Origin: Octopus vulgaris
Lineage: Eukaryota
Direction: 5' to 3'
DNA: 64,000 nucleotides
Assembly: GCA_951406725.2 (NCBI GenBank)
Contig: OX597818.1
Span: 11,532,001-11,596,000, forward strand
The notes under the pieces are model-generated. The model worked only from the letters and a program-made list of their open reading frames with translations. It did not search any database and was not told the origin of the DNA. The position numbers were made by a program, and so were the translations under genes. Below are positions 1-64,000 of this stretch, piece after piece. The first letter of the stretch is position 1; the number at the start of each line of letters is the position of its first letter.

Positions 1-719
1 ATGCATATTGCTGCTGTTGTAGCCATGTCAGCCCAGATCTAGCAGACATTCCAGTTGTGACCATATCATCTTAATTTTTCAAGAAGTGTATCTTATCTAG
101 GACGAAATCATCACATGTGCCTTTCTTTTAAGACAATAAATGAGAGTCGTACAGACCAATGTTCTGGTTATTGTTTAGCCCCAAATAAATCCTAAGACTA
201 TCATTTGTTGAAGCATTCTAGCCACAACCAGTCTTTTTTTTTTTCAAACTACAATACACACACACACACACATAGACTGAGGTTCTTTTATACACAAAAA
301 TAATCTATTCCAGAGACCTGTTTGTTACACAAGTAACTCAATTACATCTAGAGCAATCTGTTTCAAGTCATACTCAAAATCTACATAAAGATGTGAAATG
401 TTTTCAGGTTCAGTCTCACTGTATAGCACCTACTATAGCCTCAGGCCAACCAAAGTCTTGTGAGTAGATTTGGTAGACAGCAACTGAAAGAAGCCCATCA
501 TGTGTGTGTGTGTGTGTCTTTTTATCTGTGTTTGTCCCCCACCACTGCTTGACAACTGGTGTTGGTGGGTTTACATCCCCGTAACTTAGTGGTTTGGCAA
601 AAGAGTTCAACTGAATATGTACCAGGCATAGTCTGCTCGTGGTTTGTGGTTTGAATTTCAGCTCATTGGCTGAATATAATTTTCATCAGAAAAACTGCTT
701 GCACACAATTGATTTAGTT

Positions 720-955
720 TAATGGTTCTCAACCAGGGTCCATATAAAATTTTGATGTTAAAATTTATCTGCAATAAATTGGTTGTACTTCTACTACACA
801 CAAAATATTCTAAGAATTTTTTTGTACCATTCCTAATGATATTTAATAATAAAAAATATAATGGGACTTTTTAAATAGTGAATGGCTAGGAGGGTCCATA
901 CATGTAAAATAGGAATCACAGGGGTCCATAGGTAAACAATGGTTGAGAAACACAA
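720..955. mobile_element. hAT-type MITE (CAGTGGTTCTCAAC TIR family; other copies at 33552-33871 and 39334-40021)
   Basis: Degenerate TIRs with a perfect 8-bp TSD ATTTAGTT (712-719 and 956-963). Confidence 0.8.
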
Positions 956-2199
956 ATTTAGTTTATCATTCATATTCACTCTCCCAGCATTTATATATAG
1001 GTGTGCAGTCTACTCATTGTCTGTTGTTCAAATTTCAGCAAATGGTCTCAGAGTCACTTAAACGCATGCATTATTTGCTTCTAGTTTGATGATCAAATTT
1101 CAGTTTGATATGTGGGTTTAATTTTCTTCAAAAAGCCATTCATTATTTAATTTGTTTGCTTAGAGAACCGTTTATATATGGGTACCCCACAGTGTATGTA
1201 TGTTTGTATGTATATATATATATATACATATAGATAGATGTAGATGTGTGATAAGAAGCTTGCTTTACAACTATATGGTTCCTGGGAATGGATTTGATAG
1301 ATGGAAAGCAAAAGCAGCCCATCATCTATACATATATAGATGTAAGTTGTTTGTCTAGATGTATGTTGCCATCTACACTCATTAATGAATTTTCGTGAAA
1401 CTTTTATTTTAAAATCTACATGCAAATTTATTTGTATGTCTACTGTAAAACTAAATGTCAATTCGTTTCTACATTCATTGTAAATCTATTTCAACACTAG
1501 CGCCCCTAAGGGTTATATTCTCTGGGAACACACAAAAGCCCTTTGAAGAGTTATTTACTTTGAATTGTTATTATCTCATATCCGATTAGCCTGTTATTAC
1601 ATAACATGCTTCACAATTTTGGTATACATACCTTATTGGTATTTCCTCCTAAGTTCTATATACTCTGGGAATGCATTAAAGCCCTTTCTGGGGCTACTTT
1701 ATTTGAATTCTTATCAGCTAACTAATTTCATGTTATTACGTAACTGACTTCATGAATTAGGTATTCATAGCTTATTGGGATTTCATAAAAACAAGATCCT
1801 ATGTAAGACAGTTTGGTATTCTCTGTAAATGCACAAAAACCGTTTCAAGGACTACATACTTTGTATTGTTGTTATTGGATTAGCAAAACAATTATAAGAA
1901 TGAAACCAAGGGATAAGCCCCATTTTTCCAGGAATTACCAGGTACGTCAGCTAGTATGCGTATATAGATATATATGTGTGTGTCTTTGTCCTACCACTGC
2001 TTGACAACTGGTGGTAGTATGTTTAGGTCCCCATAACTTCGTGGTCTGGCAAAAAAGACTGATAGAATAAATATCAGGCTTTAATAAATACTGGGGTTGA
2101 TTCATTTAACTAAAAATTCTTGAAGGTGGTGCTCCAGCTTGACCACAGTCTAATGACTGAAACAAGTAAAGAAATAATAGACATATATATGTGTGTGTA

Positions 2200-2382
2200 T
2201 AATATAATAATAATAATAATAATGTGTACAGTGCTCAGGTGCACTACAACTCGTCTAAAGTGTATATATAATCAGGTGTAGTTTCGGCAGATTTCGGAAA
2301 GCATGAGGGCCTTAAAGGATGCAGTGTCATGGCAGTCAACAACTGACGCAGGCAGTTTATTCCATGCTTCAGCAACTCTGAG
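2200..2382 (-). mobile_element. CR1-type LINE 3' end fragment
   Basis: [15 protein letters not shown]...FK followed by a (TAA)n tail; similar to 30784-31435. Confidence 0.8.
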
Positions 2383-2398
2383 TATGTATATATATATA

Positions 2399-2637
2399 TT
2401 GGGTTGGTGCATAATTATTGCAGCTTTTTTTTCAACAAATTTCCATTCAACAAAAACAATAAAAACATGTAACAAAAACATCTTTAAATGATTATTCTGG
2501 GACATATTCACCATCTACTTCAATTACTGCTTACCATTTGCTTGGCAGATGGTTAAACCATCATTTAAAGATGTTTTTGTTAAATATTGTTATTGTTTTT
2601 GTTGAAAAAAAATCACAATAATTATGCACCAACCCTA
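2399..2637. mobile_element. Mariner-type MITE
   Basis: TIR GGGTTGGTGCATAATTATTG / CAATAATTATGCACCAACCC, inserted in (TA)n. Confidence 0.8.
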
Positions 2638-2804
2638 TATATATATATATATTCCAAGAAAGTTAGAGGTTGTGAATCCAACCAACTAAGGGATAATATC
2701 TATCCAATACACTGCTGGTAGAATACCCAATTAGTAATACACAAGTGTTTTTTATTGAGTGTACTAAATGGGTGAGGTAGAGTTATTTTACCATTAATTT
2801 ATAG

Positions 2805-3057
2805 AGCAATAAGAAAATGGAGGGGATCAATAGGTGGTTCATCGAATTTTAGACATTATATTATGTCAAATTTATTTATTTATTTACTAAAATGACAATT
2901 ACAAGAATATACATACATGTATAACATATTATGCTTTACATATGTATATTCTTGTAATTGTCACTTTAGTAAATGAATAAATAAATAAATAAATTGACAT
3001 AATATAATGTCTAAAAGTTGATGAACCACTTATTGACCCCTCCATTTTCTTATTGCT
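2805..3057. repeat. Long imperfect inverted repeat (arms about 110 bp)
   Basis: AGCAATAAGAAAATGGAGGGG... / ...CCCCTCCATTTTCTTATTGCT. Confidence 0.9.
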
Positions 3058-3144
3058 TTCTCTCTCTCTAAATCATCATCATCATCATCGTTTAACGTCC
3101 GTTCTCCATGCTAGCATGGACGATTGAAGAAAAAACCGGTGATG

Positions 3145-3197
3145 AGTGAATGTGCATATTTCAAGAGTCATTGCTCTTTCATCAGCACCACACCCAG
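3145..3197 (-). ncRNA. Minimal hammerhead-like motif (left arm of an inverted pair)
   Basis: CUGAUGA-AAGAG-caauga-CUCUU-GAAA-UAU-G-CAC. Position 17 is G, so probably inactive. Confidence 0.5.
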
Positions 3198-3480
3198 CTC
3201 ATCAACTATCCATGGATGCAATGCTTAAATACCTACTAAGTTTAGTGCAATGCTAACACAAATGTAAGACACAATATTACCTTGTAAACCTTTGATATAC
3301 TTGATAGCATATTATGGTTGTAAAACGAAATATTACTATTACTAACCTTACTAACAATTAATATAGTTATATAATAATTACTACAAATATGTTTAACACA
3401 TAAATTGGTCTAGTTATATGATAGTGTTACACTGCTAAACTTAGTGGATATTTAAGCAATGCGTTTGTGAATAGTTGATG

Positions 3481-3536
3481 GGTTGAATGACATACTGATG
3501 AAAGAAGAATACTTCTTGAAATATATATCCATTACC
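3481..3536 (+). ncRNA. Minimal hammerhead-like motif (right arm of an inverted pair)
   Basis: CUGAUGA-AAGAAG-aaua-CUUCUU-GAAA-UA-UA, stem I AAUG.AUA/UAU.CAUU. Confidence 0.5.
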
Positions 3537-4822
3537 AATTTTTTTCTATCTTTGATTGCATTTTCTTTCCTAAATGCATTCGTATACAAAACAACCTTCA
3601 GTGTTGGATTTGAATTGTATAAAAAATCTGTAGAGATAAAGTTAAGAATGAGAATATCATCATACTGTTAACACAAAAGTAAGACAATATTGATTAGTAA
3701 ACCTCTAATATACTTGACAGTATATTATATTTGCAAAATGAAATACTGTGTCCTTGCTAGCTATTATATATATATATATATATATATATAAAAAGGCCAT
3801 TGGTTAAGTTAACTGTGGCTGATTCTTGTAGCTGTGTGTTGGTTATGCATTAACTGGTCAAGTCCATGCACCTGAAGTTACTGTAGCTCAAAGGTGGAGA
3901 ACCCCACCCACCCATCAGTGCAATTGCACCCATGAGCCCATTTTATTGCACCTGTAGGCTGGTATACTACAACAGTTAGACTTAAACAAAATCATCCACC
4001 TTTTACTCTGTAATTGCCATTTGAATGGAAATTTTGTTTTCACTATAAAACATATTGCTAGGTCTGTCCCACCTCCTTGAGGCCCAACTACACTCTACCT
4101 GAAAAATATAGAATATCTCGTAAGTAATATAAACATCTTAAATTCAGTGGCAGCATTAATGCCGATGTTATGCATTAATTTAATGTCTTAAACTTATATT
4201 TATTAATGTATATCGAATTATACATAGATATATATAAGATTTACACAAATATGAGAGTTAGAACTTGTGATCCACCCACAGACCTTTTTCTTTGAAATTT
4301 TTGCCCGCTGCACGAAAAAGTTTCCCCACCCCTGACAAGAACCAGGTAAATTCAATGTGACTGTTATTCATTAAAATCCATTATAAAAATACACAGCAAA
4401 AGTCTCACATACTAAGAAGTAACTAGTTTGGTAATTTTAACTAACTATATTTGGAACAGTGGATGATGCGTCATAGTTGAAATTCTGTAGCATGTTCATG
4501 GCTCAGTTCTGTGTGCGGGGCAGCGTTGGCAACAGGAAAAAAAATAGAAAGATGTTCACTTGGCTTTTGATCTTGTCTCTCTCTCTCCACTCTGCTCTAT
4601 AGAGTGAGAGACCATTCCTTATATAACGATTGGTGAGCAGGAAGAAAATTTTTCTGTTCTGGAATAAAAACAGTAGCTCAGACACTGATTGGCTAGTTAA
4701 GACCATCCAATATTTGCAAAAGATTTAGTCCAACCTTAATCACATGATCAAATGTTGACAATGCTGAAAATACGCCCATTTGAAATAATTTAAAGCTAAA
4801 TAGCCTAATAGACAATGTTTGC

Positions 4823-4861
<39 letters not shown>

Positions 4862-5794
4862 AGACACACACACATAAATACAGATATATCAAATACCATA
4901 CAACATAAATTCTTGATTTATCTTCACGTCTTGAAGATGTGTCACTATTACCAAATGGTAATTTAGCCCTTTTTATACCAACCTACCTGAGACTGGCCTT
5001 GGTTCTGTGATATAAACTTATGCTTTAAAGACATTTACATTAAAACTTTCCATCAAAATTCCATAATTTATCTTCCAAACACCAGCGTAATAACACTAAA
5101 TTCTTTATTATTTTCAAAATTAATTGGAACAAAGGCAGTGTTTCTCAGTAGAGATGTGATAACAAGAGTTAAACCAGCTCCATATGAGAAGGGGAGATAA
5201 TCTAAGGAATCATGAATCCTCCAAAGTTGATATGCTACTAAGGAAATGGACAACCTTATCATCTGCTGATAAGAGGATAGCTGTGGTTATATTTCTGCCT
5301 CAATAAGCATCATCAGGACAACTATAGTCCAATCTTATTTCCAAGGGACTATGACCTATACAAAAGGAGTAGAACATGTTTATGGCCTAGATAATTTGCA
5401 TAAGTCAAGCAAAAAAAAAAATGATCTAAGAGAAAAAACTCAGTGGCCAGTGGCAGGTTTTTGAACATAGACAAATACAAGTGGAGACATGGCTGTACAG
5501 TTAAGCTCACTTTGCAAACACGTAGCTTTGGGTTCAGTCTCACTACACAGCACCTTGAGCTTCCACTATAGCTCCAGATGGGCCAATACCTTGTGAGTAA
5601 ATTTGGTAGAAGGAAAGTGTGTGGAAGCCTGTTATGTGTGAGTATACATGTACGTGCGTGTGTGTGTGTGTATGTATACCAAAATCAATAAAATGAGTAC
5701 AGTGGATTTGTCGTGGGGAGTGGAAAATCTAGAGTTCCAGACAGAGTTCTTTAAGGAAAAAGAATCAACAGGAGAGGAATTAGAAATAGTAGAG

Positions 5795-5865
<71 letters not shown>

Positions 5866-5879
5866 GAGAGAGAGAGAGA

Positions 5880-6195
5880 TGTTCAGGAAGACGTGGGACA
5901 AGGTGGCAAAATATGATCTTCGGTTGCCGAGCCTCATTGAGGCAATGACAAGTGACTGAGACTTCTGGCGATTTACTGTGCTTGAGAAGCCAAGTGAATT
6001 GTGATCATTGCCAGTGTCGGTGACACAGATGAAGGCACTCAGTACACTCTGTAAAGTGGTTGGCGTTAGGAAGGGCATCCACCCGTAGACACAAAGTCAA
6101 AACAGACGACTGAAGCCTAGTGCAGCTCTCCAGCTTATCAGTCCCAGCCAAACCCACACCAGCATGGAAAATGGACGTTAAATGATGATGATAAT
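5880..6195 (+). mobile_element. RTE-type LINE 3' end with (GAT)n tail
   Basis: RKTWDKVAKYDL...; 3' UTR GGTTGGCGTTAGGAAGGGCATCCA...CAGCATGGAAAATGGACGTTAAATGATGATG, shared with many copies (about 20880-21200, 24560-24740, 27770-27975, 36905-37110, 39450-39900, 42730-42900, 45100-45450). Confidence 0.75.
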
Positions 6196-7587
6196 ATGAG
6201 TGTGTGTGTGCGTGCGCGCCTTTGTGTTTGTCCACCCACACTGCTTGATAACTGGTGTTGGTTGGTTTGTTTATGTCCCCGTAACTTAGCGGTTCGGTAA
6301 AAGTAAACCGATAGAATAAGTACCAGGTTTTAAAAAAAAAATTAGTGGTGGGGTCGATTTGTACGACCAAACCCTTCAAGGCGGTACACCAGCAAAACCG
6401 AAGTCCAGTGACTGAAACAAGTAAAAAAAAAAAATTTTTTTAAATACACACATACACAAAACGGGCTTGTGCAGTTTCTGTCTCATAAATTCCACTCACA
6501 AAGTACTGCACGTGTTATTTGCCCAAACTGCCGCCAAAGTGGGATTGAACCGTGAACCATTTGGTTGTGAATCGAACTTCTTCAAATATCTCCATTTTTA
6601 ACAGCCGAACTGCACATCAAAGAGAACAATGAAACATTTCTTCAACCTGTCTGAGGCACGGGTTATTTCGAGCTCTGCAACTATAGATTGCACTTCGTTG
6701 TCTGACTGCTTCCTTATACTGAGAGGGTTTCTAAATGTGGTAGCTCGAGAAGCATAGAAATGGCAGCCAAATCTACCCTACAATCTTCAAAACAGTGAAG
6801 GACACCTTGGACAGCACACATGAGCCTCTAAGTGATCGTTCAAACTGTTAGAGATAGCAGCCAAATCTCTATTAAAGCAGTTACGTTTCTTTAAAAAAAA
6901 TTCATCAGAGTGTAGTCGCAGAAATCTGTAAGACAAGTTGGTCGCGGCTGGAGTTCCTTTGGTGATGAAATAAGAAGTCTGCTTAAAAACAACTGGTCTG
7001 GGGTTTAAAGGAAACAGTTTACGTGCCAGATATCCGGTTGCTCATGGTCGCTATTTAACCCCAGGTCTGTCCTGTTCAAGCTGACCTACGATTAACAATA
7101 TTTCAGCCGTCACGATCTAATTTTTTAGCTGGATATTTTAAACTGTATTATCTAACGTATCACATTTTGTTAAGACAGTAGTGTAATTTGAAGGCCATTT
7201 GACCGCTATTTTTAGAAGATTAGACGAATTGGAGAAAAATCTCCGTCAAAACGCAGAAAATTCAACTTATGTGGGCATCCTGATCCGAAACTCCACAAAG
7301 TCATTAGCTCGTCACCTCAAACTAGCACTCCAGCGAAATAGCAACCAAATCTCCCTTACATCACATTTTAGTTTTTAACATAAGAAAAGATTATAATACA
7401 CAATGTAATTTATACAAAAAAAAAAAAGCAAAATTAGCAAGCCGATCACAAACGGAACGACTGCTGGATTAAAGCTACCTGAGACTACATTGGTTGTGCA
7501 GAGAAATAACTTTGAAAAAATAAATGAAGGTCGCTGCATCAAACAATTGTCTATAATACACGCCCACATAACATATATACACACATA

Positions 7588-7622
<35 letters not shown>

Positions 7623-7680
7623 AGGTTTGGAGATGATGTACAGATATTATAGATATTTATTTATATATTACATTTTTTAC

Positions 7681-7808
7681 ATATATATCATATCATTCAG
7701 ATTATTAGCGCTTTCTCCCATTCTAGTGGGGTTTTCAAATCAAATTTGATTTGAAAACCCCACTAGAATGGGAGAAAGCGCTAATAATCTGAATGATATG
7801 ATATATAT
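7681..7808. repeat. Perfect spacer-less palindrome (64-bp arms; imperfect extension to about 7647-7840)
   Basis: Centre CAAA|TTTG at 7744/7745; arms checked base by base. Confidence 0.95.
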
Positions 7809-7882
7809 ATGTAAAAAATGTAATATATAAATATCTATAAATATGAACCATCCGATCTTCTGATTACCTCATTTCTTCTAAT

Positions 7883-7915
<33 letters not shown>

Positions 7916-8141
7916 TATAAGGTTGTTTGTTATAGCTGGTCAGATAGTGACCATGAATTTCGCACCTATAAGGCGCTTAGCTGTATAGGTGACAATATAG
8001 CGAAGCGCCTTATTTAGGTGCGAAACCAATGGTCACTCTCTAACCGGTCACAACAAACTACCTTCTAAATATTATTACTGTTTTAGAATGGGCTTCTTGA
8101 TATTCATATCTATTTATATCTATACATGTCTATCTCACTCC

Positions 8142-8179
<38 letters not shown>

Positions 8180-8529
8180 CGGGAAGCTTTATGAAAATAG
8201 ACAAAAGACGAAGGCAGGTTTACGGAAATAAACAAAAGACGAAGGCAGGTGGAATACAAACAAACAATTGTATTAGTATGGCGCTCAGGAAATATATATA
8301 TATATGAGAAATATATGGATAAAACGAATGCCATGCACCATCCGTTGCGGTCCGCTACATTCTTGAGTTCAAATCCCATCTTCCCATCTGCTTCAACTTT
8401 TTCATTCTTGCAGGGATCGAGAAATAAGGTACCAGTCCAGTTAAGTGGATCAGAACGTCGAATATATATATATATATACATAGATCACCATATATATATA
8501 TATATATATATAAATATAAACATAGATCA

Positions 8530-8574
<45 letters not shown>

Positions 8575-8965
8575 AATGCAGGGGGTGGGGTGAATCTACG
8601 GAACCTGAATAAAAATAGTGGTCTGCGTTGGTCTTAAAGTGGATTAAATTGTTATTTTGCAGTATGGAAGGTATTGAATCTATTTCAGTATCTGATTGAA
8701 TATTATTTTTATCGAACCCGCAAGAATGAGAGTCAAAGCTAGTCTCGGCATCATTTGAATTCAGAATAATACCGCAAGCATTTTGTCTAATAGTTTTGTC
8801 TGCTTTAAGGCAATCTGGAAGAACGCAAGTAACTTTGTTGAAAGGGGAGACAGGGTGAACAAATATATAGAAAGAGAAAGTTAATATATGAAAGCATAGA
8901 GAAAAATAGCAAGTAAAAGAGAAAGAGATGGGGATAAACTAGACTATTTCCATTATGTTACTTAC

Positions 8966-9014
8966 TAACTGTCGTCCTCAAAGAATTAGCAAGAGGTAAG
9001 ACCCTGGGAAGCAT
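8966..9014 (-). CDS. Candidate first coding exon of a divergent gene (MLPRVLPLANSLRTTV, mitochondrial-presequence-like)
   Basis: ccaaaaATG context, perfect |gtaagt donor at 8965-8960, ETS motif about 80 nt upstream, CpG-depleted repeats further left. No second exon identified with confidence. Confidence 0.4.
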
Positions 9015-9093
9015 TTTTGGTCTCTGGGTGGTTAACTGAAGACACACGAAACACCTTGAAGAATTTCTCCGTTCCTTTGACCTTCAGGAAAAT

Positions 9094-9497
9094 CACTTCC
9101 GGTCGAGAACGTGAAAGAAAAAAAATTCTTTTCCTGTCCAATTATTGTTTTTATTTGTCATAAAAATTTTTAGAATTATTATTTCCTCACATGAAAAATA
9201 TATATGGATTTAGATTAATAATACTTTTTTTTAAATGTGTGAATACATGTATTTGTATGTCTGTGTATCGTTTCGTACGGTAGAAATATAAAACAAACTT
9301 AAATATCAAAGAAGCTATTTTTAATTTCTTTTTAATTGTTAGTGCTTCGAAAATTTAAAAACGCCTTAATATCAATCAATTATAAATCGTTTTGTTGATT
9401 TTTTATAAATTTATTAGCCATTGATTATTAGGAACTGCATTTAGCCCTTATCAGTCACGTGATATTCTAATCCGTCACAAAAGCGAAGCAGACGTCA
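9094..9497 (-). promoter_or_regulatory. Putative promoter motifs: ETS CCGGAAGTG (9094-9102), E-box/CLEAR-like GTCACGTGA (9454-9462), CRE-like GACGTCA (9491-9497)
   Basis: Three motifs clustered in non-repetitive, CpG-retaining DNA upstream of the candidate exon. Confidence 0.35.
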
Positions 9498-9759
9498 ACA
9501 ATGATATTGACATTTCAATTTTCTTCTTTTTGATTTTAGTAAACAAATCAAACTTATCCTAGTCGCATGTTATATAATAATAATAATAATAATGATTTCT
9601 TTTATTTACCACCAGGGCTAATAATGATAATAATAATAATAATAACAACAACACACACAAGGTTGCAAAAGCAACTATAATTTTGGAAACAAATAATATA
9701 AATAATAAATGATTGGAAATTAAACCGGTGTGTGTGTTGGATATTAAGGCAGTATGGAC

Positions 9760-9919
9760 CAGGCGTGGTCCCAGGAATTTTTCGAAAGGAGAACACAAGG
9801 TTGGAAGAGAATACAATTCCATGAGAAAAGGCGTGATAACATTATTTAGAAGGGTACACTTCTTATCTTGAGCGGGGCATGTGTCCCCGCAGGTCTCCAT
9901 CCCTTTGGGTCTGCCCTTG
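9760..9919. mobile_element. Degenerate GC-rich MITE
   Basis: Ends CAGGCGTGGTCCCAG ... GGGTCTGCCCTTG resemble CAGGGGCGGATCC-type TIRs. Confidence 0.45.
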
Positions 9920-9933
9920 ATGACTTACCCCAG

Positions 9934-9990
<57 letters not shown>

Positions 9991-10349
9991 GTAGAGAGAG
10001 AGACAGGGAGAGAGGAACCAGCTTCAGTAGCTATGTATGTGTATGTGTGTGTGCGCGCAAATACATTTACACCTGCAGACATATAACGTATATACGTTAT
10101 ACACACATATTTGTATGTATAATATACGTTATATATACGCAGGTGTAGATGTGTTTGTCAGACAGGGTGGTGTATTTGTGTATATACATATATAACTGAT
10201 TTGTATATTAAAGTTTTGCGGCGATGGTGAATGTTTTACGGTTTATGGCTTTTTTTGCGTATGTGTATTTATTTGTATTTACGTCTATCCGTGTATGCAT
10301 GTGCGTATAGACTACGTTTTTGTATATCCGCGTATGTATGTATATATCC

Positions 10350-10597
10350 CCGTGACCGACCAGACTATCACATGTTGCTACACATCGCTGGTCACAATGC
10401 GCTTTGCATTGTTTTAGCCTTCGAATGACGCCACCCCACTGGCTAAGCGAGCAGGCCAACAGAAGAAAGAGTGAGAGAAAGTTGTGGCGAAAGAGGTGTT
10501 TTCGCTCAATAAAACACACAACGCCCGGTCTGGGAATCGAAACCGCGAACCTACGACCGCGAGTCCGCTGCCCTTACCACTGGGCCATTGCGCCTCC
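10350..10597 (-). mobile_element. tRNA-derived SINE
   Basis: A-box TGGCCCAGTGG and B-box-like GGTTTCGATTCCC in a tRNA-like head followed by a non-tRNA body. Confidence 0.75.
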
Positions 10598-10819
10598 ACG
10601 TATGTGTATATAGGGATGTGTATATGAGCATCTTGATGCGTGCGTTTTTACGTATGTGTTTTTATTTGTATACACGTTTTCCGCGTATGTATATGCATAT
10701 AAACCACGTATTGTATACCTACGTATGTATGTGTGTGTGAGTGTCGAGATGTATATATGAACGTAGTGGTGCGTGGATGAGTATATTAGCATGTGTATGT
10801 GCGTGTATACGTAGACATT

Positions 10820-11014
10820 CTTTATTCTTTTACTTGTTTCAGTCATTTGACTGCGGCCATGCTGGAGCACCATCTTTTAGTTGAGCAAATCGACCCCAGG
10901 ACTTATTCTTTGTAAGTCTAGTACTTATTCTATCGGTCTCTTTTGCCGAACCGCTAAGTTACGGGGACGTAAACACCAGCATTGGTTGTCAAGCGATGTT
11001 GGGTGACAAACACA

Positions 11015-11078
<64 letters not shown>

Positions 11079-11180
11079 TACATATATACAAGGGGCTTCT
11101 TTCAGTTTCCGTCTGCCAAATCCACTAACAAGGCTTTGGTCGGCCCGAGGCTATGGTAGAAAACACTTTCCCAAGGTATC
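10820..11180 (-). mobile_element. SINE family 1 (tRNA head, CORE-like GGCACCTTGGGCAAGT, internal (TG)n/(TA)n). Other copies at about 405-625, 1970-2180, 5485-5670, 6200-6580, 12575-12960, 22195-22490, 24880-25170, 28400-28995, 30145-30505, 41812-42208, 45988-46345, 52420-52705, 57655-57795
   Basis: Shared blocks such as CCGAACCGCTAAGTTACGGGGACGTAAAC and CAGTCATTTGACTGCGGCCATGCTGGAGCAC recur across the window. Confidence 0.9.
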
Positions 11181-11349
11181 ACGCATATATGTGTGTGTTT
11201 GTATGTATATGTACACACGTGTGAGTATGTATATAGATATATATGCATACATGTGTGTGTGTGTGTGTATGTATGCATATGCAGATTCTATGAATGAAGT
11301 ATTACTTTCACCGTGCCTATTAGAGTAATTTCCCTTTATTTAACAAGTT

Positions 11350-11424
11350 TTGTCTAAATAACTGATGAGATGCCGGAGCAGACTTCATCTCCGGTATCTG
11401 AAACTCTGAGTTTTATTATGGCAA
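11350..11424 (+). ncRNA. Type I hammerhead ribozyme motif
   Basis: CUGAUGA at 11362-68, 10-bp stem II GAUGCCGGAG/CUCCGGUAUC, one extra U, GAAA at 11400-03, stem III ACUC-U-GAGU, GUU triplet, stem I AAUAA/UUAUU plus UUGUC/GGCAA. Confidence 0.72.
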
Positions 11425-11636
11425 CCAACTAATTGTCATATATTATATTTATAGATAAATTCCTCTATTTTATATAATATCGAGATCTCATTCATTCTTT
11501 TGTTGTCATATTATTATCTATACATATAAATTTGACATGGGTGATTCTTTCTTGTCTCGGTATTCACGGTCAAACGCGAAAAATTACACAGATGTTTAGA
11601 ATGATTCATTGGTGATGCTGGGCTTTGTATTTTTTT

Positions 11637-11946
11637 CATAGCTTCCATGGTTACCAAGATAATCTGCTATAATAATAGTCTTGTGTTTATGAATGAGAAA
11701 GGAAGGAGTGATAGATGAATAAGGAAGGAAGGGATGATGTCATATTTTTTCATAGCTCCCATGGTTACCGAGATTATCTACTATAATAATACTCTTGTGT
11801 TTATCAATGAGAAAGGAAGGGGTGATGTCATATTTTTCCATAGCTCCCATGGTTACCAAGATAATCTACTATAATAATACTCTTGTGTTTATGAATGAGA
11901 AAGTAAGGGGCGATAGATGAATAAAGAAGGAAGGGGTGATGTCATA
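11637..11946. repeat. Three-copy tandem repeat (periods 114 and 88 bp)
   Basis: CATAGCTYCCATGGTTACC begins at 11637, 11751 and 11839. Confidence 0.9.
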
Positions 11947-12960
11947 ATTGGTTGTGTACGCTGAAAAAAATAAACAGCATTTCAACTCTGTGTTAATATA
12001 TGTTTGTATGTAAAAGTGGGGTATGTGAATGTGTATGTGTGTGCGTGTGCACACGCAATAGAAATTATTTTTAACGTAAGCATGTCCAAACAAGTTGAAT
12101 GCTTACACAGAGCACGTTTTGCAGCCACATCATCCAAGCCTACTGGATGAAACCGGGCTTAGCTGCTAGTTAATATATATATATATATATAAATTTAAAC
12201 TTAGGGTATCTACGAGATACCGCTATGCTGAAAATAGCAGCCATGATCTGACTCCAAAACTCTAAGTTATAGATACCCAAAGTTATAAATTTAAATAATT
12301 ATTACCTTCGAAGGTTATTATTTCCATGCTGGCCACTTGATAAGATAGTTATGTTATTTTTTAAATTAACGATCTTATCCTCATTTATATAAATATATAT
12401 ATATATTATGAAGTATATTTGCCAACTAAATGTGGCGGTCCCATACAAGACGATGCTACAGTAGCATCAACCTTCATCGTCCTTATGGAACTGCCACATT
12501 TAGTTGTCAAACATACTTCACGATTCCGTGCTGCTACTGTTTACTTTTCGCTCAGAGATTTAATATTGCTATCTATATATTCATTTGACTGCGGCCATGC
12601 TGGAGCACTGCTTTTAGTCGAACAAATCGACCCCAGGACTTATTCTTTGTAAGCCTAGTACTTATTCTATCGCTCTATTTTGACGAACCGCTAGATTACG
12701 GGAATGTAAACACACCAGCATCGGTTGTCAAGCAATGGCGGGGAGGGATCTTTTCTACCGCGGGGAGACAAACACAGACTATATATACATATATATATGA
12801 CGGGCTTCTTTCAGTTTCCGTCTACCAAATCTACTCACAAGGCTTTGATCGGCCTGAGGCTATAATATAAGATACTTGCCCAAGGTGCCACGCAGTGGGA
12901 CTGAACCCGGAACCATGTGGTTGGTAACCAAGCTACTTACCACACAGTCACTCCTGCGCC

Positions 12961-12997
<37 letters not shown>

Positions 12998-13137
12998 ACA
13001 AGGCCGTGGAAATTTCCTCGACTTTGTCACGCCCTCCTTGACGCCCCCTAACACATAGCGCCCCAGGCGACTGCCCGAGTTGCCGGTACCTTGAGCCGGC
13101 CCAGCATATACATTATATATATATGTATGTATATATA

Positions 13138-14055
13138 CAGTGGTGGGCACGATTCCGCTAATCAGCTAGTTAGCGAAGCAAACTTATTCGTTTAGCGGAT
13201 TAGCATTTTCGTTAACTCTGGAATCCATTAGTGGACCAATTTGCCTCCGTCGATTTTAAGCCCGCTAACAAAATTTATACGTTTGTTCATGTCTGTTGTG
13301 GCCGTGTTTCAAAGAGTCCGCCAGCAACACTATTGGCTGACTATGTGTACACGTGACAAGACGTGATTGGTCAATGCAGCAGCAGCTAGCTGAGCAGCGT
13401 TGTGTAATTCTGCAGTTTTGAGTTGTGTTCACTTACGATGTTGTCACATTACAGACAGTCTTACAGTGTCAGACACAGTAGTGTACGTTATCGGCTTATC
13501 AAGATATCGCTTATCGTTATGGATAGTGAAGACATTTTTATTCGGCCTGAAGATGAAAGGCCTGTTGAAGAATCTGCTATGGCTGTGGGTAAGGCAGAGG
13601 TCGCTCAGGTTAAGATCCAGGAGTCTCAAAACCCATAGTTCCACATGGAGGACTACTTTGTCCTTACGTCAAGAGATAAGAGCAACGCCTAAATCCTGTA
13701 CTTCCAGTGCGTCATGTACCAGCCCAAGGAGACCACCATCAAGGGACAAGCGGCGAGCCTAAATAGTTTGAAGTCGCATCTCAAGAGGAAACACCCATCG
13801 CATACTATCCAGTTTGAGAAGATCAAGGCCGGTTCTTCCCGTGAGAAACACAGTCTTCTGGTAGCAGTGCCAGTAGCCACTCCTCGCAGCCATGTACAAA
13901 GAAAGCACTCCAGCCCAGCATTGGCCAGGCGTTTGCCCAAACTGTTGGCTCTGGCGTCCGTCAGTTTATGGTGGACAGAAGGATTGTAGACCTGTTTGTC
14001 GACAACATGCTACCGCTGCATGTAGTGGAGTTCCCCACCTTGGTCGGCCTGACCA
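13138..14055 (+). mobile_element. hAT DNA transposon, 5' remnant with decayed transposase
   Basis: Terminus CAGTGGTGGGCA, GCTAA/TTAGC subterminal repeats, BED-finger remnant (FQCVMY...SLKSHLKRKHP) and hAT motif DNMLPLHVVE, with stops and frameshifts. Confidence 0.75.
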
Positions 14056-14360
14056 AGGTGGGGAACCTGATCACATGCCAAGATGGTTTTTCTTGCGTTG
14101 GAAACAAACTCTATTGCAAACACACGATTGGACAGTTAAAACCGACCATTATCTGCAACTAATTTGGCAAATAACTGGGTCATATGACTTGATACTGAGA
14201 AAAGCCCCGGTGAACCGATATTCTAGTGTTTAAGGTTAAAACAGCCAAATTGACAAGCTGTCTAATATTATAATAAAATGAATGTGATAAACGGTCCTGC
14301 TACAATCTTTTCAAAGAAACGTGAGGTTTAAGAACGGTCAGGAAGACGTGAAGGCTGATA

Positions 14361-14365
<5 letters not shown>

Positions 14366-14442
<77 letters not shown>

Positions 14443-14452
14443 CGTGCGTGCG
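14366..14452. repeat. (TG)n microsatellite, representative of many (TA)n, (CA)n, (GA)n, (TAA)n and (CAT)n tracts
   Basis: Direct reading. Confidence 0.95.
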
Positions 14453-15064
14453 TTTGCGTGGTTAGAAGTAACAGCTAAATTGTCAATAATATACAGAAGG
14501 ATGAGCGTCAAAGATATAACAAGAAGTGTAGCAAACCAGAATTGAAATAGTGAATGCTTTCAAAGCACATTGTGATAGAATGGTCAGGTAGAATATTTTC
14601 AATTGAAAAGATCCTTTGATCGAAGGAACACAAGCAAATAAATTAAGTTTTCATTGAGATGTTGGAAGGATGCTGCTAGATCGACGGTTGGCCGCATCAG
14701 AAGTTGTCTTTCTCGAGAATGAGGCTTATCGTTTCTATCAGTTGAATTAGATACTCATAGTCAAATCGAAGAGTTCTCTGATAATAAAATTTAGCACTGG
14801 TGTTATATTTTACGAAACTCTCTAAGGGTAACAGGAGAAATCGCATGGACTGTCGCCTTGCGCACATAGAAAGACACATCAAAAAAGACATTTTGTTCTT
14901 TTTTGGTACAATGTGGAATTCAGAAGAAAAAGAATGTTATGTTTAATGGTAAGGTCTATGTTACACGTTCATATCTATGTGTATACGTATGTATTTTTTT
15001 TATAGTTTCAGCTCAGGGCTGTGGTCATGCTGCTGCACCGCCGTTTTGCGCTACACTGTTATTA

Positions 15065-15735
15065 CTAGGAGCCTCCTCTAATATGTGGCACTTGATGAAG
15101 AATGGAGTTTGATATAGCTACCCTCGTTTGCACCCCTTGCCGTGAGGTAGGCTCATCTGGGACTCTCGACAGGAAGAGGTCCAGCTTTGATTTAAAAAAA
15201 CCTGCATCTACTTTGTGCAAGTTCCTCAGACTCTTTGGGAGAATATTAAAAAGCTGTGGGCCCTTGAAACCCAGGCTGTTGCAGTAACTGGTCCTGAAGC
15301 GTGATGGCATTGCTGGGATCTTTGGCACTATGCAGTGTCGTCCCGTTCTGGCACTGGTGTAGCTTTCAATACCAAAATTTGGCACAATTCCTTCCAGGAT
15401 CTTCTAGATATATATTACTGCATACCTCGCCCGTCTTCTCTCCAGCGAGTAGAGTCTTAGCTGTTTCAACCTTTCCCAGTAGCTGAGCTGTTGCAAAGAG
15501 ACGATCTTCTTTGTGAATCTTCTCTGGATTGCCTCAATGTCTGCTACTAATTACACACTGGTGGGTGACCATAGCTGTGAGCAGTAATCCAGGCGGCTGA
15601 GGACGAATGTCCACCAGAGGACCATCATGGTTTCCTTATCTCTGGTTCTGAATGTTTTTAGGATCCATCCAGCCAGTCGTCTGCACTTTGTCGCCATCCT
15701 GGTAATGTGCACTTGGAAAGAATACATCCCCACTT
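15065..15735 (-). mobile_element. CR1-clade LINE, 3' ORF2 fragment
   Basis: LSRLDYCSQLWSP, IEAIQRRFTKKI, LYSLERRR, GPQLFNILP...FKSKLDLFL. Confidence 0.88.
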
Positions 15736-16027
15736 TTTACTAATGTCTAGTGCTTAAAAACGATGTCCTTTCCAAAGACACTTTCATACAACCTAGGGCT
15801 TATTGAAAATATCACATTAATATATGTTTAAACCTTAATATCTGGGATCCAAACCTAAGACTGACATTTAAAAAGAAAAAAAAACAAAGAAAAATCTCAG
15901 GGGATATCATCGTTGTATTTGAATTAAAATGGCTCTAAATTATATAAAAAATGGGTACTTTTTGGTTATCCCACCCCCATTAAGGAATTGTGTTATCTCT
16001 CTCCCCACCCCGTTTTACGAGAAATAT

Positions 16028-16329
16028 CGGTACTTTTGGTTATCCCCAACTAAAAAAATTGTTTAACCCTCAATAAAACAAAACACAAAAATGAAAAAAA
16101 ATAATAAACATAAAAAGTGAAAAGATGAAACATCGTTTTGAATCTGATAATATTTTTATAACAAATCATACCATGCCTATTGAAGAGGTCAAACGTCAAC
16201 AATGTGTTGAAGTATTGAATCGAAAGGATCTAACTCTTTTAATCCAATATCTTGACGCCACATTAACCCGATTTTTTAGTGGGGACATAGACAATTTTTT
16301 AATGGGGGTGAGATCACCAAAAAGCACCG
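16028..16329. mobile_element. MITE with long imperfect TIRs (a partial extra TIR copy at about 15954)
   Basis: CGGTACTTTTGGTTATC... pairs with ...GATCACCAAAAAGCACCG. Confidence 0.55.
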
Positions 16330-17180
16330 TGAATTGAACACAACTTTAGAAGCTGCCGCTGTTTTGGTGCAATTATATAAGAGACAATGACCCATTAGCA
16401 TCAACTGTCACTGTAATCTAATTTTCCTGGCTTTAAGAACGTTGGTGAAAGCAATGGAAACGATCGGAATGTCTCTGTACAATGATTTATTTATGTATTT
16501 CTTCGTTCAGCTGAATGAACATACCAAGGGAGACGACTCTTTAAAATAGATATTTACTCGTTATGTCATTTACAAAACATCTCTATTATTGCGAATATTT
16601 TCAATAATACATGTATTTATGTTTAAGCTATAAATTTAAAAGAAAAGTAGTTTATAAAAGTGATTTATTACATTGCCAATATATATAATTTCTTAATTAA
16701 TTAAGATTTAATTAGAATATATACAATGCAAAAATTACATGCTTTAAGTTCTAATTTTGCTTTAACAGATCTTTTTAGAAGTTCCTAAACGGGGAAAATG
16801 TTCTTGTCACCCTAAATCTCAGCACTTATCTCTCGCCGCAGCACTTAAACTGAGAAATGTCTAGTGGTCGCTTAATCTGCTAGAAATAACAGCTAAATTT
16901 CTTTGAATTCACACCGTAGTTTTTGAAATGGAAGAGGATATTGGATATCATCATCCTAGAAATACAAAAAGATGTCATGGCCATGACTAGAAGGTTTTTC
17001 AGCTCGGTGAAAGCTGACCAGGTTTGAGCAACCCCACTCATGATTTTTCTCATGGATATTAATTAGCATTAGTTTCGCCTGCTAGAGTTTAGAGTTACTT
17101 CCCTTCTATCCAGTGGTGACTAAACGATCCAGTTCAACTTCTTGAAGAGAGAAACTTTAGAGAAGTGTTTTGTTGTTTAC

Positions 17181-17276
17181 ATGGATCGTTTCGAGTGGAG
17201 CGACGGCCAGCTGGCTGAAGATGAAGTGTTCGTCTTCCAAAGAAGTGGAGTAGCATTATATGATGGTCAAGAGAAG
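17181..17276 (+). CDS. VPS36: VPS36 exon 1 ([32 protein letters not shown])
   Basis: Matches the VPS36 N-terminus and ends AAG|gcacgt (GC donor, phase 0). Confidence 0.93.
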
Positions 17277-20200
17277 GCACGTCATTTCTATTTTTATTCA
17301 ATATTTATGCCTATGTAATCGCCTTTTCCTCCGCCTTTCTCGTTTCTATAATACGTCTTCCGCAGAAACAAACTCACTTTTAGATACTGTACATGTCAGC
17401 CAAAAGATTAGGCTGAGCTCTTTTATGTTTTTGTACCACAAATAAACATATATTACGTACAGCTTTCACTGCAGATATTTCCTTTGTTGATTTTCAACTA
17501 CAGATCATTAAAAATTCGTCACCTTCCGATAATTTCAAGATGTAAACATTAACCGTTTCGTTTCCTTCAGCTGTGCCAGACAGTATGGATGTTACAAGAT
17601 GTTAAGATTCTGTTGACATATATCGCTGCATACTTCTTCATCCACTTCCTGATACCCACAAAACCACTACACCAGACTAGAGTTATGGAGCTTCAGCCAT
17701 CAATTACTCTTTGTATCTGTCATATGTCATGAGGGAGGTTGTGTGGGTGAATGATGCGGAAGAATTGCCTATATATAAGACTTTCTCGAGCGCCAAACTA
17801 ATACACCTGCTTATTGTTCATACACCTGGCTTTTGTTTTCCTGTAAATTTCAACTATATATATATATATATATACATGTATATGCGTACGCACATTTAGA
17901 AGGTTGATAGTTATGGCCGGTCAGACTGACCATTGCTTTCGTACCTATAAAGCGCTTAGCTGTATAGGCGATTCCTCAGACTCAAATGGAAGCCTCTTAC
18001 TGTGGTCATTTTTGGGAGAACATTTTAGGTAGTAATAATTGACTGATAACTTTATCAATATCCTGAGCGTGTTTCCCACCCACTAGTCTTGGCAACAATA
18101 ACCGTTTGATAGCGTTGTCTGATAATTATATACGGCTTATACTGTTATGCACTTTACGCCAGCTGGGGTCGTCTGGTAGAGACTATTTAGACAATTATTG
18201 TGTTAAGGCTTTAATTGTACGTCTACTAACGACGTAACTTTTGCTAGATATGAATAACTTTTCACGGGAGCTTTTATGTGGTCGTTTGACGTGTTAGAAC
18301 AGTCAAAATTTTAGTCAAATTATATCTTACTATCTTTAGAAAAGATGAGAAATTCAATAATGTTAACCCTAAAAGAATATCGTGAAGGTTGCGACTGAAG
18401 AACTTGACCAGAGATAGGCCGAACTGAATAATAACAACGTGCTTGATTTAGCTACAACCAAGGACATATTGGATTGTTCTCCTAGAGACATGTCTCCGGG
18501 TGGGGTGTGTGTGTGTGGGTGGGTGGGGGGGGGGGGTGGGTGGGGCTGAAGTTTTTTTTACTCAAACGCTGTTCACAAAAACCAAGTTAGTGTTAGTATA
18601 ATTAATGTAGTGAGCATTAAATATTTCATTAGAAATATTTATATAGCGAAGAAAAGAAAACATTAGCTCAATATATATATATATATTGAATACTGTTTTC
18701 TTGTACATTCAAAAACATATGTATGTGTGCATAAACGTATGTATATATGAGAGAAAGAGAGAAACTGAATTCATGTCTAACACAATTCAATATGTGTAAT
18801 AGAATTTACTTCTTTTCGGAGTGTTTTTTTTAATACCAGTAAAATATTACGACTCTTATTAAGATGATAATCGTTATTTACTCCAATACCAAACCTGATT
18901 GAGCAAATCAGGATCAAAGACATTCCTGTTGAACAAACCTATAATCATAACAATCCTTTGTTTTTGTATAGCTATGTTGTGCATTGTTGTGTTTTTTTTT
19001 TAAGACTAGGCTGTGATTTAAGGGAGATTTGTCTGCTCTTTCTAGCAGGTTGAGTGCTGTCATAGAGGATCCTTCATTGGGTGCTTTATGACTAAGTTTC
19101 ATGTTGAAGTTACATTTCTTTATGACAGTATTATTGTCTGTTACAGAAACTCTTTGATATGTTAACATGGCAAAAGAACTCCTTCACAGAGTATATGACA
19201 ATACAGTGTTTGTAATATTCTTTTCTGTTTTATTTTAGACTCCCTTTGAAAGCGGAACTTTGATGTTAACAACTCACAGATTAATTTGGAGAGGTGCTCA
19301 GAACAATGTATGTTTTCCAATGTCTATTTATTTCTTACATGTGCACACACATATATGCATAATCTCCTTTTCCATCTCTCATACTTGCAGACAATGTATT
19401 ATAAAGAACTTGGAAGAGGATGCTCTGAGAGTGTAGTGCTAGAATAAGAATAGGCTGGGCAAAGTTCAAAGAGATTCTACCTTTGTTGGTAAAAAAAAAG
19501 CCTCTCCGTCAGTGAAAGGCAGATTGTACAATCCCTGTGTGCAAGCACCCATGCTACATGGCAGTGAAACGTGGGCTGTGACTGCAGAGGACATAAAAAA
19601 GTTTTGAAAGAAATGAAGCTAGTATGCTCTGCTGGATGTGCAATGTCAGTGTGCACATATGACAGTGTAAATGATTTAAGAGGAAAACTGGGTATAAGAG
19701 GCATCAGATGTGTGCTGGAGAGAAGACTATGCTGGTATGATCATGTAAGGCATGTGGACCAATACAGCTGCACAAAGAAGTGCCAATCTCTGACTGTGGA
19801 GGGAACCTGTGGAAGAGGCAGACTCAGACATGGGACGAGGTGATGAAATATGATCTTCAAATGTTGAGCCTCATGGAGGCAATGACAACTGACCAAAACT
19901 TTTGGTGATTTGCTATGCTTCAGAAGATACATCAAGCTAGGTGAAATCATGGTCATGGCCAGTGCTGGTGACATATGAAAGGCACCCATGCAAGTGACAC
20001 GTAAAAGGCACCCAGTACATCGTGGAGTGATTAGCGTTAGGAAGGGTATCCAGCCATAGAAATCAAACCAAAATAGACTGGAGCCTGGTACAGCTCCAGT
20101 CAAACTGTTTAACACATGCCAGCATGGAAAACAGATGCTTAATGATGATGATGAGGAGGATGAAATGTATTTGCTAAGCTTCTGTTTGCAATGTAACAAA

Positions 20201-23200
20201 AAGTTCTTAAAATTATGAAGGAAAGTTCTAATTTGAGCATAGATTCTTCAAAGTGTTTAAGTTATATTCCTCCTAAACACTGGTTAGTGGAGGTGTGTGA
20301 CTTAGGGGTTAGGGTGTTGGACTCATGATTGGTCAGTGCATTGTGTTCTTGAGAAAAGCACTTCATTTCAGGTTGCTCCAGTTCACTCAGCTGATAAAAA
20401 TGAGTAATCCTATGTTGGATCAGCGTCCCATCCAAGTGGGGAATATATATGTCACAAAACCAGGAAACCTGCCCTTCTGAGTTGGTATGATTTGAGAAGT
20501 TAACTTTACCTTTAAACACTGGTTAAATATATCAATAAGTGAAGAAATTCACCAAATCTTTGAAATTTAGTAAATATTCTGAAGCTTATGAAAATAGTTC
20601 TGATTCACATTCACTTCCATTCCACTTTTCATTTCACTTTGTGTGTTTATGTGGGTGGTCGGGTGTAAGAGATGTTTTTTTTCTTTGTTTTTGACATCTA
20701 GCATGTCTCTGGAGAATGAAATCTCAAATTCCCCAAGGACATGGTTGAGCTGATGTGACTTTCATGACTTTATCAGGAATGAAATTTATGTTGTAAATGT
20801 GACCACCTGATCTAACAATATATCTGGGTCCATATTATCTAGGGTTTCCTTCTATTTTTAAGACAATAGGGTCATCACCATCATCATTATCATTTAACGC
20901 CTATTTTGCATGCTGGCATGGGTTGGATGGTTTGAACAGAGCTGGAAAGTCAAGAAACTGTACCAAAATCCACTGTCTGTTTTGACATGGGTTTTATGGC
21001 TGGATGCCCTTCTTAATGCCAACCACTTTATAGAGTGGATTGGGTGCTTTTTACATAGCACCAGCACTGGCAAGGTCCGTTTTGGCATACTTTTTACAAC
21101 TGAATGCCTTTCCTAGTGCCAATCACTTTACAGTGTGGACTGGATGCTTTATACATAGCACCAGCACTGGTCAGGTCTCCAAGAAACTTGCTAGACAAAG
21201 ATTATTTGAGGTGGTTGGTGGTATTGGAAAAGGTGGCTGTGTACCAGGTGATGAGAGGTTAGAGTGTGACAGGGATAGAAACAGGTGTCTTGCTTTAGAG
21301 GAGATACATGATTACCCCAGTTAGAGAGAGTGCTCAAGAATATGAGAGAAAAGAGAGAAGACAATAAGGTATAATTTTAAGGATTTGGTTATTACTTTCA
21401 GCAGGTTAAGTAACTATGTTGAGACTTTGATTGATTTGCAATTTAGATACCATGTCAACTTCATCTAGAAAGAATGATGGTTATCTATGCGTTTAACTGT
21501 TCATGTTTACTATGGCATGGATTAGACACAATTACTATACACTCTGCTCAGAGAGAAAAAGCCTTTGTATCTACAAAGATAGTAATTCTCTGAACTTTTT
21601 ACACACTGTTCTCACTCTGGTTAGTTTAATTTTATAACATACACCTCCATTTATAATTTGGTCACATATATAAAAATACCTGTCTACTTGTAGGGAGCCA
21701 TCTGAGCATTTGAAAGTATTCATTTCATAGGAGTTCTTACTGCTCACTAAACCTGGGCATCTGCTACATATGCAATTTTTCTTCTCTGCCAGCCTGTCTG
21801 TGCTCCCATTAAATCTTTAGTGCACTCATAATTTACATTAAGCATACACAATCTACTTCTTTGCATATCAAGCATGGCTATCTCTTAGATGGGAGTAGCA
21901 TTCTGTATACTTTCTTGCTAGCCAAAACTCTTCTTCTACCATGTTTGGAACTTTTTCTCAAATTCTTTTACTGATTTGGCTATGAGAACTACATTGGCAC
22001 TATACAGATGTTCTCATAGACAGCTGCTATGATATAGAAAACTATAATAAACAGGAAAAACCTAGTCCTATGATTCAAAAACATCTTCACAAATCTCTTT
22101 GAAGAGTCTGTGCTCAAATTAAGACTTTCCTTCATAATTTTAAGAAATTTTTGTTATGTTGCAAACAGCAGCTTTACAAATACAGTTATATCTTTTATCT
22201 TTTTCAGTCATTAGATTGTGGCCATGTGGAGGGGAGGGGAGCACTGCCTCGAAGAATTCTTAGACAAATGAATTGACCCCAGTACCTATTTCTTAAGCCT
22301 GGTACTTATTCTATTGGTCTCTTTTGCTGAACCATTAAGTTATGAGGATATAAATAGCACTGGTTGCCAAGTGGTGGTGGGGAACAAGCACAGATACAAT
22401 GACAAGTGCACATAGATATGGATATCTATGTGCGATGGACTTTTTTTCAGTTTCCGTTTACCAAATCCACTCACAAGGCTTTGGTTGGCACACAAGTGCA
22501 CACACATAGCTGATGCACACATGCACCCATGAGCACATCCACCCTTGCAAATGTACATATGCACCATCAGCCCTCACCCACATGCCAGCTTATATGTACA
22601 CACATATAGCAGATACATATGCATATGCATCAGACACACATCCAAGCATTCATACAACATTACACACACACACACATATGTGCCGTTGCTGGCTATTGAT
22701 GTCACTTAAGTTCCAAAGTCACATGATGTAAGAAGTTCAGACTGGGATCTCTGTTTTGATGGATTTGGTGTTGCTCAAATTTCAATACTATTTCCAACAA
22801 CATCAACCCTCTTGATCAATAGCAGCTCAGTTTCCTATATCCCTTCATTCAGCTGTCTGAACCTGATGAGATAGGTTCCTGTAATGAGCCTATGAATCTT
22901 TAAGTCACGTGGGCCAAACTATACTATTTCAAATAATAACAATAATAATAATAATCCTTTCTACTATAGGAACAATGCCTGAAATTTGGAGGAGGGAGTA
23001 AGTTGATTACATCAACCCCACTGTGTAATTACTACTTATTTCATTGACCCGAAAAGGATGAAAGGCAAAGTCGACCTCAGTGGAATTTGAACTCAGAACG
23101 GAAAGATCGATAAAATACTGCTAAGCATTTCACCCAATGTTCTAAAGATTCTGCCAGCTTGCCGCCTTATTATTATTATTATTATTGATAATAATAATAA

Positions 23201-23222
23201 TCATAATAATAATAATAATAAT

Positions 23223-23285
<63 letters not shown>

Positions 23286-26200
23286 TATATGAATGAATTT
23301 TTTCAATATTTCAAAAATTTGTTTTTGTCTTTTTTTTTCCTTCCAGAAATATATCTTATCGTTACCCCTTTCTTTATGTGTATACATCGAAGAGCATCCT
23401 TCAAGATTTGCTCGAAGGTAACTCAACTTTTGAAATATTTTACTAAAAATTAGATTTATTTTTTTGTTTGTAAAATCTGTAAATGAGTTTAGAAATAAAG
23501 ATTCCTTGTGTAACTCCAGTTTGGAAATATGCATACCAGAAGAAGTAACACATCTGGTGATAATCAAGACTTAAAGCTATCAAAACATAAGTAAATATTA
23601 AAAAATGCATTTCTAAAATGTGCAGTGAATAATCTGAAAAATTATTGTTGGCATTCACTTGTAGTTAATCTGTAGTGAGCGATTGAGCCTCTTCATTCTG
23701 ATGGGTGCAAAGTGTGCTGGTGTATGAAGTGGCTGTTGAGGCCAAAGACAGTATAGAAGAGCTGGGAGCATTTATCACGGGGGAGGGTTTGCAGAGGACA
23801 GTGTCGTACAAGTCATTCTTTGCTTCTGTTATTTTCCATTTGGTCCATTCCCTCAATGATGACAAGCTGCCACTTTTGGTGGTCCTTGGCGATTGTGTCC
23901 CAGGTATTTGAGTTGTTGGAGCAGTGGAAGGAAATGGGTTTGCACTGATCTTGGAAATGGAATTTGGGTGCTCTGTGTGGTCTGGTGCCTAAGGCCAACT
24001 CCACAAGGAAGAGTTAGCAGGGGAGGCACAATTGAAGTATATGTATAATCAAAGGTAGTTTTAAAAGGCTTTGAATTTGTTGTAAATATGTTGGATAATT
24101 ATTTTACACCTGTCTTATGAAGTTTGATGGAGTGAGGCTGTTTCCTAGAAGTAATCATATTAGTTTCATTAGCAATGGAACTGAAACATTTCTAGTTTGA
24201 TCTAGATATATTTGTATTTTAAGGAATTGATAATCTCATAGAATCTTGTCAAAGGGAATGCTAATCATCTCTCTCAATATGAATCTATTCTGTTACAATA
24301 GATCTGTATTTGTATTTTAATGTTTGTATGAGTAGTATGGTTCAGTAAATATTCATAGCATGTTGAATCAATGTTTTTATTCCTAGATTTCCCTAATCTC
24401 AATTGTGTGAAGTTGGATTAATATATAGAGTGCTGCATATTTTTGATATATTTAGAATGATACATATTTTTGAAATCAGCTAACCGATGCAAGTGTATAG
24501 AATAGCATAAAATATCTTGTAGTGTTTCAACTTAGTTCCAATTTACATGGCACTCATGTTATTGACATGTAAAAGGCACCCGGTACACTCTGTAGAGTGG
24601 TTGGCATTAGGAAGGCCATCCAGCCATAGAAACCAAGCCAAAACAGACTGGAGCCTGGTGCAACTCTCCAGCTTACCAGTTCCAGTAAAACTGTTTAACC
24701 TGTGCCAGTATAGAAAATGGATGCTAAATAATGATGATGTTTTATTGTTTGTTAGCAGGTTTAAATTGTTTTTAATGAAGCTTGAAGACTATTACTTTGT
24801 AGAATGAATTAAAACAGTATATTGTAAAGTTCTCATTAATATATCCTTTTCTGTGAAGCTTATGGATTAGGCATAGCACTTTACTCTCTTTTACTTGTTT
24901 CAGTCATTTGACTGCGGCCATGCTGGAGCACTGCCGTAAGCCTAGTACTTATTATATCAGTCCCTATTGCTGAACTGCTAAGTTATGGGACATAAACACC
25001 AGCATCAGTTGTTATGCGATGTTGAGGGAACAAACACAGACACAAACATATACACACACATACATATATATGACGGGCTTCTTTCTACTAAATCTACTCA
25101 CAAGGCTTTGGTCGGCCTGAGGCTATAATAGAAGACACGTGCCCAAAGTGCCACGCAGTGGGACTGAACCACTTTGTTGATGTTTCTAGCATTTTCTGAT
25201 CTATACCAGTGTATTAAATCAGCTTTAGCTGATCTCTATGTTTCTAGTTTTAGCTCTTTGTATAAATCAGCCAAAGCTAGAAAATTTGATATCTATTTGC
25301 AGATATATACAAAAAGATATATTTAGTATATAGCTGCTCTTGTTTGAAGTATTTATTTTCTGACTTTGTATGAATTCAAATTTAGTGAGAATGCCTTGAA
25401 ACCAACTCAGAGTTTCATCATCATCATCATCATCGTTTAACGTCCGTTCTCCATGCTAGCATGGGTTGGACGGTTCGACCGGGGTTCTGGGAAGCCAGAA
25501 GGCTGCACCAGGCTCCAGTCTAATCTGGCAATGTTTCTACAGCTGGATGCCCTTCCTAACGCCAACCACTCCGTGAGTGTAGTGGGTGCTTTTTACGTGC
25601 CACCTGCACAGGTGCCAGGCGAGGCTGGCAACAGCCACGGTCGGATTGGTGTATTTTATGTGCCACCGGCACGGAAGCCAGTCGAGGCGGTGCTGGCATC
25701 GGCCACGAGTCGGATAGTGCTTTTTACGTACCACCAGACCAGGGATCCTGGCTGGTTCAATTCGATTTCGATTTCCCTAACATGTCTTCACAAGCAAAGG
25801 GGGTTGGCATGGGTGCCTGTCGTACGGTCGCATTGGAGTATTTTACGTTCCACGGCCACGAGTCGGATAGTGCTTTTTACGTACCACCAGACCAGGGATC
25901 CTGGCTGGTTCAATTCGATTTCGATTGCCCCAGCATGTCTTCACAAGTAAGGGGTTGGCATGGGTGCCTGTCGTACGGTCGCATTGGAGTATTTTACGTG
26001 CCACGGCCACGAGTCGGATAGTGCTTTTTACGTACCACCAGGCCAGGGATCCTGGCTGGTTCAATTCGGTTTCGATTTCGATTTCACTTGCCCCAACATG
26101 TCTTCGCAAGCAGGGGGTTGGCATGGGTGTCTGTCGTCGGATGAGGTTCTATATCGACTTCGCTTGCCTCAACAGGTCTTTGTGTCCAAGGGAGGAAAGG

Positions 26201-29200
26201 CATTCATAAGTGGGCTGGGCTCACTTGTCCTGCCTGGTCTTCTCACGTACAGAATATTTCCAAAGGTCTCGGTCGCTGGTCATTTCCTCAGTGAGGCCTA
26301 AAGTTCGAAGGTCGTGCTTCACCACCTCGTCCCAGGTTTTCCTGGGACAGTTAAATACAGGATGGAAGTTTTGGCTTTAATTCTGCTGTTAGACAGTTAT
26401 CATTATCATCATTATTGTTTTCCATCCAGTTTTCAATGCTTACATACAAACCTATGGGAGGTCTGTAATAGGACTGTGTCTCTTCATTTTCATGTTCCTT
26501 CATCATTTGATACTACTGATGTCGTTGTGTATGTTTTTTTTTATAACTGAACACTATTATGATTGCCAACCACTAATGTGAACTAGGAACATTTTGTTGT
26601 GCCACCAGCACCAGAGAAACTGTGTGCAGAACTAAAAGTTGTCTCTGACTTGTATCAGGTTCAATTCAGTGTTACTGATCTCCTAATACCTAGCGTGTAG
26701 GAAATATAGTGAAACTAATATTTTATTTATTTATTGTAATTGCTGTTGTGATAACTGCCTTATTGTCTATTTCAGTGCTAAAATAGTGACCCATCTTCAT
26801 GAACCGTCTCCAAACAAACCGTCAGGTCCCATGTCACAAAGCTCATCTACATATGTCAGATTTTCATTTCGAGAGTCCGGTGAAAAAGAGGTAAACTTTT
26901 ATGCAGAAATGAATTTTTTACTAACTTAATGGTGTATATAAACCATTCAAATTTCATATATCAGTTTCATCATCATCATCAACAACAACAATATTTAACA
27001 TCTGTTTCCCATGCTGGCCTGACAGAAACTGGTGAGGCCAGAGGCCACACCAAGTTCCATAGTCTTTTCTGGTTTGGTTTCTACAGCTGGATGCCCTTCT
27101 TAATGCCAACCACATGTGACACCTGCACCCACATTAATGCTTTTTATGTGGCACCTTTGTGTGAATTAATAAGAAACAAAGTGAGAACATTTTGGAGATT
27201 AATGCATACAACATAAACACATATTTACAAACCTGTCCTAGTCAGTAATTAAATAGAATATAAATTCAAATTTAAATAGATTTTTATTCATATTTTCTGG
27301 ATTTTATTTCATTTTACTTGTTAAAAGATATTTTAATTAACCATTTAAAAACGATTAATTAGCTATTGGCCTCTGTTATTTTTTGATAGAATAAAGGATG
27401 AATTTTTTTACTCCCTCCTCTGTCAACAATATCATTACTACCCTATTGCTAGCATCCCTTATAGCCTCCCGAACTTGGGTACCCCACTTCTCACAACTGT
27501 TTCCCAATCTTTACAGACAGATGTTGCCTACCTTCCTCTGTACACTCTTGCAACCCCCCCATTTTCCCCACCCACTACTACTCTTCCTACCTGAGGTACC
27601 ACCTGGATAACTCATCACCACTGTCTGTCTCCTTGGAGACACTTCTAATTCTTTCTTCCTCTCTCTCCCTGCTTCCTCTCTCTCCCTCTCTCTCCCAACC
27701 TCTTCCCTCTTACCTTAATTGCTATCTAACATATGGATGCAGCATCCCCCCTGGGTTTGGTGACTTGCAAGCTACATGGTGACCTCAATTGTGCCGGTGG
27801 CATGAAAAAAAGTACCCAATGCACACTGTAAAGTTGTTGGCATTAGGAAGGGCATCCAGCTGTAGAACCCATGCCAAGGCAGACTGCAGCATGATACAGT
27901 CTTTGGACCCATTGGATCTTTCAAACTGTCCAACCCATGCTAGCATGGAACATGAATATTAAACAATGATGATGATAAGATATATATATATGTGTGTGTG
28001 TATATATATATATCAATCATTATGTACACAACATAAGCTTTACTATTACTGCTTTTATAAATTAATTAAATTTATCAGATACACTAGACTGTCATAAATA
28101 GCTGTTATGTTAATTCAGTTTCATAGAAGATAGGGAAAAAGGTTATAGGCTGAATTATACTTTCAAATGTGTCAATGTTCTCATCGGCAATTGTGTACTC
28201 TACTCTTAATTTTTGATAGCAAACGTAATAGCTGTATGGTTCACTGTCTCGACAATTTAGTGCCAGTGATCTAACATAATGTTTGCTGTGACAGTTATGT
28301 GGTTCACTGTTATGACATTTTGGTATCAATGAACAGAATGTTTACTATAAAAGAAATTTATGCATGTAGGTGTAACTTGTATGTGTTTGATACTAAATAT
28401 ATTTTTACTTATTTCATTCATTAGACTGTGACCATGCTGGGGCACTGCCTTGAATTTTTAGTCAAACGAATCAACCCCAGTACTTATTTTTAAACCTGAT
28501 ACTTATTCTGTTGGTCTCTTTAGCTGAGCTGCTAGGTTATGGGGACACAAACAAACCATCACTGGTTGTCAAGCAACAGTGGGGGACAAACACTACAAAG
28601 ACACACACGCATATAGATAATATACATACATACATACATACATACATATATGTAGACACACACACACACGACAGACTTCCTTCAGTTTCCATCTACCAAA
28701 TCCACTCACAAGGCTTTGATTGGCCTGAGGTTATAGTAGAAGACACTTGCCCAAGGTGCCACACAGTGGAACTGAACCCGGAACCATATTCTTTTATTCT
28801 TGTTTCAGTCATTTGATGACAGCCATACTGGAGCACCACCTTAAAGGGTTTTAGTAGAAGAAATCAACCCCAGTATTTATTCTTTGTAAGCCTAGTAAAA
28901 GTTCAGCAAAAGAAACCAATAAAATATATTGGTCTTTTTTGCTGAACTGCTAAGTTACGGAGACATAAACACACCAGCATCTGTTATCAAGCAATGATAC
29001 TATTTACTATTCTCTCTTCTTCTCATCACCTGTCTTGAATCTATCTATCTTTCCCAGTCCCTTACTTAGCACTGTATCCAATCTTTCCATTCTAAAATGT
29101 TGGCCCTCTAGAGTCCTCTATCTGCTTACATTTTTCCTTCAATTGTTGACTTGCAATTATCATAAGAAAATATCAACTGCATTGGCATCACTGTCTTGTG

Positions 29201-32200
29201 GGTTTATAAATGTCACTGATGCTAACCCTTCCTCCAGACCAAACTATTTAATATACAAAATAAGTTAATTACTCTTTGTTTTTTTTAACAGTTCTTCAGA
29301 TATTTCAAAGAACAACTTGAGGAAAGAAAATTTGAGAAACCTTCTTTAGGAATTTCTCAAATCACAGTAAGTGAAATAACCAAAATATGTTTCTTGTATT
29401 TTAAATTAAAATGAGTTTTAGTAGATGCTTTGTGTATCTGAGTATAAAGTTATAGCAGAACAAGAATCTTGACAGGAAAACATCAAATTAAGTTAGACTT
29501 GCATGACTTCTGTTAAGTTCATTGTTATTGTAGTAGCAATGTAGCAATATATATATGAGCAAAACACCCCCCTCCAATGGACGGTGCTGAGTTGTCAAAC
29601 ATTTAAACCAAATTTTCTCAAAACAACTTGTCCGACCGTCCCATAGGCCTCACCTTTGAGAAACACTAATTTAACCTAAATTTGAGACACCAGCAAAAGA
29701 AGAAATAAAGATAGACGTTTTTTCTATTCCAAAGAAAAACGATTTTATTCACACAAATATGAAGAGTTTAAAGTACCAGTAATGATAAGGCTGTTGACTG
29801 GGAGCACACAAACATGGTTTAAACAGTAAGCTTGGCAGGAAAGAAATGTGCCTTTAAGCAGTACAAAAACAACAAAAAATGAAAGGTGCAGTTATGTACA
29901 GGTTGACAGAAGAAAAGTAGGACAAAAACGGCTTTATCGATCACATTCTCACCTGGAATTGATTTTTGTAATTCTTTCAAGACTTATACACACCCCGATA
30001 CCGTTGGTATCTACATATCAAATTTGAGCGCAATCGAATGGAGGATGCCTGAGATCCTAGAAGACACACAGACAGACAGAACGGATTTTATATAAGATAT
30101 TCATCATCATCATTTAACGTCCGCTTTCCATGCTAGCATGGGTTATACCTTTTATTTGTTTCTGTCATTAGACTGCAGCCATGCTGGGGCACCTCCTTGA
30201 AGAATTTTTAGTCAAATGAATTGACAACTAGTACTTTTTTTTCTTAAGCCTGGTACTTATTCTATCAGTCACTTTTGTTGTAACACTAATTTACAGGGGA
30301 TGTAAACACACCACTACCGGTTATCTAGTGGTGGTGGGAGACAAACACACACAGAACTGGCTTCTTTCAGTTTCCATCTATCAAGTCCACTCCCAAGCTT
30401 CAGTCAACCTGAAGCTGTTGCAGAAAACTTTTGCCCAAGGTGGGACTGAACCTAGTACCATGTAGTTAGGAAGCAAACTTCTTACCTCACAGCCACACCT
30501 ACACCTGTATTTTAAACATGTTTAGATTTGAAGTGTATGAATATATTTCTTTGTGCATATAATTAAATTTTCATTCTTCATAAAATGAAACCTTTTCAAT
30601 TTTAAAAAGTGTAATGTCTTATGTTTCTAAATGCAGACTATTTAAATGCATCAGGTGCAAAAAAAATATTTTTATATGAATAAATTTATTGCTGCTGTAA
30701 ATGTCCTAACTTCTAATAAAAGTCTGATTAAGACAAATTAATTAAAATATATAAAAAGATTGACAGTCTGAATCTCTGATGTTATAATAATAATAATGAA
30801 ATTATTGTATACTATGCTCAGGTGCACCACAACTTGTCAGAAAGTGCATATAGAGTATATGCAGTAATGTACAAATGTCTGGAAAGCGAACAATGCATGA
30901 GTCAGATACATGCTTGTGTATGTATGGAGGGGAGAAAATCAGGTGTAGTGTTGGTGAATCTCAGAAAGCATGGAAGTTTTGAATGATGCAGTGCTCTGAC
31001 AGCTAACAACTGATGCTGGCAGTTTGTTCCATACTTCAGCAACTCTCAGCATGAAAAAATGTTTCCTAAAGTCATGGGAGCTGTGCTGTTTTCTGACTTT
31101 GTAAATATGTCCACGGGTGTTAGATGGGTGGAGTTTGAAAAGGTGCTCAGAGTTATTGTTTGTACGATGGTTGATAATTTTATGGTTGTCTGCCAAGTCA
31201 GCTGCCAGATGTCAGAGTTTCAATGTGTCCATGCCCAGGGAAGTAAGGCGTTCAGAATATGGCAAATGCCTGATGGAGGGTATTCTTTTGGTTGCACGTT
31301 GCTGAACGGCTTCTAGACGATTGATATCCTGGGCAAGATAGGGGTTCCAGACCGGTGATGCAAATTCCAGGTGAGGTCTTACCATAGCTATATAAAGCCG
31401 TAGATAGATAGTCGGAGAGCGGCTTACAAAGCCTTCTTGACAATTTTAGCGATGTGTTTTGTCCGTTCAAAACATATATCTGTGAACAGTTTTTAAAAAG
31501 CATAATAGAAAGTCAGAAGTGTGTTTGTGTGTGTGTGCGTGTGTGTGGTGGTTTAAAATCCATGTTTAAATGAATAAATACTGGATGCTCAGTCATATTT
31601 GACTGGAGGTCACATTATTGCTGTTGATGTTGTTGCTGTTGCCATAGTGAAGCAGCCATATCTCTCTTAAGGTGCACCTTAGCATTTTAAAGTAGAATGG
31701 ACACATTGGATAATGTAGTCCTAGATATATTATAACTGAAAATATGCAGTGATAGTTTTCACTACAATTCTTCTCCAGGGTTGATTTGGGGCTAAACAAT
31801 AGCACCAACTCCGACTTGTGCCATTAGCAGTACTTGCTTGGGTTCAACAAGGAAGCCTCTATATGGTATAGTTGCTCTGCTTGCTAGAAATAGCAACCAA
31901 ATCACCATCATATCATAGCTGTTGTCTTAAAAAGAAAAAAGTTATCTTATATGATGCTGTACATAGAAAAAATAACAGGTTGGTTAGGGCTGGAGTTATC
32001 TTGATCATAGGTCAACTTGTTTATGTTTCTCCTAGGGCTAAACAGCAGTAGTATAGAGCTAGGTGGAGTAGTTGTTCAAAGAGTCTTGATCATGTACACA
32101 ATCCTAAGCTACTGACTGGTTGTCCAGTACCTTATTAACTATTGTCATCCACAATTCTTTTCTTTTCTTTGTTTTAAGCAATACTTTATTTCCACTAAAT

Positions 32201-35200
32201 TTTAATACCTACATTCCATCTGACATGTAAAAATATAAAATGGATGTAAAATTAGAGGAATGAAATATGAAATATCTATGATATATTTAATGATTTTCAT
32301 ACAAGAAACATTAACTTGTTTTGCAGGTAACTTCTCCACGGCACCGTCCTGGCATCATTGGCATAGAAAGAGCTATCCAAAAGAAACAAGAGGACACAGA
32401 TAAAAACATCTCACGAGCTTTTGAAGATTTGAGTAATTTGATTGAAAAAGTAATCTTTCTCTGAAAAAGTTCTCCTTTTATCTTTTACTTGTTTAATTCA
32501 TTGTACTGCAGCCATGCTGGAGCTCTGCTTTGAAGGGCTTAGGCAAACAAATAAAAAAAAAACTTGGCCCTGAATCATTTTGCAAAACATTATTTCCAAA
32601 AATTAAAATCAAAGCTTCTTTCTCGACCTGGCTAAAGTTTCTCACTTGATGCCAATATTAGAAGTTTGATATTCTTGGCTCTTCGACTTCATTTACACCT
32701 GAAGAATTGCACTAAATGTGTAGTTTTTGCTTTTGTTTGTTGTTCTCTAACAGATTGGACATATATATATAATCTTCAGTAGCTTATCACACTATTTCAT
32801 CCAATTAATGTTCTTAGCTGTTGCCATTCTTATTCTTATGATTTTCTTAGATTTTTGACTTGAGTGTGTAGTCTTAATATTGGTTTCAAATTTTGGCACA
32901 AGGCCAGCAATTTTGGAGAAGGGGTAAGTCGATTAAATCAACCCCAGTGCTCAGCTGGTACTTATTTTATCATTTTCCAAAAGGATGAAAGGTAAAGTGG
33001 ACGTTGGTGGAATTTGAACTCAGAACGTAAAGACGGACAAAATGCCACTAAACATTTTGCCTGGCATGCTAATGGTTCTACCAGCTTACCAACTTGTGTA
33101 CTCTTAATATTAAAGACAATAGTGAATTAATTAACTTAATATTTGTTGTTTACATTCAAAATTTTTACAAGAACCAATCAAATTTACAAATTTAAGTTAG
33201 TTGCCTTACTTCATTTTTAGTAAGAGATAATGGTGGCTTACTGAACTTATAAGTAACATTGAGGGATTTCAGTAGCAGCCTTCATGCCTCTGAGAAGATA
33301 GACTGGATGTCTTGCAAACAACTTGCATAATGCAAGTGTTACCAGTCAAAAACTCCACATACCGGAAGCCAGCAAGCGTATGGGGTCATCAGGAGAGAAT
33401 GCATGCCGTTTCGGGGCCTACCTCTTGACGGCATCAATGCGCACCGACCCCCCTCACTGATATGAGGCCTCGCTTGCTAGATCAGCAATGTATATATATA
33501 TAATGAATATAAATTTAACGTATGTTGTTTAGTTAATTAGTTTGCTTAAACCAGTGGTTCTCAACTAGGGTCCATATAAGATTTTTGGGGGTCCACACTA
33601 GCAAAATAGTAAACTGGAGATCCACATAGTATTTTGAAGGTCCTTGACAAGTTTTTATGTAGATGTATGTATTGCAAGAAGTATCTAAGTTTTTTTCTCT
33701 AACGTTTTACATAGTTCAAACTATGCAAGTTAATGTGTGAAAAACAAAATAGGAATTTTGAAAGAAGTTTCTTTAAAACTAGTTTTTAAACAACAAATGA
33801 CTATGGAGCCCACTAGAATAAAATAGTAAACAAAAGGTTCCATAGATAAAAAAAACAGTTGAGAACCACTAGTTTAAATCATCCTGGCTTAAACTGTACT
33901 GGAACCTCTGTTTAATAGTTAAGTATTCGACTGATTAATTAGAATGTATCATCAATCTATAATCCTTATTTAATATCTATTGTTATCTTATCCCCTCCAT
34001 CACTCCACAATTATCATTATTGTAAAAATACATTATTACAGATCGTAACATGTCTGAGTTTTTTCAATCTGCAGGCCAAAGAGATGGTGCTTATATCGAA
34101 TATGATTGCCAATAAGATCAAAGAGAAACAAGGGGATGTAACTGAAGATGAGGTAAGTTAAATATTTATGTTTTACACACACACACACCTATTTTAGTGT
34201 TGTTTGTCTAAAATCCTGTTGTTTATATATGTTACTTCAGCAGTAGTATTTGGTCAAAAAAAAAAAAAAAGATAAACTCTGATCCAGTTTAAACACTCCA
34301 CAAGTGCTACTCTCACACACTTGATGGTGCTGCAGTACATGCTGCCTCGGCAATGGTTGTGTCAGTTCTTTGAAGGTCTGCAAAACATTGAAGGTGCTTC
34401 TATGTGGGCATTCAGTCTGCTAGAAATACCAGCAAAATTTCCCTCAAACTATACCCCATCTCAGTAAAGGAAGGATGCATGGAATAATATAATTCTAAAT
34501 ATACTGTGTTTGGCAATGAGATGAAATAGCCATGACTGGAATATGTTTGATTGATAGGTCTACTTGATCAAAGCTCAATGATGGTGGTAGAGGTGTGCTT
34601 CTGGCCTAATTCATCACCATATTTTGTGTCATTTTAAAAATCATTTTCAATGTTCATATATGAACATCTCAAATTTCTTGTTTCTTCAATTCTCCAAAAT
34701 TTAAACCATTGCAGTTTTATAAAACAATTTCTTATCTATCAATTTCATGATAACTTTTTGTATTCATAATTTGGTTTGATTTTTCAGTTACATTATTTGT
34801 GTTCTTTATTTTATGATTACTTTCAGACCATTCGCTTCAAGTCCTATTTACTGAGTATGGGTATACCAAATCCTGTCACCAGAGAGACACATGGAACTGG
34901 TGACCGTTATTATCTCCAGTTGGCACAGCAACTTAATGACATCTTGAAAAAGCCAATTGCTGTATGTTCAAATTTATTATTAACAACTGTTTTATTAATG
35001 TTCACTTCATGCCAACCCAGCATAGCTGTGTGACCACTCTACATTCCAGGTTTCACACTAAACACTTCCTCCAGAGTAGTGGTTCCTGACATTTTCATTA
35101 CCAAAAACTCCTTTTATTCAAATTAATTTTCTCACAGATTTTTGAAATATTTGTCTACTCAGTAAGCTAATTTTATTAACTAACCTGCAATTATATGTAG

Positions 35201-38200
35201 CTGTATAATTTAACATTTTAAATTAGAATCTTTTAAAGTTTTAACCTTGCTAACTCTATTGTCCAGGTTGGTAACTGCTGTTTTCTACAACTGCAATCTG
35301 CTGGAAATCTTTCCTTGTTCATATATTTCCTGCAAATTGTCGATCTGAATGTCAAGTGCTTAATTCTCATCAGTCTGAGATAGTCTGCAAAGAATTTGCA
35401 CACTGCACTCTTCATTCTAGTTAGTGTATGACTCCACTCCTCCTCTCACCCTTTGTATGTCATCTTGTTAGGTGAGATCTAACATGATCTTATCACTTCT
35501 GTTGGAGTTTTTCCTGCTTTTCTTTTGTGTCAACTATATTTACCATCCACTGTCAGTACTTTCAACACCCTTACAAGGGAGCCTCTATGCAGTTGCTAAA
35601 CATGCTAGAAAGAACAACCATATCTCCCTTAAGTCACTTAACATGGCATCCTGTTTCCTGCAATAGAGTTATTCAAAGTAGAATACAATGAGTAAAATAG
35701 TAGGGACATCTGTTTAATGCTTCAATCACGTTTGTAAATTTACATAGAAACAGAAGCAAAATTATCCTTTTTGGATACAGTATTCAACTACCCAGCTCAT
35801 GGACCATGGATATAAACCCAGTCCAGCTTATTTACTATGAGTTCTAATATATGACAGAAAAATTTCCAATGTTAGTATTTTAAATAGCCTGATTACTTTG
35901 CTGAGGAAGTCTAGTATAAGTGAAACATATATGGATTTGTCAGTGTACTTAGAGTTCAGGTTCTCTTCCTGCTGCATGTTTCATCTAAATTTTAATCAGT
36001 CTACACTATGGTCTCCTCACTGTTCTCTTTCTTGACAAAAATTGTTACTAAAGATAATGTTTTTACTGCACATTATATATTGCATTTTAATTGGTTAAAA
36101 TCGTTTTTTGATCAACCTCCCCCTCCCACACTTTCCTACATCCTACTCTCTCTTTCAGCCTTCTCCTGTTTTCTGTATCATCATTGGTATTCTACTACTA
36201 ACCCCAACCCTTTTTCTCTGTTGACTTCTACTCATCCTACTCACCCAGCTCATGCATCATTGGCCATTTCCAAACCTTTATTCACCATTCACTATATCCA
36301 CCTTTCAACCCTGCCCAATCTTTACAGTTTGTAGTGTGATGGAGGAAAAAGACAACAGAAAAAGAAGCAAAAGGGAGAAAGAAATACAGAGACCTTACCT
36401 GTTGACCGAGGCAGGATGAGCGACCACAATCAAGATAAAAACATGTCCTTCCACACTCGCCATCTCTCATCGAACTGCCCCACATGCTTTGTGCCCAAGC
36501 ATGACCCCGTGGCTCTTCTGCCAGCCCCTGCAGTCTTCCATTTACCTCATCTGCAATCCTCTCCCCCCAACACCACATAGCTCATCACAGCCCATAACAC
36601 CACAAACACCACACAGTTGTTGCCTACTTCCCCTCGCCCATTCTCTGCCTCTCACTATCTCATACACTCTTGCAACTTTCACCCACCCACCCTCCCTCCT
36701 GGTTTCTCTGTTCCACTCACTTCTTCTCTGAGATACCTCATCACCACTATTTTTATCTCTTTTCAACTTCACTTGATCACTTCCACCCTCCCTTCTAAAA
36801 TGTGAGTAGCTTTGTAGCTTCTTTACTGTTTGAAACATGTTCTACCCCTTTCCTCATACCCCTCATTTCCTTGTGTAAAGTCATGCTCTCAGAGTTTCAT
36901 TGTCTTGCAAGCTGCATGGCAATTTTAGTAGTACTAGTGGCACAAAAAAAGCATCCAGTACATGGTTGGCATTAGGAAGGGCATCTAGCAGTACAAACCA
37001 TACCAAAGCAAACACTGGAGCATGATGTAGTCCTTGGACTCATCAGCTCCTGTGAAACCATCTTACCCATGCCAGTATGGAACATGAATATAAAATGATA
37101 TGATGATGATGGTGAAGATATACTAAATATATTAGTGCACACTTAAATATATGTGTGCTGTAGGTGAAATAGATACCATACTATTTACTGTGTTATTCAA
37201 GAGCCACTTGTCTTTCTATCTAAGAGCAAGTTTATCTCTTATCCACTCAATGTATTAAAAGTGAGGTCTAATCACCTACCAGGAAGAACCCTTTACTGCT
37301 TTTATAGACACTTAATTTGCAAGAACTCATTACCAATTTTATGATTCCAGGAATGTGGTGGAATGATGACACTCACCGATGTCTACTGCCGAGTTAACAG
37401 AGCTCGTGGAATGGAGGTAATATTGGACTTCGTATAATTTTCAACTTAATAATTATGTAAATGTTGATTGAATACAAGGTAAGCTTTCAGTGAGTTAAAT
37501 CAGTGATGCAGTTCCTATTGTTACCTGTCATCAGAAAGACATAATCATCAAACTACTAGTGCTTCCTCTCACAAAATATCTCAGATAGTTCCATGTCTAA
37601 TTCAAGTGGAAAAGAATGAAGACAAGAAACCAAGATAATATACATTGTCCATCATATACTATGAAAATTTCATTGTAAAATATCGCTGGAGCCAGAGAAC
37701 TTATAGAATTGTAGTAACTCAAACCAAGTGTGTGTTGGTTTTGTTTTTGTTTTAATACACTGAACCACTACAGAAATGTGAGACATGTGTGACTTTGAAA
37801 TATATTTTAATTTCATTATGTCAGAGATAAGTTTGGATAAAGCTGATGAAGTCCATTTCTTGGATGCACTTTGACCATGGTCTATGGGTTGTGGTCATGT
37901 TTTCTGGTAGTGGGTGGATCCAGCACATTGAGATTGTAGGGCATGACATATTCAATACCGTGTATACCCTCCCTGGGTGTTCAAAATGGCCATACACCAT
38001 CAGTACATGGAATGCATGAGGTGGTTCACAAAAGCCATTGGCACCTGTGCCCACACCATGATGAAATCTGCATCCAGTTCCACATGAGTTGTTGGCCTTG
38101 TGATCACCTAGTCCAGCTATCTTTGGATTTCGTCCTACAGGTGTTCAATTGGGTTCAAATCCGGGCTGAGAGCTGGCCATGGCATGGTTCTGATGTTGTG

Positions 38201-41200
38201 CTGATGCAGGAAGTCCATGGTGACCTTGACCATGTGGGAAGGAGCATTGTCCTACTGGAACATGTGGCTATGGTGACATGCGAAGAAGGGCATGATGTGA
38301 GGTCTTAGGATCTGGTCAACGTAGCACTGTGCTGTGATGCAATTCCCTCTACTTGCACCAACATTTTGGAACACACGGGGCCCATTTCTCTGATTCAGGC
38401 CTATAGCACCCCAAACCATGATGCTTTAGCCACCCCATGTGTCTCTCTCCATGACGCATGTATCTCTGTAGTGTTCCCTCCTATGCCATACCCTCACTCT
38501 GCCATCCGAGTTGGAAACACAGTACCAGCTATTGTCAGAGAAGACTATCGACCTTCATTGTTGATGCCACCAATGTCGGTGCTGTAGTTGTGTCTGACGG
38601 TGGCAGGTGATGAGTACAGGCCCGCAAGCAGGACAACAGCAACACAGGTTGTTGGCGGCCAGTCAACATCATACCATGTCGTCGCTGATGGGTCACTGTC
38701 CAGTGCCAATGGTCTCAAGAGCTGACATGCTGGCCAGTCTGAAGCAATCACAGAGGTGTTGCAGGTGGATGACACGATCCTGCCTAGGTGTGGTCAACTG
38801 GGGTAACCCTCTGTGGGCATGGTCTGCAGTGCTGTTGGTGGTGTTGTATTGCTGTTGCAGGCAATAGATGGTGCACATGGACAGTGTAAGCTTTTACAAC
38901 AATCAGGGCATGCTACCCTGCTTGCAATCTGCTGAAAGCTTGTTCTCTCTGTTCTGCTGACAATTGGGTCATAGCTGATGTGGCCAAATTATGAATGCCA
39001 GGAATGCATTTCAAGTTGATTTTTATACCCATAACCTCCACAAGATGCACGTGCATTTCGGTTTTCATGTCAGTTGTTTGTGACTGCCACCCATGGCATT
39101 CAACACAGCTGCATTTTGGCATCTCAGTTTAAGGAAAGTTGAAAGGTTACCTGCAATTTGTGTCTCAGCCATAAACCAGCATGTCTTGAAATATTTACTC
39201 TTACATCCCTGAAATAAATTTCATATAAAAATGACATTTGAAAAAAATCATGTTTCTTTTTGCAGTTCAGTGTATGTGCACGTGGCTTTCAATCCAATCA
39301 GGATTTTATGCTAAGGATATAGTATTTCCTAATCAGTGGTTCTCAACTGGGATCCATATGGCCCTTGAGGGTCTATATAAGATTTTGTCAATAAAATTTA
39401 TGTGCAATAAATTGCTTATACTTCTACAACACACAAAATGTTCTAATGACTGGCATAAATGCTAGTGGAGCACTAAGAGCACTATCAGAGCATGATTGTT
39501 GCCAGAGCAGCTAACTGGCTTCCATGCCGGTGGCATGTAAAAAGCACCATTCGAGTATGATCGTTACAAGCGTCGCCTTACTGGCACGTGAAAAAAACAT
39601 TCAAGCAAGGTTGTTGCCAGTGCCGCTGGACTGGCTCCTGTGCAGGTGGCATGTAAAAAATACCATTTGAGCATGGCCGTTGCCAGTACCGTCTGACTGG
39701 CCCTCGTGCTGGTGGCACATAAAAGCACTCTCGGAGTGGTTGGCATTAGGAAGGGCATCTAGCTGTAGAAACTCTGCCGGATCAAAATTGGAGCCTGGTG
39801 CAGCCATCTGGTTCGCCAGTCCTCAGTCAATTCGTCCAACCCATGTTAGCATGGAAAGCGGACGTTAAACGATGATGATGATGAGGATGATAATGATGAT
39901 TTAATTATAAAAATACAGTAGGATGTTTTTCATATACATATCAAATAGTTACGGCAGGTCAGTAGAGTAAAAATAGGAATCCAAGGGGTCCATAGGTAAA
40001 ATAAATGGTTGAGAAACACTGCTTTAAATGCATGAATGTGAAGAAGACATAACAGATAAGAGGTGTCAACTGCTGATACAAAGAATACAAGAAGCTAAAA
40101 CAAAGTACATTTATTTGGGAATGGAACACATCCTTGACGCTGACCTTCAAAAACTCACTATTTAACCATGTTGTTGCTTATGTCTTGTAACAAACCAATG
40201 TAAGAGGTTATGTGGTCAATTATCCTGCTGGAAATTGTAGTAAAATCTTCTTCAAATTGTATCCTACTATCATAAAAAGGGAAGGCCACATTAGATAATG
40301 CAATCCTAGATACATAAGACAAATGGTAAACTCATACCTGGAATGCCTTTCGTTATAAGTCTTCTTGGTAAGAAATGACTTAGAGTTAAATAATGACAAG
40401 TTTGTGTCTTGTATGCTCAGTACAAAATATTGCCTGGTTTAACCTGGTCTTTGGAAGCCATTAACCCTTTGTGGGCTGGTGGGGGTCCCTGGAGACCCCA
40501 GCATATTTTGAAAGTTATGCAACTTTTATATTTTCTATTTAAATGATTTTATACCTCATGACTTTTATCATCAATAGTTTATGCATGCACATACGAATTT
40601 TGAGTTAAAAATTTCCAATCATATGGATGTTATAGCATAAAATATGACCATTGGGGTCCAAATGGACCCCATTGGCCTTCTGTGAAATTATTTTTTTCTG
40701 TTCTTTTTTCAGATATTCTGATGAACTATAAGTCAATTTTCTTCATATTTGTACTTGTATGAATCAATATACTAAATAATTTTGTTTTATTTATATTTAG
40801 TGCTATATGTATAGTTTATAAAATTATAAAAGATGTTGATTTCTTTCAATAAAGGTATTTTTCAGACAATAAATTATATTTCAATTCCCCTCCGCTAATA
40901 ATTACAAATATTTACCTGTAAATTGCTAAATTTCTTTTTCTGTATTATGCACTCATATATACAAGATTAAACAAATATTACTTTATGGATAGTTCAGAAA
41001 TGCGCAAAAATAAAAGAAGGTCCCTCAGGACCCCAATGTTCTTTTGTGTAATTCCAACTCCTCTGCCCCACAAAGGGTTAACAGTTCATTCTATTGCAAA
41101 TATTGGACCAGATTTCTGGTCTGACAATAACTTCATCCAATCTTGGCACACATGAAAAATGTCACGAGTGCTGTTCTTCTGATTAAAACCTTTAAAATGA

Positions 41201-44200
41201 AGTTTAAAAAATGTTTTGCCTCAAATATCTTATCAGCTGATTTATTTGTGGTGAGACAAATCAAACAACGATCAAAGGCATCCATTTATGAGTTAACAAC
41301 CATATAATTTTTCTGGGCCACTGTTTGTCAAATGTGTGTTTGTGTGTGTGAATGTGTCTTATAGTGATGTATATTGATGACAAAATTGATTGTCCAGTAC
41401 TTTTTGAGTGAAAACCCTTTGTGATATTTGTTCCACCTGAGTTGCATAGACAATCCCTTGGTATCCCACTTATTTAAATGCTGTGTACAAGTGATTACTC
41501 TGTTGTAAACTGTAACCAGTGATGCTGTTATTCACAAAATATGAAAGAAAGTGTTTAAATGTGAACAGAACATTTATTAATTTTAAGGTGTTGCAACTGA
41601 TCATAGTCACAAGCAGTTCCTCTTTCTGTGGTGCCTACTTGCTGCTAATTAGGAGGAACTGTTGTGTGCTGTGTTGGCCATGAGTTTGTACAGCAATGGT
41701 GCTGGTGGCACAGCATGAACCATGGTTGTCCATTAGCATATGGACTCAACCAGTTGTCACTTAAAAAGAAAATATTTGTTAATTTTTATTTTACAAATGG
41801 AAGTAATAACTATGAGTGGCTGTGTGGTAAGTAGTTTGTTTACTAACCACATGGTTTCGGGTTCAGTCCCACTGCATGGCACCTTGGGCAAGTGTCTTCT
41901 ACTATAGCCTCGGGCCGACCAAAGCCTTGTGAGTGGATTTGGTAGATGGAAACTGAAAGAAGCCCGTCGTATATATGTATATATATATATATGCGTGTTG
42001 TGTTTGTGTGTCTGTATTTGTCCCCCTAGCATTGCTTGACAACTGATGCTGGTGTGTTTATGTCCCCGTTACTTAGCGGTTTGGTAAAAGAGACCAATAG
42101 AATAAGTACTGGGCTTACAAAAGAATAAGTCCTGGGGGTCGAGTTGCTCGATTAAAGGCGGTGCTCCAGTATGGCCGCAGTCAAATGACTGAAACAAGTA
42201 AAAGAGTATATTGTTGCAGCTTAACTTCAGGCTACTTCTAATTGAGTTGACAGTCTTATGATCAAAGTTATTTCATATGTAATGATATTGTTTTTTTTTT
42301 TTTCTAAAATATATTTCTCAGTATCAAATTCAGCCCCTCAATATCAGATGTATCCTTTTTCAAAGATGTTTGGGTGGGATTTAAGGGAGGTTTGGCAGCT
42401 ATTGTTAACAGGCCAAATGACCATATAGAGACTGTTTGTAAATTCTTTTTATATCTTTCATTATATTTCTGACATTTTATCTATTGGTTTACAATTTTTT
42501 CGTTTGTTTCAGTTGTTATCACCTGAAGATTTGTTACATGCTTGCGAAATCATGGAATCCTCTGATCTAGATATCAGGTCAGCCAATTGTTGTTATTGTT
42601 TTCTTTTCATAGCTCAAGCATTCTCATCATGATTTCTGTTAAGAAATTTTCTGGGAATATTATTGTCGTCGTTGTCGTCTTCTTCATTTTCTTCTTCGTG
42701 GTGGTGGTGCTGCTTCTGCTGCTGGCGGTGGCGGCGGCATAGGCTAGATGCTTTGACTGGAGCTGGTAAACCAGAGAGCTGCTGCAGGCTCCAATCTATT
42801 TTGGCTTGGTTTCTACAGCTGGATGCCCTTCCTAATGCCAACCACTCCACAGGGTGTACCAGGTGTTTTTACCACGTCACCAGCATGGATGCTTTTTACA
42901 TTTCACAAGCATATTTCACAGGCACAACTACAATTTCTTCTCATGCACAGCAGATCACCAATAGTCTCAGTTATTTGTCATCACATACCCTAGCCACTTG
43001 TTGGGATTATTTCAAAAATATTACAAAGGTTGAAATAATCATGAATAATAATGATAATAATAATACCCATGCACTGTCCTACCCATGGATGCATGGAAAA
43101 TGGACATTAAACAACGATGATCTCACACACACACAAAACTTAAATTGGAAAGTGTGGGTTCCTACAAGTGAGATGTTAGATCATATAATGAAAGATTCTC
43201 TTGTCACCATTTCTAGAGGTGGTATGGTAGGCAATATTAAAATTCCTCACTTTTATCTAATTGTCATACTGCTGGCTTTATAGTTCCAATATCTCTCCCT
43301 GTTGCTTTGACTCATTTAAGTCTAAGCTAAACCTCATGTGTATCAATGTCACCAGTTAGGGAGCCTACAAAGGTCATGGCACTTACTAAGCCTGTAAAAA
43401 CAGCTTGAAGGTGTATATTTATAATATTTAATAGGTTTAATCTGCAATCATCAGGTGTTTTACGCCTGGTTGTGGACATTCTCAGGCTGGATTCAAACTG
43501 GGAACCTTTATTTCTATACAGATACCTGGTGTATTGTCTGTGTCTATGTGGGCTCTCAACCTGCTTGAAATAGAGCAAAATTTCCATCAAATTACACTCC
43601 ATTGTCTTCATATGTGAGGGACACATTAGATAATGTAGTTCCAGATTCCTTCTAAAAAAATGAGATGGTCATGGTTGGCATGCCTCTGATCATAGATCTG
43701 CTTAATTGGAGTTGACTTGGTGCTAAGCAACAACACCAATAAGAAAGCCTACTATCTTAAAAAAGAATGATACATTGAATAACATAGTCTTAGATAATTG
43801 AAAATACTGGATAGTCAGGATTGGAAGGTCTTTCCCTATTGGCTGATGTCTAAATCAGTAGAGCTTTGTATCGGTTAGCTTTATATTTCATTTTCCCAGG
43901 GTTGATAAAATAAAGTACAAGTACTGGGGTTGGTATAACAGAATATTCTTCTCCACTCACTGCATTGCTGCTGTTGTTGCTCTCCAAATCAGCTGATTGA
44001 GCAGATCTATGATCAAAGGTGTTGAAGCCATGATTGTTCTCTCATTTTCTTCAGGTTTAGTCTGTGTAGGACCACATCATCTAATTTGTCCTTTCTCTTT
44101 TTAAGGCTGTAGAGTGTGATTTGAGGAAAGTTCTGTTGCTATTTTGTGCAGATGGTTTGCATAATTTGTGACTGTTACAAAAAATTTTGAAATTATCATC

Positions 44201-47200
44201 AGTTATACTTTCATTTGTTTTTGCTTCAGGTTACGTATTTTTGACAGTGGTGTTATGGTGTTACAGAGTCAGTCCCACAACGAAGAACAAGCCATTGAGC
44301 GGACTATAGAGATGGTGAGTATTAATTCGAATTTTGGAAGAATTCTATTATTGTTGTTGACAGATTCAATTATAAATGTAACATCAAGATTATCCCTTTT
44401 GCATTTAAACCGATGGTATCTGGCTCAAATGCTCTACCAGTTTTATGTTCAAACCAGCCAGACCTGGCCTCTCATAACTACCTTGCAATGTTATTTAAAA
44501 AAATAAACAATCACATCATCAAAATCTCAAAGCTACGAGATAATGGCTAATTTATTCAAAACAATGTGAATAAGAAAGCCTTACGTTTGAGTGAGTAACC
44601 TGAATGCTAAGTGGGGTTAAATCTTTTCTTGCATGGCCACAACCATATTGGCTGAAACCAGTCATAAAGTATTAGCTTCGTCTATAGAGATTGTTATTTT
44701 CATCCATTTTTACCACACTTGCATGGGTAGGATGGCAATGTCTTAATAATTGTTGGGGCTTGGTATCTTATGCCTTCCACAGCAGAGAAATCAACCATTC
44801 TTTACGTCATATGTAAACAAACATAAGTTAGTTTTTGAAGCATTGAAATGTATTGTAGAACAAGTAGAAAGATAAATTTTTTTCAACACGTAAATACTGA
44901 ACAGTATAGATAAAGGATAAAATCCTTTTAAGAGCAGATATTGGAGGGGTGTGAGTTCAATCCCCATGGCTGGTTGCCGGCAAATTTTTCTGCTCTTAAA
45001 AGGATTTTATTCATTATATATACTGTTCAGTATTTACATGTTGAAAAAATATATCTTTCTACTTGTTCTACAACCATTCTTTGTTGTTGTGTATACCATG
45101 AACTTTTGTTGTGGACAGCTGTGTAAAGAAGAGCTGATCTCTAACTGTGGAGGGAACCTGTGGAAGAGATAGACCCAGAAAGACATGAGATGAGGTGGTG
45201 AAGCATGATCTTCAGCTGCTGAGTACCACAGACAAATGATTGAGACCTTTGGCAATTTGCTTTGCTTTAGAAGATACATCAATGATCAGTGCTGATGACA
45301 CGTAAAAGGAGTTTTTGGCATTAGGAAGGGCATCCAGCCTTAGAAACCAAACCAAACCAGACTGGAGCCTGGTACAACTCTCCAGCTTACCAACCCCAGT
45401 CAAACCATCTAACACATGCCAGCATGGAAAACAGACATTAAATGATAATGATGTTTTTATGGCTTCTCATTGATAGCTAATTTACATCATGGTTTGGTTG
45501 CATTCCATTGTGTCATTGATTCTTCCCTCTCAAGACTAAAAGAGTTTTCTCGGTCATTTGTTATATTTACATCCACATGATGTTTTAATTGGTTTGGTTT
45601 TGATCTTCACATCTGTTATCTTATTCCTAGAGAAATACTTAATATTGGACTGGGTTTTAACTAGGAATCTTAATATCTGAACTAAGATTAATAATATCCT
45701 TATTCCCTGGTTCATTGATGTAATGTACATTCCTAGTTTGAATTCACCCCAATACACATCCATGAATAAGACAAAGATCAAAACAATTGAAACAGTGTAT
45801 ATGTAAAAGTTTAAGGAAATTTCTCATCTCTGAAGATGAGATTAATAGTCTGAAAAATTAACTTTAATAACCATAACTCAGATATTTATCACATCAACAT
45901 CATCTTCATGTCTATTAACATTTACTTTCTCATAGATTTGATAGATCTCCTGCACAGTATGTTGTCAGTATGTTGAAAAATAAAACATTCCGGGTTCAGT
46001 CCCACTGCGTGGCACCTTGGGCAAGTGTCTTTTACTATAGCCTCAGGCTGACCAAAGACCTGTGAGTGGATTTGGTAGACGGAAACTGAAAGAAGCCCAT
46101 CGTATATATGTATGTATATATATATATATGTGTGTGTGTGTGTATATGTTTGCGTGTCTGTGTTTGTCCCCCCCAACATAGCTTGACAACCAATGCTGGT
46201 GTGTTTACATCCCCATAACTTAGCGGTTCGGAAAAAGAGACTGATAGAATAAGTACTAGGCTTACAAAGAATAAGTCGATTTGCTCGACTAATGGTCGTG
46301 CTCCAGCATGGCCACAGTCAAATGACTGAAACAAGTAAAAGAAAGAAAGAAAGATTTTAATATATTGCATGCATTAAGGCATCACTGAGGACAGAGACAG
46401 AATCATTAGGACGCTGGGTAAGATGCCTAGTAGCATTTCATCTGTCTTCATGTTCTGAGTTTAAATTCCATCAAGGTTGACTTTACATTTCATCCTTTTG
46501 GGACTGATGAGTACCAGCTGAATACTGGGGTCAATGTAATCGACTTACCCCATCCCCCCAAGTTACTGACCTTGTGCCAAAATTTGAAATCATTATATTG
46601 CATGCATTTGTGAACAACAACATTCATACTTGTGCTTGAATTAGTTTCCAACTATCTGTCACTGGTTAATCAATCATGCAGTGAGCATGATTGCTCTTAT
46701 CAATCCAGTCAATCTTTTATCATGTCATCTTTAATATCTGGAAATAAGTTAATCAGAGTCAATAAAAACACCAAGAAATGAGTTTGTTTAACTACAGATC
46801 AGTTCTGGTAGAGTATATCCATGATCAGTGCCATTCATTTTGTGACCAACTCATCTTTTTTGAGGAATTGTGTATCTAGGATTGTATTATTCAACTTATC
46901 CTTTTTTCTTTTAAGATAGAAGAGTGTAATTTGAGCAAGTTTGGCTGCTGCTACTTCTAAGTTGAGCATAGAAGCTCTTTTGCTGGTTTGTGAGGTGTGT
47001 TCGGATGAATTTTAAATGAAACATCTAATGAAGATTCCTGCATACCAATATGTCCAAAGCCTTTATGTTGTTGCTTGACCTGCTAGAAATAGCAGTCAAA
47101 TCTCCTTCATGTTATAAAATGCTTTAAAAAAAAAGAACATATTCAATAACATAATATTAGATAACCACACTATGCCTGGAAAAAAATACAGGATAGTCAC

Positions 47201-50200
47201 GACTAAAATGCTTTCAATCTTAGTCTTCTTGCTTACATCTGACTATTGTTATTATTATTATTATTATTGTTATTATTTTTATTAATGCAACAATGATCAT
47301 GATAAAGCTCGTAGCTATTTAAGTTTCTCGTGATATGAAACAGAATATTGAAGAATTAAAACTAGATTTGCTGAAGTTTACAATTTTCTGAAGAAACAAA
47401 ATATAATGTATTTGGATCTTTATTTCCAGGTGGAACAGAATGGTTCTTTAACTGCTGAAGAACTCTCACAGTGCATCGGTGTTTCAGTCATTTTAGCCAA
47501 AGAAAGGTAAGGCTTATACAAAAAGAAACCTCAAACCATTTTTCCTTATTCATTTTCTTTAGTGATAAGCAGATTAGAGACAAATCACTAGACTAGAATC
47601 TCTTGTGTATTTTAGAGGTTTTTATTTTCAAAGAACATTGTATGACAAACCAGTGCATCACACACATCTATTTCAGTTTGCTGCTACTGCTTATACCAAA
47701 GGTTACCAATTTTTTTGATTTTGAAGCACAAAAATTATTGGTGCATGGAAATTAAAAAAGAAAACAGCTATATTTTATATTTAAAAATTTGGAAACACTT
47801 ATGCCTGTCCCCCACCAATATCTCCCAATTTTTTATTTTTTTTCCAAAAACCAACATTTTTGGCAACGGGGATTCCGGAAAAATGCCAAAAATCGACATT
47901 TTTAAATTCCCCCCACTCTAAGTTCTTCATTTTTTACGTTTTTCAGAAATTTTTTCTTTAAATATGCAGAAAAATACAGAATTATACCCCTCCTCCTCTC
48001 CTTGTAGTCTATGGCATTAACAGGAAGTTTTGAAACCCTTTTCGCCATTGCGCAAGCGTTGACTGCGACTCTAAAAGTGAAACTTTGGAAGTGGTGTGGT
48101 GATGGGTGGGCGACATGGGGGAAAAAGGTTTTCGGAAGTCTTTCCAAAAATTTAGAAAAAACATCGAAATCTTTTGGTTGCTTTATATTATTTATAAAAT
48201 GTATAACAAAATCATGAATAATATACTTTTTTAAGATTCTCAGTCATTAGTATGGACTTCCTAAAATTTATATTTTTAAAAAATCTGTGGCATACCCAGA
48301 TACCCCTCACAGCATAACCAGTGTAATGGAATATACCATTTGATGTACCATGTACATGTTGATACACTAGTGAGATATACCTACTTAACATCTACTATTG
48401 AGACTTTTATGCACTTGTATCTTTTCAACAATAATATGTAAATTCTAAATTATTCTGTTTACTTTTTCATTAAATATCCTGTATTTGTGAACGATGGTGT
48501 CATTAGTCATAGATTTTCAAAGGCCCAGTCATTGGTTCATTGCATTTTCTATGGCAAGTGTGATAAAGGAATGTCTGTACAACTTGGTGGAATAAATACT
48601 TAAGTGCTTAAGTTTGATATAGCAGTTTGTCAGTAATTTCTTGTTAATGTGTTTTTATCATTCACCTGTCTAGCTGTAGTATTCTGCTGCTGTAATTAAA
48701 TGAGAGCAGAACTGTATATCTTTTCAATTATGATGCCAGTTATCTTTCTCACTATCTAGAACCACTTCACTTGACAACCTTCTTCCATTTTTTTAATATT
48801 GTTCCTCTCCACTCACATTTTACATTGATCACGCTACCATCTTTGCTACCAAATTATCTCTCCTTCTCAATTGAACCTCTTCTTCTTGACTTGCCCATAT
48901 TACCATACATCTCTCACTTTCCATATGCACTTGCTCTTTTTCTCTACGCACAATCATGCAACCTGACTACACATTATCTCCCATTTTCCCGTCTTTCTGC
49001 TGTCTACTGTGTTGTTATTATCATTGTCGTTAGCATGCTGGGTGAAATGCTTAGCCTCATTTTGCCAGTCCTTATGTTCTGAGTTCAAATTCTGCTGAGG
49101 TTGACTTTACCTTTCATCCTCTCAGGGTTGATAAAATAAGTACCAGTTGAGCACTGGGGTTTGATTTAATTGGCTTAGTCCTTCCCCCAAAATTGCTGGC
49201 CTTATGCCAAAACTTGAAACCATTATTATTGTTATTATTATACTGCTCCTCTTCATTGTCTTATATTGTCAATCAGCACCAAATCCCCCTGATCTTCCCA
49301 CTAACTCATATTTATCATTAACTCTACCCACCACTTCAACCCTTGTTCATCATTCTGAATCTCACCTCCATCTCTTACCATCCTTCGCTCTCTCCATACT
49401 CTCTTGCTACTCTACCCAAACTACCCTTGTTGTTCTTCTACCCTTCAGAGCCTACCCTGATACCTTGTCACCGCCATTTTATGTTTCTTTCCAAATCACA
49501 TCAATTATTCCACCTCTTGTATAATGTGAGCTGCTATATGTCTCCTCTACAAGAAACCAGTTTCTTGCTGAGGGAGAAGCATTGAGTGATTGACTCTGTG
49601 TGTAATGGGAATTATGATCTTATGTGTAAGGCAAGTAATTTCTTTTGAAATCCATCAAAGAGTGGTGGTCACAAAATTGAAAGTGAGGACCATCATGTTA
49701 GTGCTCATGTCTGAAGAATGTGAACTCAACATTGCAATGATTTTCCAGTGCTATTACTACTTAGCAACAATGCTTTATACCTTCCTGCTTGTGATTATCA
49801 TTAATTGTTAAGACTGCAGTATCTACAACAAAACCTGAACTAGCAGACTATCGGCCAGCCAGCCAATTATTTAGCTGATTGTTTAGTATCTTGTGGCTTT
49901 TTTAAAGGCAGTCATAATCAGTGCCAGGGCGAGGGAAAATATTAGTGATAGATATAAAATTATAAAAACCTTTTGACACTATTAACCATAAATTAAGCAT
50001 TAAAGGGATGAGTACTTTTACATCACTGATGCAGTTTGGTGGGTGAAAAATGATTCTGAACTTTTTATTTCATAAATAACAATTTTAGATAGGTCTCCTG
50101 ATAAGACACAAGCCATCTACTTACTGCTTGCTAAGTGACCACATTATCAGTTATACAAATAGAGTTCTTACCATTCCTCAAATGAGGAACTATAAATCTA

Positions 50201-50991
50201 TTCTGATATTTAACAACTGTAATATTTTATCCCTATGAGATAATTTATCAGTCACTTAGTGCTTGCAGGATAGGTTATACTACTGTCTAGCATTGCAATA
50301 TGCTTCAGTTTGAGTCAATGCTTTCATCAATGAGCTTTTTGCTTTTATTGGTCTCAGGTTGGCTCAAATGTTTAATATTAATTTACATTAAAAGAAAATC
50401 TTATTAGACCATATTTCCACTTAAAACAGCCAATGAAGGAGCTTGTATATGACTGCACAGATTACCAGAAATAGCAACCTAATAACCTTCAGATAACATT
50501 CTATCACCTTTGAAAAAAGAAAAAGAACACAGATAAATTTTTACTAGATATGTAAAAACGACTGGATGGTCATATTTGGAACTCCCTTGGTCATACATCA
50601 ATCAGAGTTTGCTTGGGGCTAAACAACATCAAAGGAGCCTCTATGTTCTTACTTGACCTGCTTGAAATAGTAGCCAAATTTCCCTTAACTCATATCATAC
50701 AGTCTTAAAGGAAATATTTGAAAATGTACTCCTTGATATACAAAAGACTGGATGGTCATGGCCAGAACATCTTTGATCATTGGTCTGCTTGAACAAGGTT
50801 GGCTTGATGCAACACCATGCAGTTTTTGTACCTAGTTGAAACAAAATCAATAATTACATTTTTGCTTTAATTTTCTTTCTTTCTATTTCAGATTGCTTTT
50901 CACAGAAAAGTTTGGTGGGATTTGTCGAGATGAATCTATTGAAGGTCTGAGATTTTACCCAAACAACTTTCTCAACAATGAGATGAGCTGA
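17181..50991 (+). CDS. VPS36: Vacuolar protein sorting 36 (ESCRT-II subunit EAP45), 13 coding exons, 384 aa: join(17181..17276,19239..19307,23347..23417,26776..26890,29292..29366,32327..32449,34075..34152,34827..34961,37351..37416,42513..42577,44230..44314,47430..47506,50892..50991)
   Basis: Hand-spliced exons total 1155 nt in one open frame with compatible phases. The product matches VPS36 from end to end: MDRFEW..., [97 protein letters not shown]. The GLUE domain has no NZF insertion and is followed by winged-helix domains. Confidence 0.97.
17920..17990 (-). ncRNA. Decayed hammerhead motif, same family as 52744-52811, antisense in VPS36 intron 1
   Basis: GAGU-CUGAGGA-aUCGCCUAUAcagcuaagcgcuuUAUAGGUaC-GAAA-GCAAUGG-UC-AGUC. 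Confidence 0.6.
19239..19307 (+). CDS. VPS36: VPS36 exon 2 ([23 protein letters not shown])
   Basis: ttttag| acceptor, |gtatgt donor, GLUE-domain motif [12 protein letters not shown]. Confidence 0.95.
19395..20160 (+). mobile_element. RTE-type LINE 3' fragment in VPS36 intron 2
   Basis: [31 protein letters not shown] motifs plus a (GAT)n tail. Confidence 0.85.
22955..23168 (-). mobile_element. SINE family 2 (GGCGAGCTGGCAGAATCGTTAGC head; central CCTTTCATCCTTTCGGGGTCGATAAAATAAGTACC resembling the MetaSINE domain). Other copies at about 32878-33090, 46395-46595, 49030-49225, 52075-52422, 53575-53870, 59609-59822, 63480-63600
   Basis: Recurrent homologous blocks with a Pol III B-box-like GAGTTCAAATTC. 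Confidence 0.85.
23347..23417 (+). CDS. VPS36: VPS36 exon 3 ([24 protein letters not shown])
   Basis: ttccag| acceptor, |gtaact donor, 71 nt, phase 0 to 2 fits the neighbouring exons. Confidence 0.9.
23665..24005 (-). mobile_element. Old RTE/BovB-like LINE 3' fragment
   Basis: [17 protein letters not shown]...[18 protein letters not shown]. Confidence 0.6.
25417..26345 (-). mobile_element. Young RTE-type LINE 3' end containing three tandem copies of a 151-153 bp unit
   Basis: (CAT)n tail at 25417, [13 protein letters not shown]-like end near 26340, units start at 25700, 25853 and 26004, CpGs intact. Confidence 0.85.
26776..26890 (+). CDS. VPS36: VPS36 exon 4 ([39 protein letters not shown])
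   Basis: tttcag| acceptor, |gtaaac donor, conserved SAKIV.HL and Y.+.SF+E.G motifs. Confidence 0.95.
29292..29366 (+). CDS. VPS36: VPS36 exon 5 ([25 protein letters not shown])
   Basis: taacag| acceptor, |gtaagt donor, GLUE C-terminal helix. Confidence 0.9.
30784..31435 (-). mobile_element. CR1-clade LINE 3' fragment
   Basis: [39 protein letters not shown] plus a (TAA)n tail. Confidence 0.88.
32327..32449 (+). CDS. VPS36: VPS36 exon 6 ([41 protein letters not shown])
   Basis: ttgcag| acceptor, |gtaatc donor, GI.GIER and AFEDL motifs. Confidence 0.94.
34075..34152 (+). CDS. VPS36: VPS36 exon 7 ([26 protein letters not shown])
   Basis: ctgcag| acceptor, |gtaagt donor. Confidence 0.96.
34827..34961 (+). 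CDS. VPS36: VPS36 exon 8 ([45 protein letters not shown])
   Basis: tttcag| acceptor, |gtatgt donor, visible inside ORF 34776..35033. Confidence 0.97.
37351..37416 (+). CDS. VPS36: VPS36 exon 9 ([22 protein letters not shown])
   Basis: ttccag| acceptor, |gtaata donor, NRARG motif. Confidence 0.96.
37758..39272 (-). mobile_element. Full-length decayed Tc1 transposon in VPS36 intron 9
   Basis: TA|CACTGAAC ... GTTCAGTG|TA ends. Transposase remnants include [10 protein letters not shown]..., TTPRQDR, DNAPSH and [15 protein letters not shown], with stops. Confidence 0.88.
40465..41077. mobile_element. piggyBac-type MITE
   Basis: TTAA|CCCTTTGTGGG ... CCCACAAAGGG|TTAA, with three internal GGTC-N-GACCCC palindromes. 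Confidence 0.88.
42513..42577 (+). CDS. VPS36: VPS36 exon 10 ([22 protein letters not shown])
   Basis: tttcag| acceptor, |gtcagc donor, LLSPEDL motif. Confidence 0.95.
44230..44314 (+). CDS. VPS36: VPS36 exon 11 ([29 protein letters not shown])
   Basis: cttcag| acceptor, |gtgagt donor, inside ORF 44168..44506. Confidence 0.96.
47430..47506 (+). CDS. VPS36: VPS36 exon 12 ([26 protein letters not shown])
   Basis: ttccag| acceptor, |gtaagg donor, GSLT.EE and LAKER motifs. Confidence 0.95.
50435..50810 (+). repeat. Two tandem copies of an old ~200-bp dispersed repeat (CTGCTAGAAATAGCAGCCAAATCTCCC...GGGCTAAACAAC) with roughly 20 copies in both orientations across the window
   Basis: Homologous copies at about 1-250, 6735-7250, 16860, 18870, 31660-32050, 34400, 40205, 42215, 43545, 43965, 46790, 47065, 51570 and 58490. 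Confidence 0.75.
50892..50991 (+). CDS. VPS36: VPS36 exon 13, coding part ([33 protein letters not shown])
   Basis: tttcag| acceptor, [13 protein letters not shown]-terminal motif, TGA at 50989-50991. Confidence 0.96.
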
Positions 50992-51115
50992 GCCAAGGAT
51001 ACTGCATTCTGATTTGATACATTTACCTAATATGGAATTATCCATGTCTGTTTATACTATAAGCATTCAATCAACCATGTTTATTTCTGTGTCTTGTTTG
51101 CATTATGCTGTATTT

Positions 51116-51121
51116 AATAAA
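51116..51121 (+). terminator. Candidate proximal polyadenylation signal AATAAA of VPS36 (second candidate at 51964-51969)
   Basis: AATAAA 125 nt after the stop codon, followed by T/GT-rich sequence. Confidence 0.5.
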
Positions 51122-52716
51122 AATGTACCATGTATGCAGTTGTAACAGCATTTCAGTGTTATTAGTCTATACAAGTCCCATGTATTGAAACCTTAATGAA
51201 ATTGTTTGTATTGTTGCTGTATAGTTCAAGGTCAACTCCTATCGAATAGTGTCATGATCAGTGACATTCCATCCATGATCAACCTGTCTTTTTTGTTTTC
51301 CCAAGCATAGTTAATCATTATTGTCCATGTTTTTCTAAATACTAGTCAAAAGAGGAAAGAGCAATGTCATTGACCTTTGCAAACACTCCTAGGCTGTTGG
51401 AATTTGTGCAGCTGATGCCAAGATTGATCTTCTACAAGACATATGAAGGCTAGAAGGAGGGAACCAGGGTGTAGTTAGAATGTTACCAAAGCATATATTT
51501 GTGTGAATGATTGTTGCTGATGTTAAACACCCAAATCAAGTTGCTAAAGCATGTTTTTGTGTGAGTGATTGCTGCTGATGTTTAACCCCCAAATCAACCC
51601 TTAGAAAGCAGACCTACGACCAAAAGAATTGTAGCTATTGTATTTCAATGTATGTGGAACTACATTATCTAGCATTGTTTTTTTTAAGATGTCAGTTTGT
51701 AATTTGAGGCAGATTAGGTTTAGAGATTTCAAGCAGGTTGATTGTCTATGTATAGGCTCCACCAATGGCTCAAAATGTCTGTAGGTGAATGTGTGTGATG
51801 TCACTAATTGAAATGTTTATAGAACACCTTTATATAATATTCCTCTGTTATGAGGATCATCCCATGTTCCTATGTGATGACAGTTCTCATGCTGTCTGAT
51901 CTTTTTTTACCTATTTAATGTCACACAACACAATCCTATGTGTTGTCACTAATACACTGTTTCAATAAAATGTTATTAAGCCTTTATCAATACTGTTTCA
52001 TATTCTTTTTCTGTATCTTGAATTTATCTTAATATTCTTTCTAATTTTAAGGTTATCAAGTTCGGTGTGGTGGTGGTGGGGAGGTTAAAGTCTATTATAT
52101 CGACCCCAGTGCTCAACTGGTATTTATTTTATTGACCCTGGCAGGATGAAAGGCCAAGTCGACCTAAGCAGAATCTGAACTTGGAACGTAAAGACGAACA
52201 AATGCTACTAAAAATTTTGTCCAGTGTGCTAATGATTATGCCTCTTAATTTCTCTTAATATCAAAAGTAATACAAAGGCGGCGAGCTGGCAGAATCGTTA
52301 GCACGCCGGGCGAAATGCGTAGCCGCATTTCGTCTGCCGTCTGAGTTCAAATTCCGCTGAAGTTGACTTTGCCTTTTATCTTTTCAGGGTCGATTAAATA
52401 AGTACCAGTTACGCACTGGGGTCTTTTTAAGTTTAGTACTTATTTTATCGGTTTCTTTTGTCGAACCGCTAAGTGACGGGGACGTACAGCAACGGTTGTC
52501 AAGCAATGGTGGGGGACAAACAGACACACAAACACACACATACACGACGGGCTTCTTTCAGTTTTCGTCTACCAAATCCACTCAAGGCTTTGGTCGGCCC
52601 GAGGCTATAGTAGAAAATACTTGCCCAAGGAGCCACGCAGTGGGACTGAACTCGGAACCATGTGGTTGGTAAGCAAGGTACTTACCACGCAGCCACTCCT
52701 GCTCCCATATATATAT

Positions 52717-53213
52717 TTACACGAAGTAAAATGTATGTTCGGTCATTGGGTGACCAATGGTTTCGCATCCATAAACCGCTTAGCTTATAGACGACTCATC
52801 AGTCTCCAATGGCTGCGAGTATATAGTCTCTTCAAACTGGAGGTAGAAAACTATTATGGTTAGTCAATTTGTAAACAAAATAATATTCTATACTGTTTGA
52901 GCCCTAAACTGGACGGGTTATTACGTTTAGATCGGTCTGGTCATCAAAATCTTATAGTCCTAACCAGTGCACGAAGAATCTCCGCCCTTAGGTTGGTTCC
53001 GCTCCGCAAATATTTTTTACCGTCCTACTCGACGAACAGGAAATCCTACGCCTGCAGCAGGTTGCGACTAAAATGTAGACAGAGGCTATAGATCTCGTTT
53101 CTAGAGTTTAAGAGCGTCTCCGGGTCAAGATGGTCTTTCAGGATTTTCGCCTGCTTTGCTATACAAAGCTTGCATCCTCCGCTTCCGTTTAAATAAGACC
53201 TTGGATGTTCTAC
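52717..53213 (-). mobile_element. 3' end of a Penelope-like retroelement (Naiad-like): GIY-YIG endonuclease C-terminus plus pseudo-LTR
   Basis: 53213-53046 translates as VEHPRSYLNGSGGCKLCIAKQAKILKDHLDPETLLNSRNEIYSLCLHFSRNLLQA* (CxLC...LLNxRxE...CxH). A hammerhead motif follows, and the element ends at a (TA)n run. Confidence 0.75.
52744..52811 (-). ncRNA. Type I hammerhead ribozyme motif (Penelope-associated)
   Basis: CUGAUGA, stem II (G-C plus 11 bp with 3 G.U), GAAA, stem III ACC-AUU-GGU, GUC triplet, stem I CAUUGG/CCAAUG with an A.A mismatch next to the core. Confidence 0.8.
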
Positions 53214-54586
53214 TGGCTAAAGCGTTGCTGCCGCCTCCGCTGTGGCCAATGTGCTCCTGTTATTACTCTAGTTGTTAGGGCTGGATACCACCACAGCCTC
53301 AAATATGACCCCCTCAGCCTCACATTGCTTCCCCGCCCCAATGGGAAGTCATTGTATTCCCTGCATGAGCAACCTGCCTCTGCTTGCGTGGATGCTCACC
53401 AATATTCTTTTCCTGTTGGGCGTGCAACTAAAGAGCCTAGGTTGCACGTATTGAACAAATGCCCGTACCAGTGTGTCTGCATGAATGGACAAGTACTTCA
53501 CGCATTTGATAAGTGTTTCTAATAAGGGGGGGGGGAACCAGGAAGTTAAGGGGAAAGGAACAATAGATTAAACCAGCCACCAGTACTTGACTGGTGCTTT
53601 ATTTTATTAACCTCAAAAAGACGAAGTTGACATAGGTGGAATTTTAACTCAGAACGTAAAGGGCACTGTATCCGACTGCCCTAATATTGGTTTCAAATTT
53701 TGGAAGAAGGAAGATAAGTTGATTACATCGATCCCAGTGCTCAACTGATACTCATTTTATCGACTCCAAAAAGATGAAAGGCAACGTCGACCTCTGTGGA
53801 ATTTGAACTCGGAACGTAAAGACCGACACATTTTGTCCGACGTGCTAACGATTCCGCCAGCTCGCCGCCTTATCCGACTGAACCTAACATTAATTATGTA
53901 GAATTTGACACTAAATAACATAGATAATACAAAACATTAAACTATATTAACATACCTCTGTATCGAATCAATTAACATCATAAATCAAAGAAATGTGTTT
54001 GAGGTGCATTACCAAAAGTATTGTTATTTGGTTAGAGATTAGTGAATTTTATGTGTTAATCACCACACCCTTCTAGGTTCAGTTTGTTTCTCTGTTTTAT
54101 TAGTCTCTATTTACATGGCTCAAACCAACTCCGATTATATTCAAACTAGAGTATTTAAGGAAAATGGTCCAACCTCTACAATAACCTTGAGTAATTTGAT
54201 AGCATTAACTACGTCGTACCAACTGGCACTTTTGGAAAATGATTAAACTTCAAAATCCATATACACATTAATGAGTATCTTGTGAGTTGACATTCAATAT
54301 CCGCATTCTTTATTTTCTAATCAGATGGTGTCAGTGTAGTCAGGTGTTCTAAACACTTTAAAATCTTTCTTCAATTTTTAAAAAACTTTTTATGTATATA
54401 GTCCAGGACCTGAAATATTTTCTACTTCTTCCAATTGATCTAAATTTCAAAAATACTTTAAATCTGTAGGAGCCAATGTGGATTTAAATAAATCTATTTT
54501 GACTTGGGAAGCCTATTAAACTTGTTCGAACATGAATAGTAGTGACATCTTTTTTTTCTAACAAACGCTTTTGCTCTTCATTATAG

Positions 54587-54651
54587 CTCGAGTCTAGGTC
54601 TGACGAACGCTTGTTATGCTTTTCAATTCGGCATGAAACGTCACAGCTGAG
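54587..54651 (+). ncRNA. Candidate minimal hammerhead motif
   Basis: CUGACGA at 54600-06 and GAAACGUC at 54635-42. Stems I and II are imperfect. Confidence 0.4.
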
Positions 54652-55329
54652 TCATGCAAGTCAAGTTTTTGTAATGTATTACCTCTTCAGAACTAACTTA
54701 CCTCAACAAGAGATTAAAAGGTTCATCAACATTACAAACAGTCGTGGATTGCAAGGATGTGCTTTGATTTTATTGAATAAGCTAATACGCACTTCTAACG
54801 CACAGTTTACCATTTAGTTTCTCGGATATAAGCTGGTGTATGTATAATATACAACAAACAATATATAAATATATCAGGGACCTTTACCTTGAGTATGATA
54901 GCAAATCCTTTAAAACGATAGCAACTATTGTATTATTTCAGGAGAATCATTATTTCTTCAAATATTCAAACATCGAAAATTTGTGTCAATTTTTTTCTAC
55001 GCCTTTAAGGAGTTTGGCAAATGAAAAATCTGATTTTATATTGCCTACAAGGGCTCAACAAAGATGGGGACAGCACAATCTGATTTGGGGTCAGAAGAAC
55101 GAATGAATTTTAACATACATATGAATTTTAGAATTTATCAAAATATAATGAAATCGAATGATAGGACAGATCGGAAGACATAACAGATGGGGCGGGTTTA
55201 ATTCGGACCCCACGAGCCCCGCCCCACCACTGATGCCTGGGACACGTCCTGCGTCGCATTCATGTGGTTACATTCATGCTCAGCATTCGTGCAACATTCT
55301 TCCATCGATTTTCGAACATTCTCACAGAC

Positions 55330-56390
55330 AGGCATCTCCTTTCTAGCCCTATTTTCTTTTAAAGGTGGAAGGTGAAGTAATTCACCAATGCAGGGCCTGA
55401 GATGAAGATGCCTGACTTTAAGCCTTTCAATCTCGTCTTCCAAATCAGCTTTCTCGCAATTGCTACTACAACGAGAAAACTAATCTTAGCTTCTTTTGAT
55501 AGGAAATCCGGTGGGTCGATTTTTACAATAGACTCAGTCGATTGCCGTTCTCTTTCTGTACTTGACAACAGTTATTCCACACAAACCCACACATCTGGCA
55601 CTGAATAATAGCATGCCGGACGGTTTCCCTATCCTGCCCACATCTTGGACAGGTTGACTGGTCGAGGCTGCCATACCTTGTGAGCTTGTCCCGAACAGTT
55701 AAGGCTCCTCGGTAACATTGCCCTGCTAATGACTTCTGAAAGTTATCCAGGGTCTTTGGCCTGAATGTACGTTGGAACAAACTGGCCAGCTGATTATCGT
55801 CGAGACCTTGGGTCTCACTTAAGGTTATCCGCACATTCCGCCTCTATAGAAAAATGCGGTTGAACCACTACTACAGGCATTGCTCGAACGGCGGAATAGC
55901 AGGAACCATGTTCCCAGCTTCGATTTACGATAGAACCAGGTTTCCCATCCACCGAAACTCAACCTCAGCGCATGTCTGCCCATCAACATCCAAGGCATCC
56001 CTAGTCCACTCGTTAACGGTTGTTGGTAGCAAACAGAACGTTTCACAAGCGGAAGAGCTGTCTTTCCGGCTTGATTAACCACGAATCAAGGCAAGGAACG
56101 ACAGTTAAGCGGTAGGTGATGACCGATGCGATGAACATATTGGCTACCTCCGCCTTCCTTTTCAGGGACAGCCACTGCGAAGTCCAGGTCTTGACTATGT
56201 GGGTTACTCTGCTCGATACCTCAGCCCAATTCTTCTCTATTTGGAGGTCCAAACCAAACCAAACCAAACCTCTAGCAACTTAATCGGACCCTCCGTCCAA
56301 CGTCCCACGACGCTGCCAGGAGGCATCGACTTGCCTCTCCCGGTGCCGAGCTGCAAGCCGACTGACTTTTCCCGATTAATCTTTGCTACT
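55330..56390 (-). mobile_element. L1/Tx1-clade LINE ORF2 fragment
   Basis: W...WLSLKRKAEVANMFIAS, SGLGMP, and zf-RVT CPRCGQDRETVRHAIIQC, with frameshifts. Confidence 0.85.
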
Positions 56391-58214
56391 GGCAAATAGA
56401 AACTCAATAGTAATGCACTTTAAGTTTGGATTATGATACCTTATACAAGTAACAAACATATTGAACTGTTGATAGTAGATTCATCGTGTTGCATGGAAAA
56501 CAGAAAATGCGGAAGATCAAATATCAAGACTTTTTCCATATCTTCGACGACATTGCATTGTATTCGCATTCAACAGCATGCATTTTAGAAGAGGTAGGGA
56601 GTCTTCCTACGTTATGATTTTAACCACACCTGCAATTACTGGAGTTATGATCTCTTCACCAACAGTATCCGATTTTTTTTCTCCGCTATATCGAGAGGGG
56701 TGCTGTATGATGTGTTCAACCCCCTTTCATTATCGACACTGGCAGATGCATTAAATGAAATAATGTCATAAAAATATAGAAACAACGAGAGACGCGAAAT
56801 AAATTGCTTTTAACGGGAGAACTCGAAATAGATAAGCTATAAATAGTGTGTAAATAGTACATTAAAAACCCTTGGATAGAAAAAAAAATCGAAGGCTACT
56901 GGTGGAACTGGGACCTACATATTATGTAAACACGAAATATATGTGTTCGAGTTCCATTGGCAGCTTTCAACTTTGCCCATCAAAAAGTTTTATAACCCAA
57001 TGTTTACTCATGTGAATATTATCCGCATTTCATTTTAGTATTTGTTATCTGACAAGCCCGCGATAGTTCTGGGCGTAATTTATTCACTGGTTGTCCCTAA
57101 ACTATTTGGGTCCACCAATGACAGAACAAGCACAGAAAATAATGCAGCCAGAGTACTCTAGCCTTATCACAAGCCATATTTGAAAGTGAAGCTAAGGCCA
57201 CGAAAAAAGGAAAAAGAAAGAATGAAAATGAATTCTATAATGCTTTAAAGGTACAGCTAATTTGTTTAGCGAGTATTAGTGGTGGTGATGATGATGTTTA
57301 TATTGAAACGTCAGAGGGTAGAAATGCAAAGAGAGGGAGAGAGAGAAAATTCTAACTGAGTTAGAATGGGAATTAATTAAACATATTTAAAGTATTTTTG
57401 AAGCGTATCATAGTATATAAACTAAAAATGCTGTACATATATACACACACATACATCGTGGCACTCCGTCGGTTACGACGACAAGGGTTCTAATTGATCC
57501 GATCAACGGAACAGCCTGCTCGTGAAATTAACGTGCAAGTGGCTGAGCACTCCACAGACACGTGTACTCTTAACGAAGTTCTCGGGGGAGATTAAGCGAG
57601 ACACACTGGTGGTAGGGTAATATGCTTTTTAAATAAAGTATATATAAATATATACCACGAGCTTCTTTCAGTTTCCGACTACCAAATCCACTCACGAGGC
57701 TTTGGTCGGCTCGAGGCTAAAGTAGAATACACTTGCCCAAGGACTGAACCTGGAACCATGTGGTTGGGAAGCAAGCTTCTTACCACACAGCCACGCCACT
57801 TTCTTTTTGTAAATTTTACAATGCTGTTTTCTTTCAATCCAAAATTACTTTCTGTGTATTTAGCATCTAATAAAGTCGTATTCATTATATTGAATTTCTA
57901 CTTCTTATTCGCCATAACCTCTTTATTTATGTTAAGAAGCTCATTAAAAAAAAAGCCCCCCAAAGCAACAGAAAATCTACGATAACGGAACGAGAAATTG
58001 GGATGTTTACTGCAAAAATGCATTGCACAAGATAGAATGACCAGATGCAAACCAATGATTCTTCAGCTAATTGGTTCTGTGATAATCTACTCTATTCAGA
58101 CTTGGATATTTGTAACTCGGGATTGATATCAAATGAACAGAGGAGAATATTACGAACTAGAGAGAAAGTTTAAAAGACTAAGGCAAAGGAATACCAGGGC
58201 CAATATAATGGACT

Positions 58215-58268
58215 TCCGATCTGTGCCAACAACCAATGGACTATCATTGGTTGTTGGCACAGATCGGA
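58215..58268. repeat. Perfect 24-bp hairpin with 6-nt loop
   Basis: TCCGATCTGTGCCAACAACCAATG gactat CATTGGTTGTTGGCACAGATCGGA. Confidence 0.95.
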
Positions 58269-61200
58269 GTAAAATTTTACTCATAATGAGAATGAAAAAG
58301 TGATTAACGATTAATTCGAGTCAACAAAACAAGGGAGGCAATCCCTAAAATCTATTTAAAAAAATCAAAACGTTTCGGTATTATCAGATCTTATCAGCAG
58401 AGCTCAGCCCAACCGTTACTACTAGATCATTCATTAGGTGGGGGATAGAATAAAAATTCATTTCTGTTCATGGCAGATTCGGGAAAATTAAGCTTTCAGC
58501 TCAGCTCTGACTGAACATAACTATGATAAAAAAACGCTCCATCCATGGTCCTCCAATCCTTTTCTCGAGCTTTGCTTAATTACCCAATATGTCACTTATG
58601 GTGTTTAGGTGTAACTTGGAGGATATTTAGTTGTTATTTCTACAAGATGAGCGACCATTTAGACACTTCCCATGGCTTGTCCTATCATTACCACGACTTG
58701 TTTCGAAAATGAATATATTTAACATCGATTAAAGATCGAGCCAGCCTTGAGGGTGGCCCAATGGAAGAGTCGTTAATGTAGTATTTGCTTTGACACTTAA
58801 CGTGCTGGGTTTAAATCCTCTTGAGATCAGCGTTTCTCTTCATCCTTCACGAGTCGATAAAATAGAGTATCATTCAAGTCCCGGAGTCAATATAATCGAT
58901 TGGCGATCTATGTCATCATGCAATGGGCTGTTTGAATCCCTGCCCAACCGTGGGGTTTCAGCGAACAAGGGAAGTAAACACAATAGTTGGAGTACATTGC
59001 CATCGCTGTCATTTCATGAATTCATCTTTCTGTAACATCCTATATTACTGCGAACGTACGCACACAATCCGTGAATGTGTGTAGGATTCTTAAAAAAAAG
59101 CCCCCTTATCCCAAGAAAAAACTTCACAGCCCTCTTGAATTGTGAAGGGACCAGTGATACCCGAAAGAAGAGCCTGCAGATAGATCCAGTGCCGATGTAG
59201 TATGTGATCTATATAAATTTACACATGTTTCTGGTATAGCTTGTGATCTACATTAGTTAAAATGGTATAGTTTGTGATCTGCACAGACTTTCAATCTCAT
59301 TTAGATTTCATTTGTTGGAAGATTTTAAGATCAAAGAAGCAAAATCTTTTTATTGCATTTTTAAATGATATCCGTGTTGTATACAAATAGTCACAGTATT
59401 CGTGTTTCTAGTATGAAATAAAAATCTTTCTTTTTCTTTTATTTTTAAAATGTTTAACTCACGCCTCTAATTATAATTGCAAATTTATAACAAAATTTTG
59501 AATGTAAATCACAAGCTAGTCTAGATTTAAGTTGCTGTAGATCACAATGGCATGTAGATAACATTCTGAACCGGTACCGAATTTTCTTTATATAGAACAG
59601 TTAAATTAAGGTGGTGAGCTGGCAGAATAGTTAGCGCACCGGAAAAGAAATGCTAAGTGGTATTTCTACTGACTTTATGTTTGAGTTCAAACGCCGCAGG
59701 AGTCGGCTTTTCCTTTCATCCTTTCGGGGTTGATAAAATAAGTACCAGTTGAACATTGGCATCGATGTAACCGACTTACTCCTCCCTCGAAATTGCTGGC
59801 CTTGTACCGAATTTTGAAACCCATTTAGGATAAACTATTTAGGTCAGTTGTAGTAATAAATATATGCAAAACGCTTTTATAAGTCGTAGTTCCTTGCTCT
59901 GTGTCTTTTGCCAGTCATTGTGATGATCATGGTTGTGGCCGTTCTGCTTTCAATTTATGTTAAAGCGTGTGGTTTATTAATCATTTCTTGCAATATCATA
60001 GTGGTAAGATCAGAAAGACTGCACCAACTGCTGTACAGATAGGTATGACACATGAGATTATACGTCATTCGTTTTCTCAAAGGAATTAACAATATAGGTT
60101 AAATAAACTACTTCAGTTGAGAATTTTAACCAGATTGGAGTCGTTTGTCGGAAAGTTTGATTGAATAAGAGGTGTATACTGAAGTGTGGTCGATGGAGTT
60201 TAGTTGTGCCAACAATAGTGAAGAATGTACCAATTACGGTTATATTAGTACAAACAGATGTTACAGAAACAAAAACGATAAAACAAACACAGATTACAGT
60301 CTGAAGAGGAAAGAGCGAGTACAATTAACATGCATTAGTTAAACCTATATCTTTAACTGGTCATCGACGTGTGTTAACATATGTAACCAAGACAAACAGA
60401 ATCAGTTGGATAAATCATAACAGGAATAAGAACACTTGGATTTTGAAGTTTCATAATGATACACGATTAAATTATACGAAATGACAATGTTTATCGAAAT
60501 GGTTTTCATTTCTTTTAAAAAATTAAAAACCAGTAATGTACTAGATTTTCTTGCAGCACTTGATATACCTCAAAGACCATGGGTAGACGATCTAGTTAAA
60601 CAAATTCGAACCTAAATAGGAGAGAAAGGTACAATCAAAGGAAAAGGAAACATTGTGTCCATCAATATATATTGAGACAGTTTAATTGACTGCGATAAAG
60701 AGATTTAGTTTTATCCTTTTATGTTCTAGGTTCTAATCATGCAGAAGTTGAACTGAGTTTTCTTCTGATTGACAAAATAAATATTAGTTACATACGGTCC
60801 GATTTCATCAACATATCTTCCCTGTAAGGTTGTTGCTTTGCGATTTGGTTAAATATTAGTACTTGCTTCTTTAATTCGCAATGTCTTCATAAAACCTAGA
60901 CTTTAGGATAAATGAATTTTTGTATCAGGAGTAAATATCAAATCAATTGTAAATTAAATTATATAAGTTAAAATGTATAAATTTAAATCGACGAAAACAA
61001 AACACTCCATCCTCTAATATACAGAGTTGAATAAGAAATGCAATAAACACGTCCAAATATTTTCCCATTTACGAATTTTATATTTGACTTCAGTATTTTC
61101 AAGTGTAGCAAGTACTGGATGCTGTAACGTTGTTTCAATCCCCGGTGGAAGCTACTGCACCTCACATTAAAGTATATACACGGAAGGAGTAGGACTAAAC

Positions 61201-64000
61201 ATATTTCCTCTTTCTTCTCACAAAAGACAATGTTGGTGGGTTTCTCGTCAAAAGAAATGCATTCCTAGCGAGTTTTAAAAACTCTTTAAAACAAGGTTAA
61301 ACAAATGTTCAGTTTTGTGAAGTTACATTCATAAATACTCATTTTGTCAGTCGTCATCATCTGTTAAATGTTATTACTTATGCTTAAAATAAATATGGAG
61401 TCAAGATTCGAAATTGCTACTGGGCAATTTCAAAAAAAAAAAGTTAAGAAAATAAAAAATGTCTCAATGTCATCACTTGCACAACTGCAAGAGTTGTCTC
61501 ATTATTATAGAAATGATATTAATTTACAAACTTTAGTCTCTGTCAGGTGCGAAAAAAATAAATACATGCTCAAAGAAAACTCAGCAATTCGATTGATGAG
61601 ACAGTCATTGGCGAGTGAGGTATCCAACCTGTAAAGTAGGAGGTTTAAATGACATGTCAGACCACGTGGAATATTGTGACAGCGACTGTCCGAAAGAAGC
61701 TGGAAATTCTACCGAAGGGTAGGTGTGTCAGATACGTAAACAGTATTTTTGGTATCTCTGAAGCCAACCAGGATTCTTGCACGTAATCACTTCATCTGTT
61801 AAGTAATAAAGCCACATTTTTTTCAAATCATATCTTATTGTCATAGCTGGATTGGAGATGAATTGTCTCAATATATTTTGCCGTGTGTATACGTCAGCTT
61901 TGATTTGATAAAGACGAGATTTTAAAAGTTTTATTTCCGACTTGGAAGGCTTTGAAAATTACTTTCACCACTTTAATCCTTGTCATTTTTAATCAAATAT
62001 TATGTAATGTTTATAGATGCCCAGTGGTCGATCGACACTGCTCTCATATAAATCTGAAGCGTAACTACACTTAGAATAACAATTACTTGTATCAAGAATT
62101 AACATATAGTATTGTCAGGCATATAGCCTTCATTGATTGCATTCCTAAATATTAAGTCTATTAACACTATTGCAACTGATCTTTTCTAAATAACGTTAAC
62201 CATTTAATAATCTCTTCTAAACTGAAAGGCCTCCCCCCACCCGACATTTTGACATTTAATACGGAAAACCTTCTAATCTGTTATCTTGTTTATATCGAGC
62301 CTTCTCTGGTCGACAGGGAAAGTAAGTGCCTGGTTCAATCTGAAGAATATGGTACCAGATTTAATATTCGTGAGTATACAAATATTTTTGTTTTTTTACA
62401 TGGGCACAAACTTATAAGGAGTTTGGGTTCAACACTTTGTCGCATGTAAGTGAAATGAGTTCGCTTCAATAAACTAAATATCCAGGTTTTGATTCCCCAA
62501 GCAATCTATACTCAATAAGGTACATATGTCAGTAATTTCAAACAATACTGAGCTCTACACTATATGACATACGTTACAGTTTGAAAACTTTCACACTCCG
62601 CACTACCTTCAAACTCTTCCAACTAAAATTTAAATATTGGATTCGTATTCTGTTAAAACTTAAAATACTGTTAAATTCTAAGAAACGCTTCGTTTCCAAA
62701 TGATGAGGGTTCTAGTCCGGTTCGAAATTTTTCTTTAACACTTTTGTCTTAAACCTGGCCCAGTAGGTATTTTAAAGTTTTACATCTGGTAGTCGATTTA
62801 GATATCGGAGCTAATACTTTACACACGAATTATAGTATAAGGCTTACAATTTCACAATTATTAGCCATGTAATAAATGTAGCTTATAGGGAACTGTTGAC
62901 AGCAATGTTGTTTGTAAAACGATTATTATCAATGATTTCGTTTTTATTTAGATACAACCAATTCTCATCAACTTTGAACTGATACTTCTACAATATCGAC
63001 TAACTTATACATTGTCATTACCTTCAACAGAAACTCAGGCGGTGTCCGAAGTTGCTATCCCGATGTTTCCCAGAAACCCGAAATGGGTAGAATTCTCTCC
63101 ACCGGTACGCCTTCATGTTAAATATGATATCGACGACAAGGACCCTCTTCGAGCTTTGCTAGCAAAACTGCCAGATTATAGCGATTCGCAGCTAACTATT
63201 TCTCAATGTATACATATTGTTGGTCAAAGAAAGGGAAAATAGATCAGATTTATCATTTGGAAGTCTTTTTTTTTAAAAGATTGATATATATATATATATA
63301 TTAAAAAAAAAATTAGAATTCTTCTAAATGTCGTTTAGACACTCAAACGTTAATGATTTAAGATGTTAATCTGTATTTTGTCATTTTCATGATGTTGTTC
63401 ACTATGGAATCTTGAATCTTAATTTTATTGAAAGGTTATTTTTCAAAAAGTTGCTGAAATAAAACTTGGAAAAAGATAAACGACAGAATTATTAGAGCGT
63501 TGGACTAAATGCCTTGCGTTCTTTAGTAGTTACATCACTTAATGTTTCGAGTTCAAATCCTGCCAAAGTCAATTTTACTTTTCCTCTTTCGAAGGCCTAT
63601 AAAATATGCACGTCGGTATAATTAAGTGTCCGAAGCATGATTGTAGTCCAATGAATGTAACCAGTAAACGATCATTGGGCACACGATGTCATCACTGTAA
63701 CAGTTCAATGCCGAACCCTAAATTTGAAAACTTATTCTATCGGGACCCAGCTACATCGAAATTTTCTACAATATTTTTCTCTTGATTATGAAAATTGAAT
63801 TACTGATAAAACAAATTTACACATATTTTATTTAGTTAATACTGACTTGGTATGCGTAGCATGTTTGACTTAGCAATTTAAAGATAATCACAGACACCTG
63901 ATACTCAGTATGTGGTTATTTCTGACGTCTTTCTTTCTCAAATACTAACTCGAGATCCATGCATTGTTGTTTAGTCTCAGGTCAACCATTATTGTGTAGG

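Follow-up and report, generated by a model that had tools for sequence, protein, structure and literature searches.

Two groups of Penelope-like elements (PLEs), the Naiad and Hydra clades, are the closest described systems to the locus considered here. According to the available text of PMC8557442, Naiads carry an N-terminal nuclease with a CCHH motif, joined to the reverse transcriptase (RT) by a CxC domain, and have no canonical hammerhead, while in Hydra elements the nuclease is C-terminal and lacks CCHH, the linker is of the form CxCx5C, CxxC and CxH motifs lie around the residues E and N, the hammerhead is canonical and the target is (TA)n. Elements of the Hydra clade that end in a 3' hammerhead have already been published in that text, octopus included, and the accessible part of its supplement gives Hydra-1_Obim a hammerhead with stem III ACCA-A-UGGU. 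Dimer cleavage has been proposed for such motifs, for which weak in vitro activity is given in the consulted sections of PMC4209133. In the sections of PMC11167929 available, an optional tail of PLEs, 30-40 nt long, is tied to two RT start sites. Long in-frame Asn-rich inserts, with proposed growth from (AAY)n, are described for Penelope elements of Adineta vaga in the part of PMC3846280 at hand.

The window analysed here comprises 64,000 nt of the Octopus vulgaris genome (contig OX597818.1, positions 11,532,001 to 11,596,000). An element was located on its minus strand at 53485-52717 (Table 1), and it is very probably a Hydra-clade PLE copy that is truncated at its 5' end, has suffered an internal deletion and is likely dead. 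The hammerhead of its family is of type I and is predicted to cleave as a dimer, and the family's GIY-YIG endonuclease is interrupted by a long in-frame insert of low complexity, for which a looped-out position is predicted. The original prediction, which was made from the letters of the window, had reported the smaller interval 53213-52717; the real start lies 270 nt farther upstream, and many genomic relatives of the window copy align from 53485 on. Its reading of a Penelope-like 3' end with a GIY-YIG peptide was borne out by relatives with an RT upstream and by tblastn matches, and that of a type I hammerhead by the sequence and by covariation across 97 copies, so that the initial observation was confirmed and the initial interpretation partly supported. 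The minus-strand frame containing CKLC...LLNSRNE...CLH was indeed found open (53216-53046, 56 residues), with CLH located eight residues before the stop and not at its very end, as had been read; the gap of 235 nt between the stop codon and CAUUGG (52811) was reproduced. Used alone, the 56-residue peptide retrieved no homologue among longer proteins, and Pfam returned nothing for the window peptide or for three longer nuclease pieces, with one sub-threshold zinc-finger match for copy L086.

Table 1. Features of the element copy and its immediate flank (window coordinates).
Feature	Coordinates	Strand	Basis or remark
RT thumb end, 5' end of truncated copy	53391..53485	-	FN..NL..SFSCTPN-type translation, frameshifted; blocks 74-88% identical to fuller copies L147/L150
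Hydra-type CxCx5C linker and first GIY-YIG strand	53290..53390	-	Matches Hydra rows of Fig. S7 (PMC8557442, available part) and alignment A3
Start of Asn/Ser/Thr-rich insert and internal-deletion junction	53213..53289	-	L150 alignment skips offset 403 -> 928 between 53241 and 53212
GIY-YIG endonuclease C-terminal part (CKLC, LLNSR.E, CLH) and stop	53046..53212	-	tblastn with Hydra-type proteins P0006, P0003: E 6e-9, 6e-7
3' untranslated region; putative pseudo-LTR, by analogy	52812..53045	-	~70-80% identity with family
Type I hammerhead motif, whole	52743..52811	-	Sequence, covariation in 97 copies, per-position states
Hammerhead stem I arms	5' arm 52811-52803; 3' arm 52751-52743	-	
Hammerhead core CUGAUGA	52802-52796	-	
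Hammerhead stem II	52795-52765	-	11 pairs, three G.U
Hammerhead GAAA	52764-52761	-	
Hammerhead stem III, near-palindromic ACC-AUU-GGU	52761-52753	-	C17 = 52752
Short-type 3' end, without optional ~55-nt tail	52717..52742	-	26/61 other family A copies stop here
Five AT units, likely (TA)n target remnant	52707..52716	.	Unrelated very high-copy repeat next (depth jump)

The family of the window copy, assembled as 48 matches from the best 40 of 633 candidates, is old and dispersed, its members being 69-84% identical to the window copy apart from the match to itself, and several copies have inverted partner copies, as is typical of Penelope-like insertions. From a protein search, in which the best 150 of 5687 candidates were scored, 40 loci were taken with longer flanks; these sort into four subfamilies (A, B, C and D), with the window copy belonging to A. 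An RT was found upstream of the nuclease in six fuller copies (L147, L148, L149, L083, L114 and L122), and the order RT-thumb-linker-EN was seen in L147, L148, L149, L114 and L122. As the frames are broken in all old copies, we infer a single ORF for RT and nuclease. The RT text of the fuller copies is close to that of the published Hydra-1_Obim. The linker of the family copies reads CSCREYNDC (CxCx5C), and CxxC and CxH motifs surround E and N in family alignments A2 and A3. A CCHH motif is absent, there being no conserved Cys pair between the strands, and the near-invariant columns match the Hydra rows of Fig. S7 in the accessible part of PMC8557442. RWK and DKT at the RT N-terminus were seen in one family locus, L107, which also has the family linker, and in a young family described below.

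On this domain order and these motifs, the element is assigned to the Hydra clade, as a family other than the published Hydra-1_Obim. The original prediction had named the Naiad group instead, from the Cys/His pattern and the (TA)n target. Octopus does appear among the genera with Naiads, but the (TA)n target does not distinguish the clades, since both use it, and there is practically no chance that the element is a Naiad: a nuclease at the C-terminus, after the RT, already contradicts that domain order, CCHH is missing, the linker and the CxxC/CxH motifs are of Hydra type, and a hammerhead is present in the ordinary type I order. Two further candidates were rejected. A family devoid of RT and Zn-linker was ruled out, both having been found upstream of the insert, and a non-LTR retrozyme, consisting of non-coding tandem hammerhead units, does not agree with a single motif behind coding sequence and no tandem array at the site.

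Most 3' ends of the family are followed by TA/TG runs when inspected by eye; a strict regular expression recovered these in 14/61 cases, a count kept low by long-type ends, which break off several bases too early for it. The ends themselves fall into two types. Among the 61 other family A copies, 26 end where the window copy does, 29 about 55 nt later and 6 elsewhere, with microsatellites after both end types in many copies. Such a pattern agrees with the optional tail of PLEs, although the ~55 nt of family A exceed the 30-40 nt given in PMC11167929 (available sections). At the window copy itself, the (TA)n run that had been noted is present, but consists of merely five AT units (52716-52707) before a very high-copy repeat begins, and no target-site duplication was readable at the flanks of this copy.

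The window copy is broken. It has no RT core, its linker has Phe in place of the third Cys, and its first strand reads GVIFEAVV in place of the family's GVIYEAVV. An internal deletion of ~500 nt took all of the insert beyond its start, together with the YIG strand and the helix that bears the conserved Arg and His, and the conserved Glu after CxxC is Lys. Because of the 5' truncation, the loss of ~500 nt of nuclease, the Glu to Lys change and the breakage of 3/6 stem I pairs, the copy is likely dead. A run labelled as another organism contains both the insertion and its deletion (a 932-nt contig with 15 differences in ~890 nt), and in one run's contig of the window locus (depth 8.9, one contig) C3 of the hammerhead (52802) is changed to U.

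The hammerhead of the window copy was largely as predicted: the CUGAUGA/GAAA core on the minus strand, with three G.U pairs in an 11-pair stem II, was recovered from the sequence, and the predicted cut at 52752/52751 agrees with C17 at 52752. The minus strand folded with a z-score of -4.45 (0/200 shuffles as good), against -2.06 for the plus strand (8/200). An Rfam search for a hammerhead gave 0 matches at the gathering threshold and 2 unrelated matches at E<=10, from models that may miss forms with a long stem II and minimal stem III. A core-plus-stem-II descriptor matched twice in the window, as compared with three times in 40 doublet-shuffled windows, and both window matches belong to repeat families. 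Stem I had been read as CAUUGG/CCAAUG, which proved to be a shifted register created by mutations in the window copy; in the register of the family, stem I is UGGAGU/ACUCUA. It had further been suggested that an A.A mismatch may weaken this copy; the copy is weakened, but the damage is greater than that, with 3/6 stem I pairs gone and an alternative rod fold prevailing. At three positions where U prevails in family A (45/47, 41/47 and 41/47 copies), the window copy reads A, C and A, respectively, and only 2/47 family A copies keep three or fewer of the six stem I pairs. The A.A pair, at 1.1-2.1, lies beside the cut. A new A allows the core to pair with the cleavage strand, as it does in the rod that is the best fold of this copy, and opening the core costs 8.6 kcal/mol, the highest value of 27 core-intact copies.

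An active or host-co-opted ribozyme at this site would fit the survival of all 11 core positions and C17, a state shared by only 8/47 family A copies, as well as the possible shifted 6-bp stem I and the presence of the insertion under a different organism label. It is nevertheless improbable, given the A.A pair adjoining the cut, the core-pairing best fold with its opening cost, the contig with C3 changed to U, and the failure to find any host-gene-like long open frame in the window, where one 216-codon low-complexity frame is present. The preferred reading is of an old and likely silent copy, as judged from the lost stem I pairs, the rod fold, a family A core that decays like the stems, the C3 to U contig and the insertion under another organism label.

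The family as a whole was considered through an alignment of 97 of 118 hammerhead rows from four subfamilies; the 21 rows dropped had visible deletions or truncations or were duplicates, and their removal raises the paired fraction. Across these 97 copies, 85% of 2180 cells were paired, as against 32-49% with the partners slid. Two-sided changes numbered 143, compared with 71 in shuffles that ignore relatedness (0/500 reaching the observed value), and two of five covariation measures were not above the shuffles (119/500 and 130/500). Stem I was paired in 85.7% of cells across the family while changing from GAGU/ACUC in A to GGAU/AUCC in C. In loop III, which consists of one base, the pair that spans it was AU in 50 copies, UA in 19, CG in 13, UG in 5 and GU in 2, with 7 unpaired and 1 gap. 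A one-base loop cannot close within a single strand, and this pair therefore most likely forms between two motifs, that is, in a dimer. Core positions C3-A9, G12-A14, A15.1-U16.1 and H17 hold the same majority state in all four subfamilies. In family A the core has decayed (0.13) like the stems (0.12-0.14) and the loop (0.15), whereas in family C it has decayed more slowly (0.057 vs stems 0.12-0.14), which CpG and search selection account for in part, not wholly. The heptamer CCAUUGG occurs in family A both in the stem I 5' arm and in stem III, giving alternative pairings, and was not seen in C (alignment A1).

In copies that retain more of the nuclease, the first strand, VIYEA, precedes a tract rich in Asn, Ser, Thr, Gly and Asp that lies upstream of YIG. 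Both strands are held by 25 copies, and in the 16 without an evident nested repeat (judged by eye) the two Tyr codons are separated by 207-583 nt, or 69-194 codons. Such lengths are out of the ordinary for homologues: among 76 measurable spacers from 151 proteins, 73 were of 10-20 residues and one of 34, two long values (72 and 86) being pattern mismatches by reading, and the spacer of the young intact family in the same genome measures 18 residues. The insert codons follow a purine-N-pyrimidine pattern in the nuclease frame, and in 17/25 copies the frame with the most Asn and Ser coincides with that of the nuclease at each end, for which the chance expectation is about 1 in 9. Of the insert indels, 47/87 have a length divisible by three, as would be expected equally from constraint on the frame and from triplet slippage. 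Copy-specific tandem expansions were observed, namely a 30-nt unit repeated ~20x in L101 (~1600-2200), a 21-nt-type unit in L105 and a longer unit in L010, and these suggest insert growth by slippage.

Since Penelope elements can retain introns, the insert might be a spliceosomal intron that is removed before translation. Only 8/16 uninterrupted spacers have a length divisible by three, and no synonymous excess was found in the insert (1 synonymous vs 11 non-synonymous codons, a comparison in which the family sorting is unreliable and two groups are mixed). Both points would suit an intron, but this explanation is very unlikely in view of a purine-N-pyrimidine codon pattern that stays in step with the nuclease frame on either side, an A/C-rich stretch with no pyrimidine tract before the YIG strand, the lack of any stop over 130-155 codons in L060, L086 and L096, and an NCBI gene model, P0001, in which a related insert is read as protein. 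P0001, whose Octopus bimaculoides annotation is that of an uncharacterized low-complexity protein, represents the insert and nuclease of an element of this kind, and some annotated host genes may likewise be copies of such elements. Two Hydra-type proteins from elsewhere are also of note: P0111 has a 34-residue Ser/Thr/Asn spacer between the strands, and P0064 an Asn-rich expansion in the thumb-to-linker region.

Constraint on the nuclease was assessed from subfamily majorities. The A-D differences in the nuclease core are distributed 6/5/29 over the three codon positions, with a dN/dS of 0.11; values of 0.05 and 0.13 were obtained for B-D and C-D, the three other subfamily pairs being saturated. 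The residues R, H, CxxC, E, N and CxH are conserved across the four insert-bearing subfamilies. In a tree of the nuclease only, built with homologous proteins, a single branch (support 100/98), separate from the young family, unites the insert-bearing rows with P0001 and the decayed P0011. When an exact clade of the 14 insert rows was tested, the p-AU was 0.21; this was not decisive, as P0011, in its sequence similar to a degraded copy of subfamily B, nests among them. From the third-position bias and the residues conserved in four subfamilies that form one branch, it appears that the nuclease core was under purifying selection at a time when, most likely, the insert already existed.

A structure model of copy L056, based on an alignment of 62 sequences, was of high confidence to either side of the insert and of low confidence within it. 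Strands 24-32 and 176-179 of the model form the GIY/YIG hairpin, packed with the Arg and Glu helices. The best match was the I-TevI catalytic domain (PDB 1ln0; Z 8.5, rmsd 2.3, 87/92 residues over the range 22-264, both strands included), followed by EndoII and UvrC. A Foldseek search yielded nothing at E<=0.001, the entries for UvrC and EndoII coming up at E ~6, and single-sequence structure prediction reached a pLDDT of 33.6. As the alignment drives the pairing and is all gaps over most of the insert, the model speaks for compatibility of a GIY-YIG fold with the insert, and not for activity.

Alternatively, the insert may have killed or crippled the nuclease, with the insert-bearing subfamilies spreading by means of the nuclease of insert-free relatives. 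A possible donor exists in the young, intact, short-spacer Hydra family of the same genome, and every insert-bearing subfamily sampled is old, with copies 10-19% diverged from their own majority; among the loci examined, no insert-bearing copy with an unbroken RT-to-nuclease frame was found. We consider a borrowed nuclease unlikely, however, because it is opposed by the third-position bias and the conservation of R, H, CxxC, E, N and CxH in four subfamilies of one branch, as well as by a fold that closes around the insert in the model. We infer instead that the insert-bearing nuclease likely kept working.

Drawing on known Penelope biology, the following cycle may be proposed for the family. 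One ORF would yield RT and C-terminal nuclease, the nuclease would nick (TA)n DNA, and the RT would begin copying the RNA at either of two sites separated by ~55 nt, which would account for both types of 3' end. Hammerheads in tandem transcripts would pair via the near-palindromic stem III and cut after GUC/GUA, possibly assisted by the element protein. Cleavage, dimer use and nuclease activity with the insert are all presumed in this scheme, and the finding that hammerhead cleavage is unnecessary for insertion in vitro (PMC11167929, available sections) counts against a part of it.

The young Hydra-clade family already mentioned (L175, L182 and others, on many contigs) was represented by the best 150 of 24550 candidates scored. 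Its median identity among 25 loci is 98%, several loci have 717-codon open frames, and it is a candidate active element. Its hammerhead has the core CCGAAGA, with C at position 4, and stem III ACUC-A-GAGU, and two 3' end types were again seen. Elsewhere in the window, a second hammerhead-like motif was noted at 11300-11520 (plus strand), with its core at 11362, stem I AAUAA/UUAUU, a 10-bp stem II, stem III ACUC-U-GAGU and a predicted cut after GUU. This motif lies in the untranslated 3' end of another repeat family (2911 candidates; 78-90% identity among the 40 main matches), and its flanks resemble the 3' end of the young Hydra family. Translated fragments at 55523-56400 (minus strand), CPRCGQDRETVRHAIIQC, resemble the RT and zinc-knuckle end of a non-LTR element. 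Tandem repeats occur at 25700-26077 (period 151, 2.5 copies, 96%) and 11718-11914 (period 88, 2.2 copies, 91%).

Taken together, we think it fairly probable that an octopus Hydra-clade lineage comprises at least four subfamilies whose putatively working GIY-YIG endonuclease carries a disordered Asn/Ser/Thr loop of ~70-190 residues in its catalytic beta-hairpin, apparently the first low-complexity insert described inside a Penelope nuclease domain, and whose hammerheads, with four to five pair types covarying across loop III, have been selected to work as dimers. The hammerhead itself is of a known kind; what is new is the predicted splitting of a GIY-YIG nuclease by a long low-complexity loop, together with covariation that favours dimer cleavage. 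No report of an insert inside a Penelope nuclease domain, or of one in octopus, was found in the literature searched, where only PMC8557442 and PMC3846280 proved relevant, though Repbase, Dfam and the repeat library of PMC13282606 may hold these families; the part of the PMC13282606 main text that was available has no mention of Hydra or ribozymes. If the reading is correct, a small GIY-YIG nuclease tolerates a domain-sized loop in its hairpin, and the observation of Asn-rich inserts in rotifers extends to a high-copy lineage. Owing to the long insert in the hairpin, such copies would be missed or annotated as low-complexity host proteins, P0001 being an example. The covarying loop III pair would make the dimer mechanism of Penelope hammerheads testable with natural pairs, in which a matched stem III should cleave and mixed subfamilies should not, and the young intact family of this genome could serve as a scaffold for tests of both insert and dimer.

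I-TevI and other GIY-YIG nucleases are not known to have either a long insert between the two strands or Hydra-type Cys/His motifs. The nearest relative is Hydra-1_Obim, which, in the available part of PMC8557442, shares with the present family an RT followed by a C-terminal GIY-YIG nuclease, CxCx5C, CxxC/CxH, the lack of CCHH, (TA)n and a canonical 3' hammerhead, and is very similar in its RT and post-YIG text. Both have a stem III with a one-base loop (ACCA-A-UGGU in Hydra-1_Obim as given there, ACCA-U-UGGU in the window copy), whereas stems I and II of the Hydra-1_Obim hammerhead differ from those of the family. The inter-Tyr spacer of Hydra-1_Obim, in the text available, measures 27 residues by eye, as against 69-194 codons in the octopus insert subfamilies, and this Asn/Ser/Thr-rich spacer may have been the seed of the expansion. 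Compared with the metazoan Penelope type I hammerheads of PMC4209133 (consulted sections), the motif likewise shows a long stem II, with one additional base left unpaired at its 5' foot, and a small palindromic stem III; it differs in a longer stem II (11-12 bp) and in a stem III of four palindromic pairs, the fourth of which covaries in four to five states in one genome. The Adineta vaga inserts, of ~460-550 aa, lie at the RT/EN or the RT core/thumb boundary in families of very few copies, according to the part of PMC3846280 at hand. The octopus insert, in contrast, lies inside the catalytic beta-hairpin, is a mix of Ser, Thr, Asn, Gly and Asp, and is spread over four subfamilies with hundreds of candidate copies.
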